From Candidatus Heimdallarchaeota archaeon (GTDB lineage: Archaea; Asgardarchaeota; Heimdallarchaeia; Hodarchaeales; Hodarchaeaceae): a stretch of DNA of 49,125 nucleotides. Position 1 is the stretch's first letter; every line of letters begins with the position of its first letter. The position numbers and the translations under genes are program-made. The notes below the pieces were generated by a model. That model made no database searches and was not told the DNA's origin. It saw only the letters and a list, made by a program, of their open reading frames with translations. Shown piece by piece: positions 1 through 49,125 of the stretch. Location of the stretch: contig JBHLSH010000018.1 of NCBI GenBank assembly GCA_048881705.1, positions 1 to 49,125 on the forward strand. Reading direction: 5' to 3'.

Positions 1-2930
1 GCCCCTCCTGTATCTGATCCTGTTGCGGTAAAGGTTACTACTGCTGACGTCGGAATAGTATTGGAGAAATAGAATGTGTTTGCCCCAATCACTCCGTAGA
101 CATCAGCTATATCACCCGAATCTTCGCTATATGCGGACATCGGATCAGAGAGCGAGGGATTGGTAGCATCCTCGATACAGGTGATAGCCCCGGAATCATT
201 ATTTCCGACATTATCATAAATTGTTACAGTAATAGAACCTGAGCTGTCCACATTGCTAATGGTGTACTGACCAATGTAAGGTGCACTTGTATCTTCGACA
301 GGATTGTCGCCGCCAAAGGTTCCAAAATCGATACCTCGAACTCCTGCATATCCAGTGTCGAAACCCGTGGCCGTAAACTCAACGGTGGCTGAAGACGAAA
401 AGGAGTTTGAGAAATAGAATGTATCAGTTCCAGTGACCCCGTAAACCTCGGTTGTGTCAACAAATTCGGCATAAGCGGACATATTATCGGTTAAGGTTGG
501 ATTGGTACCATCCTCGAAAAATGTATATGTATCACCGGCCGTGTTTCCCACCAAATCAGTCGCAGTATAAGCAATGGTTACATCCCCGTTATCTCCACTA
601 TCTATCTGATATAGAAATGACCAGCTTGCATTCGTTCCTGTGTTAATTGGATCATTACCAAACGCGGAATTATCAGTTATGGAATAGAGCCCTGCGGAAG
701 CATCAGAGGCGGTTCCACTAATAGTGAAGCCCTGAATAGAGCCCATCCCAGAACCTGAGTAAACTCCCTGTTTGGTCGTTCCGTATCCAGCGTAAAGGTA
801 AACGCTGCTTTCGATTTCCCCTGTCACGCTGATAGAGGGAATGCCTGTGTCCCGACTGAAATCAACTGTGGTTTGCAAATTATTTCCGACATTATCATAA
901 ACAGTAATCCCAAAGCTTCCCGTCCAGGTGTCTGTTGCGTCGATATCAACAACAGGTACATCGTACGTACGCCCTCCGTTGGTGTCTTCTGTATCATCGG
1001 TTCGTTGAGCTGCGGTACCTCCGAACTGATTTGCGGCTATGGCATAGTCCAAGCCCGATGAAGCATCTGCCGCATCGATTCCTACGGTAAGCGATTGCCC
1101 ACTGGGCATATCATCACCATACCAGATCTTACTTCCTACTCCATCCCAATGCAGGTACGGGGAACCCCCATCGAGAATGTATGCTGTGTCCACGGAAACA
1201 GTGGGATTGGTGTTATCAAATAGGAATTGAAATGAATCTGTGAAAGTGTTCCCTACGTTGTCTGTAGCTGTATAGGTAACGGTAAAGGTGCCATAAACAC
1301 TGTCTCCGTCGTCGATCTGGTAACCAAACGACCAGCTGGTTAAGGATCCACTTCTTGCAGGATTATTACCAAAAGTGGTGTCATCTGTAACAGAGGCTAG
1401 GCCTGCCAGCGCATCAGAGGCGGTTCCTCCCACATTGAACGCCTGTAAAACTCCAAGCATATTAGGGGAGTAATACCCGAACGCGGACACGTTATCATAA
1501 TAAAGGTAGATTGAGGATTCATTAGTGGCGCTTGCCGCTTGGGTGACACTAATGGAGGGATTGGTATTATCTTCATTAAATGTGTAGGCATCAGTTGCAA
1601 TATTTCCAACCAGATCAGTCGCAGTATAAGTAACAACGACATTTCCACTATCGGCAGCATCTATCTGGTACACAAAGGACCAACTGCTATTCGTACCACT
1701 ATTGGAAGGATTATTCCCGAAGGATTGATCATCTGTGATTGAAAGGAGTCCTGCATCCGCATCAGACGCAGTGCCGCTAATCGTATAGCTTTGTAACGAT
1801 CCCATGCCAGATCCGTAAACGCCTTCCTTGATGGTACCATAACCCGCGTAAAGATAGGAGCTGCTTTCTGTTTCACCTGTGATAGTAATCGTGGGGGACG
1901 AGGTGTCTTCCGTGCAGGTAATGGTATCAGAACCGCTGTTTCCAACGTTGTCGTAAATCGTAACTGTTATAGATCCCGAAATGTCCGTACCATCTATCGT
2001 ATATTGGCCAGTAAAGGGAGCACTAGTATCCTCCCCAGGATCATCAGAACCAAATGATCCAAAATCGATCCCCCGTACCCCTGCCTTGCCAGCCTCGAGT
2101 CCAGTTGCAGTAAACGTTACAGTGGCAGAAGTACTGAATGAATTTGAGAAATAGAATATATCGGTACCGATATCTCCATAAACTTCTCCTGTATCCCCAG
2201 ATTCCTGATAGAGAGACATTGGATCAGTTATCATCGGATTAGAGTTATCCTCGAAAAAAGTATAGGTTACAGTATTGTTATTGGCCACGTTATCCGTTGC
2301 AGTATAGACAACAACTATATCGCCATTATCCGCGGCATCGATCGTGTAAATAAACTGCCAGCTGCTCAGAGAACCTGTATTACTGGGATTATCACCGAAA
2401 GTGGTGTTATCACTCAGTGCAAGTAGGCCAGCAGTGGCATCAGACGCTGTCCCACTAATGGTATAGCCCTGGGTTGTACCCATCAAAGAGCCATAGACTC
2501 CCTGTGTATTATCACCATAGGCCGAATACAGGTAGATGCTACTTTCAGCGGCACTATCATCACCAGTAAGGCTGATAATAGGATTAACCGCATCTTCAGT
2601 TGCCGTTATAGCGGCAGAAGCGGAATTGCCCACTTTGTCATAGATCGTAACCGTGATAGTACCTGAAACATCGTCATTATTGATGGTATACTGGCCCCGA
2701 TAGGGTGAGACTGTATCTTCCGCGGGATTATCTGCCCCGAAGACCCCAAAATCGATACCCCGAACGCCTGAACCGCTATCGGTGCCCGTGGCGTAAAGCC
2801 CGATAATCGCTCCACCAGTAAACGAATTGGCAAAATAAAATAGGTTGGAGACAGGAAGTCCATAGACTTTAGTAATCTCGCCAGAGGTTTCCTCGAAACT
2901 GGAGAGCGCATCGGTCAGAACGGGATCCGT
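1..2930 (-). repeat. Intragenic tandem ~110-120 aa Ig-like repeats of two main types (A and B)
   Basis: Type A is FYF(S/A)NSF...GVRGIDFG.FG.D.P.EDT.....YD.VGN. Type B is S..YLY..YG...QGVY..GMG....YTISGTASDA.AGL...FG.NP...W.F.Y.ID...ATD.V.N. An exact 23-bp DNA repeat ATTATTTCCGACATTATCATAAA occurs at 198-220 and 879-901. Confidence 0.85.
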
Positions 2931-5900
2931 ATTATCTAGGAAAATTGAGGTCGGCCCGCCAGTAACAGTAGTGTCTGTTCGACCAACCTTGTCAGTAATT
3001 GTGATTGTAATCGTATACTCCCCATCGCTAAACAGATTGGACAAACTGATGGTTGAATCGAACGGACTCGTTTGCCCTGCCACTGCATCGGAGGCACGAT
3101 CTGCAGCATTAATCATATTTACAACAGTAATATTAAACACATTTGTTTCAGTAAAAGGAATCCGATAGGTGGCAGAAGCACGAATTCCTTGATCATAATA
3201 ATCATGCGTAGCATTGGTATAATCTGCATCGGTGAATGAGGTTGTTCCAAGGATTGGGGCGGTCTCATCAACAAACCCAAGATCAGAGCGAACGATCCCC
3301 TTGTTTCCTACTCGATCGACTGCGACTGCATAAAAAGTATAAGTCCCATCGGCGCCGATATCGACGGGATAAGTATACGGATCATTACTGGATAGATCGA
3401 AGCTCGGATTACTATTATCGACGTCATAAACAGCTTGGTTTCCTCCTGCTCCACCGTTATATTCCATATACATGTTGTACCAGGCAGGAGCAAAACTTCC
3501 CGATCCGGGATTAGTGGGCGATGCCAGAGTTGGATCGGCGCCACCTGATTGCCCCCATCGGCCTCGTGATTCTTGCCAATCTCCCTTCAAGTTATTCCCT
3601 GAAGTTGCATAATAAAGCCCGGTATCTAATGCCACGCTCATCCAGACAATGGTATCTGCAGAAACTAGAGTGTCAGGGATATCAATACGATTCCACCCTG
3701 CCGACACCACCACATTAAACGCCTCGGCTTGTTTTGTAGCCGTAGTCGGATTGGACAATGTTCCTCCTGTATACAGGGCCACAGCCGCGGTACCAGATCC
3801 TGTGGTTCGAATCCAAAGATGAGTGACCGTGATTGCTGTACTAGGAGAAGTACCTCCCATATAACGGTAATTTGCAAAAGTCTCCGAATTAGATGCATTT
3901 ATGGCAAGGCCAAAATCACCTTTTTCTGTAATTGGAGCCCGATCGATACTGAATCCTGCTCCGTCCTGATCCCAATCAGAATAACCAGGTATCAGAGAGT
4001 CACCAGTGACGGAGATAGAGGCCATTTCCGGAGCAGATGTGTCCGAAAGAGTCCGAATCGTAATGGTTGTGGCGACTCCGTTACGATTGACGATGAATGT
4101 GTTGATATCCGCTTCGGCATTGGTATTTGAATGATAATTCGCAGAATAATAAGGTGCGGCCGTATCACTGACTTCTGTTCCCCCCCAGCCCGATTCGAAA
4201 ATGACTTGCCAGGCTCCACCAGCATTCCAAGAACCTTCATTGATGGTGATGTTCCAGATGGAATCCCCGGCTTGACCAAGGTAGAGGGTTCCGGAGGTAA
4301 TCGCGGTAGGATTAGAAATCCACGCATATGATGGAGTGGAAAGACTCCAGCTCCCAGTCCCGTTAACATCTATTGTGAACCCACTGGGAGCCGCAGTTGA
4401 ATAATAAACGTTAATACCTGCACTACCATTGGCCCAGTTTCCAACCCGATCTTGGATAGCATATTGAATGCTCTGAACACCCTCTCCTGGAAATGTGGTA
4501 CTCACATCTACGCCATCTGCGTCAGCAGAACCAACGTTGCCCGTTGAACTTTTGATATAATATTGGAGGATTCCTGCACCCGTTCCGTCGCTCCAACCAG
4601 ATGCGTCGGCGGTGTATGCGGCATCATCGTAGAATGCATCATAAACCCCAAAACCCCCTCCATAAGGAGCAAATCCGTCTCCAGTATTATCAGTTATATC
4701 AAAATCTGTCGTCCAGCTTCCCCCAGTAGGGTTGGCGTCATCCCAACCAATATCCGGAAAAGTTAGGGCGGGATCTAAATAGACATCGGTTCCAAACGGA
4801 TTATTGGGGCCTACAATGGCTGCGCCAACAGTAATGCCATCAAATGTAATCACCGAACCAACTGGATCTTCCTCCGGCTCTATTGTGGTGGTACCTCCGA
4901 CATTCCCTGTGGTACTACCGAAGTAGGTGGGATTTAGGCTGTGGCCTACGGAAAGTTCCCCCAGATATGGATCACCTGTCACATTCCAAACTGCCGTGAT
5001 TTTAATCCGAATGAAATCATCGGGAGAACCATCATTATTGTCCCAGTAACGAGACCCATTATATTCGGTATTCTGGATCTGAATATCCGTGATTTTAACC
5101 AATTCTTGCTGCTCCTGATCTACAGTTACAGTTGGATCAGTACTCACCCCTGCTCTGAGGGCCCACATGCCGATTCGCATTCCTCCGTTGGATTTGAACA
5201 TGAGATGCCCACTAGATGGAAAATTATCTCCAGAGTTCGCTGTATAAGTTACGTTCCAAGTTGACGGCTCATCCCGACCCACTTTCCAAACACGGGCTTT
5301 CATGGTATCTCCTACGAAACTGAATTTGTATAGATACCAAGTAGTGGTTGAAAAGCTTCCTGTTGCAGAACTAAGTGTGTAAATTGTACCATTATAGCGC
5401 TCAAGTCGTAGATAGGGAGAGGAGGACACGTGCGTTACCCTGAGGTCGTCGGATGGGGAGGCATCAGACCTAAGATGAATCGATGCCTTCGTTCCAGCGC
5501 TAGTTGTTAACTTTCCTAATACAATGATTTCATTATTGGTCGTCAGAAGATTGGATCTGTTTAAATAATCGTTTATGGCACCAGAATGAAGTGCTATGTC
5601 TTCAGTGATCCACCATCCCATATTTGTTGGTTTAGAAGTGTCTAGAGCTACCACCCAATTCGCAGCTAGGTTATAATTGTTCAAATTCTTACTAGAAAAG
5701 TCATCATAATCGAGAAAAACCTTGCTCGTAGAGTTAGGTGGAATTCCAGGGTTTCCCTGGACACCGTAGAAAATCGCGTAGTTATTGTCTGAACTACTAG
5801 CTGAAACTGCTTTTTGAAGACGAAAGAAAACCGCAGATTTTTGGGAGTTATTATTGAGGATAACACGATTCAGTTCGTACCAGGTCGAATCTGTTTGATT

Positions 5901-7151
5901 ATAATAAGCAACACGAAGATCGTTCCCATCAGCTCGCATTTTTGAGGCGGTTACAGGAGTGGATGTATCGAAATCTGCCTGGACTGTGTAATTCGTGCCC
6001 AGTGCGGAGTTGGCGGTGAGATTTACTTGTCTAACATACTTGTAACTGGTATTCCACCATCCTGGATTACCACCAATATCACTGAACTTGTAGCGCGGAA
6101 GGAAGCCAGTAACTTCCGAACCATACCTCAGAGATGAATCTGACGGGACTAAAGAATCGACAGTCGGTTGAGAAAACATAGCTTCGCTTTCTTGAGATTT
6201 CCACACGGAAGTCTCGTCCTTACCGATCGAAGGGTAGATGTCGCTATCGCCTGTTCCTGATAGGGCCTGTAGTTCAAACGCCCGAGAGAGATCTTTGACC
6301 ATTCGAAGTGAAAATAACCCATTTCCGAGGTCTCTCTGTTCGTAAACGCGTCCGAAAAAGGTAAATCTAGAGACCCCGGTTTCATTTTTCTCTATACCAT
6401 CCAGAAAACGAATTGTTTGAAGTGTTAATGTGAGTGGAACGATAACTAGGGCAATCATTACGAAAAAAACTACAATCGGGGAGAACTTGTTGGGAAACGC
6501 AATCCACAAACCGATAAACAAGGTAGATAGGAGAGCTATGGAAAATGGGCCTGAATCTGAGAGGGCGACAGGGGTGTTTTTGAACGTAATCTGGTCGAAC
6601 TGGAGCCCTGTTAATACACTAGTTCTGTTCCACATGAAAAACGCAATTTCAAAATAATCTAGTCCTTCTAACGCAGTAGTATTAAGCGAGAATTTGATGG
6701 TTGTTCCCCAATATAATTCCATGGCATCTAATACCTGAACCGACTGGTTTTTGCCGTCTATAATTGCTGATTCAAACGGAAAAATACAAACACTGACGTT
6801 TCTATTTTGGTTCCAGCGAATTAGGTTTGTAAACTCCTCGGTATAACGAATCTTGGCACGAAGCGTCAGGAAATCCGCTGATTCTTGAGGAACGGGAAAA
6901 ATAAGTCGAATCTTATAGGCTGGAGTCGAACTAGTGATTTCATGAATTTGCCTCCCCGTTTCGGAAATGAAAGTTCGATTATCGATTCCATTACCTATAG
7001 TGCCCTTGGTACCAAAACCAAAGATGTTGGTTACAGGATGTATTGAATTGGCTGGTTCGAGAGCGCTAAACGAGCCTAAGAGAAGAACAAGGGAGAAAAT
7101 CACCAGGCCTTTGAAAAGATAAGAATGAGTCTTTTTAACTGATTTTCGCAT
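1..7151 (-). CDS. Giant secreted/membrane surface protein (>=2383 aa, 3' end outside window): signal/TM, ~170-aa domain, TM hairpin, DUF2341, lectin-like beta-sandwich, tandem Ig-like repeats
   Basis: Hand translation from ATG at 7151 (MRKSVKKTHSYLFKGLVIFSLVLLLGSF...) found no in-frame stop, and the frame at 7151, 4970 and 5 is the same, so the ORF leaves the window. The DUF2341-like motif WWNTSYKYVRQVNL...DGNDLRV starts near 6060. Repeated TD(N/K)VGN and D..P Ig-like motifs follow. It is absent from the ORF track because it has no stop codon in the window. Confidence 0.9.
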   Translation of the reverse strand, partial: MRKSVKKTHSYLFKGLVIFSLVLLLGSFSALEPANSIHPVTNIFGFGTKGTIGNGIDNRTFISETGRQIHEITSSTPAYKIRLIFPVPQESADFLTLRAKIRYTEEFTNLIRWNQNRNVSVCIFPFESAIIDGKNQSVQVLDAMELYWGTTIKFSLNTTALEGLDYFEIAFFMWNRTSVLTGLQFDQITFKNTPVALSDSGPFSIALLSTLFIGLWIAFPNKFSPIVVFFVMIALVIVPLTLTLQTIRFLDGIEKNETGVSRFTFFGRVYEQRDLGNGLFSLRMVKDLSRAFELQALSGTGDSDIYPSIGKDETSVWKSQESEAMFSQPTVDSLVPSDSSLRYGSEVTGFLPRYKFSDIGGNPGWWNTSYKYVRQVNLTANSALGTNYTVQADFDTSTPVTASKMRADGNDLRVAYYNQTDSTWYELNRVILNNNSQKSAVFFRLQKAVSASSSDNNYAIFYGVQGNPGIPPNSTSKVFLDYDDFSSKNLNNYNLAANWVVALDTSKPTNMGWWITEDIALHSGAINDYLNRSNLLTTNNEIIVLGKLTTSAGTKASIHLRSDASPSDDLRVTHVSSSPYLRLERYNGTIYTLSSATGSFSTTTWYLYKFSFVGDTMKARVWKVGRDEPSTWNVTYTANSGDNFPSSGHLMFKSNGGMRIGMWALRAGVSTDPTVTVDQEQQELVKITDIQIQNTEYNGSRYWDNNDGSPDDFIRIKITAVWNVTGDPYLGELSVGHSLNPTYFGSTTGNVGGTTTIEPEEDPVGSVITFDGITVGAAIVGPNNPFGTDVYLDPALTFPDIGWDDANPTGGSWTTDFDITDNTGDGFAPYGGGFGVYDAFYDDAAYTADASGWSDGTGAGILQYYIKSSTGNVGSADADGVDVSTTFPGEGVQSIQYAIQDRVGNWANGSAGINVYYSTAAPSGFTIDVNGTGSWSLSTPSYAWISNPTAITSGTLYLGQAGDSIWNITINEGSWNAGGAWQVIFESGWGGTEVSDTAAPYYSANYHSNTNAEADINTFIVNRNGVATTITIRTLSDTSAPEMASISVTGDSLIPGYSDWDQDGAGFSIDRAPITEKGDFGLAINASNSETFANYRYMGGTSPSTAITVTHLWIRTTGSGTAAVALYTGGTLSNPTTATKQAEAFNVVVSAGWNRIDIPDTLVSADTIVWMSVALDTGLYYATSGNNLKGDWQESRGRWGQSGGADPTLASPTNPGSGSFAPAWYNMYMEYNGGAGGNQAVYDVDNSNPSFDLSSNDPYTYPVDIGADGTYTFYAVAVDRVGNKGIVRSDLGFVDETAPILGTTSFTDADYTNATHDYYDQGIRASATYRIPFTETNVFNITVVNMINAADRASDAVAGQTSPFDSTISLSNLFSDGEYTITITITDKVGRTDTTVTGGPTSIFLDNTDPVLTDALSSFEETSGEITKVYGLPVSNLFYFANSFTGGAIIGLYATGTDSGSGVRGIDFGVFGADNPAEDTVSPYRGQYTINNDDVSGTITVTIYDKVGNSASAAITATEDAVNPIISLTGDDSAAESSIYLYSAYGDNTQGVYGSLMGTTQGYTISGTASDATAGLLALSDNTTFGDNPSNTGSLSSWQFIYTIDAADNGDIVVVYTATDNVANNNTVTYTFFEDNSNPMITDPMSLYQESGDTGEVYGDIGTDIFYFSNSFSTSATVTFTATGLEAGKAGVRGIDFGSFGSDDPGEDTSAPFTGQYTIDGTDISGSITVTIYDNVGNSGSDTITCTEDTSSPTITITGETESSSYLYAGYGTIKEGVYGSGMGSLQSYTISGTASDADAGLLSITDDQSFGNNPSNSGTNSSWSFVYQIDAADSGNVVVTYTATDLVGNIATDAYTFNEDNTNPSISVTQAASATNESSIYLYYDNVSAFGYYSPNMLGVLQAFNVGGTASDALAGLASVTDDTTFGNNPARSGSLTSWSFGYQIDDGDSVYGTFTVTYTATDNVGNTFTDSFQFLFDNTNPTVSVDTAYILDGGSPYLHWDGVGSKIWYGDDMPSGQSLTVGIDAADASSGLDYAIAANQFGGTAAQRTDDTEDTNGGRTYDVPVVDIDATDTWTGSFGITVYDNVGNNLQTTVDFSRDTGIPSISVTGEIESSVYLYAGYGTTKQGVYSGSGMGSIQGFTISGTASDASAGLYSITDNSAFGNDPINTGTNASWSFLYQIDSGDNGDVTIAYTATDLVGNTAGDTYTFFEDGTNPTLTDNMSAYAEFVDTTEVYGVTGTDTFYFSNSFSSSATVEFTATGFDTGYAGVRGIDFGTFGGDNPVEDTSAPYIGQYTISNVDSSGSITVTIYDNVGNNDSGAITCIEDATNPSLSDPMSAYSEDSGDIADVYGVIGANTFYFSNTIPTSAVVTFTATGSDTGG

Positions 7152-7548
7152 AAATTTAACCTCAAGAAAACGTCAAGCAGCGGAATGTCTTGGATTACCA
7201 TTGAACACAAGCTGCAAGGAACATAGACAAGTTCCTGACAACGTAATTCGCACGGATTTACACCTTGAAGGCGGATTTAGCAGGTGAAAGCTTTTGACAC
7301 GACCCTCTATCAAACGTTTCTTTAGAATCAATTGAGGAGAATTAGCGATCTCTATATTTTTAGCACTTTCTAAATACAAGCGGGAGTTTCAGATGGGAGA
7401 ATAGCTCCCTTATAGACGATCTCATCTAGAAAAGCCGGAGGTTGATCAAGGACAACCGCACAGGTTGAAAGCAGAGATAATTCTTGCTCTTTCGGGGCCC
7501 GGCTTTATCAAACACGATACAAGCAGAACTTCAATCAAACCCATACCC

Positions 7549-8442
7549 CTAATCCTTGCAAAACCGTTCAAAGATCAAGGAAGCTAATTTTGCTGGTGTT
7601 TGACCAAATAAATACAATATGGGTTCAAGACCGATCCCCCCTGTGTCGGCAATACCGTGAATAGCTGGGACTTCTTCTTTGGGGATTCGACCTAACGTCC
7701 CGTCCCAATCTTTATCTCCTTCAACCGTACGTTCGATCACCATGTCTGAAACCTTGTCCAATATTTTACCTTTTGATCTTAAGGAGATTAAACTCTGAAA
7801 TGATGAGCCATGTTTTTGAAAAAAGAGTAGAATCTTGGCAAGAGTAGGCCCTTGACCAATCTCGGGAGGGGAAACAATTCTACCTTGGCGTTTTACCCTT
7901 ACAATTCGACCTGGAAACCCAATGCTTTCCTTATTGACAGTATAGATAAATTGACATCCAATTTCAGGGATAAGGTCCCCGAATTTTCTTCCAGCGCCAA
8001 TGAGCAGCTGTGCTGCTTCATATAATTCGATAGTGGCCTGTAGATTTTTACTGAAGGTTAGTGAAAGTTCTTGGGAGGGAAAACAGAGGTCACACCCTAC
8101 AGGAAAATCAAGATTTCCCTGTTTTCTATGAACATCACAAAGCGGTCCTGCACTGCGCATTTTTTGACAGACTTCACAGGTAGTAGTCATGAGTTCGAGC
8201 GGAGTGAGAGTTTCTGCTTTGATATCCACCACTAAGTTCTCTACCAATTCTTCAATAGCCTGTTTGAAAATCGCTGGACTGGGAGAGTCTGTTGATAGGT
8301 ATGATGAAACCACAGGTTGTGAAACCCCTAGAATTTCTGCAATTCTCGTTTGGACATATCCTAGACTGGAGAGTTCACGCGCAAGGGCCCGACGAAAGGG
8401 TGTTAAGAACGCTACGGGCACTAATTCACATACAAATCTCAT
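7549..8442 (-). CDS. thiR: ThiR-type transcriptional regulator (HTH fused to ThiN/thiamine-phosphate-synthase-like domain)
   Basis: The N-terminal HTH is QTRIAEILGVSQPVVSSYL. C-terminal ThiN-like motifs are LIPEIG, GFPGRIV and DTGGIGLEP. It lies beside a thiamine ABC transporter. Confidence 0.8.
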   Translation of the reverse strand: MRFVCELVPVAFLTPFRRALARELSSLGYVQTRIAEILGVSQPVVSSYLSTDSPSPAIFKQAIEELVENLVVDIKAETLTPLELMTTTCEVCQKMRSAGPLCDVHRKQGNLDFPVGCDLCFPSQELSLTFSKNLQATIELYEAAQLLIGAGRKFGDLIPEIGCQFIYTVNKESIGFPGRIVRVKRQGRIVSPPEIGQGPTLAKILLFFQKHGSSFQSLISLRSKGKILDKVSDMVIERTVEGDKDWDGTLGRIPKEEVPAIHGIADTGGIGLEPILYLFGQTPAKLASLIFERFCKD

Positions 8443-8538
8443 CTATCACCCTCAATAAGTAGCGCTTAAAGGTCAATTATAGAATCGAGCTATGAATGAC
8501 GCCGCCTATTAATAGTTTTTTCCCCGAGATGCAAATAT

Positions 8539-9435
8539 ATGGAAACGGATCCCATAATAAAGGATATTCCGAAAGGTCTCTTGCCTGAGCATTTTTCCTC
8601 GCTTAGTTTAATAGAAACCGGATTAAACAACAGAAATTATCTCATAGATCGGGCTATAGTTATTAAAAGATACCTACCTCATCAGGAAGCCACTGATCCC
8701 GCTAGAGAACGGTTTTTTAGAGAAAAAGAAGCATTAAATATCTTGAAAGGCAATCCACATGCTCCAAAAATTCTACAATGGATTGTACAAGATGACCAAT
8801 TCTTCCTGGTTCGAAAATGGATAGAGGGGAACCTTTTGACGTCCGATATGATCCAGGGAAATCCCACCCGTGTTGTAGATGCACTAGCAGCTATTCATTC
8901 GGTAAACATATCTTTAGAAGCAGCAAAAATGCGGCATCTCGCATGTTTAGATTATTCTCAAATCATATCAGGTTACCTTAAGGCATACAAGTCAAGTTAC
9001 CATCGTGAAAAACTGTCAGATGATCTCCCTCCCCCGAAGGAAATTGAGAGAATCCTCGAATATTCCGTGAAAACATACAGTATTGATCGTCTTAAAGAGA
9101 ATCAAGTACTTCTCCATGGAGATTTAGTTTTTTCCAATGTTTTAGTGACCAAAAAACATGTCATATTGATTGATTGGGAATATGCGGCCCTGGGTTCTCC
9201 CCTTATCGATATCACCTATTTAATCACGCAGAATGATATGACTCGAGAAACCAAGAGAAACATCATAGAAGATTATCAGGAAAAAACCGGATTTTTAATT
9301 GAAGACGATGCGATTCAAGCCACCTCAATCCTGCTAAAAGTGATGTCGGGTATTTGGTACTCCCTAAATTTGAAGAGGGGAGGTAAATTTCTTTATCAGG
9401 CTCGAGCCCAGTTCGAATCGCTCGGGATAGACTGA
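8539..9435 (+). CDS. APH/choline-kinase-family phosphotransferase, candidate thiamine kinase (ThiK-like)
   Basis: It has the motifs GLNNRNY, HGDLVFSNVL and LIDWEYA. The substrate is inferred only from its position between thiR and thiQPB. Confidence 0.7.
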   Translation: METDPIIKDIPKGLLPEHFSSLSLIETGLNNRNYLIDRAIVIKRYLPHQEATDPARERFFREKEALNILKGNPHAPKILQWIVQDDQFFLVRKWIEGNLLTSDMIQGNPTRVVDALAAIHSVNISLEAAKMRHLACLDYSQIISGYLKAYKSSYHREKLSDDLPPPKEIERILEYSVKTYSIDRLKENQVLLHGDLVFSNVLVTKKHVILIDWEYAALGSPLIDITYLITQNDMTRETKRNIIEDYQEKTGFLIEDDAIQATSILLKVMSGIWYSLNLKRGGKFLYQARAQFESLGID

Positions 9436-9443
9436 GTGGTTTA

Positions 9444-10556
9444 TCATGAATAAAACCTGACTGCACCTGGGTCAATCTTAACAGTCACCTTATCTTCTAG
9501 ATGGAAAAAATCTTCTTCAATTGGACCGTAGGTTCGAATCATGGTTTGTTGATTTCGTGCAGGCAATATAGGGGAGGAGGTGCTAGCTGTAACACTAATC
9601 AGCACAACAGACTTATGAATCATGGGTTCTGGGACAATCGCTATTATTTCGCCGTAGAGTGAGTTCGGGGGGAGAGTGTCGTCAAACTGTGCTTTGGCGA
9701 CGGAAAGGTGTAAGGGGTCGAGATGGATACCTCTCGCTTGGGGTGGTATTTGTATCCTAGATTCGGGAATACGAATTTCTCCGAGATCTGTGTGGATGAT
9801 ATGTTCAGATTTCTCTTTATCAAGGCTAACCGTGTTTATTAATAGAATATTTTTCAGTCCCAAGGTCATGGCTACCTTTAATGACTTTGGATGCAAGTTT
9901 ACTGTTTTAGGGGAGCCAACCTGAAGAGTTTTACCCTCATCCATTATTACCAGTCTATCAGCAAGCATTTTGGCTTCCTGTAGGTCATGTGTTACAAATA
10001 AGGTGGTGATAGCTTCGTTTTTTTGAAGTTTACGTATGTACATTGCTAATTGTTCACGTAAATGTGAATCAACGTTGCTTAGAGGCTCATCCAACAATAT
10101 CAGGTTGGGTGACGGAGCTAAAGCCCGTAATAAGGCCACTCGTTGAGATTGTCCTCCAGATAACTCATAAGGTCGTCTTTCAAGGAGTTCTAATAGTCCC
10201 CCAAGACGAGCTAACTCCAAAACTCTTGTATGGACTTCTTCCTTCGTGTGTCCATGCAGACCGAACGATAGGTTCCCGTACACTGTGAGGTGGGGGAAAA
10301 GCGCTTGATTCTGGGGAACGTATCCAATCTTCCTTTTTTCGATCGGTAAGTTTAGCAAATCGACCTTGTTTACTCGAATGGTCCCTCTTTGAGGTGTTAG
10401 AATGCCTACAAGGATTCTGAGCAATGTAGTTTTTCCGCAGCCCGATGGTCCGACAAGAGCTAAAAGTTCACCTTCACTCCCTTCCAAAGAAATTCCATTG
10501 AGTACCCAAATCCTGTTATACTTGAAATATAGATTCTCTACTTCTAGGAAGGCCAG
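9444..10556 (-). CDS. thiQ: Thiamine ABC transporter ATP-binding protein (probable CTG start)
   Basis: Walker A is GPSGCGKTT, the signature is LSGGQSQRV and Walker B is LILLDEP. The ABC domain extends upstream of the track start (10487) as AFLEVENLYFKY...VLNGISL, to a CTG at 10556 bounded by an in-frame TAA at 10562-10560. Confidence 0.8.
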   Translation of the reverse strand: MAFLEVENLYFKYNRIWVLNGISLEGSEGELLALVGPSGCGKTTLLRILVGILTPQRGTIRVNKVDLLNLPIEKRKIGYVPQNQALFPHLTVYGNLSFGLHGHTKEEVHTRVLELARLGGLLELLERRPYELSGGQSQRVALLRALAPSPNLILLDEPLSNVDSHLREQLAMYIRKLQKNEAITTLFVTHDLQEAKMLADRLVIMDEGKTLQVGSPKTVNLHPKSLKVAMTLGLKNILLINTVSLDKEKSEHIIHTDLGEIRIPESRIQIPPQARGIHLDPLHLSVAKAQFDDTLPPNSLYGEIIAIVPEPMIHKSVVLISVTASTSSPILPARNQQTMIRTYGPIEEDFFHLEDKVTVKIDPGAVRFYS

Positions 10557-10583
10557 TTCTTACCACCTGGTTATGTTTCGGCG

Positions 10584-12296
10584 CTAGAATCGAAAGTCAA
10601 GGCGTCCTAGTTTCTCAATGATAATGAAGCTAATGGTTGAAAGAAGGATGAGAACAGTGGAAAAGGCTGCCGCTGGAGCCACATTTCGCGTATTAATCAG
10701 CCGATATATTCCTACTGGTATTGTGGCAAAATTGGCACGTGCCAAAAATGTTGTTGCTCCGAATTCCCCTAAAGAAATTGCAAAGCTAAAGAGTCCAGCC
10801 GCCACAATTCCTGTTAATAACAGCGGAATCTGAATTCTGAGCCACGTATTAAAGCGAGACGAGCCTAAACTTCGGGCAACGCCAATTGTAGAGGGATCGA
10901 TGTTGGCCTGTGTTGCCGCAATTATGCGATAGGCAAAAGGAAAAGCAACGAGTGTATGAGCTATAATTATTGCTAGATTAATGAAGTCACGGTATAATGG
11001 TGAGTTTTGGTACAAAGTTAGGAGTGAAAATGCCAAAGTAATTGAGGAAACAGCCAATGGTAGTACCACGACTATCTCGCCAAACGTTGTTGCCAAGGAA
11101 CGATTAGTGGATGTCTTATATGTCGTTCTGTAACCGATACCCGTACTGAAAAGTAGAGCTAGCAGGGTGGCCAAGATCATCACCACTAATCCAAAGAATA
11201 GGGTATTCATTACCATATCTAGTGGAAGAAGTCCTATATAGCTTCGAATTCCAGGATCTAATAGGCGTATAAAAGACTCTAACGAGAAAGACTGGTCATT
11301 GGGAAACAACGAGACTAAAAACACACCAAGAATCGGATATAAGCAAACCATTCCAATCAGAAAGAAGTACGCTCCAACCCCGATCAACGGAATAACTTTG
11401 TCAAGGCTTAAGGAACGGGACAGAAGAGGTTTTTCATATCTGGAATATTGCGCGGAAATCGGTATTTCATACTTTTTCGTGAAATAAAGGTAGCACACAA
11501 TCATTACTAGGTTAAGAGAGAGTTGGACGAGAGTTAAAGCGGCGGCCGCTGAAAAATTGGTTTGTTTTGCCAACCAAAAGATCCGTACCTCCAGCGTTTG
11601 ATACTGCACGCCACCCAAGACTAAAACCATGGCAAAGCTATTGAATGCATAAATGAATACCAACAGGGCTGCAGCTGCAGTAATTGGTAGGAGATGGGGA
11701 ATTTGAATTCGCCATAGAATTTGAAATTTTGATGCTTTCATACTTTTCGCAACAGCTACAAGATCAGGATCGATATTTTTCCATCCTATCTCAGTCAACC
11801 TTATAATCACGGGAATATTGTAAAAAATATGGGCCAAAAGGATACCTTCATAGCTATTGTAAATCTCAATCAAGATTGAGCCCGTCAGGGCACTCCACAT
11901 TCGGTTAATTGGACTCCCGTGGCCAAACACCTCAATGAAACCGATCAGAACCACAATGGGTGGGAGAATAAATGGGATGGTGAGGAGATTGCGGAGAATA
12001 TTCTTCCCTGGAAATTGATATTTTGTGAAAATATAGCTTCCTGGGAGACCAAGAATAATACACAATCCTGTGGTGATAATTGCCTGCTGAAAATCCCAAT
12101 AAAGGAAGTATTGATTTAACGGGTGTGATAAAACTTCAACTATGTTTTGAAAAGTGATGAAATATTCGCTTTGCGACCCATTAGTGAGAGCTAGAACAAG
12201 GATACGTAACAAGGGGAGAACAAAAAAGAGTATTAGAAAAATCACTGGAAGAAATAAGATTAGAAGTTGCTCCGTCCTCTGTTTATCGAAGGCCAT
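10584..12296 (-). CDS. thiP: Thiamine ABC transporter permease (duplicated BPD_transp_1 domains)
   Basis: It is a multi-TM protein with two EAA-like loops (VAKSMKASKFQILWRIQIP; VARSLGSSRFNTWLRIQIP). The likely start is the ATG at 12296 (MAFDKQR). Confidence 0.85.
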   Translation of the reverse strand: MAFDKQRTEQLLILFLPVIFLILFFVLPLLRILVLALTNGSQSEYFITFQNIVEVLSHPLNQYFLYWDFQQAIITTGLCIILGLPGSYIFTKYQFPGKNILRNLLTIPFILPPIVVLIGFIEVFGHGSPINRMWSALTGSILIEIYNSYEGILLAHIFYNIPVIIRLTEIGWKNIDPDLVAVAKSMKASKFQILWRIQIPHLLPITAAAALLVFIYAFNSFAMVLVLGGVQYQTLEVRIFWLAKQTNFSAAAALTLVQLSLNLVMIVCYLYFTKKYEIPISAQYSRYEKPLLSRSLSLDKVIPLIGVGAYFFLIGMVCLYPILGVFLVSLFPNDQSFSLESFIRLLDPGIRSYIGLLPLDMVMNTLFFGLVVMILATLLALLFSTGIGYRTTYKTSTNRSLATTFGEIVVVLPLAVSSITLAFSLLTLYQNSPLYRDFINLAIIIAHTLVAFPFAYRIIAATQANIDPSTIGVARSLGSSRFNTWLRIQIPLLLTGIVAAGLFSFAISLGEFGATTFLARANFATIPVGIYRLINTRNVAPAAAFSTVLILLSTISFIIIEKLGRLDFRF

Positions 12297-12331
12297 TGAT
12301 TGATTACCCAATTCCTGCAGCAAATGCAAGG

Positions 12332-13570
12332 TTACAGGTCTTTCTTGCTTTTTCTCTGGATGATTATAGGGATCGCGAAAAAGACCACGATAATCAAGGT
12401 AGTGGGCGTATCAAATCCAGGAGTCGTTTTTACGATTGCCTTTTCCCATTCGTCTTGCCAATACGATAGATACTGTTTTAACATGGTTGGAGGAATCAGA
12501 TCATTCAGTCGATTTACAGTGTCTGGCGCAATTGTAGATTCTTGGAAACAGGAGGAAAGTTTTGCTTCTGTATTTGCAGGATACATCCATTGATGTTCTG
12601 GGAGTTCCGATTGAAGATTGGCTCCCAAGAACCAGTCGATAAAGGCTTTCCCGTTCTCGGGATGGGGACTGTTTTTCACAAGCCCAATTCCTTCAATTTG
12701 TAACCATGCGTTAGACATTCCATTCTCGTGTGTTACGAGGGCAGAAGTTGTGTTGTCTCCCCATTGGCAATACCCATAAGCTGGAGACGTCCCGTAAGAA
12801 ACCATTATTGATCTGTTTTCCTCAGGTTCAAAGAAGATCCCAAAGGCGTCTCCCCAGGATTTGGTTATCAAAAGACTATCACTGGCGCTACGCCACCATG
12901 TTCTCCAGTCCTGTTTTAACATTCCATCAAAATCTACCATAGGGTCACCATACACGGCGATTGTCCATAGCAGAAATCCTAATCCAGGACTGCTAAACTT
13001 TGGGTTTTCAACAATTAGCATAGAGAGTAAATCGGAATCTAAAAGCGAGTTCAAGGTAAGGTTGACAAGTTCCGGATGTGAGGAGGCATTAATGAGGGTA
13101 TTCCAGTAATAGAGCGCAATAATCCCATAATCATACGGAAGGAGATACTTTTCAGGATCTAGGTTCAAAATTAGGTTTGAATCGAGCTGGTTGATATTCG
13201 GGGGAGTATACTTTTCGAGCAGCAGGCTCTTGTTTTCAATAAGATGAATTAATGCATTATCGATACCAATAACTACATCTGCTTGAGGTTGGGGTTGCTC
13301 TGCAAGCAGTCGCGTCACAATATCATTGCCATCTCCTAATCTAGTAATTTGGATATCGTTTCGAGGTATCCCTGAAACCTCAGAAAAGTTCCCAATGAGG
13401 TCATATTCAGGATCATCGAACAAACTCTCATAAGTGTAAATTACAAGCTGTGATACATTTGCTCGAGTCGGGGAAAGCAATCCTACTAAGTTTACAGCAT
13501 AGGGGATAACTAGACCGTAGAATAATAGGAATACCATTAATACGGATAATCCTATTCTGTAGCGCCTCAA
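12332..13570 (-). CDS. thiB: Thiamine ABC transporter substrate-binding protein with C-terminal TPGF-TM-basic anchor
   Basis: It has TbpA/ThiB-like motifs QADVVIGIDN, PYDYG, SSPGLGFL and QIEGIG, an N-terminal signal/TM, and the C-terminus TPGFDTPTTLIIVVFFAIPIIIQRKSKK. Confidence 0.85.
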   Translation of the reverse strand: MRRYRIGLSVLMVFLLFYGLVIPYAVNLVGLLSPTRANVSQLVIYTYESLFDDPEYDLIGNFSEVSGIPRNDIQITRLGDGNDIVTRLLAEQPQPQADVVIGIDNALIHLIENKSLLLEKYTPPNINQLDSNLILNLDPEKYLLPYDYGIIALYYWNTLINASSHPELVNLTLNSLLDSDLLSMLIVENPKFSSPGLGFLLWTIAVYGDPMVDFDGMLKQDWRTWWRSASDSLLITKSWGDAFGIFFEPEENRSIMVSYGTSPAYGYCQWGDNTTSALVTHENGMSNAWLQIEGIGLVKNSPHPENGKAFIDWFLGANLQSELPEHQWMYPANTEAKLSSCFQESTIAPDTVNRLNDLIPPTMLKQYLSYWQDEWEKAIVKTTPGFDTPTTLIIVVFFAIPIIIQRKSKKDL

Positions 13571-13702
13571 ACATCAACACTTCCGATTACAATCAGCTTT
13601 TTGGAGGACCTTGGTTCTGCAAGAGATCTAACCTAGATTTTCCTTAAGGTGAAGAACACGAGGTATTTTCACCTTGGTCGGGGAAGTTCAAACTGGTTAG
13701 GT

Positions 13703-13723
13703 TAATATATGTGTCGTATATTA
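13703..13723. promoter_or_regulatory. Palindrome TAATATA-N7-TATATTA upstream of thiB; candidate ThiR operator
   Basis: The 7-bp arms are perfect and lie ~135 nt upstream of the thiB start. The link to ThiR is inferred. Confidence 0.35.
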
Positions 13724-13804
13724 GGGCCCTATAGCAAAGTTAATAGGATCTGATCACCGCTTCAATTGAATTAACAGTTAAAGGGTTAAATTTCCTGCAG
13801 TCTT

Positions 13805-14440
13805 CTACCCGTTGTCCGTATTTAAACTTTCATTTATCGCACTAGAATGCGTGTTGGCTTCGTTCAATAGAGTGGGTGGCAAACCAAGCTGGGAATTTTT
13901 GGCCCAATCGATTACTTCTTTGATCCATTTCCCACAACATCTGCCTGCTGGATTAGTGATTTTGCAATCTTTCCCCTTATTGGCCCCAGTATACTCCTTG
14001 ATATCCTGTAAAGAGTCACAGCACTTCTTTATAAGAAGCTCATAAAGAATCTGCTCTTCTAGGACGCCCGTGCAATAGCACATTGGACGTCCTTCTGTTC
14101 GGATTTCCATTTTTTGCATTACAGCAACGCGCAGATCTGATCGGCCGAAGTAACTTTTAGTCATGTTATTAAAATAGACTACAGGGCAGCCCCGCTCGCT
14201 ACAAAAGTAAAACCCTTCTTCGGTAAGATGTACCCAATATGCAGGATGTACGTGGTTCGTCATTGTTATTTTCCGAAGAGCGAGCCCGTTAGTCCCTGAA
14301 ATAGGACAGAAAGTTGTGTCAGTTTTACCCTCTTCGTGGCCATTGGTTGACTCAAAGGCGAGCACATCTCCCCCCACTGATATCACTGTTTTTGTAGAAG
14401 GTCCCATCTCGAAAAGAACCCCAAGGTCACTAAACACCAA
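13805..14440 (-). CDS. Stand-alone CopZ-N-terminal-like protein (Zn-binding + BFD-like [2Fe-2S] domain)
   Basis: The Cys pattern CPISG...H...FYFCSERGCPVVYF...CYC...C..TNPAGRCC resembles the N-terminal domain of Archaeoglobus CopZ. The start codon is uncertain. Confidence 0.7.
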   Translation of the reverse strand: MVFSDLGVLFEMGPSTKTVISVGGDVLAFESTNGHEEGKTDTTFCPISGTNGLALRKITMTNHVHPAYWVHLTEEGFYFCSERGCPVVYFNNMTKSYFGRSDLRVAVMQKMEIRTEGRPMCYCTGVLEEQILYELLIKKCCDSLQDIKEYTGANKGKDCKITNPAGRCCGKWIKEVIDWAKNSQLGLPPTLLNEANTHSSAINESLNTDNG

Positions 14441-14790
14441 TTCTGATGATTATTAGTATCAATTTATATAAATCACTTTTCATATAAAATATTTTTCCAA
14501 TGATTTTAGAACCCATGATAGCCTAAATCCCCTTCAACGCTATATATCAAACCAGTGGGTTATTCCAGCCATCGTAAAAAAGAAGATCTAGTTCAAGGAT
14601 ATAGAAAAATCGAATTTTACAGCAATCAATAAATTTAGGGCCATTAGTGGTTTTGTGACAATATTAATGTCAGTAAAGATAAGCTAGGAGTACCAGGGTA
14701 AGTGAATATTTCCCTTTAACATGAAGGAATGTGTTCATCAGACTATCTGAAGTGTTTCACGCCAAAAAGGATTGGAAATCCGTTTCAAAC

Positions 14791-15051
14791 TCATATTGAA
14801 GAATTTTCTTCTCCAAAGTTCTGATTAATCTGAATTAGCGTTACAGTTTTCTGTACTCCCTCAATTTGTCTGATTTTCCGACTAATAAGCGGTCCTAGTT
14901 GTTTTATCTTTGGAACTTGTACCTCTAAAAAGAGATCATATTCACCAAAAGTGATAGACGCCTTCTCGACTTCTCCCAACCTACCGAGCTCTTCTTGAAC
15001 GCGGTATTCTTCCCCTGGGATTACACACAACAGCACAATAGCGGTAACCAT
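14791..15051 (-). CDS. Lrp/AsnC ligand-binding-domain protein (no HTH)
   Basis: MVTAIVLL...V.EEL..L.EV.....TFGEYDL...IR.IEGV.KT.T is the typical stand-alone AsnC/Lrp C-terminal domain. The start is the ATG at 15051. Confidence 0.8.
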   Translation of the reverse strand: MVTAIVLLCVIPGEEYRVQEELGRLGEVEKASITFGEYDLFLEVQVPKIKQLGPLISRKIRQIEGVQKTVTLIQINQNFGEENSSI

Positions 15052-15266
15052 GGAATTCAAACCTTTTCCTAGACGCACTAATACCGAGAGGAAGAAACTC
15101 ACGCGTTGCGTCCGAATGTTTGCTCAATTAGGCTTGAGACCCAAAATTATTATATCTATTTCTTCCGTTTATAACTCTGCTAGCAGGAGAGTATCCCGCT
15201 TCAATACTCATTATTGAGAACTAATTTCCTAAGACTTTAAATAAAATCGTGTAGCCTGACGAATAG

Positions 15267-15968
15267 ATGGTAATGCAGGAATACCAAGAATTATATCGAC
15301 TCCAATCAAGTCTTTCGGGCACTTTTGACCGCATGGGGTTAACTCAGGAGTTACAAGGTGAATCTATATTCGATGAATTTACCACGCAAGAACGAGAACA
15401 GGTAGCATTTCTGATTGAAAAATTTGAAAACCGCTTAGCGGAAGTCCGATCCAATTTACAATCTGTGGAGGAAATACTTGATCAACGGTTACTTGTCCGT
15501 CTTGGTAACTACTATCATGCAATGGGAGAGGAACTCACCGCCCTAGACTATTATGATTTAAGTAATATGGTAGAAGAAAATGAATGGGCACTTTTTAACA
15601 CTGGTAGAATCTTGTATAACCAAGATGACTTGGAAGGTGCTACTCAGCGTTTCGAAGAAGCCATAAAAATTAAACCTGAGTTTCCACAGGCATTTAGATA
15701 CTTAGGACTTATTCTCTTCAGAAGAGGGGACAAGGAAGAGGCGCTAAACAAACTAAAGCATAGTCAAAAATTAAATCCTAATGATCTTGAGACAAATAAA
15801 ATATTGGCAGAATATTTTCTGGAACAAGGAGAGAAAAAGGAAGCGTTATCTCATCTGAAAGCTATACACTATCGGGATGAAGCGGTTACAGAGAAAATTG
15901 AAGAACTAGAACGAAGAAAATCATTATTTAATCGTTTGAAGGATAGGCTTCGGGGGACGGATAATTGA
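15267..15968 (+). CDS. TPR-repeat protein
   Basis: It has several TPR-like units (ALFNTGRILY...A...FEEAIKIKPE; AFRYLGLILF...A...L..S..LNP). Confidence 0.8.
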   Translation: MVMQEYQELYRLQSSLSGTFDRMGLTQELQGESIFDEFTTQEREQVAFLIEKFENRLAEVRSNLQSVEEILDQRLLVRLGNYYHAMGEELTALDYYDLSNMVEENEWALFNTGRILYNQDDLEGATQRFEEAIKIKPEFPQAFRYLGLILFRRGDKEEALNKLKHSQKLNPNDLETNKILAEYFLEQGEKKEALSHLKAIHYRDEAVTEKIEELERRKSLFNRLKDRLRGTDN

Positions 15969-15981
15969 CCCGGGGATCAGA

Positions 15982-17817
15982 ATGAACCAATACACTCCTA
16001 TTTCAGAGCTCATAATCCATCCATCCGTCAGGCCGCAGCAACAGCGAACGTATGATAAGATCCAACAGAAATGGAAGCAGTTTCATTCGTTTTTTTGTGC
16101 CCTTCCAACGGGGTCGGGCAAAACTGACTTGGCAGCCTGTCTCTTGTCAGATTATTTGAAAAACACAGGTAATTCAGAAAAAATTGACATTTTGGTCTCC
16201 CGTCGGACCCACCAAGACTTTTGGCTTAATATCGTAAAACAATATGGAAAACGTCACGCTTTTAGTGTTGCGGTTTTAAAAGGAAGGAGCGCGTATTATT
16301 GTCCTATTGTCAAATCTGGTGCAAATTTTGCCCCCTGTGCTTTCGATTATGAATATGCGAAAACGTGTCGGGAACGATCCCGCTGTGACTTGCTGGAAGC
16401 ACGCCGTCAAATCCGAAAGGCCAAGGTACGAATCCTTAATTGGTGGGTGTTCAAGTACGTTGATCTTGGTGAGGCAAAAGCTGCCTTCCGGATCTTTGAT
16501 GAGGCGCATAATCTCCTAAATCTCGAATCTTTGGTTCGAGTAGAGATCAAAAGGTCATTGTTACTAAATGTATGCCGTGACCAAGGTCTTATTGATCAAT
16601 TTCGAGCATGGGAAAAAAACAGGCTAACCAAAAATAAGTATGTTTTCCTCCCGCTTAAAGAGGGATTGAACTTTCTTCGAGACCTTCAAGAGGTTCTGGA
16701 ACAGCGTGAGAAGGAAGCTGCAGTAACGCTTGATGCTCAATCTGGAGTCCAGGAACCCGAATCACTTAGAGAACTCGGGCGGATCACTGAACTGATCTAC
16801 TCGATTAATGAATTAATCGAAAACCCTCAGGGCTCAGATCTGCGCTTCATCTTCCAAAGAATCCCAGGTTCGGCTCAACCCAATTCCTTACGTTTTATTG
16901 CTCAGCCATTTGATATTTCATTCATTTTTTCCAAGTTATTTAAAGGAAGTAAGAATCTTTTCTTGTCTGCTACAATTGGGGATGGTGAATATTTGGCCAA
17001 ACTTTTGGGATTGAATACGGACCACTGTTGTTTCATCAGGGAATCTTCTGCGTTCAAAAAGGAGAATCATCCATTTGTTTTACTGAAAGAGGCGCATAGG
17101 CTGTCCACTGCCTCCAAAGAAAAGAAAATGGACTCTTTTAGAGCTCTTGCAGATCAAACCACCCCGTTTTTCAGACTAGCCCACCAGGAAAAACTCCGTG
17201 GCCTTATTTTGGCATCTAGTTTCGAACTGGCATCTCACATGGAAAAACTCGCTCGTGCTGAAAAACTAACGGTGATTTCGCATACCGCTGGTAAGTCAGA
17301 TGAAGCAGTCAAGCATTTTATATCCCAGCAAAGAGGAGATGTCCTGATTTCACCATCCACTTGGGAAGGAATTTCACTTGACGATGATTTGGCGCGTTTT
17401 TGCCTCATTCCCAAATTACCTTTTCCAATGATGGCAGATCCCATCATTCAGTATAAGGCGAAGAAATATCCTAGTTTTATAGAGAATAGTGTCCTAGTCT
17501 CCATTCAACAGGCCCACGGGCGGATTCAGCGTAATCCATCGGATTATGGTATAACGATCTGCTTTGATGCAAATTTTCGATGGCTACGGAGAAAACGAGC
17601 CAAAAGTCTCGAACCTTGGTTTACGGAGCGTATGCTAGAATTGTCGTTGCATGAGATAACGTCTGAGATTCGAAATCTTATCAAGATTAGGCCCGAAGTT
17701 CAATCAAAAAGGGATGTTGATACCAAAAATAACTTATTTTCCCGAATGGCGAAGGAAGATCAGAACTGGCTTAAAACAAGCGGTCTTGCCGACCTATTAT
17801 CTCCCGATAATGACTAA
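15982..17817 (+). CDS. DinG/XPD-family (SF2) Fe-S DNA helicase
   Basis: Motif I is LPTGSGKT, there is a four-Cys region (YCP...CAF...CRERSRC), motif II is DEAHN, and later motifs include LSATI, WEGISL and QQAHGRIQR (motif VI). Confidence 0.85.
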   Translation: MNQYTPISELIIHPSVRPQQQRTYDKIQQKWKQFHSFFCALPTGSGKTDLAACLLSDYLKNTGNSEKIDILVSRRTHQDFWLNIVKQYGKRHAFSVAVLKGRSAYYCPIVKSGANFAPCAFDYEYAKTCRERSRCDLLEARRQIRKAKVRILNWWVFKYVDLGEAKAAFRIFDEAHNLLNLESLVRVEIKRSLLLNVCRDQGLIDQFRAWEKNRLTKNKYVFLPLKEGLNFLRDLQEVLEQREKEAAVTLDAQSGVQEPESLRELGRITELIYSINELIENPQGSDLRFIFQRIPGSAQPNSLRFIAQPFDISFIFSKLFKGSKNLFLSATIGDGEYLAKLLGLNTDHCCFIRESSAFKKENHPFVLLKEAHRLSTASKEKKMDSFRALADQTTPFFRLAHQEKLRGLILASSFELASHMEKLARAEKLTVISHTAGKSDEAVKHFISQQRGDVLISPSTWEGISLDDDLARFCLIPKLPFPMMADPIIQYKAKKYPSFIENSVLVSIQQAHGRIQRNPSDYGITICFDANFRWLRRKRAKSLEPWFTERMLELSLHEITSEIRNLIKIRPEVQSKRDVDTKNNLFSRMAKEDQNWLKTSGLADLLSPDND

Positions 17818-18220
17818 ACCCGGCGTTCAGTTCCATTTCACCCATAATAACGCATATAAGAATCGTTAAACAACAAATCGATCGCAGATCAATTTTCTGT
17901 TTGAAGTAGTAGCGTGGTTGGTATGTTTCGGGACTGGCGATAGCTTCGACAACTGAAGGAAAATCACCAGCCACCCCGGCTGTTTTGGCTTTCTTTGCTT
18001 GTTTGTCGGAGGAAATTCGACAGGGTTTTATCCCAATAAAAAAATACACTCCGGAGCGTACTAATCACAATTTCTATTCGAAAACATCCTTTCTTAACTC
18101 GTTTTGTTTAGCGCCGACCGATCTTGTCCCCCCTGGGCGCTGGTGGCACGGGAGATAGGGCCCTTACACAGCAAATATCCATTTTTCTTTGATGTTTAGC
18201 TGGGTAATTAATTTTACAAA

Positions 18221-18257
18221 CGTTATACTATCAACTAGGGTCATAGCGTTATACTAT
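18221..18257. repeat. 11-bp direct repeat CGTTATACTAT x2 upstream of trpB2
   Basis: Exact copies lie at 18221-18231 and 18247-18257. Confidence 0.6.
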
Positions 18258-18318
18258 TTCGAACTCAATAGATCTGTCATCTAAGAAAACTGAAAAAATA
18301 CAATAGAACATAACAAAG

Positions 18319-19698
18319 GTGAAAAAAATGAATAATTTCCAACGAATCGATCTGAATATCGAGGATATCCCGAGAAATTTTCTCAATATCCTTGCAGATT
18401 TTCCACAAATACCTGGCAAACCGGTAATGAACCCACCGTTGCACCCAGCCACAAGACAACCAGTAGGGCCTAAGGATCTCGCTCCCCTATTCCCCATGGA
18501 ACTTATTAAGCAGGAGGTGTCAATGGATCCTCTGATTCCAATTCCTGAAGAAGTTCTTGAAATTTATCGAAGATATCGCCCGACGCCATTGTTTCGTGCA
18601 GCTCGGTTAGAGAAGGCACTGAAGACATCAGCGAAGATTTTCTACAAATATGAAGGTGTAAATCCCCCTGGTTCCCACAAACCCAACACTGCAATCGCTC
18701 AAGCCTATTATAATGCCAGGGAAGGTACCGAAAAACTTGTAACAGAGACGGGAGCAGGACAGTGGGGCACGGCACTTGCCTACGCTGGTGCATTTTTCGA
18801 TTTGGATATTGAAGTGTTCATGGTAAAGATATCTTATGAACAAAAGCCCTTCCGACGAACACTTATGGAGTTATATGGTGCCACGGTCCATCCATCGCCC
18901 TCTATGTATACTGATGTCGGAAAAAGGATTCTATCAGAGCAGCCCAACCACCCTGGATCCCTAGGTACGGCTATTTCGGAGTCAATTGAAAGAACAGTAA
19001 GAAGCGAAAATACCAAATATTCTCTTGGCTCCGTTCTTAACCATGTTCTCCTTCATCAAACAATCATTGGCCAAGAGGCACGTCAACAGCTGGCACAGAT
19101 AGATGAGACCGCAGATATCCTGATCGGCTGTCTCGGAGGGGGTTCGAACTTCGGTGGTTTTGCTTTTCCGTTTATCCGTGATAAACTACGTGGTAAAAAT
19201 CCTGAACTTCGGTCTATTGCGGTAGAGTCAACTGCAGCTCCCAAGCTTACACAAGGACATATCTCGTATGATTTTGGAGATACGGGCCAAATGACCCCTC
19301 TGATGTACATGCATACGCTTGGGCACAAGTTCATTCCAGCTCCTGTACACGCTGGAGGCCTTCGCTATCATGGATGTGCGCCGTTGGTTACTCACCTCCT
19401 GGAACACCATCAAATCGAGGCTGAAGCTTATGATCAGATGAAGGTCTTTGAAGCTGCACAATTGTTTACGAAAAGCGAAGGGATAGTTCCTGCTCCAGAA
19501 TCAGCTCATGCTGTTGCATCCGCTATTGATCATGCCCGAGAAATTACTGATAACGAGGTAACGATTGTTTTTAACTTATCTGGTCATGGTTTGCTGGATT
19601 TATTGGGCTACAAGGAATTCTTGGCTCAAGAGCTCCCCATATTTCAAATTGACAAAACGGAGATTATCAAGTCTCTCGAACAGATTCCCCAGCTTTAA
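18319..19698 (+). CDS. trpB2: TrpB-like PLP enzyme (tryptophan synthase beta chain 2)
   Basis: It has the PLP lysine motif PGSHKPNTA plus TETGAGQWG, GGGSNF, HAGGLRYHG, PAPESAHA and FNLSGHG. Confidence 0.95.
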   Translation: MKKMNNFQRIDLNIEDIPRNFLNILADFPQIPGKPVMNPPLHPATRQPVGPKDLAPLFPMELIKQEVSMDPLIPIPEEVLEIYRRYRPTPLFRAARLEKALKTSAKIFYKYEGVNPPGSHKPNTAIAQAYYNAREGTEKLVTETGAGQWGTALAYAGAFFDLDIEVFMVKISYEQKPFRRTLMELYGATVHPSPSMYTDVGKRILSEQPNHPGSLGTAISESIERTVRSENTKYSLGSVLNHVLLHQTIIGQEARQQLAQIDETADILIGCLGGGSNFGGFAFPFIRDKLRGKNPELRSIAVESTAAPKLTQGHISYDFGDTGQMTPLMYMHTLGHKFIPAPVHAGGLRYHGCAPLVTHLLEHHQIEAEAYDQMKVFEAAQLFTKSEGIVPAPESAHAVASAIDHAREITDNEVTIVFNLSGHGLLDLLGYKEFLAQELPIFQIDKTEIIKSLEQIPQL

Positions 19699-19742
19699 AA
19701 AGGAATAGGACAGAAATCGAACGTCCTTCTATCCCCTTTTTC
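19698..19742 (+). terminator. Imperfect hairpin with T-tail immediately after the trpB2 stop
   Basis: AAAAGG..ATAG-GGAC-type arm pairs with GTCC..CTAT..CCTTTT, followed by a pyrimidine tract. Confidence 0.3.
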
Positions 19743-19746
19743 CCAA

Positions 19747-19849
19747 TTACCTTCTACTTGGCTTGAAGACGTGAAAGTTTTCAACGTCCTTTCTTAATGA
19801 CGATTGGTCGTTTATGACTTCGACCAATACCTTCCTCGGTAGAAGGTAA
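19747..19849. ncRNA. Candidate structured non-coding element (three-way junction)
   Basis: An outer 11-bp stem TTACCTTCTAC (19747-57)/GTAGAAGGTAA (19839-49) encloses two hairpins: GACGTGAAA..TTTCAACGTC (~19768-88) and ATTGGTCG/CGACCAAT (19803-28). Strand and family are unknown. Confidence 0.35.
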
Positions 19850-20105
19850 CCAGGTGAAAAATCAACGATCGTTGGAGTTACAGGCCTATACTTTTAACGG
19901 GCCCATTTAGCAAATTCCAGGTTTGTAACCACGAATGTGATCTTTTGTGTCGGATTTGTAACCACTTACTACCTCGACCCCGCTTGAAAAGGCTAATTAA
20001 GCTAACACTAGGTCTCAGTCTCATCATAGTTCATTCACTATAAGAAGAGTTATTTCAGCTGGAGCCTCATTTACCAATCATTGAACACTTGATAGGTGCA
20101 TAATC

Positions 20106-20963
20106 ATGTTTTTGACACTATTTCCGCCAATTAAAATTGATGGTACAAAGGAATTGGAGCTTTCCATTGAAGGGTTAGAAACTCTCAAGCAGGTTCATGT
20201 TACTCCAGAGAAAATAACCGTTTTAATGGAAAAAGAAGGAACAGCTCGTCATTATGACATACTTACATTCAATAATCCCATAAAAGATGTCCATAAACGG
20301 ATAGATCCAGGAGAGGGACAAGAGGAGTTTCCACTTGAATTAATGCCCTTAATCACGATTGAATTTTTGGAAATGTTAGCTCTGAAGATTGGGGGTTACA
20401 CACTCATTAGTAATGACCCTCCTGAGGTTGGATTCGGTGAATTTTGGAGGGGGGATCGATATCCCATTTCTATAAGGGGAAGTAGGAGAGAATTATACCC
20501 TAATGTCGCTGAACTGAAACCAATGAGAAGAGATTATATCGTAGCATTGGAAGGCTTGTTAAACATCGATTTTGAAGAACAGCTGGAAAATTCGTTGGCC
20601 ACCTTCATTGATAATGTGTTAAAACCCATGACAGACACAATGAATGGATTATTCGATAGACGAAGGGATCTGGATAGTGATGAGGCCGTGATCAATATAA
20701 TAGGGAGTGACTTCAAACGACTCATCACTCGTACGGAAGAGCTCATTTCCATTGTTAATTATAATATGAACCAAACCTCCGAAAGGAATAAGGCGTTTTT
20801 AAGACTAACACTTCCACTTATGGCCAAACAGGCACTCATCGAGAACTATGAAGAGTATTTTGACCTGGAAAAACACGAAAACCTGACTAGGGTTCACATA
20901 AAGAAAAGAAAATCACTAACAGCAGAAGAAATGGCACGCATTACCGAGAAAATGTTTTCATAG
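20106..20963 (+). CDS. Hypothetical protein (285 aa)
   Basis: It is a long ORF with globular composition, an ATG preceded by AGGTG, and no family I recognise. Confidence 0.75.
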   Translation: MFLTLFPPIKIDGTKELELSIEGLETLKQVHVTPEKITVLMEKEGTARHYDILTFNNPIKDVHKRIDPGEGQEEFPLELMPLITIEFLEMLALKIGGYTLISNDPPEVGFGEFWRGDRYPISIRGSRRELYPNVAELKPMRRDYIVALEGLLNIDFEEQLENSLATFIDNVLKPMTDTMNGLFDRRRDLDSDEAVINIIGSDFKRLITRTEELISIVNYNMNQTSERNKAFLRLTLPLMAKQALIENYEEYFDLEKHENLTRVHIKKRKSLTAEEMARITEKMFS

Positions 20964-21005
20964 ATTGAGGCATCAGATCCCATCAGGATTGGACGCGTTG
21001 GTAAC

Positions 21006-21629
21006 CTGGATTTATCCCAATCTAAGCTTGTAGAACTAATCTCTTGTGCCCGGGGAGAGATTCCAGCCGATCTTGCGATAATTAATGGTGTCATTGTAAG
21101 TGTGATAACACGAGAACTCTATCAAGCTGATATGTCCGTATATTCGGACCGCATCGTCAATATCACTCCACCTGGTGGATTAGAATCTCCGAAATTACCT
21201 GTTAAACGCATCTTAGATGCCTCTTCTAAATATGTCTCGCCTGGATTGATCGAATTCCACTTTCATCTTGAACCAACCTTTTTAATGCCTATAGAGTAAA
21301 CAAAGGTTGTCATTATGGATGGAACCGATTGTTTTACATTGATACGGGCTATAAAGAAAATCAACGAAATCGATGGTGGATATGTGCTCATAACCGGCGG
21401 ATCTGAAAAAACCCTAAGTTTGCCTTTCGTGGGATTCGTAAGCATCGAGTCATACCAGCATGTGAGCCGTAAATTAAAGCAAATGCTTTCTAATACACAT
21501 ACCAAACATAAAAATCCCCTTATGGCGCACTCCTTCCTTTCTCTTCCTGTTATTCCCCATTTAAGACTGACAGATAAAGGTCTAGTTGATGTCGACCGTT
21601 GTGAGTTTGTTGATTTAGTTACCAGCTGA
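21006..21629 (+). pseudogene. ade: Adenine deaminase remnant with large internal deletion and a TAA stop
   Basis: The N-part is ARGEIPADLAIING...YVSPGLIEFHFHLE...MPIE*. The C-part ...GG.V.....LSLPFVGFVS...NPLMAHSFLSLPVIPHLRLTDKGLVDV is the typical Ade C-terminus. Both are in the same frame, separated by TAA at 21297-21299, and total only ~205 codons. Confidence 0.75.
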
Positions 21630-21806
21630 GAATCCTCTCCAGAAACTTGATAAAGATACAACCACCTTCAGTAGTAGAACCACTGAAGTGAAAGAAGACA
21701 TGCTTATTCTGTTCCCACTGTGGGAAACATTGACAGTGATGGAACATGACTACGTTGACCAATCTAATTCGTTACCGAGCAGTAAAAAAGTCTTAGTTGA
21801 AGTAGA

Positions 21807-22172
21807 ATGAACGGCATCATACCGCACGCAATCTATAACCTCCCCATAAGCTATACTTTATTGTCTAGCAGGGGTTACGAATTAGAATTTACGGGGTCCT
21901 TATCCTATCATGTTATAGATCTTGAACGATTACGTGAAGTCACAGAAGGAGAGCTGGAAGTACCCGTGGTAAACACATTGTTAAATTTCATTATTCAGCA
22001 AACCATTAATTCCATGCTCAAGGACCTAGCGATTGAGGAACTTGATGAAAAACGACCTATTATAATAAATCGGCTTAAAGTTGCCTTTCGTAATGAATTC
22101 TGGGCACGGGGATTAGAATTCATAGATTTCCAAAACTTTATAGTTTGGAGTTTCGATAGCGGCGGCACCTGA
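21807..22172 (+). CDS. Small protein resembling the SPFH/Band-7 core (no TM, no N-terminal strands)
   Basis: The pattern G.LSY.V.D......IQ.TI...L....IEEL...R..I...L.......GL.....(F)I.. resembles the Band-7 core. The similarity is weak and judged by eye. Confidence 0.45.
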   Translation: MNGIIPHAIYNLPISYTLLSSRGYELEFTGSLSYHVIDLERLREVTEGELEVPVVNTLLNFIIQQTINSMLKDLAIEELDEKRPIIINRLKVAFRNEFWARGLEFIDFQNFIVWSFDSGGT

Positions 22173-22215
22173 GTTTCAGGGGCCTTTTTTCTTTTGATAC
22201 CAAAGAGGAACGCAT

Positions 22216-22764
22216 TTGCCGCTTATATTAATAGTCGGACTCCCTGGAACAGGGAAAACTACCTTTGCTCGTGAGCTCCAAACTTTTCTACCGGCGGATG
22301 TCATCTACTTAAGTACAGATAGTATTAGAAGAAATATATTTCAACCAACGACCGTTCGTGCTGATCCCGTCGAATACAATGAAGGCATTTACTCTACCGC
22401 CAGTAAGGATTTAATATATCAGATCCTATATTTTATCGGGGAACTCTTACTCGGTTTAAACCATGTCCTCATCATCGATGGAACTTTTTATACACAGGAA
22501 AAACGAAAACGATTTTTCAGTATCTGTGAGCGATTGAATCAAGATATTATACTTATCGAAACGAGATGTTCTGAAGAGATAGTAAGAGCAAGGCTAGAAA
22601 AAAGGATACGACAGGGGGAATCAGCGAGTGATGCTGATTTCCGAATCTATCTCAAGATAAAAGAGCAATTTGAACCTCTCGAGCACGACCATATCACGGT
22701 GAACACCGAACTCGATCCCATCCCAGTCTTAGAGGAAGTGAAAAAGCGACTTGAAAGCCTTTAA
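22216..22764 (+). CDS. AAA_33 / gluconate-kinase-like P-loop kinase
   Basis: It has GLPGTGKTT, STDSIRR, IIDGTF and VRARLEKR..SDAD. The start codon is TTG. Confidence 0.85.
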   Translation: MPLILIVGLPGTGKTTFARELQTFLPADVIYLSTDSIRRNIFQPTTVRADPVEYNEGIYSTASKDLIYQILYFIGELLLGLNHVLIIDGTFYTQEKRKRFFSICERLNQDIILIETRCSEEIVRARLEKRIRQGESASDADFRIYLKIKEQFEPLEHDHITVNTELDPIPVLEEVKKRLESL

Positions 22765-23731
22765 TCCTGACTTACTTACTTCTCCGGAAGCATATCCGCA
22801 TTCAATAAAAGAGGAAATCGTGGTACGGGAAACTCATGTATCCTGGGTTTTTTTAACTGGGGATTACGCCTATAAAATTAAGAAAGAAGTGAAATTTGGA
22901 GATATTCTGGATTTTTCTACTTTAGAACTGAGGAAAAAGTTCTGTGAAAAGGAAGTTGAGCTAAATTCACGTTTTTCGCCCGACATCTATTTAGGGACCT
23001 TTACTATTGATGAGAATGGAATCATTAATGGAAAAGGAGAGATTATTGAGTACGGTGTCCTAATGAAACAGCTTCCCGAAGAGCGCCTTATGAGTAACCT
23101 CTTGGCAGAAAAAAAAGTAACCGCGAGTGTTATCCGTAAAATCGCACTTAGTTTAGCGGAGTTTCATAATAATGCTGAGAAAGTTCCAGAGTGGGGTCAT
23201 CTAAAATTCATAGAAGAAAAATGGGATGAGAATTTTCGGACTACCTCGCAGTTTCGCAAAATAGATCCTGATTTTCGGCGAAAAGTTGAAGGATTCATGT
23301 TGGGTAATCGGGGCCTTTTCCAGGAACGTATCAATGAGGGTCGAATTACTGACAACCATGGTGATCTTCAAAGCCATAATATATTCCTATTACCCGAAGA
23401 GGAAGTAAGAATCTTTGATTGTATCGAATTCAATCCCTTATTACGGTACGGGGACGTTGCTGAGGATGTTGGATTTCTTGCTATGGATATCGACTACTGG
23501 GATGAACCTGCCCTCTCCAAAACATTTGTAAACGCATACATCGAGCACAGTGGGGATGAAATGCTTGAGGAAAACATTGCATTCTTTAAATCCTATAGAG
23601 CTTATGTTCGGGGCAAAGTTTATGGATTTCAGGCAACCAATGAACCGAATGAGGAGGAAAAACAGAAGCAGCTCCAGAAGTCGGTAAGATATTTCGAATT
23701 AGCACATTCCTATGCTTCAGATTTTGCCTGA
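22751..23731 (+). CDS. COG2187-type aminoglycoside-phosphotransferase-like protein
   Basis: It has ETHVSWVFL, AYKIKK, CEKEVELN, HGDLQSHNIF, FDCIEFN and FFKSYRAYVRGKV, and overlaps the upstream kinase gene. Confidence 0.85.
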   Translation: MKAFNPDLLTSPEAYPHSIKEEIVVRETHVSWVFLTGDYAYKIKKEVKFGDILDFSTLELRKKFCEKEVELNSRFSPDIYLGTFTIDENGIINGKGEIIEYGVLMKQLPEERLMSNLLAEKKVTASVIRKIALSLAEFHNNAEKVPEWGHLKFIEEKWDENFRTTSQFRKIDPDFRRKVEGFMLGNRGLFQERINEGRITDNHGDLQSHNIFLLPEEEVRIFDCIEFNPLLRYGDVAEDVGFLAMDIDYWDEPALSKTFVNAYIEHSGDEMLEENIAFFKSYRAYVRGKVYGFQATNEPNEEEKQKQLQKSVRYFELAHSYASDFA

Positions 23732-23740
23732 TTTTTTAAT

Positions 23741-24919
23741 TTATGGCCGTTCAATTATCATACTGACCGATTCACCGCCACCTAGACAGATCGTGGCCAA
23801 ACCTCTTTTTTTCTGTCTATTCACGAGGCCGTAATAGAGGGTGGTTAGTATGCGAGCTCCAGATGCTCCTAAGGGATGTCCTAATGCCACAGCTCCACCT
23901 TTTATATTGAATATCTCATCTGGGATTTTCAATTCGTTTTGAACTGCACAACTCGCAGATGCAAAGGCTTCGTTGTGTTCTACAAGATCTAGATCTTTAA
24001 TAGAAAGCCCTGATTTATTGAGCAGGTTTTTAACTCCCTCTATGGGTGCTTCCATGACCCATTCTGGTTTCGTAGCAGATGTTCCATAATCAACTATTCG
24101 CGCGAGAATCGGAATTCCATTATCTTTGGCAAAATCCTCATCCATCACAATGGTTGCGCTGGCCCCATCGGAAATTGGAGAGGCATTGCCAGCTGTAACC
24201 CGTCCATCTTTTTTGAACACCGGTTTAAGTTTCGTTAATGCCTCTATGCTAGTATCCTTCCTGGGTCCCTCATCTTGAGAGATTGTTCGGGTTCCCTTTT
24301 GAGTTGGTACTTCGACGGGCACTATTTCTTCGGTGAATGTTCCATTCTCCATGGCTCCTGCTGCTAAATTGTGGCTACGGTACGCAAATTTATCCATTTC
24401 TTCTCGAGAAATATCAAAACGATCTGCAATTATTTCTCCAGTCATTCCCATCGCAAAATCGTTATAAATATCATATAATCCGTCATGATGCATGGAATCG
24501 ATCAATTCTGCATTTCCATACCGATAACCCCCCCGTGCTTTTGGTATTAGATATGGGGCCATGGACATGTTCTCCATTCCTCCTGCAACTACTGTCTTAT
24601 AATCGCCAGCTTTGATAGTCTGTGCCGCCCATACTACTGCCATCAAACTCGAACCACAAACCTTATTCACGGTTACAGCTCCGATTGACACAGGAAGCCC
24701 AGCATATATAGCGGCTTGTCTCGCAGGGTTCTGGGCGCAGCCCGCAGTGATGACTTGGCCCATCAAAACATGTTCAATGAGCTCTGGTGCTAGATCAATT
24801 CTTTTAACAGCCTCTTTTATTGCCACGGCCCCAAGTTTAGTTGCAGGATAATTAGCGAATGCTTTTAGGAGTTTCCCCATGGGGGTTCTTACAAAACTGA
24901 CGAGTACTGGTTGGTTCAT
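23741..24919 (-). CDS. Thiolase (acetyl-CoA C-acyltransferase)
   Basis: It has NKVCGS (catalytic Cys), VTAGNASPISDGA, EHNEAFA, GHPLGASG and CLGGG. Confidence 0.95.
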   Translation of the reverse strand: MNQPVLVSFVRTPMGKLLKAFANYPATKLGAVAIKEAVKRIDLAPELIEHVLMGQVITAGCAQNPARQAAIYAGLPVSIGAVTVNKVCGSSLMAVVWAAQTIKAGDYKTVVAGGMENMSMAPYLIPKARGGYRYGNAELIDSMHHDGLYDIYNDFAMGMTGEIIADRFDISREEMDKFAYRSHNLAAGAMENGTFTEEIVPVEVPTQKGTRTISQDEGPRKDTSIEALTKLKPVFKKDGRVTAGNASPISDGASATIVMDEDFAKDNGIPILARIVDYGTSATKPEWVMEAPIEGVKNLLNKSGLSIKDLDLVEHNEAFASASCAVQNELKIPDEIFNIKGGAVALGHPLGASGARILTTLYYGLVNRQKKRGLATICLGGGESVSMIIERP

Positions 24920-25123
24920 TATAAGACACCATTAAAACTATCTTTACCTGGTCACAGAGTATCTAACCGTAATTATTCTCAGATTTAACAAAAAGAGATC
25001 GTTAGGAACACCAAAGCACAAATGCTCAAAACCAATTGAAAACATCGGAATTGGCCGCGGTCACACTAGCAACGAAGATTGGAGAGTAGGAAAATCATTG
25101 AACGTGAATGAAATATTTGCAAT

Positions 25124-26467
25124 TCACGGTAAATCGCTTGAAGGTTCAGTGATCGGTTCGACGCTTGGAATGGTCTGTACGCCTTGAATTTCTTCCTCCT
25201 GAATTGTAGCCTCTACCCTAGTAAAACCCGTAAAGAACCACGAATATCCTAAGAAGAACATCCCAATTCCACCTGAGAGAAGAAAAAAGTTTATAATTCC
25301 AATGGCTCCCGCAATAGCACCAGTTACAATCATTGCAAGAGGGGCAGTTATTTGGGCAATTGTTATTCTAACTGAAAAGACACGGCCCAACTTTTCTGGA
25401 GGAACAACACTCTGCCATATAGTCTGAGAAGAAACATTTGCGACTGGGAGCATAAAACCTCCAATAAACATTCCGATATATGCCACCAAAAAAAGCTGGA
25501 AAGGTGTAAGCGCAATTATGAATAGCCCAATGTACATAGAAAAGATCCCAACTCCAACACCATATGCGTTATTTGAAAATCCTTTCCAACTAGACATCAG
25601 CAAAGCTCCCAAGATCAATCCTGCCTGCTGGGCAGCCATCATTAATGCGAGGTCTCCTGGACCTCCCAAATGAACCTTTGTTACGTAAAGAGGAAGAAGA
25701 ATAAACAGGGGGGTTACGAAAAAGTTTGCTGCTGTAAATACGGATAGTAATGCCAATAAACCTCTTTTCTTCCTTATGAAATCCATACCTTCAGATAATT
25801 CAGCACGAAAAGGCGTTTTTTCCTTCTTAGCCGAATCTATGACTGAAGGAATGCTAATTATGATTGTTGGGACAACTGCAAAGACAAAAGTAATAGCATC
25901 TAGCCAGAGAACCTCATATAATAGCCAATATTCAAGGAGCAGCGCTCCAACTACAGGCCCGATTAGATAGATTAAACCATTTGCAAGGTATTGGATCCCA
26001 TTTAACCTGCTGAGCTTATCCTTTGGAACGAGAAGGGGAGTAATTGCCTGAACGGCTGGCCCATGAAACGCTTGGAACACCGCTCGAATGGCGGTGACAG
26101 CTAAAACGATCCAAACATCGGCCTGTCCCACCATAAACAAGTAGATTAAAACTACGGTAACCAAGGCTTGAATAAAATCAACAGTAGCAATAACCTTTTT
26201 ACGACTCCATCTATCCACGAATACCCCAGCGATAGGCGTTAGTACAATCGTGGGCCCAAATCCGGCCAAGGCTGCTAATGCCAAAAAGGCCTCACTATTT
26301 GTTTCAAGGGTAATCCACCAGATTATAGCGAACTGGACGACACTTGAACCCAGCAATGAGACCATTTGTCCAACCAAGAAGAATATATAGCCCCTAAAAT
26401 TGTATTGGGGCTCTTGATTTTCGGGTTCATTGATGGAGCCGTTTGTACTCACTGTATTATTCTCCAA
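25124..26467 (-). CDS. MFS efflux transporter (MefA/DHA3-like)
   Basis: It has a 12-TM hydrophobic pattern with GQMVSLLGS, GVFVDRWSRKKV and LSRLNG. Confidence 0.9.
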   Translation of the reverse strand: MENNTVSTNGSINEPENQEPQYNFRGYIFFLVGQMVSLLGSSVVQFAIIWWITLETNSEAFLALAALAGFGPTIVLTPIAGVFVDRWSRKKVIATVDFIQALVTVVLIYLFMVGQADVWIVLAVTAIRAVFQAFHGPAVQAITPLLVPKDKLSRLNGIQYLANGLIYLIGPVVGALLLEYWLLYEVLWLDAITFVFAVVPTIIISIPSVIDSAKKEKTPFRAELSEGMDFIRKKRGLLALLSVFTAANFFVTPLFILLPLYVTKVHLGGPGDLALMMAAQQAGLILGALLMSSWKGFSNNAYGVGVGIFSMYIGLFIIALTPFQLFLVAYIGMFIGGFMLPVANVSSQTIWQSVVPPEKLGRVFSVRITIAQITAPLAMIVTGAIAGAIGIINFFLLSGGIGMFFLGYSWFFTGFTRVEATIQEEEIQGVQTIPSVEPITEPSSDLP

Positions 26468-26534
26468 ATAACGATTTAGTCGCGCACTGAATCGAGTGAT
26501 TTTTAAGCTATCTTATGTGGCAATGTTAGTGAAC

Positions 26535-27287
26535 ATGGATCACGTCAACCTTGGTTCATCTCCAGAAACAGGAAAATTATTGCCTTTGATACCCCAAAAT
26601 ATCCTTAAATCACCAGCCAGAGACAGAATCCTGAATCACTGGGCCGTGATTCCAGCGATTGAGGATATTACAGATTTTTCCGCGTTTGATCTAATCACAA
26701 AATCTGAGGTTCGATCTGCGATTATGGACCTAATGCGCTTGGGAAGCGAAGAATTCGATCCAGTTACGGAAACAACTGTGGTACGACATGCATTTACCGC
26801 AAAAGAAATGCTTGCACTAATACGAAGCCAAATAAAGAAAAAAATCACACTCTCGAATGTCTATTTCCATCTAGGACTTCTTGAAGAGAAGGGGTTCATT
26901 GAACCAATTGCGTCGATTAAAATCGGAAGAACTACAACTTCTTTCTTTGGAAGAAAGGCCAAGCTCTTCTTCGCGCTAGCGGATTCAGGAAAAGAGGAAT
27001 TCTTGGAAGATGATAAGACTGGTAAGTTTCTGGCTTTACTTGCTGAAATGGATCCAAGTGCATCTCTTACCGATCACAAGGAACTCATGAACCAGCTTCG
27101 TGAGCGAAGAAATGAACTGCATTCATCGATCAAGAAATGGATTTCCCTGGAAGAAAATGAGAAGATGCTTGTTAAGCTAAATATAGATTTGCGAGATCTT
27201 TACGGTTTTCTTTTATTCGTTCTCTCTGAAAGTCAACTTCCAAACGAGACCAGTCTAAAAATGGCCAAAATTCTCAACATAAAATGA
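26535..27287 (+). CDS. Winged-helix transcriptional regulator, divergent from the MFS gene
   Basis: TAKEM...ITLSNVYFHLGLLEEKGFIE is a wHTH pattern. The start is uncertain (26496, 26523 or 26535). Confidence 0.65.
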   Translation: MDHVNLGSSPETGKLLPLIPQNILKSPARDRILNHWAVIPAIEDITDFSAFDLITKSEVRSAIMDLMRLGSEEFDPVTETTVVRHAFTAKEMLALIRSQIKKKITLSNVYFHLGLLEEKGFIEPIASIKIGRTTTSFFGRKAKLFFALADSGKEEFLEDDKTGKFLALLAEMDPSASLTDHKELMNQLRERRNELHSSIKKWISLEENEKMLVKLNIDLRDLYGFLLFVLSESQLPNETSLKMAKILNIK

Positions 27288-27410
27288 ATTGGTTAATTGC
27301 TTCCGCTTTTGTGTTCTAGGTTTTTGTGGGGCGATTTCTAACTTATCCATCATTTTGCTGAATGACTACTTACTGTAAATTGCTAATTAAATCTGAGATC
27401 CTTACATCCA

Positions 27411-28529
27411 TTACATAGGAGAAGGACTAATCTTAGCTTGGAAATACTGCTTGAGTTTGGACCGATCTAAAATACTCCAATGAATTAGCACATCGAAGGC
27501 AAACAGCGGAAGGGCAATGAACAAAATCAACGGAGCCTCGAGGAAAGCTCCAGAAAACAAATAAAATGATAAAAATGCGATATGAAAATACATAAAGACG
27601 ATCAGTGGGACCAATGCAACGTCCTTTTCAAATTTAGGACGCGCCTTGATGAGGGCTATGACCTGAACTCCAATCGCAATAGCTAAGAAGTAACTTAAGT
27701 TAAGCATCATTACGGCCTGAGTCGGTAGGGTGTCAGGCGTTGAAAGAATGGGTGTGTCGGTTAGGAAATTTAGTGGTGGTGGTGTGAGAAGTGATCCAAC
27801 GAAAAGGGGAATTAAAGCAACAATAGGGAGACTGAGATAATAGAAAAACGTGACTTTTCTAGATACGTGATATTCAGCATCAAGAATATTCTTCTCTGCT
27901 CGCAATAACGCAGAAAAAGTGAATACAACAATAAGCCATCCCGTGAAATTCCCATAGGTGACCCCGAAAAACCCATTCGACGTAGGAAGCGATTCAAAAG
28001 GAACCGTTAACCAGTTCCAAAAACCGCCATCTACTCGAATTGCAATGGTATCCAACGACATATCGATAGTTAACGCCAAAATGCCATCTAAAGAGGGTCT
28101 TGACCATTCTGGTAATCCAATTCGATCAGAAACTTGCATACAGGAGTAGAGAATTAAACCCCAGTATAGCCCTGCACTGATCGGGACATTGTCGGGGGCA
28201 GTACCAGCTTGAATCAGAAACTGAGTTGAATAAGTGTAAACTTCGTAAAGTAAGACGTTCATGAATTCTAAACTTATTCCAAAAAGACTCCCAATAAGGA
28301 TCTGGGCGACAGCTCGGTAATCCTTTTTGTTAAGTCCCAAATATACGATACTGAACGTAAAAAGCAGAAATCCTGCCATTTCAAAGATTAAGGTGAACAA
28401 TCCCATGACTGTCTGCACTCTTATAGGGCCAATATATAATATAGGGCCTATATATATACATAGTTTTACCCATAGACTGGCATTTTCGGTGACAAATGCG
28501 ATAAGAGGAAGGTTGACGAAGATTTCCAA
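27411..28529 (-). CDS. CruF/carotenoid-biosynthesis-family (DUF422-like) membrane protein
   Basis: It is a multi-TM protein with E...V.L...YTY, VPI...LYW, DMSLD.IA...WNW and FFGV.YGNFTGW. Confidence 0.6.
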   Translation of the reverse strand: MEIFVNLPLIAFVTENASLWVKLCIYIGPILYIGPIRVQTVMGLFTLIFEMAGFLLFTFSIVYLGLNKKDYRAVAQILIGSLFGISLEFMNVLLYEVYTYSTQFLIQAGTAPDNVPISAGLYWGLILYSCMQVSDRIGLPEWSRPSLDGILALTIDMSLDTIAIRVDGGFWNWLTVPFESLPTSNGFFGVTYGNFTGWLIVVFTFSALLRAEKNILDAEYHVSRKVTFFYYLSLPIVALIPLFVGSLLTPPPLNFLTDTPILSTPDTLPTQAVMMLNLSYFLAIAIGVQVIALIKARPKFEKDVALVPLIVFMYFHIAFLSFYLFSGAFLEAPLILFIALPLFAFDVLIHWSILDRSKLKQYFQAKISPSPM

Positions 28530-29557
28530 GGAAATAACAGGGTTAGGCGGCTTTCTTCAGCTCTCCCGTGTTCTTGGGTTCAATCCTGTCTTTTAATGCA
28601 AAAAAATACGCATCGTAGCCAGGAATGGCTGAATCAGAGGGGTGAGATTGGATAAAAAGGGGGATCCGTTTTAATCCCTTGAAATCAAATAGCTGGAAGT
28701 GGTCGAAGAGTTGATGTCCCACGGCCAAAAGGCCTTACCTGACTTCATATCGGTGACGAAACTCGAAACGTCCCTAACTCTTGCGTGATAAATCCTGAGA
28801 AACCACAACGAAAGCAGATGCTAAGCTTGCAATTGATCAAAACGGGGAAATGAGCATATTTATTTCCGAAAAAGAAGTCTCTAACAACGGGAATACTGAG
28901 TTTAGGCAAAAACCGCACGTATTATGATCTTAGATTCCTTTTTTCAATAATATTGGGAAGAAGGCCTTCCTCTAGATTCGATTTACAGCACATTGGGCTG
29001 GACGTGCCCGGGTTTGTTTTATTTGATGATTCCAGAAGGTTCACGTTCATATTTGCCGCTAAAATCTACCTTATAAACTGGGCTGTTGAACTAAATCGTG
29101 TTTAATTTTGGTTTATTGGCTTGTATGATCCATTCTGGCGTCAAACTAGGTCCTACCCAACATAACCCATCCAAAGTAAGCATTAAAAAACTCGTTCTTC
29201 ATTAGCAGAGAGGCCAAGTATTCCCGAAAATAGTATCCAGCAATCACGACACATCAAAGATTACAATCTGCATTAAAATTCGCCTTATAGAATTTTGAAG
29301 ATATCGCAACTCATTTCCCTACTTTTATCTGTCTGGATGTTCTGTTCAAAGTAGACAGTGGTGGCTTTTGATCACCGAAAAACTTTCAGAACGTGACTCT
29401 TCCTTTGTCTGATCATAATTACTTCAATCCAGCTTTATTATCCGAAAGCTCAAGCATTGAAGGGGTGATTAGTTGGATCACGGGTTGCGGAAGGTATAAA
29501 AGGAGGGTAAATCGAATTAAGTCAGAGATCTGGTCTAAGAAATTGGAAGGAGAACGG

Positions 29558-30085
29558 ATGTCGGATGGAAAAAAGACCCTTAGTGACATAAAGACGGTAG
29601 TGGAACTCGAAGCGTTTCTGACAAGGCCCGAGTTCCGACAAGATCCCTATAAATATGAGGATCGCGATTTTTCGGAGTTTTGGCGTATATTAGAAGACGA
29701 TGGAATAACGGCGGACGCCTGGATCCGTTACTCCTACGAGGAAATGAACGGAAAAGGCTTTAATCTCAATCCATTGTGGGAGGATGTCAAAATAGCAAGG
29801 GATTGGGAAATCCTGCTGGGTTACGAGGCTTTTTATGCTCGAGTCGCCGTGGATCCCAAGGCCCTCAAAATTCTCTTGTTTTTGTTCGAACCTCCCCCGT
29901 ACGGGCATATTCCAGACGATCTCTGGATCGTTAAACTGGAATTTCTACCGGGTCGTGCCGATTTTCGGCAGAGATTGAAATTGATCTTAGATGACTGTCA
30001 TACCTGGGCTGGTGAGCAGGGCTTCAAGACGGTGCTTGATAAAATCGATGAATTAATTGGCAGGTACGGATTGAGGGAGAAATGA
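29558..30085 (+). CDS. Hypothetical protein (~175 aa)
   Basis: The ORF has an ATG at 29558 preceded by GGAAGGAG. The acidic globular sequence matches no family I recognise. Confidence 0.65.
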   Translation: MSDGKKTLSDIKTVVELEAFLTRPEFRQDPYKYEDRDFSEFWRILEDDGITADAWIRYSYEEMNGKGFNLNPLWEDVKIARDWEILLGYEAFYARVAVDPKALKILLFLFEPPPYGHIPDDLWIVKLEFLPGRADFRQRLKLILDDCHTWAGEQGFKTVLDKIDELIGRYGLREK

Positions 30086-30406
30086 CCCCTGGAGACTACT
30101 GGCGTGGGAGTGTGGCGTGTTTTGCGGGGGCCCTCCTGTGCATCCTTAATTATATGCTGTTCATCTTTGATAGACTTGAGAATAGCATCAGTCTGGGACA
30201 TCGATACGACCATTTTCAACTCAATGGCTTATTTGCAGACATCTCACGGTCCCTTTTGCTCGCACCCGAGTGGCAGTTAGGAAGCGGCGCTGGATAAAGC
30301 AACGGCCCGTGCGAAGGAATTAAGCCGGGAGGAGGAGGATCTTACCCGCGAAGCCCAAAATCTCAAAATTAGGTCTCCAATCCCTTTAACAAACTTTGAA
30401 GAGTGA
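30082..30406 (+). pseudogene. Possible frameshifted small membrane/coiled-coil gene
   Basis: ATGA overlaps the upstream stop and a TM-like segment follows. After a +1 shift near 30280 the frame reads EAALDKATARAKELSREEEDLTREAQNLK...EE*. Confidence 0.25.
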
Positions 30407-30697
30407 TTCAGACTCAGTTTAAATCTGTTTATGGATGTTTTTTACCCAATATGGAGCAATCCTTGATCCAATCCAGTCCAAATTAACCATACGCTCAGTA
30501 TTGCCACAACACCCAGCCTTATAAAGAGATTGTAATTTATTTACAATAACCGCGCTTGGTGACCCCTGAACCCAACAGGTCAAAAGGAACGTTGGAATCG
30601 GGTGATTGAGCATGATGCATACACCAGGCTGTAATAAGCTTCGGATGAATGAAATCAGGTATAGTGCAAATCTAATGAATTTAAAGGATGGAATCAA

Positions 30698-31753
30698 GTG
30701 TCAAACAGCTATATGATCGAGGTTGATAATTTAACAAAAAATTACATCTCAAAAAAGCGTCTTGGACTGATAAAAAGCGAGAAAAAGGTAGTGGAAGCCC
30801 TAAGAGGAGTTTCTTTCCACGTCGAGAAGGGAGAGATTTTTGGACTTCTCGGTCCAAACGGCGCAGGCAAAACCACATTGATCAAGATCCTCACTACCTT
30901 GCTTCTTCCAACGTCCGGGACTGCAAAAGTTAACGGGTTCTCACTGGAGGAAGATAAAGGAATTAAAGCATCAATAGGTGCTATGCTCATGGGGGAGCGT
31001 GGATTATATTGGAAACTGACAGGCCGAGAGAATCTGGCATATTTCGGGTCACTATATCATGTCCCGAAGAAGACGCGAAGGGAGCGAATTAAGTCATTGG
31101 TTGATCTCTTGGAACTGGAAGAGTTCGTGGATCGGACGGTCGAAACCTTATCATCGGGACAGAAAATGAAAATGGTGTTTGCACGATCTTTGATCAATGA
31201 TGCGCCACTTCTGATGTTAGATGAGCCAACCAATACTCTTGATGTTAAGGAGGCAAGGAGACTTCGACAAGTAGTTAGAGAGCATAATGAAGATCGTGGA
31301 AAGACGATTGTGTATTGTACTCACATTATGCAAGAAGCAGATGAACTTTGTCATCGAATTGGAATCATCGATAAAGGCCAGATTATCGCTATTGACGACC
31401 CTGAAACATTGAAGGAGAACCTTAAGGAAACGGATAGTTTGAGTATAGAAGGCACTATTCCTGAGGTAGCCATTTCAGCGGTGAGTGCCTTGCCAAATGT
31501 TCTAACTGCAAATATTCTCACAAAGCGTAATGGAGCCAACGGATCCACCAAAGAGACACCCTATCTCAATGTAGTTTGTAAGGATAGCCGCCTAGCTCTC
31601 CCAGACATTATTACGGTTTTGAGTAAAAATGGTGCTGTTATCCGGGACCTCTCACGACTTGAGACTACATTGGAAGATGTATTCCTTTCGAAAACGGGAC
31701 GTTCCCTGATGGATGACACAAGAGAGGGAACAGTTTCTAGACCGACCTCTTAG
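30698..31753 (+). CDS. ABC-2 (DrrA/NodI-like) exporter ATP-binding protein
   Basis: It has GPNGAGKTT, LSSGQKMK, LMLDEPT and THIMQEADELC. Confidence 0.9.
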   Translation: MSNSYMIEVDNLTKNYISKKRLGLIKSEKKVVEALRGVSFHVEKGEIFGLLGPNGAGKTTLIKILTTLLLPTSGTAKVNGFSLEEDKGIKASIGAMLMGERGLYWKLTGRENLAYFGSLYHVPKKTRRERIKSLVDLLELEEFVDRTVETLSSGQKMKMVFARSLINDAPLLMLDEPTNTLDVKEARRLRQVVREHNEDRGKTIVYCTHIMQEADELCHRIGIIDKGQIIAIDDPETLKENLKETDSLSIEGTIPEVAISAVSALPNVLTANILTKRNGANGSTKETPYLNVVCKDSRLALPDIITVLSKNGAVIRDLSRLETTLEDVFLSKTGRSLMDDTREGTVSRPTS

Positions 31754-31768
31754 GAGGAAATCCAATCA

Positions 31769-32644
31769 ATGACCGTTGTTGTACCAAGAACGTCCTTTCG
31801 TAACCATTGGGATGTCGCATGGAATACTTTCATCATGAGACTCAAAACGATTTCACGATACAAAGGGAGCCTCCTCATGGATATTCTCTTGCCCCTCTTC
31901 TTTGCAACTATGCCTATCCTTCTTGGACAGGCCATGGCAGGATCCATTGAGGCCGCCTCAGCGAACTTTCGAGAGAATACAGGACTCACAAGCGCGAACT
32001 ATGTAGCCTTTATGATAATTGGAGCGAATGTTTTTGCATCCGTCTTGGCAAGCTTTTGGTTACTTGGATTTTATATTCGACGCGAGCAGCAGTTAGGTAC
32101 GTTAGAACCCGTATTTATGACACCAGCCAATAGGCTCAGCGTTTTTGGCGGAATTGTGCTCTACATTCAGGCACGTACCACCTTTACATTCCTTGCTGGC
32201 TATTTTTTGGGGTGTTTATTGTATTCTGTCAATCCAATCCAGGAAGGCTTTCTGGCATTCATACTGGCCTACCTCATCCTGATGTTCGGATTGATCCCTA
32301 TATTCGGGCTATCTTTTATAATGGGTGCCGTTACGTTGAAAGTAAAACAAGCGAACAGCCTATTTAACACCATTCAATGGTTTCTGGGAATTTTAATGGG
32401 AACATTTATTCCCATAACTGTCTTACCTGTGTTCATTCAGATGTTAGCCTTGATTTTTCCGGGTTATTATCTAAATTACACTGTACAGGCGACACTTACA
32501 GGACTGGACTGGTTTTTTGGCAGTTTATACCTGGATGTCGCGGTTTTGTTCATATTTGCTTTGATCTGTGTATCACTTGGCTATAGGATCTTCGATAGAA
32601 CCGAATCACGTAGTAAACGTGGTGAAGGGATCGGACAATTTTAG
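31769..32644 (+). CDS. ABC-2 type exporter permease
   Basis: It is a ~6-TM protein with REQQLGTLEPVFMTP and G.FIPITVLP. Confidence 0.85.
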   Translation: MTVVVPRTSFRNHWDVAWNTFIMRLKTISRYKGSLLMDILLPLFFATMPILLGQAMAGSIEAASANFRENTGLTSANYVAFMIIGANVFASVLASFWLLGFYIRREQQLGTLEPVFMTPANRLSVFGGIVLYIQARTTFTFLAGYFLGCLLYSVNPIQEGFLAFILAYLILMFGLIPIFGLSFIMGAVTLKVKQANSLFNTIQWFLGILMGTFIPITVLPVFIQMLALIFPGYYLNYTVQATLTGLDWFFGSLYLDVAVLFIFALICVSLGYRIFDRTESRSKRGEGIGQF

Positions 32645-32656
32645 GAGGACACAAAA

Positions 32657-33493
32657 ATGGGATATGCAACTTCTCCAAACCGACAAATTGAATCTGGATC
32701 ATGGTGGAGGCAGTTTTGGGCCATGGTTCGTAAAGAATTTATCGTTCTAACTCGCTACAAACTCAATTTCGCCCTCTCATTTCTTCAAATTTTTCTAATA
32801 ATGTTTATTTTTACGGGAGCGGCCTTAATCCTTACACCGGCCGATAAGGCAGAATACAGTGTCGGACTGATGTTTTATTCCTTTGTGCTTTTCATTTTTC
32901 TCTCCACTGCCCTTTGGGACATCGGTAACTCATTAAGAGAGGAGCAATATCAAGGAACCCTTGAAAGTCTCTTTATGACGCCGATTAGTTACTTTTCCAC
33001 TCTTGTTTCCCGAATCTTTTCGAACATGGTTTGGACTTCATTAAATGTAGTGTGGGCATTCATATTCATGTCACTTATTTTTGGGAAACTTCCCTTGCTA
33101 AATGCAACACTTGGGCTGTTCATTCTATTATTAAGTCTGTTTGTTTGCTTTGGATTCTCCTTTGGGTTTGCGAGTCTAGCGCTGCGCTACAAAGAGTCAA
33201 TGAATGTATTAACCAATTTCCTCCAATTCATTTTGATGATATTTTGTGCCATGTTCTTCCCGTTTTCAGCCCTTCCTGACATTATATTAGTGGTTTCAAG
33301 GCTAATTCCATTATCCTACTGCGTGGATCTCTTTCGTTCAACAATGATCGGTGTCCCGCCTGAACTACTTCCCTATGAACTCGAGTTTATTCTAGTAGTA
33401 GGGTTCGCTATTATCCTACCTTTGCTGGGAATTTGGTTCTTTAAGCGCACGGTGTTCAAGGCCAAGCAAGTGGGTAATCTGGCAGAATACTAA
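32657..33493 (+). CDS. ABC-2 type exporter permease (second paralog)
   Basis: It is a ~6-TM protein with REEQYQGTLESLFMTP, FFPFSALP and PLSYCVDLFR. Confidence 0.85.
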   Translation: MGYATSPNRQIESGSWWRQFWAMVRKEFIVLTRYKLNFALSFLQIFLIMFIFTGAALILTPADKAEYSVGLMFYSFVLFIFLSTALWDIGNSLREEQYQGTLESLFMTPISYFSTLVSRIFSNMVWTSLNVVWAFIFMSLIFGKLPLLNATLGLFILLLSLFVCFGFSFGFASLALRYKESMNVLTNFLQFILMIFCAMFFPFSALPDIILVVSRLIPLSYCVDLFRSTMIGVPPELLPYELEFILVVGFAIILPLLGIWFFKRTVFKAKQVGNLAEY

Positions 33494-33584
33494 GGAACCA
33501 ATAGTATTCTCCAGCATTTTTCTATATGATGATCAACATTCAGCATTAATTTGGATAACCGAACTTCGAAAGGTGAGCATTTGT

Positions 33585-36500
33585 ATGACTTCTTCACAAT
33601 TATGGGATCGAACAGAAATCGCAAGTTTAGATGCATTTAAAGGCAAGATAAGACCTATTAATCTTGAAACGGATTCTGGAAAACTCGCAACATTTTTTAA
33701 TGAAATTGATGATCTTTGGCCGGGCTCATTTACTCAAGGTCTGAAATATGACGCACCGCGCGCTCGGGAATTTGTTGAAAAGAGAAGCGCGCTGGAAACT
33801 TTGGTTGCTTTTGACCAAGAACGATTGGTTGGATTTTGTTCCGTTCATAAACGGATGGAGGAACCTGGCGTATCGTATATTGGGATATTGGGGGCCCATC
33901 CCGATGTATTGGGACAGAAATATGGAAAACACCTTTTATTGGCCGCCGTAGAGTTTGCTGTGGAAAATGGTCATCAAAGACAGGATCTTCATACTTGGCC
34001 ATCCAATATGAAGGCAGTTCCGTTATATAAAAAAATCGGGCTTCAATGGGTTCCAGACACCAATGTCTACATGCAAAACTATGTCCCGAGTATCCTTCAA
34101 AACGCATTCTGTAAACCGTTTTTTGAGAAACACCCACAGTGGTACCTAAACCAAGTGCGAGAGATCCACCAGGCACCTGATGATACAACTTATGGAAACG
34201 ATCTGAAGGGGTTTGTCTATCGTTTTGAAGAGGGAAACGATGTCCTCGAAGTGATAGTTGATCGATACAGTCGTTCTATTGCAGGAATCACTCGTGAAAT
34301 CGACGGGAAGAAAATCAGCTGTATATTGCAACAAAACCGACATGAAGTATTCACAGGAACGGCAGAAAACTTATCCCTCAACATTACGAATGAGGAAATG
34401 TCTTCTGATCTGCAGATTGCAGTTTCTTTTGAGGGTTCCAAGGAAGTACAAATAACAAGCCTTCAGGAAACCATCGTAGTTCCTCCAGGGAAAACGGTAA
34501 CTCTGGAGAAGACGTATACTATAAATGATTCCACCTTAGATTCGAATATTAATCGTAAAACTCCCTCAATTAAAGGAAAACTTATGATCAATGGCTTGGC
34601 ATTCACTCTTGAAGCAGGAATGCGAGCACGCCAACAGGTTGAGATTTCAATGGCCGAAACTTCTTGGTGGATTCCTACGGGAGATCAAGATATTCACCTA
34701 AAACTACAAAACCGAGCTACTAAAGCGTCTACCGGAAATCTAATTCTTTGGACGAATTCAAACGTTGAAATTACACCATCGGTCATTCCCATAACACTAG
34801 CTCCGGAAGAAAATGCTGGCGTCTCATTTCAGATTTCTACTCCTCCCATCACGGATCCAACGTCAAGCATAACTTTATACTGTCAGGCACGCTTGGAAGA
34901 GTGCTCTAGTCGCGTTTATGAGATTCCGTTGTTTCTTGCAGATAAACCAATGCTTGCGGCGAGCCTGGTTCAGGATCGAAAGCAGGTAATTCTTCAAAAT
35001 CAGTATGTGCGATGCATTATCAACCTTGAGGGTGCAACCTTAAAGCTTAGATCTACAGATCTGACAAGTATGGGAATCGGTTTAGGAACCTTTGATTATG
35101 GTCCTCCCTTTGGATTCTCAGAATTTGACCAAAAAGAGTTTTCTTGTAAAATGATTGATCAAACGCACTCCAAGCTAGTCCGTTTGACAAAGAAAAGCCA
35201 AACAAATCCAAACCTAGTATTTCACCGGATCTTCGAACTCAGTCCGGGAGAAACCCACGTATGCTGTTGGGAAGAAATCGAGAACCTGGATCTAACAGAG
35301 GATTCTGTAACAATCTTAATCCATCCTAATTTCATTGAAGGGATTCAACTTCCTCTAGGTCTCACGTATCTCGTTTTCGATGGTACAGGAGTTTCAGGAC
35401 CAAACTTCTACTGGCCTGCAGGTAGAGGAGACCTGCCGGAAGGAACTGATCGATACGAGCCATGGATCTTTATCCGATCAGGAGAAAATGGTTTCTACCA
35501 CATTTTTGAGACCCCTAATGTTCTAGCTGATCCAAGTAGGAGTAAATTGGTGACATTGGAAAAAAAGATTTCCATTCCTCCATTGAAATCGAGTGTGGGC
35601 CCGAGAAGTTGGCTGGGATGTGGCCGCGGAATTGATGTTGAGGAAATACGTTCCCTCGCCTATTATCTTGTAAAACAGGAAAGAATATCCCTTCTGGAAG
35701 GAATCTTTACAACCAAACCATTTTTGGCACTGGAAATTCCAGCTGATCAATTAGTCATTGGAGAAAAGGAAGTTAAAATCGATCTAACGTTATCATCAAC
35801 CAGAAGTCTACCCTTGGATGGACAGTTAACAGTTAAACTCCCTAGTGGATGGGAAGCGGCCTCCACTCAATTTGCAATTAAAAGTTTGAATCTTTTGAAT
35901 CCCCATAGCGTTGAACTTATCTTAAAGATTCCATCGGAGGTTACGGATGGGATCTACAATCTTGAATTTGAGATTACAACACCTTTCTTTCAGCGGACGG
36001 AAAAAAGATCTTTCATTATCTTTGACGGCAAGAATCCGCCGGAGATTACTGATCTACCTGTCATTGAAAAGAAGGAACGTGTATCTGTAAAAAATAATAG
36101 CCTAGAAGTGATTTCATCCAAGGATTTCGGTGCTTGCGTTACCCAACTTAATTACAAGGGAGTTCCTCTGCTAATATCAAATTTTCCGACTGTTAGTCCC
36201 TCAATTATATTCACAAGAGATCCCGCTGGCATTGTTACATTTTTACAAACGTCTGAAGACAATCTCTCAGATATGAAGAATTTGGACGAAACCTATACTT
36301 CTCGACCCAAAATTTCTGATCATTGGTCTGGGGTCGAATACTCTGTTAAGATTCACGAATTAAAATCGCTCAAGGGCCTTGTGATGAACATCGGTTATGA
36401 GCTTCTTGGCGGGGATTTGGGATTGCTTCGAGTAAGAACTGTAATCCAAAACCGGTCTTCAACATATTTTCAATTTCTTTGCTTTAGTCTCATCACCGTA

Positions 36501-36839
36501 GGATTAGCAGGTAAACCTGAAACATTAATGGTTACCTTACCGATGGGTAACACCCCACCTTTCCATTTTTCACGTGAAAATCCGATTCCGATAATAGGAA
36601 CTGGGTCTTCTGATTTGCCATATCTCACATTTGAGATCGAAGGACACAAACTTACCATAATCCCGACATCATCGTTCTCGAAAATATTTCCAGTTGATGC
36701 AGGTAAGATGTGGAGTGCTGGAGGAATAGCAACCTTTTGGTCTCTTGCCCCTGGACAAACACAGGAGGTCAGCTTTTTCTTAGTCGTTGATGCACAGAGG
36801 GATCAACATTTAGAGGAAATCAAGCGGATTTTCTCATGA
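33585..36839 (+). CDS. Large GNAT-family acetyltransferase with ~800-aa beta-rich C-terminal extension
   Basis: N-terminal GNAT motifs are LGAHPDVLGQKYGKHLL and HTWPSNMKAVPLYKKIG. The ATG at 33585 follows an AGGTGA SD. Confidence 0.8.
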   Translation: MTSSQLWDRTEIASLDAFKGKIRPINLETDSGKLATFFNEIDDLWPGSFTQGLKYDAPRAREFVEKRSALETLVAFDQERLVGFCSVHKRMEEPGVSYIGILGAHPDVLGQKYGKHLLLAAVEFAVENGHQRQDLHTWPSNMKAVPLYKKIGLQWVPDTNVYMQNYVPSILQNAFCKPFFEKHPQWYLNQVREIHQAPDDTTYGNDLKGFVYRFEEGNDVLEVIVDRYSRSIAGITREIDGKKISCILQQNRHEVFTGTAENLSLNITNEEMSSDLQIAVSFEGSKEVQITSLQETIVVPPGKTVTLEKTYTINDSTLDSNINRKTPSIKGKLMINGLAFTLEAGMRARQQVEISMAETSWWIPTGDQDIHLKLQNRATKASTGNLILWTNSNVEITPSVIPITLAPEENAGVSFQISTPPITDPTSSITLYCQARLEECSSRVYEIPLFLADKPMLAASLVQDRKQVILQNQYVRCIINLEGATLKLRSTDLTSMGIGLGTFDYGPPFGFSEFDQKEFSCKMIDQTHSKLVRLTKKSQTNPNLVFHRIFELSPGETHVCCWEEIENLDLTEDSVTILIHPNFIEGIQLPLGLTYLVFDGTGVSGPNFYWPAGRGDLPEGTDRYEPWIFIRSGENGFYHIFETPNVLADPSRSKLVTLEKKISIPPLKSSVGPRSWLGCGRGIDVEEIRSLAYYLVKQERISLLEGIFTTKPFLALEIPADQLVIGEKEVKIDLTLSSTRSLPLDGQLTVKLPSGWEAASTQFAIKSLNLLNPHSVELILKIPSEVTDGIYNLEFEITTPFFQRTEKRSFIIFDGKNPPEITDLPVIEKKERVSVKNNSLEVISSKDFGACVTQLNYKGVPLLISNFPTVSPSIIFTRDPAGIVTFLQTSEDNLSDMKNLDETYTSRPKISDHWSGVEYSVKIHELKSLKGLVMNIGYELLGGDLGLLRVRTVIQNRSSTYFQFLCFSLITVGLAGKPETLMVTLPMGNTPPFHFSRENPIPIIGTGSSDLPYLTFEIEGHKLTIIPTSSFSKIFPVDAGKMWSAGGIATFWSLAPGQTQEVSFFLVVDAQRDQHLEEIKRIFS

Positions 36840-36864
36840 ACCTTCTACGGTTTGATTATCGGAA

Positions 36865-37185
36865 CTAGGTACCCAATATTTCTTTCATGGCATTTTTATA
36901 TGCTTCAAAAACCTGTCGACCTTTTGAAGTTATTTCCAGAATTGTAACGGGCTTTTTACCACGAAATTCTTTACTGATCTTAATATATCCTGCATCCTCT
37001 AGCCTTGAGGCATGCGATGACAGGTTCCCCCAAGTTAAATTCGTTTTTCGTTTAAAAAAGATTAGATCAGCGTTTTTCACCACATAGAGATGTGAAATAA
37101 TAATCAGACGGGAGGGTTCATGGATGAGCTTATCAAAGTTCGTTGCAAACCGGAAATCTTCTGAACTGATTTGTTGATCGTTCAG
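36865..37185 (-). CDS. Small winged-helix transcriptional regulator (probable CTG start)
   Basis: The family motif DKLIHEPSRL...ADL......LTWGNLSSH..RLEDAGYI extends upstream of the track start. The only plausible start is the CTG at 37185, which overlaps the upstream TGA (CTGA). Confidence 0.8.
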   Translation of the reverse strand: MNDQQISSEDFRFATNFDKLIHEPSRLIIISHLYVVKNADLIFFKRKTNLTWGNLSSHASRLEDAGYIKISKEFRGKKPVTILEITSKGRQVFEAYKNAMKEILGT

Positions 37186-37820
37186 TCTTCTTCCCCCTCT
37201 GTTGTGACAACTGGATATCGACGGATAAACAGAAAGTACCTAATGATCCCAACCAAAAGGGCTATGACCCCTAAGGTGACGAAGTACAGAATTATATTAT
37301 CGTATCCTTCAATAAACTTGAAAATTGAAAAAAGAAAACCGAGAAGTGTTGCAATAATTCCGAGAAGGTAATATCGAGTCTGTCCAGTGTTTTCTACAAG
37401 ATAGAGACTGGGACCAAACATCACAAGTCCAAAGAACAGAGCACCATATTCTACGATTAATTGCATGTCAGAAGTTTCCTTCTCAACCATGATCATGACC
37501 AAAAATGTAATCAATATGGCGCCTGCTATCAATATGAGAAATGTCAGAAGAGCTTTTTTGGTGCTATAGCCTTCTTTTTCCTCTTCACGAATTAATACTA
37601 CCCGACCAATTCTCGGATATGTGGTTCGTTCGCGTATGAAATCTAGACCGTAACGCCCATAAAAAATCAAAAACGGTACAAATACAACAATGAAGGGAAG
37701 ACGAAAAAACAAGGGAGTCGCGAGTAGCAAGATCCCGGCCAGAATTTCTGTAATCCCATCAATCATTAGTTCGTTGTAAGTGCTTTGTTCAATTTTCTTT
37801 AAATCAATTTGATTGTTCAT
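37182..37820 (-). CDS. Multi-pass membrane protein, co-transcribed with the wHTH regulator
   Basis: It has ~6 TM segments and a central TYPRIGRV motif, and overlaps the next gene by 4 bp. Confidence 0.75.
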   Translation of the reverse strand: MNNQIDLKKIEQSTYNELMIDGITEILAGILLLATPLFFRLPFIVVFVPFLIFYGRYGLDFIRERTTYPRIGRVVLIREEEKEGYSTKKALLTFLILIAGAILITFLVMIMVEKETSDMQLIVEYGALFFGLVMFGPSLYLVENTGQTRYYLLGIIATLLGFLFSIFKFIEGYDNIILYFVTLGVIALLVGIIRYFLFIRRYPVVTTEGEED

Positions 37821-38063
37821 TTTTGGTCAAATAGTAGTTTACTTCACACCTATAAATAGCTTTGTATAGAGTACTTCTATGAAACAAAGTATTTCCAAAT
37901 GGGTTTAAACTCGATCATTATCCTCAAATTATAAGAAAATACGTAAAAAGTCGATGATCACAGGTTTGAGACTTGATTAAGGCGTGAAATGTTTGGAAAA
38001 AGTCATTAGAGTGGTTAAAAATGGAAATTCATAATGAATGGCTACGCTTCCATTCAGTCCAAT

Positions 38064-40232
38064 TCAAGGTTTTAATTCGGTATATTCCCCTCTTAACCAT
38101 TCCTTGATCAATGTTTTGTAGTATCTGCCGAATCTCCGATCGCTTGGACCTCCTGCAATATTCATCAGGAGTGTTTCCGAGCTAAAATCACAAATCATTC
38201 GATAAGTCGGGATGAAATTCGTATCACGCCCAGCAGACTTAAATATCTGTCCTTGATGGATAGTGGCGCGACCTCCGGGTAATTCAAAGGGTCCATAATC
38301 GAAACCTAGAAATCTAGGCAGTTGCCCTCCAAAGAACATGTTGGTGGCTACGATCTTATGCGTTTTTCCATAAGGTTTTGCCTCTCCTTGTAACCCTCGT
38401 TCAATCGCTGCTCTGTAAATATTCTCTTGGCTCCTTCCACCAAACCAAATGGACTCTTTTTTCAATAGAACCGCATCAAAGTGTCCATGGAATTCCGCAA
38501 GCAGAACTTCATCAATAATCGATTGTACAGTGTTCATTCCCAACCCGTTATCTCCAAACACGAGCATAAGCAATTCGTGGTAAATTTGTTCAAACAAGGT
38601 TGCTCCTAGAGAAGCAGGGTCATAACATAAATCCCACTCCCTTAAAATCTCTCCATTTCCGGTTGCAGGAAGGAGAGGTTGAATTATTTCCATGAATTTT
38701 TCAGCTTGGAGGGAGTAATAATCGTAGTGCATTTTTTTCATATCAGGAACGGTAAACTTTTTGTCCTGAGATAATAGGGAAGTAATTCGATCAGCGCGAT
38801 AACTTGATTGGGAGTTGGTTGTGATTGGTACTCCTAGATGATTCAAAGATTGATTCGCTGTGGTGAAAAATCCTTCTTCAGGATTATACGTTCGGGGATA
38901 TTTCCGTGGATCGATTATCCCTCTCCAATGGTGATGTTCTTCCCATCCATAATAGGGAAGTAGTCCTGAGGAGTTTTCAGCCTTTTGTGGAAATAACCCG
39001 CTTGTTTGAAACCCGATGTTTCCTGAACGATCTGCCATTACCCAATAAAATGGTGAGAATTTGAACCCAGTGAAACAATCCATTGCCTCTTTTACATTCT
39101 GAGCCTTTTGGAGTTTCAAAAGGTTTGTGATGGACTCTACAATAGTTCCTACTCGACTCGCCCAAGCATAGTTGAGATAATAGCCGTCCTCAATTGGTTC
39201 GCCCTCAATAATGCCTTGGTTATTCTCATATATCTTAAAGGTAATAGGGGATTTCTTCTTTGGGCGAATTGTCTCCTCACGGATAGTGAAAGGAACCCAA
39301 GTATTTCCACGACGATATTTTCCGTCTTTGACTTCCTCTATGAAATAGTCAATCATGTTCATAGGAGCATAGGTTGGTGACCATGCGACCCAAGGAGTTC
39401 GGCCACAAATAATGCCCGGTACACCAGGTAGGCTTGCTCCCATTGCAAAGTAATCGTTCGACTTTAAAATGGTAGTATACCAAACAGAGGGTAATCTAAG
39501 CTCAAGATGAGGATCACCGCATAACATGGCCTTTCCGGAAGCGGTTTTCGATGGGGAAAGGGCCCAATTATTGCTAGAAGCGGCGGACGGAAGTATTGAG
39601 AGGGCTTTGAGATGTTGGTTTATTATTGGATAGGTAATCTTGGTCTTTTTAAGGATTGAAACGAGATCAGGCGAGATTTCTTCTGAAATGGCCGGAAACA
39701 ATTCCTTTATCTTCGCCGAATCGATCTCATTTTGTATCATCTGGATGATAAACTTACCAACCTCTCCCTGTGACTGTGTAAGTCCGATATAACCCACCAT
39801 TCGGCCTAATAGCATTGAATCCTGAATTGTCCAACGATCAGGTTTATATCCCACCAACCTAAACTCAAACGGCCTTCTTCCCTCCGTTGCATCGTTTATT
39901 CCTTTGCAATAAGCCTCTAGGGCGTTAGTATCATCAGGTGAAAGCTGCGAGCGTTCTCTTTCCAGCCCCCCAGCAAGATTAATCCAGCGGAGAAACCTGT
40001 CTGCCTCGATTAAATCCTCATCTGCTCGGAGCTTTTCCGAGGCAGTTCCCGTACCGATTAGCTTTAGGAGCCACATATACAATTGTCGATCTGTTCCATG
40101 AAGATACCCAAGTCCGTAGTGAAGATCAAGCTCGTGGTCAGCATCAATGTGGGGGATTCCCCCCTTTATTCGCTCAACTCGGATCGGCCCTTTTGTCCCC
40201 TGAAGAATTGTTTCTTTCTCACCAATTTTCAT
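38064..40232 (-). CDS. Penicillin acylase / Ntn-hydrolase family amidase
   Basis: It has GIPHIDA and GLGYLHGTDR, the catalytic beta-subunit start SNNW (Ser codon 39575-39573) followed by GDPHL, and PGGRAT. Confidence 0.9.
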   Translation of the reverse strand: MKIGEKETILQGTKGPIRVERIKGGIPHIDADHELDLHYGLGYLHGTDRQLYMWLLKLIGTGTASEKLRADEDLIEADRFLRWINLAGGLERERSQLSPDDTNALEAYCKGINDATEGRRPFEFRLVGYKPDRWTIQDSMLLGRMVGYIGLTQSQGEVGKFIIQMIQNEIDSAKIKELFPAISEEISPDLVSILKKTKITYPIINQHLKALSILPSAASSNNWALSPSKTASGKAMLCGDPHLELRLPSVWYTTILKSNDYFAMGASLPGVPGIICGRTPWVAWSPTYAPMNMIDYFIEEVKDGKYRRGNTWVPFTIREETIRPKKKSPITFKIYENNQGIIEGEPIEDGYYLNYAWASRVGTIVESITNLLKLQKAQNVKEAMDCFTGFKFSPFYWVMADRSGNIGFQTSGLFPQKAENSSGLLPYYGWEEHHHWRGIIDPRKYPRTYNPEEGFFTTANQSLNHLGVPITTNSQSSYRADRITSLLSQDKKFTVPDMKKMHYDYYSLQAEKFMEIIQPLLPATGNGEILREWDLCYDPASLGATLFEQIYHELLMLVFGDNGLGMNTVQSIIDEVLLAEFHGHFDAVLLKKESIWFGGRSQENIYRAAIERGLQGEAKPYGKTHKIVATNMFFGGQLPRFLGFDYGPFELPGGRATIHQGQIFKSAGRDTNFIPTYRMICDFSSETLLMNIAGGPSDRRFGRYYKTLIKEWLRGEYTELKP

Positions 40233-40260
40233 CAAAAAACCTCATTTCTTCTCTGTTCAA

Positions 40261-40638
40261 TTAAAATTGCTCAATACTGACTGATCCATTGTGAGTCTCG
40301 TATTTAATAATATGGTGGTGTCCTGATGGACAACCTATCTCGATTCTATTCTCACTCGCTGGAACGGCCGTATATTCTAGTAAATTTCTGCACACAGGAC
40401 AGCTGTCTGGCAATCTTATCATCCCTTGGATATTGTCAATTCCTGGTAAAATCCAGAATATTCCTGGTCCTTTAAGCCCAATAAATCGTCCGAACCGAAA
40501 CACGGGCGCACGCTCCCATTCCTTAACAACTCTTAATCCACTGAGGACAAAAATCACAACTAGAATAGCTGCAATAATTATAAAAATCTCAGCAGACCCA
40601 GGTGGTAGAATTTGACTAGAAAGTCTATCATTAGGCAG
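40261..40638 (-). CDS. Truncated SPFH/stomatin N-terminus fused to a Zn-ribbon-like tail (probable CTG start)
   Basis: A TM (EIFIIIAAILVVIFVLSGL) is followed by RVVKEWERAPVFRFGRF...KGPGIFWILPGIDN, then CPVC...CPSGH. The frame is bounded upstream by TGA, and there is a CTG at 40638. Confidence 0.65.
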   Translation of the reverse strand: MPNDRLSSQILPPGSAEIFIIIAAILVVIFVLSGLRVVKEWERAPVFRFGRFIGLKGPGIFWILPGIDNIQGMIRLPDSCPVCRNLLEYTAVPASENRIEIGCPSGHHHIIKYETHNGSVSIEQF

Positions 40639-40864
40639 GGTAAATCATCTTTTCTTCAAGAATATACTTTCGAGTTAAATCCCGAATTCAAAACCACGCC
40701 TAATCTATATTTTGCATCCCGAATTTCAAAGCTTCCGCACTCTACTCCTGTGCAGTTTGAAGGTAAACACCACCAAATGTCTGACGAAAACAATCTTTCC
40801 AGGTTTAATTAGGAGAACTGTTTAGGTATTGTCAAGAATGTCAGCCAAGAAATGGTTCCTAGAT

Positions 40865-40888
40865 TACATTTTTATAACCGAATTTCCA
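40865..40888 (+). promoter_or_regulatory. TATA-containing element shared with the promoter region of the second binding-protein gene
   Basis: TACATTTTTATA at 40865-76 is identical to 43880-91, and both are followed by N4-AATTT. Confidence 0.45.
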
Positions 40889-40976
40889 TAGAGGCAAACT
40901 GTGATATGGCTCTTGGCCTAAAATAGTTGGGTGAAAGACAATCTAGAGTAGGGGATATGTTATAAGAAAATCAAAA

Positions 40977-42857
40977 TTGATAGCTACCGTGGGCCTTTTT
41001 TTACTGGTTGTTGTTGCTAATTCTAGGTCTCTCAACCCTAGCGGGACCCCTCCACAATTCGCTATGTGGGCTTCTGATTATACTCATCATGGAGGATATA
41101 TAGATGAACTCTGGTGGCGTGTGTATCCTAGCGATGGAGATTTACAGGCCACGGAAGCTGTCATCTCAGGTGAGATTGACGCACATACGGGACGAGTACA
41201 AATGCAGCTTCAAATGGGGTTTCCGATTAGTCCCGCAGATGTCCAGGTTCAGGTTATCCTCGCCAATCGTTACCGAGTGCTCTATCTGAACAATGGGAAG
41301 TTCCCCCTAAACATTACAGGGTTTCGTCGAGCAATTGCGTATGGCATGGACAAACATAGGATTAATGATGAAGCCATTGGCGGTGCTGGGGAACCGATGG
41401 ATAGCCATATCCCGGTCGTTATGACCGACTGGGAGGTCGAAAGTTCCCTTTCAGAACGACTCTATAATGTCGATGTTTTGGCGGGAAATACCTCGCTAGA
41501 AGATGCGGGCTTTAAAGACCTAGATGGCGATGGCTGGAGAGAATACGACGTAAATAGGAATGGGATATGGGATAGCGACATCGATTTAGAGGACAACGAC
41601 CCAACCTTGGTTATTGACATGAGGTCCTCCGTTGGGTCTCAGCCCGACATCATTGCGGCAACTGTGGCCCAGGACGGTCTGACTATGATGGGTATTCGTT
41701 CCACGGTGACAGAAACTGACTCTGTAAATATCCATGAGGCGTTGATGGATGGTTCGTTTGAGATAGTGACCGTCGCCATAGATTGGCCCAGATTGAACCC
41801 GATACAAGTCCTTTGGGATGAATTTCATAGTCAAAGTCCATATAATCTAGAATTTGGTACCAGGTACGAAAATGCGGAAATCGATCCTATTCTCCAAGCC
41901 ATGGTGGATTCAAAGACAGTAGATGACGTTAAGAGATATGCGAAGCAAGCTGCCAAGTTATTAGCCTATGAACAGCCCTTTATCGTCTGTTACAATGACG
42001 TAATAACAGAGGTCTGGCGAACCGATAAGTTTGATTTCTCACTGAACTTTGCAACGGCTGGACGAGTCAGTAGCGCCAACCATTATTCTGTGACCCAAGC
42101 TCGTTTGCTGAATGGGTATTTCGGTGGAATTCTCAAGATTTCCAACATGGGTTCGATGGACAGAGCAAATCCCGCCATGGAACGAAGTCAATCCGAAGCC
42201 AACGTTAACAATAAGGTCTTTGAACGCGTTTTAGATATCGATCCCGTCAACTTGGACGTGATTCCTCGGCTGGCATATGCGTGGGAGATCGAAGCATGGT
42301 CTGAAGGTCCCGTAACAGACGGTGCTAAATACTCCTATTACCTGTACCCGAATGCCACTTGGCATGATGGCAAACCAGTAACGGCCTATGACGTCAACTT
42401 TACCCTTATGGAAGTTGTTCCCAAGACACTTGCGGAATTTGCAGAAAGAGCCGACATTCAAAAGGTAGAAGTTCCAAACAACCATACATACGTGATTTAT
42501 GTCAATAAATCCAATTTCTTCGAATTTCTCGACATTTCCTTTGGCATAGGTTATGTTGTGCCCGAACATATTTGGAGGCCAGGCGCCGCGGGGAACTATT
42601 CCGCATTTGAGCCCGCGGTCCGCACAACTTGGGTTGGTTCTGGGCCATTCAAAGCGGTGTCACGGGTACCTGGCGAAATAATCAAACTTGAAAGGAACGC
42701 GGGATGGCATTTTGCCATTGATTGGTACAAAACAACGCCCACACCACCAACAGCCGTGATAGGAGCAATTTGGGAACTTTTAATATTAGCGCTATTGATT
42801 ATTACGCTATATGTATTTAGGAAGAAGCACCGAAGAAAGGATTTGCCACCAAGCTAG
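40977..42857 (+). CDS. Family-5 (OppA/DppA-like) solute-binding protein, circularly permuted, C-terminally anchored (paralog 1)
   Basis: It has GEID, N..FP.N..GFRRAIAYGMD, then GG.L..SN.GSMD..NP, IPRLAYAWE, WHDGKPVTAYDVNFT, GSGPF and KLERN, with a signal peptide and a C-terminal TM + basic tail. The start may be the ATA at 40962. Confidence 0.85.
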   Translation: MIATVGLFLLVVVANSRSLNPSGTPPQFAMWASDYTHHGGYIDELWWRVYPSDGDLQATEAVISGEIDAHTGRVQMQLQMGFPISPADVQVQVILANRYRVLYLNNGKFPLNITGFRRAIAYGMDKHRINDEAIGGAGEPMDSHIPVVMTDWEVESSLSERLYNVDVLAGNTSLEDAGFKDLDGDGWREYDVNRNGIWDSDIDLEDNDPTLVIDMRSSVGSQPDIIAATVAQDGLTMMGIRSTVTETDSVNIHEALMDGSFEIVTVAIDWPRLNPIQVLWDEFHSQSPYNLEFGTRYENAEIDPILQAMVDSKTVDDVKRYAKQAAKLLAYEQPFIVCYNDVITEVWRTDKFDFSLNFATAGRVSSANHYSVTQARLLNGYFGGILKISNMGSMDRANPAMERSQSEANVNNKVFERVLDIDPVNLDVIPRLAYAWEIEAWSEGPVTDGAKYSYYLYPNATWHDGKPVTAYDVNFTLMEVVPKTLAEFAERADIQKVEVPNNHTYVIYVNKSNFFEFLDISFGIGYVVPEHIWRPGAAGNYSAFEPAVRTTWVGSGPFKAVSRVPGEIIKLERNAGWHFAIDWYKTTPTPPTAVIGAIWELLILALLIITLYVFRKKHRRKDLPPS

Positions 42858-42939
42858 CGTAGATTCCAAGTTTGATTGGGTTAACATTAAAGACAAATTT
42901 TCTCAAGTATCGACTTATGGATTGACTTTTTGCAGTCCA

Positions 42940-43740
42940 TTAATCGGAAGTTTGCATCCGGGATTTCACGACTTCCGCTCTCTGTGTTTCAACGTCTTGC
43001 AACCACATCCCTCCAAATTTCTGACGAAGATGATCTTTCCAGGTATAGTCCGGTTTTCGACTCGTATATTTTCGATAGTACCCTTCATTCTCCAATTCTG
43101 TTGACATATGCTGGATTTCTGATTCCAATTGCTGATCAGAGAGTAATTCATACTTATTTCGATGAAAAACCGCAGGATTACTCAATCTGGGCCTAAGAGG
43201 AGGATTTTCTTCGGGAACACCTATGGCCAACCCATAAAGAGGGATCACTCGCTCAGGAAGCTCAAGAAGCTGGCTAACCTCTCGACACCTGTCCCCACAC
43301 GTCCCTATGTATGCGGTTCCATATCCTAAGGCCTCAGCTGCAAGAACCAGGTTCTGAGCTGCAAACGAGGCGTCACAGGAAGCGATCAATGATCCACTAA
43401 TTGGCCCGAGTTGGCACTGTCCCCCTGCCGCCGCTACTAATGTATCCAATCGCTTTAGATCCGCTGCAACCACATAAAATATCGAAGCATCCCTGATCAT
43501 GGTCTGATTTCCACAGACCTCATATAATGCGGTTCGTATTTTTACATCAGTAATTTCAACGAAGGAATACATCTGTCCAGAGCAACTGCTTGCTGCTCGC
43601 TGCGCGGCACGTTCAATTGTTTCCTGGTGATCAGAAGGTATTGTGGCTCCTCTCTGGAAGCGACGTATTGTTCGATGGGTAAAAATGGTTTCTAGAAAGG
43701 TTTGTTCATTCAGATTACTTTCGTTATTACTTTTCACCAT
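42940..43740 (-). CDS. Nitroreductase (NfsA/FRP-like)
   Basis: It has HRTIRRF, AASSCSGQ, D.....QNLVLAAEALGYGTAYIG and GLAIGVP...P.LRPRL. Confidence 0.9.
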   Translation of the reverse strand: MVKSNNESNLNEQTFLETIFTHRTIRRFQRGATIPSDHQETIERAAQRAASSCSGQMYSFVEITDVKIRTALYEVCGNQTMIRDASIFYVVAADLKRLDTLVAAAGGQCQLGPISGSLIASCDASFAAQNLVLAAEALGYGTAYIGTCGDRCREVSQLLELPERVIPLYGLAIGVPEENPPLRPRLSNPAVFHRNKYELLSDQQLESEIQHMSTELENEGYYRKYTSRKPDYTWKDHLRQKFGGMWLQDVETQRAEVVKSRMQTSD

Positions 43741-43879
43741 AGTCAAACCTCATCAGAATGTTGTAAACTAGGAGAAATGCTATTTATTTCAACAATTCTA
43801 TCACTTAACATGCAACAATATGGGTATCAATGGGAAGGAAGTACCCCTCTTCCAGGTTAAAACCAATTCTCATAATAAG

Positions 43880-43903
43880 TACATTTTTATAGGTAAATTT
43901 ACC
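43880..43903 (+). promoter_or_regulatory. TATA element followed by perfect palindrome GGTAAATTTACC
   Basis: TACATTTTTATA lies at 43880-91 and a 12-bp palindrome at 43892-43903, upstream of paralog 2. Confidence 0.45.
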
Positions 43904-44056
43904 CCCATGACCAATCTTGAGGTGGAAGATTGTACAACAATGCGGAGTTTTCCGGACTTTGAGTGGACACTGGGAATCATCTCTGCTATCTTAGCGTGAT
44001 AATAACCTCTAATATTGTTCTCACTCAGTATAAGAGATAAGATTAGGAGATTACTT

Positions 44057-45982
44057 ATGAGAATTATAAAGATGATCAATTGGGTGGGAATATTACCAGT
44101 AATTGTAATCACAATGGGCATAATCAACATTACTGGATCTACCAACCAAGGAGATTCTCCTATGTGGGCTTCGAATTATACCCATCATGGAGGTTACGTG
44201 GATGAAGTCTGGTGGCGTGTCTATGGCAGTAGTGAGACTGCGCAAGCCATGTTAGCCCTCGAATCTGGCGAGATCGACGCTCACACGGAACCAGTTCAGA
44301 CCCCCTACCTCGCACAGCTTTTGAGAAACCCCGATATCCAGGTGCAAGTTACCTTGGCCAATCGATACCGTGTTCTCTATTTAAATAACGTTAAATTTCC
44401 CTTGAACATCACAGGGTTCCGACGTGCGATCGCCTTTGGAATGGATAAATACAAGATTAATGATCAAGCCATTGGAGGTTCAGGACAACCCTTGGACAGC
44501 TATATTTCGCTAGCTATGACTGAATGGGAAGCTGAGAGCACCCTAACCACACACTTCTATGACGTAGACGTAGCCGCTGGGAACGCCTCGCTCGAAGCTG
44601 CTGGTTTTCGAGACCTAGATAATGATGGCTGGCGTGAATGGGATGCCGATAACAGTGGAACTTGGACCGCTGGCGACCTAGACGATAATGACTCCGCCTT
44701 GGTTATTGACATGTGGCCCTCTGTTGGATTCCAACCAGCTATTGTGGCCGCTACTGTGGCTCAAGATGGACTTGCCCTGATGGGTATCCGCACAACTGTG
44801 ACAGAAAAGCCGTTTACCGACATCCTGGACTCCTTGATTGACGGTACTTTTTGGGTAGCGGTCTTTACGACTGGCTTGCCCACACTGAACCCGACCAAAG
44901 TTCTTTATGACGAATTTCACAGCTCGAGCCCAGACAACATGCAATATGGGGCAAGATTCCAAAACACGACAATCGATTCGATCCTGCAAGCCATGGTAGA
45001 TTCAAAAACCGTAAATGACGTTAAAACATCTGCTAAACAAGCTGCGGTGTTATTAGCATATGAGCAGCCGTACATAGTTTGCTATAATGATGTCCTCACG
45101 GATGCCTGGCGAACTGACAAATTTGACTTCCCACTAACATTCGCTTCTGCTGGAAGAGTTAGCAGCGATAATCACTATTCGGTCACTCACGCTCGTCTGC
45201 TGAATGGATCTTATGGTGGTATCCTCAAAATGTCGAATGGGGGTTCTATGAGTACTATCAATCCTGCCATGCAAAAAAGTAGGCACGAAGCAAACATCAA
45301 TAACAAAATTTACGAGGGTGTATTAGATATTGATCCGAATACCTTGGATGCAATTCCACGATTAGCATATGCCTGGGAAATTGACCCCTGGGTAGAAGGC
45401 GCCATCACTGATGGAGCCAAATACACCTACCACCTATACCCAAATGCCACCTGGCACGATGGCGTCCCAGTAACAGCTCACGATCTTAACTTCACTATGT
45501 TTGAGATTATTCCCCAGACTCTTGGTGAATTTAATGAGAGACAGGACATCAAGAAGGTAGAAATCCCAGACGCCAATACCTACGTATTGTACGTCAATAG
45601 ATCGACCTATTTCGAATTCGTTGACATCACTTTTGGGATGGGCTATATTTTTCCTAAGCATATTTGGGAACCCAACGCAGCGGGTAACTACGCAACATTC
45701 GAACCCGTAACTGGTACGACATGGGTTGGATCAGGGCCATACAAGGTTAAATCTCGTGTACCTGGTGAATTAATCAAACTAGAGCGGAGTGAAAATTGGC
45801 ATTTTTCTCTCGATTGGTACAGAAGCAAAACTACCACAACAACGACTACAGCCACTACAACAACCGCTACAACAACCACTACAACAATCTCCGTTATCAG
45901 CCCGAGTTGGGAAATATTAACCATAGTAGTTTCGATGGCTTCACTCTATGTTATTCTTAAGGAAAATCGGAGGAAATACTGA
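44057..45982 (+). CDS. Family-5 solute-binding protein, circularly permuted (paralog 2)
   Basis: It has the same motif order as paralog 1, an ATG at 44057 after AGGAG, and a Thr-rich linker + SPSW-TM-basic tail. Confidence 0.85.
   Translation: MRIIKMINWVGILPVIVITMGIINITGSTNQGDSPMWASNYTHHGGYVDEVWWRVYGSSETAQAMLALESGEIDAHTEPVQTPYLAQLLRNPDIQVQVTLANRYRVLYLNNVKFPLNITGFRRAIAFGMDKYKINDQAIGGSGQPLDSYISLAMTEWEAESTLTTHFYDVDVAAGNASLEAAGFRDLDNDGWREWDADNSGTWTAGDLDDNDSALVIDMWPSVGFQPAIVAATVAQDGLALMGIRTTVTEKPFTDILDSLIDGTFWVAVFTTGLPTLNPTKVLYDEFHSSSPDNMQYGARFQNTTIDSILQAMVDSKTVNDVKTSAKQAAVLLAYEQPYIVCYNDVLTDAWRTDKFDFPLTFASAGRVSSDNHYSVTHARLLNGSYGGILKMSNGGSMSTINPAMQKSRHEANINNKIYEGVLDIDPNTLDAIPRLAYAWEIDPWVEGAITDGAKYTYHLYPNATWHDGVPVTAHDLNFTMFEIIPQTLGEFNERQDIKKVEIPDANTYVLYVNRSTYFEFVDITFGMGYIFPKHIWEPNAAGNYATFEPVTGTTWVGSGPYKVKSRVPGELIKLERSENWHFSLDWYRSKTTTTTTTATTTTATTTTTTISVISPSWEILTIVVSMASLYVILKENRRKY
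45830..45886 (+). repeat. Low-complexity ACN repeat encoding a poly-Thr linker
   Basis: The sequence is ACTACCACAACAACGACTACAGCCACTACAACAACCGCTACAACAACCACTACAACA. Confidence 0.85.
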
Positions 45983-46031
45983 ACTCCTTGGAATCGTTCT
46001 ATGTCCATAAAGGAGAATGAGGAGATTTCTA

Positions 46032-48032
46032 GTGAGAAAAGCAAAAATGGTAACTGTATTGGTTAATTTCATACTGTTTATAGCAATGAGTTCTAGTACC
46101 GTCAGTAATCCTGTATTTCTCGCCCAAAGTGACCCACCAAACTGGGTTTCTAGTTATACACATCATGGTGGGTACCTTGATGAGGTTTGGTGGCGTGTCT
46201 ATGGATCTGGTCAAACTGCCCAGACCATGCTGGATCTCGAAAATGGAATCATAGATGCCCATACGGAACGCATTCAGGATGCATACCTTAACCAACTTCT
46301 CCTCAATCCTAATGTTGACGTCCAAATTCACCTAACAAATCGGTATCGGGTTCTTACACTGAACAATGCAAGGTTTCCCTTAAACATAACCGGATTCCGT
46401 AGGGCGATGGCTTTCGGTATGGATAAATACAAGATTAATAACGATGCTATTGGAGGAAGAGGCCAACCTTTAGACAGCTATTTCTCGACCGTCGCGACGG
46501 AGTGGGAGGTCGAAAGTTCATTATCCACGCACTTTTATGGGAAGGACATTGCCTCTGGGAATGCCTCCCTAGAAAGAAATCATTTCAAAGACTTAGATGG
46601 TGATGGCTGGCGCGAGTATGATATGAACAAAAATGGTGTCTGGGACGCTGGGTATGACTTGGATGATAATGATCCAGCTGTGGTAATAGATATCTGGCCC
46701 TCTTTGAATTTCCAACCCGCGATCGTAGCGGCCAATGTTGCTAGAGACGGTCTCGCTGAAATGGGAATCCGATCTACGGTCACAGAGAAAGATTTAACGT
46801 GGATCCTTGACCAGGTTATGCAGGGTTTTTATCACGTCGCTATCTGGACAGAAGGACTCCCGTTCGTCAATCCAGCAAAAACGCTCTACGATAGATTCCG
46901 ATTTGGCACCCCTGGTAACTCCAACTTCGGAACTAGGTTTAGTAACTCAACGATTGATGGCATCCTTGACCAAATGATGGCTTCTAAAACCGCTGCGGAA
47001 GCCAAGCAATATGCCAAGCAAGCTAACGCGATGCTTGCCTATGAACAACCCCAGATCGTCTGTTATAACGACGTACTGATTGATGCTTGGCGGACAGATA
47101 AATTTGAGTTTCCGCTCGTCTTTGTAGCTGGAGGAAGAACCCATGTAGACAATATATACAATCCAACTCAAGCACATCTGAAAAACCTGACCTACGGTGG
47201 TGTCCTCAAGCTATCGAATGGAGGTCAAATGGATACAACAAATCCCTGGATGCAGAAGAGTCAGTACGAAGCCAACATCAATCAACAGATTTTCGAAGGC
47301 CTCTGCGATGTGGATCCTTACACCTGGGATCCAATTCCAAGACTAGCGTATGATTGGGATATTGAAGACACAACTGCCCTAGGGGATATTCAAGATGGCG
47401 AAAAATACACCTTCTACCTTTATCCCAATGTTGCATGGCATGATGGGAAACCGGTGACCGCATATGACATTAATTTCACCCTTCAAGAAGTAATCCCTCA
47501 AACAGTAAATGATTTCGCAGAAAGGAAAAATATTTACAAGATTGAGATACCAGACAGTCATACTATCGCATTTTATGTCAATAAATCAAGTTATTTTGAT
47601 TTTATCGCAATCATTGACGGGATTATGTATATTGTTCCCCAGCACATCTGGGAACCAAACGCAGGCGGAGATTACTCTACATTTGAGCTAGGTGTAGGGA
47701 CAACATGGATCGGTTCTGGGCCATACAGGATACAATCTCGAATACCTGGTCAGGAAATTAGACTTGAACGGAATGAAAAATGGCATTTTGCTATCGATTG
47801 GGAAGGTGGATGGCCACCTAACATCACCACGTATACTCCTCCAACCCCTCCTCCAACCACTCCCCCAACGACACCACCTACTTCCCCAACGACTGGGCCC
47901 ACGACTCCTCCTTCAAGTACAACCACATCGACAATACCAATCACTAGTCCCAGTTGGGGACTCCTCGTAATCATGGTTTCCGTTGGCACAGCATATGCAT
48001 TCAAGAAGAGGCACAGGAAAAAGGTCCCTTGA
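46032..48032 (+). CDS. Family-5 solute-binding protein, circularly permuted (paralog 3)
   Basis: It has the same motif order, a likely GTG start at 46032 after GAGGAG, and a Pro/Thr linker + SPSW-TM-basic tail. Confidence 0.85.
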   Translation: MRKAKMVTVLVNFILFIAMSSSTVSNPVFLAQSDPPNWVSSYTHHGGYLDEVWWRVYGSGQTAQTMLDLENGIIDAHTERIQDAYLNQLLLNPNVDVQIHLTNRYRVLTLNNARFPLNITGFRRAMAFGMDKYKINNDAIGGRGQPLDSYFSTVATEWEVESSLSTHFYGKDIASGNASLERNHFKDLDGDGWREYDMNKNGVWDAGYDLDDNDPAVVIDIWPSLNFQPAIVAANVARDGLAEMGIRSTVTEKDLTWILDQVMQGFYHVAIWTEGLPFVNPAKTLYDRFRFGTPGNSNFGTRFSNSTIDGILDQMMASKTAAEAKQYAKQANAMLAYEQPQIVCYNDVLIDAWRTDKFEFPLVFVAGGRTHVDNIYNPTQAHLKNLTYGGVLKLSNGGQMDTTNPWMQKSQYEANINQQIFEGLCDVDPYTWDPIPRLAYDWDIEDTTALGDIQDGEKYTFYLYPNVAWHDGKPVTAYDINFTLQEVIPQTVNDFAERKNIYKIEIPDSHTIAFYVNKSSYFDFIAIIDGIMYIVPQHIWEPNAGGDYSTFELGVGTTWIGSGPYRIQSRIPGQEIRLERNEKWHFAIDWEGGWPPNITTYTPPTPPPTTPPTTPPTSPTTGPTTPPSSTTTSTIPITSPSWGLLVIMVSVGTAYAFKKRHRKKVP

Positions 48033-48043
48033 ATTTGGGTTCA

Positions 48044-49125
48044 TCAACGGGAAATCAGCTTTTGCAGCTGACCGACAACGCCGGCCCTCATATAACGCCA
48101 GTAGATTCGCCGTTTATACTTGTTCTTTGAAAATATTCCAGTTAAACGCCGTCCCCAGTTGTCATATACATGCCTATAGGCTTTGTACAATTCCCTCTGC
48201 AGTTCTACAGCGGTTAAATATTCCATATCGGCTACTGCGTGGATCATATCATAATTAGTCCAATTTGAATCAACGATTCGGTTCTTTGCTTGTAATTCGT
48301 CGTACAACGGAGTCCCAGGGTAAGGAGTCAAAACCATCGTGATAATAAAGTCCGGCTTGACCACATCGGTGGCCCAACGCATGGTCTGTTGAATAGTCTC
48401 ACGAGTTTCCTGCTCGTGGCCAATGATTAACATTAATTGAGCCAAAATATTATATTTCTTTAGAAAACGAATGGCTTTAACCGTTTGTTGCCCATCAATC
48501 CCTTTTTTGTAATAATCGAGTACATCTTTGAAAGGAGATTCTGCGCCAACCAGTTGCCAATAGTTACCCGCATGGTTCATGGTTTGCAAGCCTGAATCCA
48601 CTCTTAAGATGCTATCAACACGTAACTGGGCAAACCACTCGATCGTGTCGCCCGTGAGGCCTCTCTCCATCAACTCCCTGCACAAGGCATCTATTAATTT
48701 GGGGCGGCCCATACAAAAATTATCATCTGTAAACCAGAAGAACCGACTGTTATACGTGTTATAAAGCCACTCCATCTCATCTACAATACGTTGGGGAGAT
48801 TTAGTGTGCCATTGGTGACGATAAAAGACATTCTGGGAACAGAAGGTACATTGCTGGTTGCAGCCTCGGGAGCCTTCCAAAATGACATAGGGATTATCAC
48901 TCATCATTTGGAAATGATATTTGGACATATCTGGAACTAAGTGATAAGCTGGGTATGGCAATTGGTCAAGTTCTTCCCCTATCATTGGAGGCCAATCTGC
49001 AGTGCGTTTAAACACTCCATTCTCTAAGAAAGAAATTCCGCAGATTTGCTTTAATCCCTGTTTAGAAAGTCCGTACTGCATAAAATGACGTAATAACTCT
49101 ATAAGAGCTCGTTCCCCCTCATAAC
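48044..49125 (-). CDS. B12-binding-domain radical SAM protein (5' end outside window)
   Basis: It has CNQQCTFC in EGSRGC..., FTDDNF and VGAES. The frame stays open upstream of 49081 as YEGERALIELL (the GEGE-like end of a B12 domain) to the window edge. Confidence 0.85.
   Translation of the reverse strand, partial: YEGERALIELLRHFMQYGLSKQGLKQICGISFLENGVFKRTADWPPMIGEELDQLPYPAYHLVPDMSKYHFQMMSDNPYVILEGSRGCNQQCTFCSQNVFYRHQWHTKSPQRIVDEMEWLYNTYNSRFFWFTDDNFCMGRPKLIDALCRELMERGLTGDTIEWFAQLRVDSILRVDSGLQTMNHAGNYWQLVGAESPFKDVLDYYKKGIDGQQTVKAIRFLKKYNILAQLMLIIGHEQETRETIQQTMRWATDVVKPDFIITMVLTPYPGTPLYDELQAKNRIVDSNWTNYDMIHAVADMEYLTAVELQRELYKAYRHVYDNWGRRLTGIFSKNKYKRRIYWRYMRAGVVGQLQKLISR

Follow-up and report, generated by a model that had tools for sequence, protein, structure and literature searches.

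A candidate thiamine kinase of the APH/choline-kinase fold lies within a ThiR–ThiBPQ-like locus of an Asgard archaeon

The stretch of Heimdallarchaeota DNA that we analysed (hereafter the window; 49,125 nucleotides) carries a compact locus of genes with likely roles in vitamin B1 metabolism. On the reverse strand, positions 7549–8442 encode ThiR, a regulator whose N-terminus is HTH-like and whose C-terminal sensor domain is of the ThiN (thiamine-phosphate-synthase-like) type. A divergent promoter region of 96 bp (8443–8538) separates it from a forward-strand gene (8539–9435) encoding a 298-residue protein with an APH/choline-kinase fold, the candidate thiamine kinase (P0001). Converging on the kinase gene, and again on the reverse strand, lie the genes of an ABC transporter: a thiQ-like ATPase with a C-terminal regulatory extension (9444–10556), a thiP-like permease of 581 residues with two fused BPD_transp_1 domains (10584–12329), and a thiB-like substrate-binding protein of 412 residues (12332–13570), which carries a membrane segment at its N-terminus and a tail resembling PGF-CTERM. 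Upstream of thiB, directly before a TATA-like stretch, is a candidate regulatory element, CTATAGGGCCCTAATATA (13717–13734, reverse strand). The preliminary description had drawn the locus as thiR divergent from the kinase and thiQPB convergent upon it across an 8-bp gap. This layout was recovered for five of five genes, in position as well as orientation, and the kinase and thiQ stops (9435 and 9444) do leave a gap of 8 bp (9436–9443). The lineage was likewise found to be Asgard, the group in which that description had proposed to trace the neighbourhood.

In ThiR, the ThiN domain (Pfam PF10120) was recognised at 70.3 bits against a cut-off of 25 (residues 140–290), with the ThiN domain of 2PB9 as the closest solved relative (E 3.7e-7); no other protein in the genome matches ThiN. 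The approximately 135 residues ahead of this domain gave weak HTH matches only, to an Aca1-like HTH at residues 15–65 (E 0.5–0.9) and to the HTH-type YdaS_toxin model (18.6 bits, below the cut-off of 30). Candidate operator elements were seen at two places. The promoter region shared by thiR and the kinase contains an inverted repeat, TATAG-N7-CTAT, at 8478–8493, together with a palindrome, CTATTAATAG, at about 8506–8515; the element upstream of thiB is conserved in one related locus (L001), and the matching regions ahead of thiB in two others (L008 and L017) contain TATAG-N5-CTATA. Across the window, the pattern TATAG-N(4–8)-CTAT is enriched (8 occurrences versus 1.5 expected), yet it is not specific to thi genes. 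When 20 related intergenic regions were searched exhaustively for palindromes with 5-mer half-sites, spacers of 0–15 and at most one mismatch, none was common to at least 8 of the 20, and on this basis we rejected a universal ThiR operator. Control of the locus by a TPP riboswitch was likewise rejected, as the window holds none at Rfam gathering thresholds.

The transporter proteins resemble the ThiBPQ system to differing degrees. The ThiB-like protein exceeds the cut-off of the thiB subfamily model TIGR01254 (153.1 versus 93.4 bits) and falls below that of the stricter thiB equivalog (95.4 versus 317 bits). It aligns over 338 residues with the E. coli thiamine-binding protein TbpA (2QRY; E 6.9e-28); the runner-up among solved structures stands at E 1.7e-4. 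In the permease, PF00528 matches two stretches. Its best ThiP score is 139 bits for NF006952, an alignment that runs essentially full length (positions 49–529 of 534) but stays below cut-off, as do all ThiP models (at most 139 bits versus cut-offs of 395–984); the two-domain architecture is common to both. The ATPase matches PF00005 (115.6 bits) and ThiQ TIGR01277 (152.7 bits, below the cut-off of 245), with models of the PotA and PhnT types scoring higher, so that neither permease nor ATPase reaches its ThiP or ThiQ equivalog cut-off. The TTG at 10487 listed as the thiQ start would remove conserved N-terminal strands. The frame remains open up to a TAA at 10562–10560, in which interval the sole start-like codon is a CTG at 10556, preceded by GGTGG, and the extended protein is matched by its L001 orthologue from residue 1 onwards. 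The CTG at 10556 is the probable start of thiQ. The substrate of the transporter is presumably thiamine.

The kinase exceeds the Pfam gathering thresholds for both PF01636 APH (61.8 bits; cut-off 23.2) and PF01633 Choline_kinase (38.5 bits; cut-off 29). The fold is that of a bilobal kinase, with the HxDxxxxN loop for catalysis, an Asp for metal binding and a Lys/Glu pair for ATP, and across 21 homologues the residues K43 and E62 and the motifs H193-G-D195-L-x-x-S-N200 and I-D212-W-E-Y are invariant. A Foldseek search with an AF2 model (pLDDT 89) returned the choline kinase LicA (PDB 4R7B; TM 0.74) and APH(2'') (TM 0.72) as the best structural matches, but at 14–19% identity; LicA is also the best PDB match by sequence (E 7.7e-5). 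The predicted fold is confidently APH/LicA-like and the catalytic motif intact, which bears out the fold that had been assigned to the gene between thiR and thiQPB.

The preliminary description had gone further in presenting the gene as a candidate archaeal ThiK, and here the outcome was different. E. coli/Salmonella ThiK (YcfN; EC 2.7.1.89) belongs to the same superfamily, with a Pfam APH score of 54 bits for the E. coli protein, and it resembles the window kinase in size, in its HxDxxxxN and DWEY motifs and in its proposed role, the conversion of thiamine to thiamine monophosphate (TMP) ahead of ThiL. The ThiK model TIGR02721 is indeed the top NCBIfam match of the window kinase, but its 66.5 bits lie far below the equivalog cut-off of 299.45, and the second ThiK equivalog, NF007620, reaches only 20.3 bits against 206. 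Alignment of the kinase profile with E. coli ThiK by hhalign gave a probability of only 77% at about 22% identity. In the family tree, the window kinase family forms a clade (SH-aLRT 99) whose sister is an uncharacterised group (P0049/50/51/68; support 82). The ThiK-like sequences fall elsewhere, with deep nodes lacking support, and the window kinase does not group with E. coli or gammaproteobacterial ThiK. We therefore ruled out its identity as a ThiK orthologue. The genomic settings differ as well: E. coli thiK is flanked by lpoB and nagZ, away from thiBPQ or a regulator, whereas the window kinase is found inside the ThiR/thiBPQ cluster and, unlike ThiK, is limited to one Asgard family. Because the model for the guanitoxin kinase GntI scores much like ThiK (63 and 66.5 bits), both far below cut-off, the substrate of the kinase cannot be fixed by sequence.

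Its distribution and surroundings are more telling. The window-type kinase was found in 19 of 22 genomes of a single Asgard family (Hodarchaeales-like) and in 0 of the 190 other Asgard genomes sampled, so that within this sample the family is sharply delimited. The kinase had been read as part of a thiamine module, and its place beside thi genes does recur: in 17 of 17 related loci it accompanies a ThiB-type ABC importer and ThiR, the latter being divergent, adjoining or within about 1.7 kb. Given this recurrence in every Asgard locus that carries the window-type kinase, the adjacency is far beyond chance. Across these loci the kinase is only 30–36% identical, the adjoining ThiR orthologues are 45–89% identical, and two types of transporter occur, 57–63% and 36–39% identical to that of the window. 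In most loci the kinase lies directly upstream of thiB-thiP-thiQ and is co-directional with them, relative to which the transporter genes are inverted in the window, L001, L008, L015 and L017. Further afield, the ±3 kb flanks of 78 of 80 distant metagenome relatives, and the ±8 kb flanks of 60 of 63 bacterial relatives, contained no ThiB or ThiR homologue. Two metagenome scans for closer relatives suited to footprinting yielded none above 31% identity.

We then considered which steps of thiamine metabolism the genome encodes. ThiL is present (219.7 bits; cut-off 184), while ThiC, Thi4, ThiD, ThiM, ThiE, catalytic ThiN and TPK were not found in the window's genome; these absences are provisional, since the assembly is 91% complete with 7.5% contamination. 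Several marginal candidates were discarded. The sole PF02581 match that might have represented ThiE (a fragment located at the end of a contig; 28.6 bits) is better explained as an OMP-decarboxylase/HUMPS protein (41.3 bits), and the matches to ThiD, ThiM and Thi4 lie in a 516-residue ORF or in the Rossmann N-termini of unrelated flavoproteins. The wider family has a similar profile: ThiL was found in 18 of 21 genomes besides that of the window, and neither TPK nor ThiC in any of the 11 family members within the phylum sample (0/11). Among the 201 Asgard genomes sampled, TPK exceeded its cut-off in only 2. The host archaeon thus seems unable to make vitamin B1, and the step missing from the inventory is that from thiamine to TMP. 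The earlier proposal of import followed by phosphorylation to TMP agrees with this inventory, which suits a route from import through TMP to ThiL, thiamine being the putative substrate of the kinase. That proposal had also named no ThiK-type kinase characterised in archaea, and our literature search likewise found no characterised archaeal enzyme for the conversion of thiamine to TMP.

Three independent links point to thiamine: a ThiN-domain regulator, a ThiB-subfamily protein with TbpA as its one good match among solved structures, and a kinase whose best-matching curated family is ThiK. In the light of these data, it is probable that the kinase is a thiamine kinase that feeds ThiL and supplies the co-repressor of ThiR, as part of a self-contained B1-salvage module in a B1-auxotrophic Asgard archaeon. 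The three transporter proteins (ThiB-like, fused ThiP-like and ThiQ-like) would import thiamine. Using a Brenner-type HGDLxxSN loop and the metal-binding Asp of IDWEY, the kinase would then transfer a phosphate from ATP to the hydroxyethyl group of the imported vitamin, yielding TMP (EC 2.7.1.89 chemistry), which ThiL, encoded elsewhere in the genome, would convert to the cofactor TPP. Thiamine phosphate would in turn bind the ThiN-like domain of ThiR, its likely effector, and the module would be repressed when TMP/TPP is plentiful. TMP is reportedly the effector of ThiR (Rodionov et al. 2017).

Similar arrangements recur outside the window-type family. A sister family (Heimdallarchaeia) has a second, very distant APH kinase (P0182), which closes a ThiR-thiB-thiP-thiQ operon in 26 of 31 genomes. 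An independent origin of the two kinases could not be supported, the AU test not rejecting a single clade (p 0.61). We lean towards the view that the window-type and P0182-type proteins are the missing archaeal thiamine kinases, two deeply diverged APH-fold lineages that, with ThiL, would be the only way for these Asgard archaea, which lack ThiC and TPK, to reach TPP, with TMP acting also as the ThiR co-repressor. If so, ThiR would sense flux through uptake and phosphorylation, and not the TPP pool. ThiR is also present in other ThiC-less Asgard families without TPK above cut-off, and in three loci inspected from one of these (f10) ThiR-thiBPQ has no kinase inside or beside the cluster, which indicates that such clusters can do without a kinase. 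In E. coli, ThiBPQ imports TMP and TPP as well as thiamine.

Other substrates have to be weighed against thiamine. The hydroxyethyl group targeted by ThiK occurs also in the thiazole alcohol HET and in thiamine analogues, sequence scores do not separate these substrates, and ThiB-subfamily proteins that score below the equivalog cut-off (95.4 versus 317 bits here) may bind related ligands. The kinase could on these grounds act on another imported thiamine-related compound, such as HET, an antivitamin or other analogue, or a breakdown product, in salvage or detoxification. We regard this as unlikely: as ThiD, ThiE, catalytic ThiN and ThiM were not found, the cell would have no means of making TMP from HET-phosphate or pyrimidine precursors, and with ThiL as the sole downstream enzyme only TMP would be useful as a product.

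A role unconnected with thiamine is quite improbable in our judgement. The Pfam Choline_kinase and APH matches, and the ranking of aminoglycoside kinases and LicA as the closest solved structures, would suit a choline/ethanolamine- or antibiotic-type enzyme whose only tie to thiR is the divergent promoter region between them, and most of the distant relatives lack a thiamine context. Choline and thiamine are also alike in having a hydroxyethyl group attached to a positively charged nitrogen centre. However, the window locus offers no choline or antibiotic context, the adjacency is kept in 17 of 17 loci despite 65–70% divergence, operon inversion and transporter replacement, the kinase is in most loci co-directional with and directly upstream of the importer genes, and the sister family has a second, distant kinase in the corresponding operon. 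That the protein is instead a regulatory protein kinase or pseudokinase, modulating ThiR or the transporter and making no metabolite, seems very unlikely indeed. The fold is common to eukaryotic-like protein kinases, and Pfam RIO1 and PK_Tyr_Ser-Thr give weak matches below cut-off, but the protein matches small-molecule kinases best, and both the choline-kinase-type IDWEY motif and the compact 298 residues, without an activation-segment region, fit a metabolite kinase.

The reading of the kinase as a thiamine kinase can be set beside what is known of ThiR. Archaeal ThiR regulons are controlled by HTH-ThiN repressors (Rodionov et al. 2017 and Hwang et al. 2017, as cited in PMC12029414 and PMC10746257), and ThiR of Pyrococcus regulates thiamin transport (PMC10746257). 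Like the window, these regulons place a regulator with a C-terminal ThiN-like domain beside thiamine transport genes, and within the reach of our literature search they comprise genes for synthesis and transport. In the literature searched, which did not extend to the two primary ThiR regulon papers, we found no APH-type kinase described as linked to ThiR.

If the kinase does act on thiamine, it would fill a gap in the pathway from thiamine to TPP in a lineage near the root of the eukaryotes, add one more enzyme to the ThiR regulon, and aid in predicting vitamin dependencies relevant to Asgard cultivation. To our knowledge, the conversion of imported thiamine to TPP in thiamine-auxotrophic archaea is poorly described, and we know of ThiK as characterised in enterobacteria only. 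Annotation pipelines would in that case also gain a new family of thiamine kinases. Members of this kinase family currently bear the labels 'phosphotransferase' or 'aminoglycoside phosphotransferase'.

Finally, a comparable pairing was seen in three bacterial loci (Reinekea L025 and L037; Zoogloeaceae L060), where, as in the window, an APH-fold ThiK-like kinase accompanies thiBPQ. There the kinase, which also scores below the ThiK cut-off (103.5 bits), is divergent from the thiB-thiP-thiQ operon and is only about 27% identical to that of the window, in the C-terminal part. Whereas ThiB in the window falls below the equivalog cut-off, its counterpart in these bacteria is a true equivalog (375 bits), and the operon is controlled by a TPP riboswitch RNA (RF00059; 62–70 bits) in place of the ThiR protein.

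An ORF map and profile scans bore out the arrangement of thiR, kinase and thiQPB genes that had been read from the sequence. In the window, thiR (7549-8442, - strand), with a ThiN domain (PF10120, 70.3 bits) at residues 140-290, is separated by a 96-bp spacer from the divergent gene for the candidate thiamine kinase (8539-9435, + strand), a 298-residue protein with an APH/choline-kinase fold. This gene converges, across the 8-bp gap (9436-9443) already described, on the gene for a thiQ-like ABC ATPase (- strand, stop at 9444), and genes for a thiP-like permease (a fused double protein of 581 residues; 10584-12329, - strand) and a thiB-like binding protein (412 residues; 12332-13570, - strand) complete the set. 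Read from its listed start, TTG 10487, the ATPase is without the strands preceding Walker A, and no ATG, GTG or TTG lies ahead of these conserved N-terminal strands (window 10487-10570). The frame is open back to a TAA at 10562-10560, and CTG 10556, preceded by GGTGG, appears from the sequence to be the sole plausible start; the protein extended in this way aligns from residue 1 with its orthologue in L001, the near-relative locus. Adjoining thiB, and kept in L001, is a gene for a CopZ-N-terminal-like zinc/2Fe-2S-binding protein (13805-14440, - strand; PF18423, 49.9 bits; NF045877, 94 bits, under cut-off) with no evident thiamine link.

The thiB-like protein passes the thiB-subfamily model TIGR01254 (153 bits, cut-off 93.4), and among solved structures only the E. 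coli thiamine-binding protein 2QRY is a strong relative (E 6.9e-28; next match 1.7e-4). The permease aligns over its full length with ThiP models, with which it has the two-domain fusion in common, at a score under cut-off, and in the profile scan the ATPase was closer to PhnT- and PotA-type subunits than to ThiQ. In our reading, the transporter is an importer of ThiB type whose partner subunits are generic. The binding protein carries an N-terminal membrane segment and, at its C-terminus (window 12332-12440), a PGF motif, then a hydrophobic stretch and finally basic residues, an arrangement resembling a PGF-CTERM (archaeosortase) sorting signal.

Scanning one genome per species gave 17 Asgard loci with the kinase (L001-L017), and the neighbourhood proved conserved: wherever the contig allows, a divergent ThiR and an adjoining ThiB-permease-ATPase set are found, with one extra gene between ThiR and the kinase in three of the 17. 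The kinase lies in most loci immediately 5' of thiB-thiP-thiQ and in the same direction; the transporter is inverted in the window, L001, L008, L015 and L017. Two transporter types occur, whose binding proteins share 57-63% and 36-39% identity, respectively, with that of the window, and kinase identity is 30-36% (77% in L001). Because the linkage was kept despite inversion and two transporter types, it has outlasted both rearrangement and transporter replacement. Around more distant kinase relatives, no ThiB or ThiR homologue lay within the flanks covered in 78 of 80 loci from metagenomes (±3 kb) and 60 of 63 from bacteria (±8 kb). In a sample of 201 Asgard genomes, the kinase was present in 10 of 11 from the window's own, Hodarchaeales-like family and in none of the 190 others; the whole family has it in 19 of 22 genomes, as a single copy each. 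A complete Asgard ThiR-kinase-thiBPQ cluster (L007, LJUQ01000002.1; ThiR 51% identical) is filed under 'Bacteroides sp. SM23_62_1' and is probably a mis-binned Asgard contig.

A word-indexed search placed the relatives of the kinase in 32 clusters, all of Asgard MAG or metagenome origin, labelled Thor-, Hod-, Heimdall- or Promethearchaeota and annotated 'phosphotransferase' or, by JGI, 'thiamine kinase-like enzyme'. When 1.84 billion representatives were searched exhaustively with a profile, the family showed a sharp edge, with full-length members at 322-516 bits, then three proteins at 85-108 and a plateau at 60-73 bits, where ThiK (TIGR02721) was matched by 91 of 93 proteins and GntI by 89 of 93, all below cut-off. 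Since the catalytic residues are invariant in 21 members (K43, E62, H193-G-D195, N200, I-D212-W-E-Y), the enzyme should be active. Its AlphaFold 2 model (pLDDT 89) resembles APH(2'') kinases and LicA, a choline kinase (TM 0.72-0.74), and no solved chain named thiamine kinase was among the sequence or fold matches listed. By membership, the protein belongs to the APH/choline-kinase superfamily and falls outside the curated ThiK equivalog. In a 132-row tree its family forms a clade (SH-aLRT 99), with the uncharacterised P0049/50/51/68 group of relatives as sister (82); ThiK of E. coli and ThiK-like proteins of other gammaproteobacteria fall elsewhere, with deep nodes unsupported.

The window's genome (3.96 Mb, 90.9% complete, 7.5% contamination) encodes ThiL (219.7 bits, cut-off 184). 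We found in it no TPK or ThiC, no ThiN besides ThiR, and no real ThiD, ThiM or Thi4; the one 'ThiE' fragment is a better match to OMP decarboxylase. ThiL is near-universal across the class (18 of 21 in the window's family, plus the window's genome), TPK exceeds cut-off in only two of the 201 Asgard genomes, and no genome of the class in this sample has ThiC. Since ThiL is the sole downstream enzyme, conversion of thiamine to thiamine monophosphate (TMP) is the step that would make imported thiamine useful. We consider it most likely, with reasonable though not high confidence, that thiamine would enter through the ThiB-type system, be phosphorylated by the kinase to TMP and be converted by ThiL to TPP, with ThiR repressing in a TMP-dependent manner. 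That the kinase instead acts on another thiamine-related substrate is unlikely, because nothing in the genome is able to use hydroxyethylthiazole phosphate or pyrimidines. Slightly less probable is an unrelated choline- or antibiotic-type enzyme, against which the conserved context speaks, and a regulatory protein kinase we regard as very improbable. The preliminary description knew of no characterised archaeal ThiK-type kinase, and full-text literature searches, with incomplete coverage, turned up no archaeal thiamine kinase that has been characterised, nor any paper tying Asgard archaea to one. We class the chemistry and the superfamily of the proposed thiamine kinase as already known, and the lineage-specific kinase family and its ThiR-linked genomic setting as new.

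As to regulation, ThiR reportedly requires thiamine phosphate for operator binding, and its operators are said to be palindromic and lineage-specific. Candidate operators in the window are TATAG-N7-CTAT (8478-8493) and, upstream of thiB, CTATAGGGCCCTAATATA (13717-13734), the latter with TATAG-N5-CTATA counterparts in L008 and L017. The TATAG-type pattern is not confined to thi genes, and a comparison of the related intergenic regions yielded no shared palindrome. The window has no TPP riboswitch. Two papers (PMC12029414, PMC10746257) treat ThiR as the thiamine regulator of archaea. Of the 201 Asgard genomes, 92 have ThiR, which by family is almost mutually exclusive with ThiC: it is found nearly always in ThiC-less families (f1, f2, f3, f10, f16) and in none of the 40 genomes from f13, which is ThiC-positive. 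In Asgard archaea ThiR appears to control transport and salvage rather than synthesis. In f10 (L104, L105, L109), ThiR and thiB-thiP-thiQ run divergently and the cluster neither contains nor adjoins a kinase gene, so some Asgard archaea do without the window-type enzyme. This family gave no ThiC or TPK matches either, and its route to TPP perhaps involves import of phosphorylated forms, or an unknown enzyme.

In f2, a sister Heimdallarchaeia family, ThiR-thiB-thiP-thiQ is directly followed by another APH/choline-kinase-like protein, P0182, which shares 23% identity with the kinase of the window (hhalign probability 96%). It is present in 26 of 31 f2 genomes, in at least 11 of which the coordinates put it on the ThiR contig, some 5 kb from that gene, and it has no true match in the window's family. 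In the tree the P0182 type forms a long-branched clade (100). A single clade of both Asgard kinase types was not rejected by the AU test (p 0.61), and independent recruitment therefore cannot be claimed. Two MAGs of Reinekea and one of Zoogloeaceae have a ThiK-like kinase below threshold (103.5 bits in L025 and 70.7 in L060, the two scanned) and, running divergently from it, a TPP riboswitch (RF00059, 62-70 bits; L025 7502-7603, L037 7473-7562, L060 5620-5725) that precedes thiB, thiP and thiQ; the thiB of L025, the only one scanned, is a true equivalog (375 bits). The ThiK-like proteins at these loci are likely unannotated bacterial thiamine kinases. From the f2, Reinekea and Zoogloeaceae cases, APH-fold kinases under the ThiK cut-off are repeatedly coupled to thiamine importers.

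In the f2 locus L108 (G133:C11), the homology of P0182 (3008-3814, - strand) begins right after the thiQ stop (3817) and the first canonical start comes only at GTG 3673, which points to a non-canonical start or to translational coupling, much as for the window's thiQ. The operon continues with a gene of the Zn-dependent alcohol-dehydrogenase family (L108:1985-2977, - strand), which is perhaps of interest because the reductase oarX has been tied to thiamin salvage in bacteria (PMC11223231).
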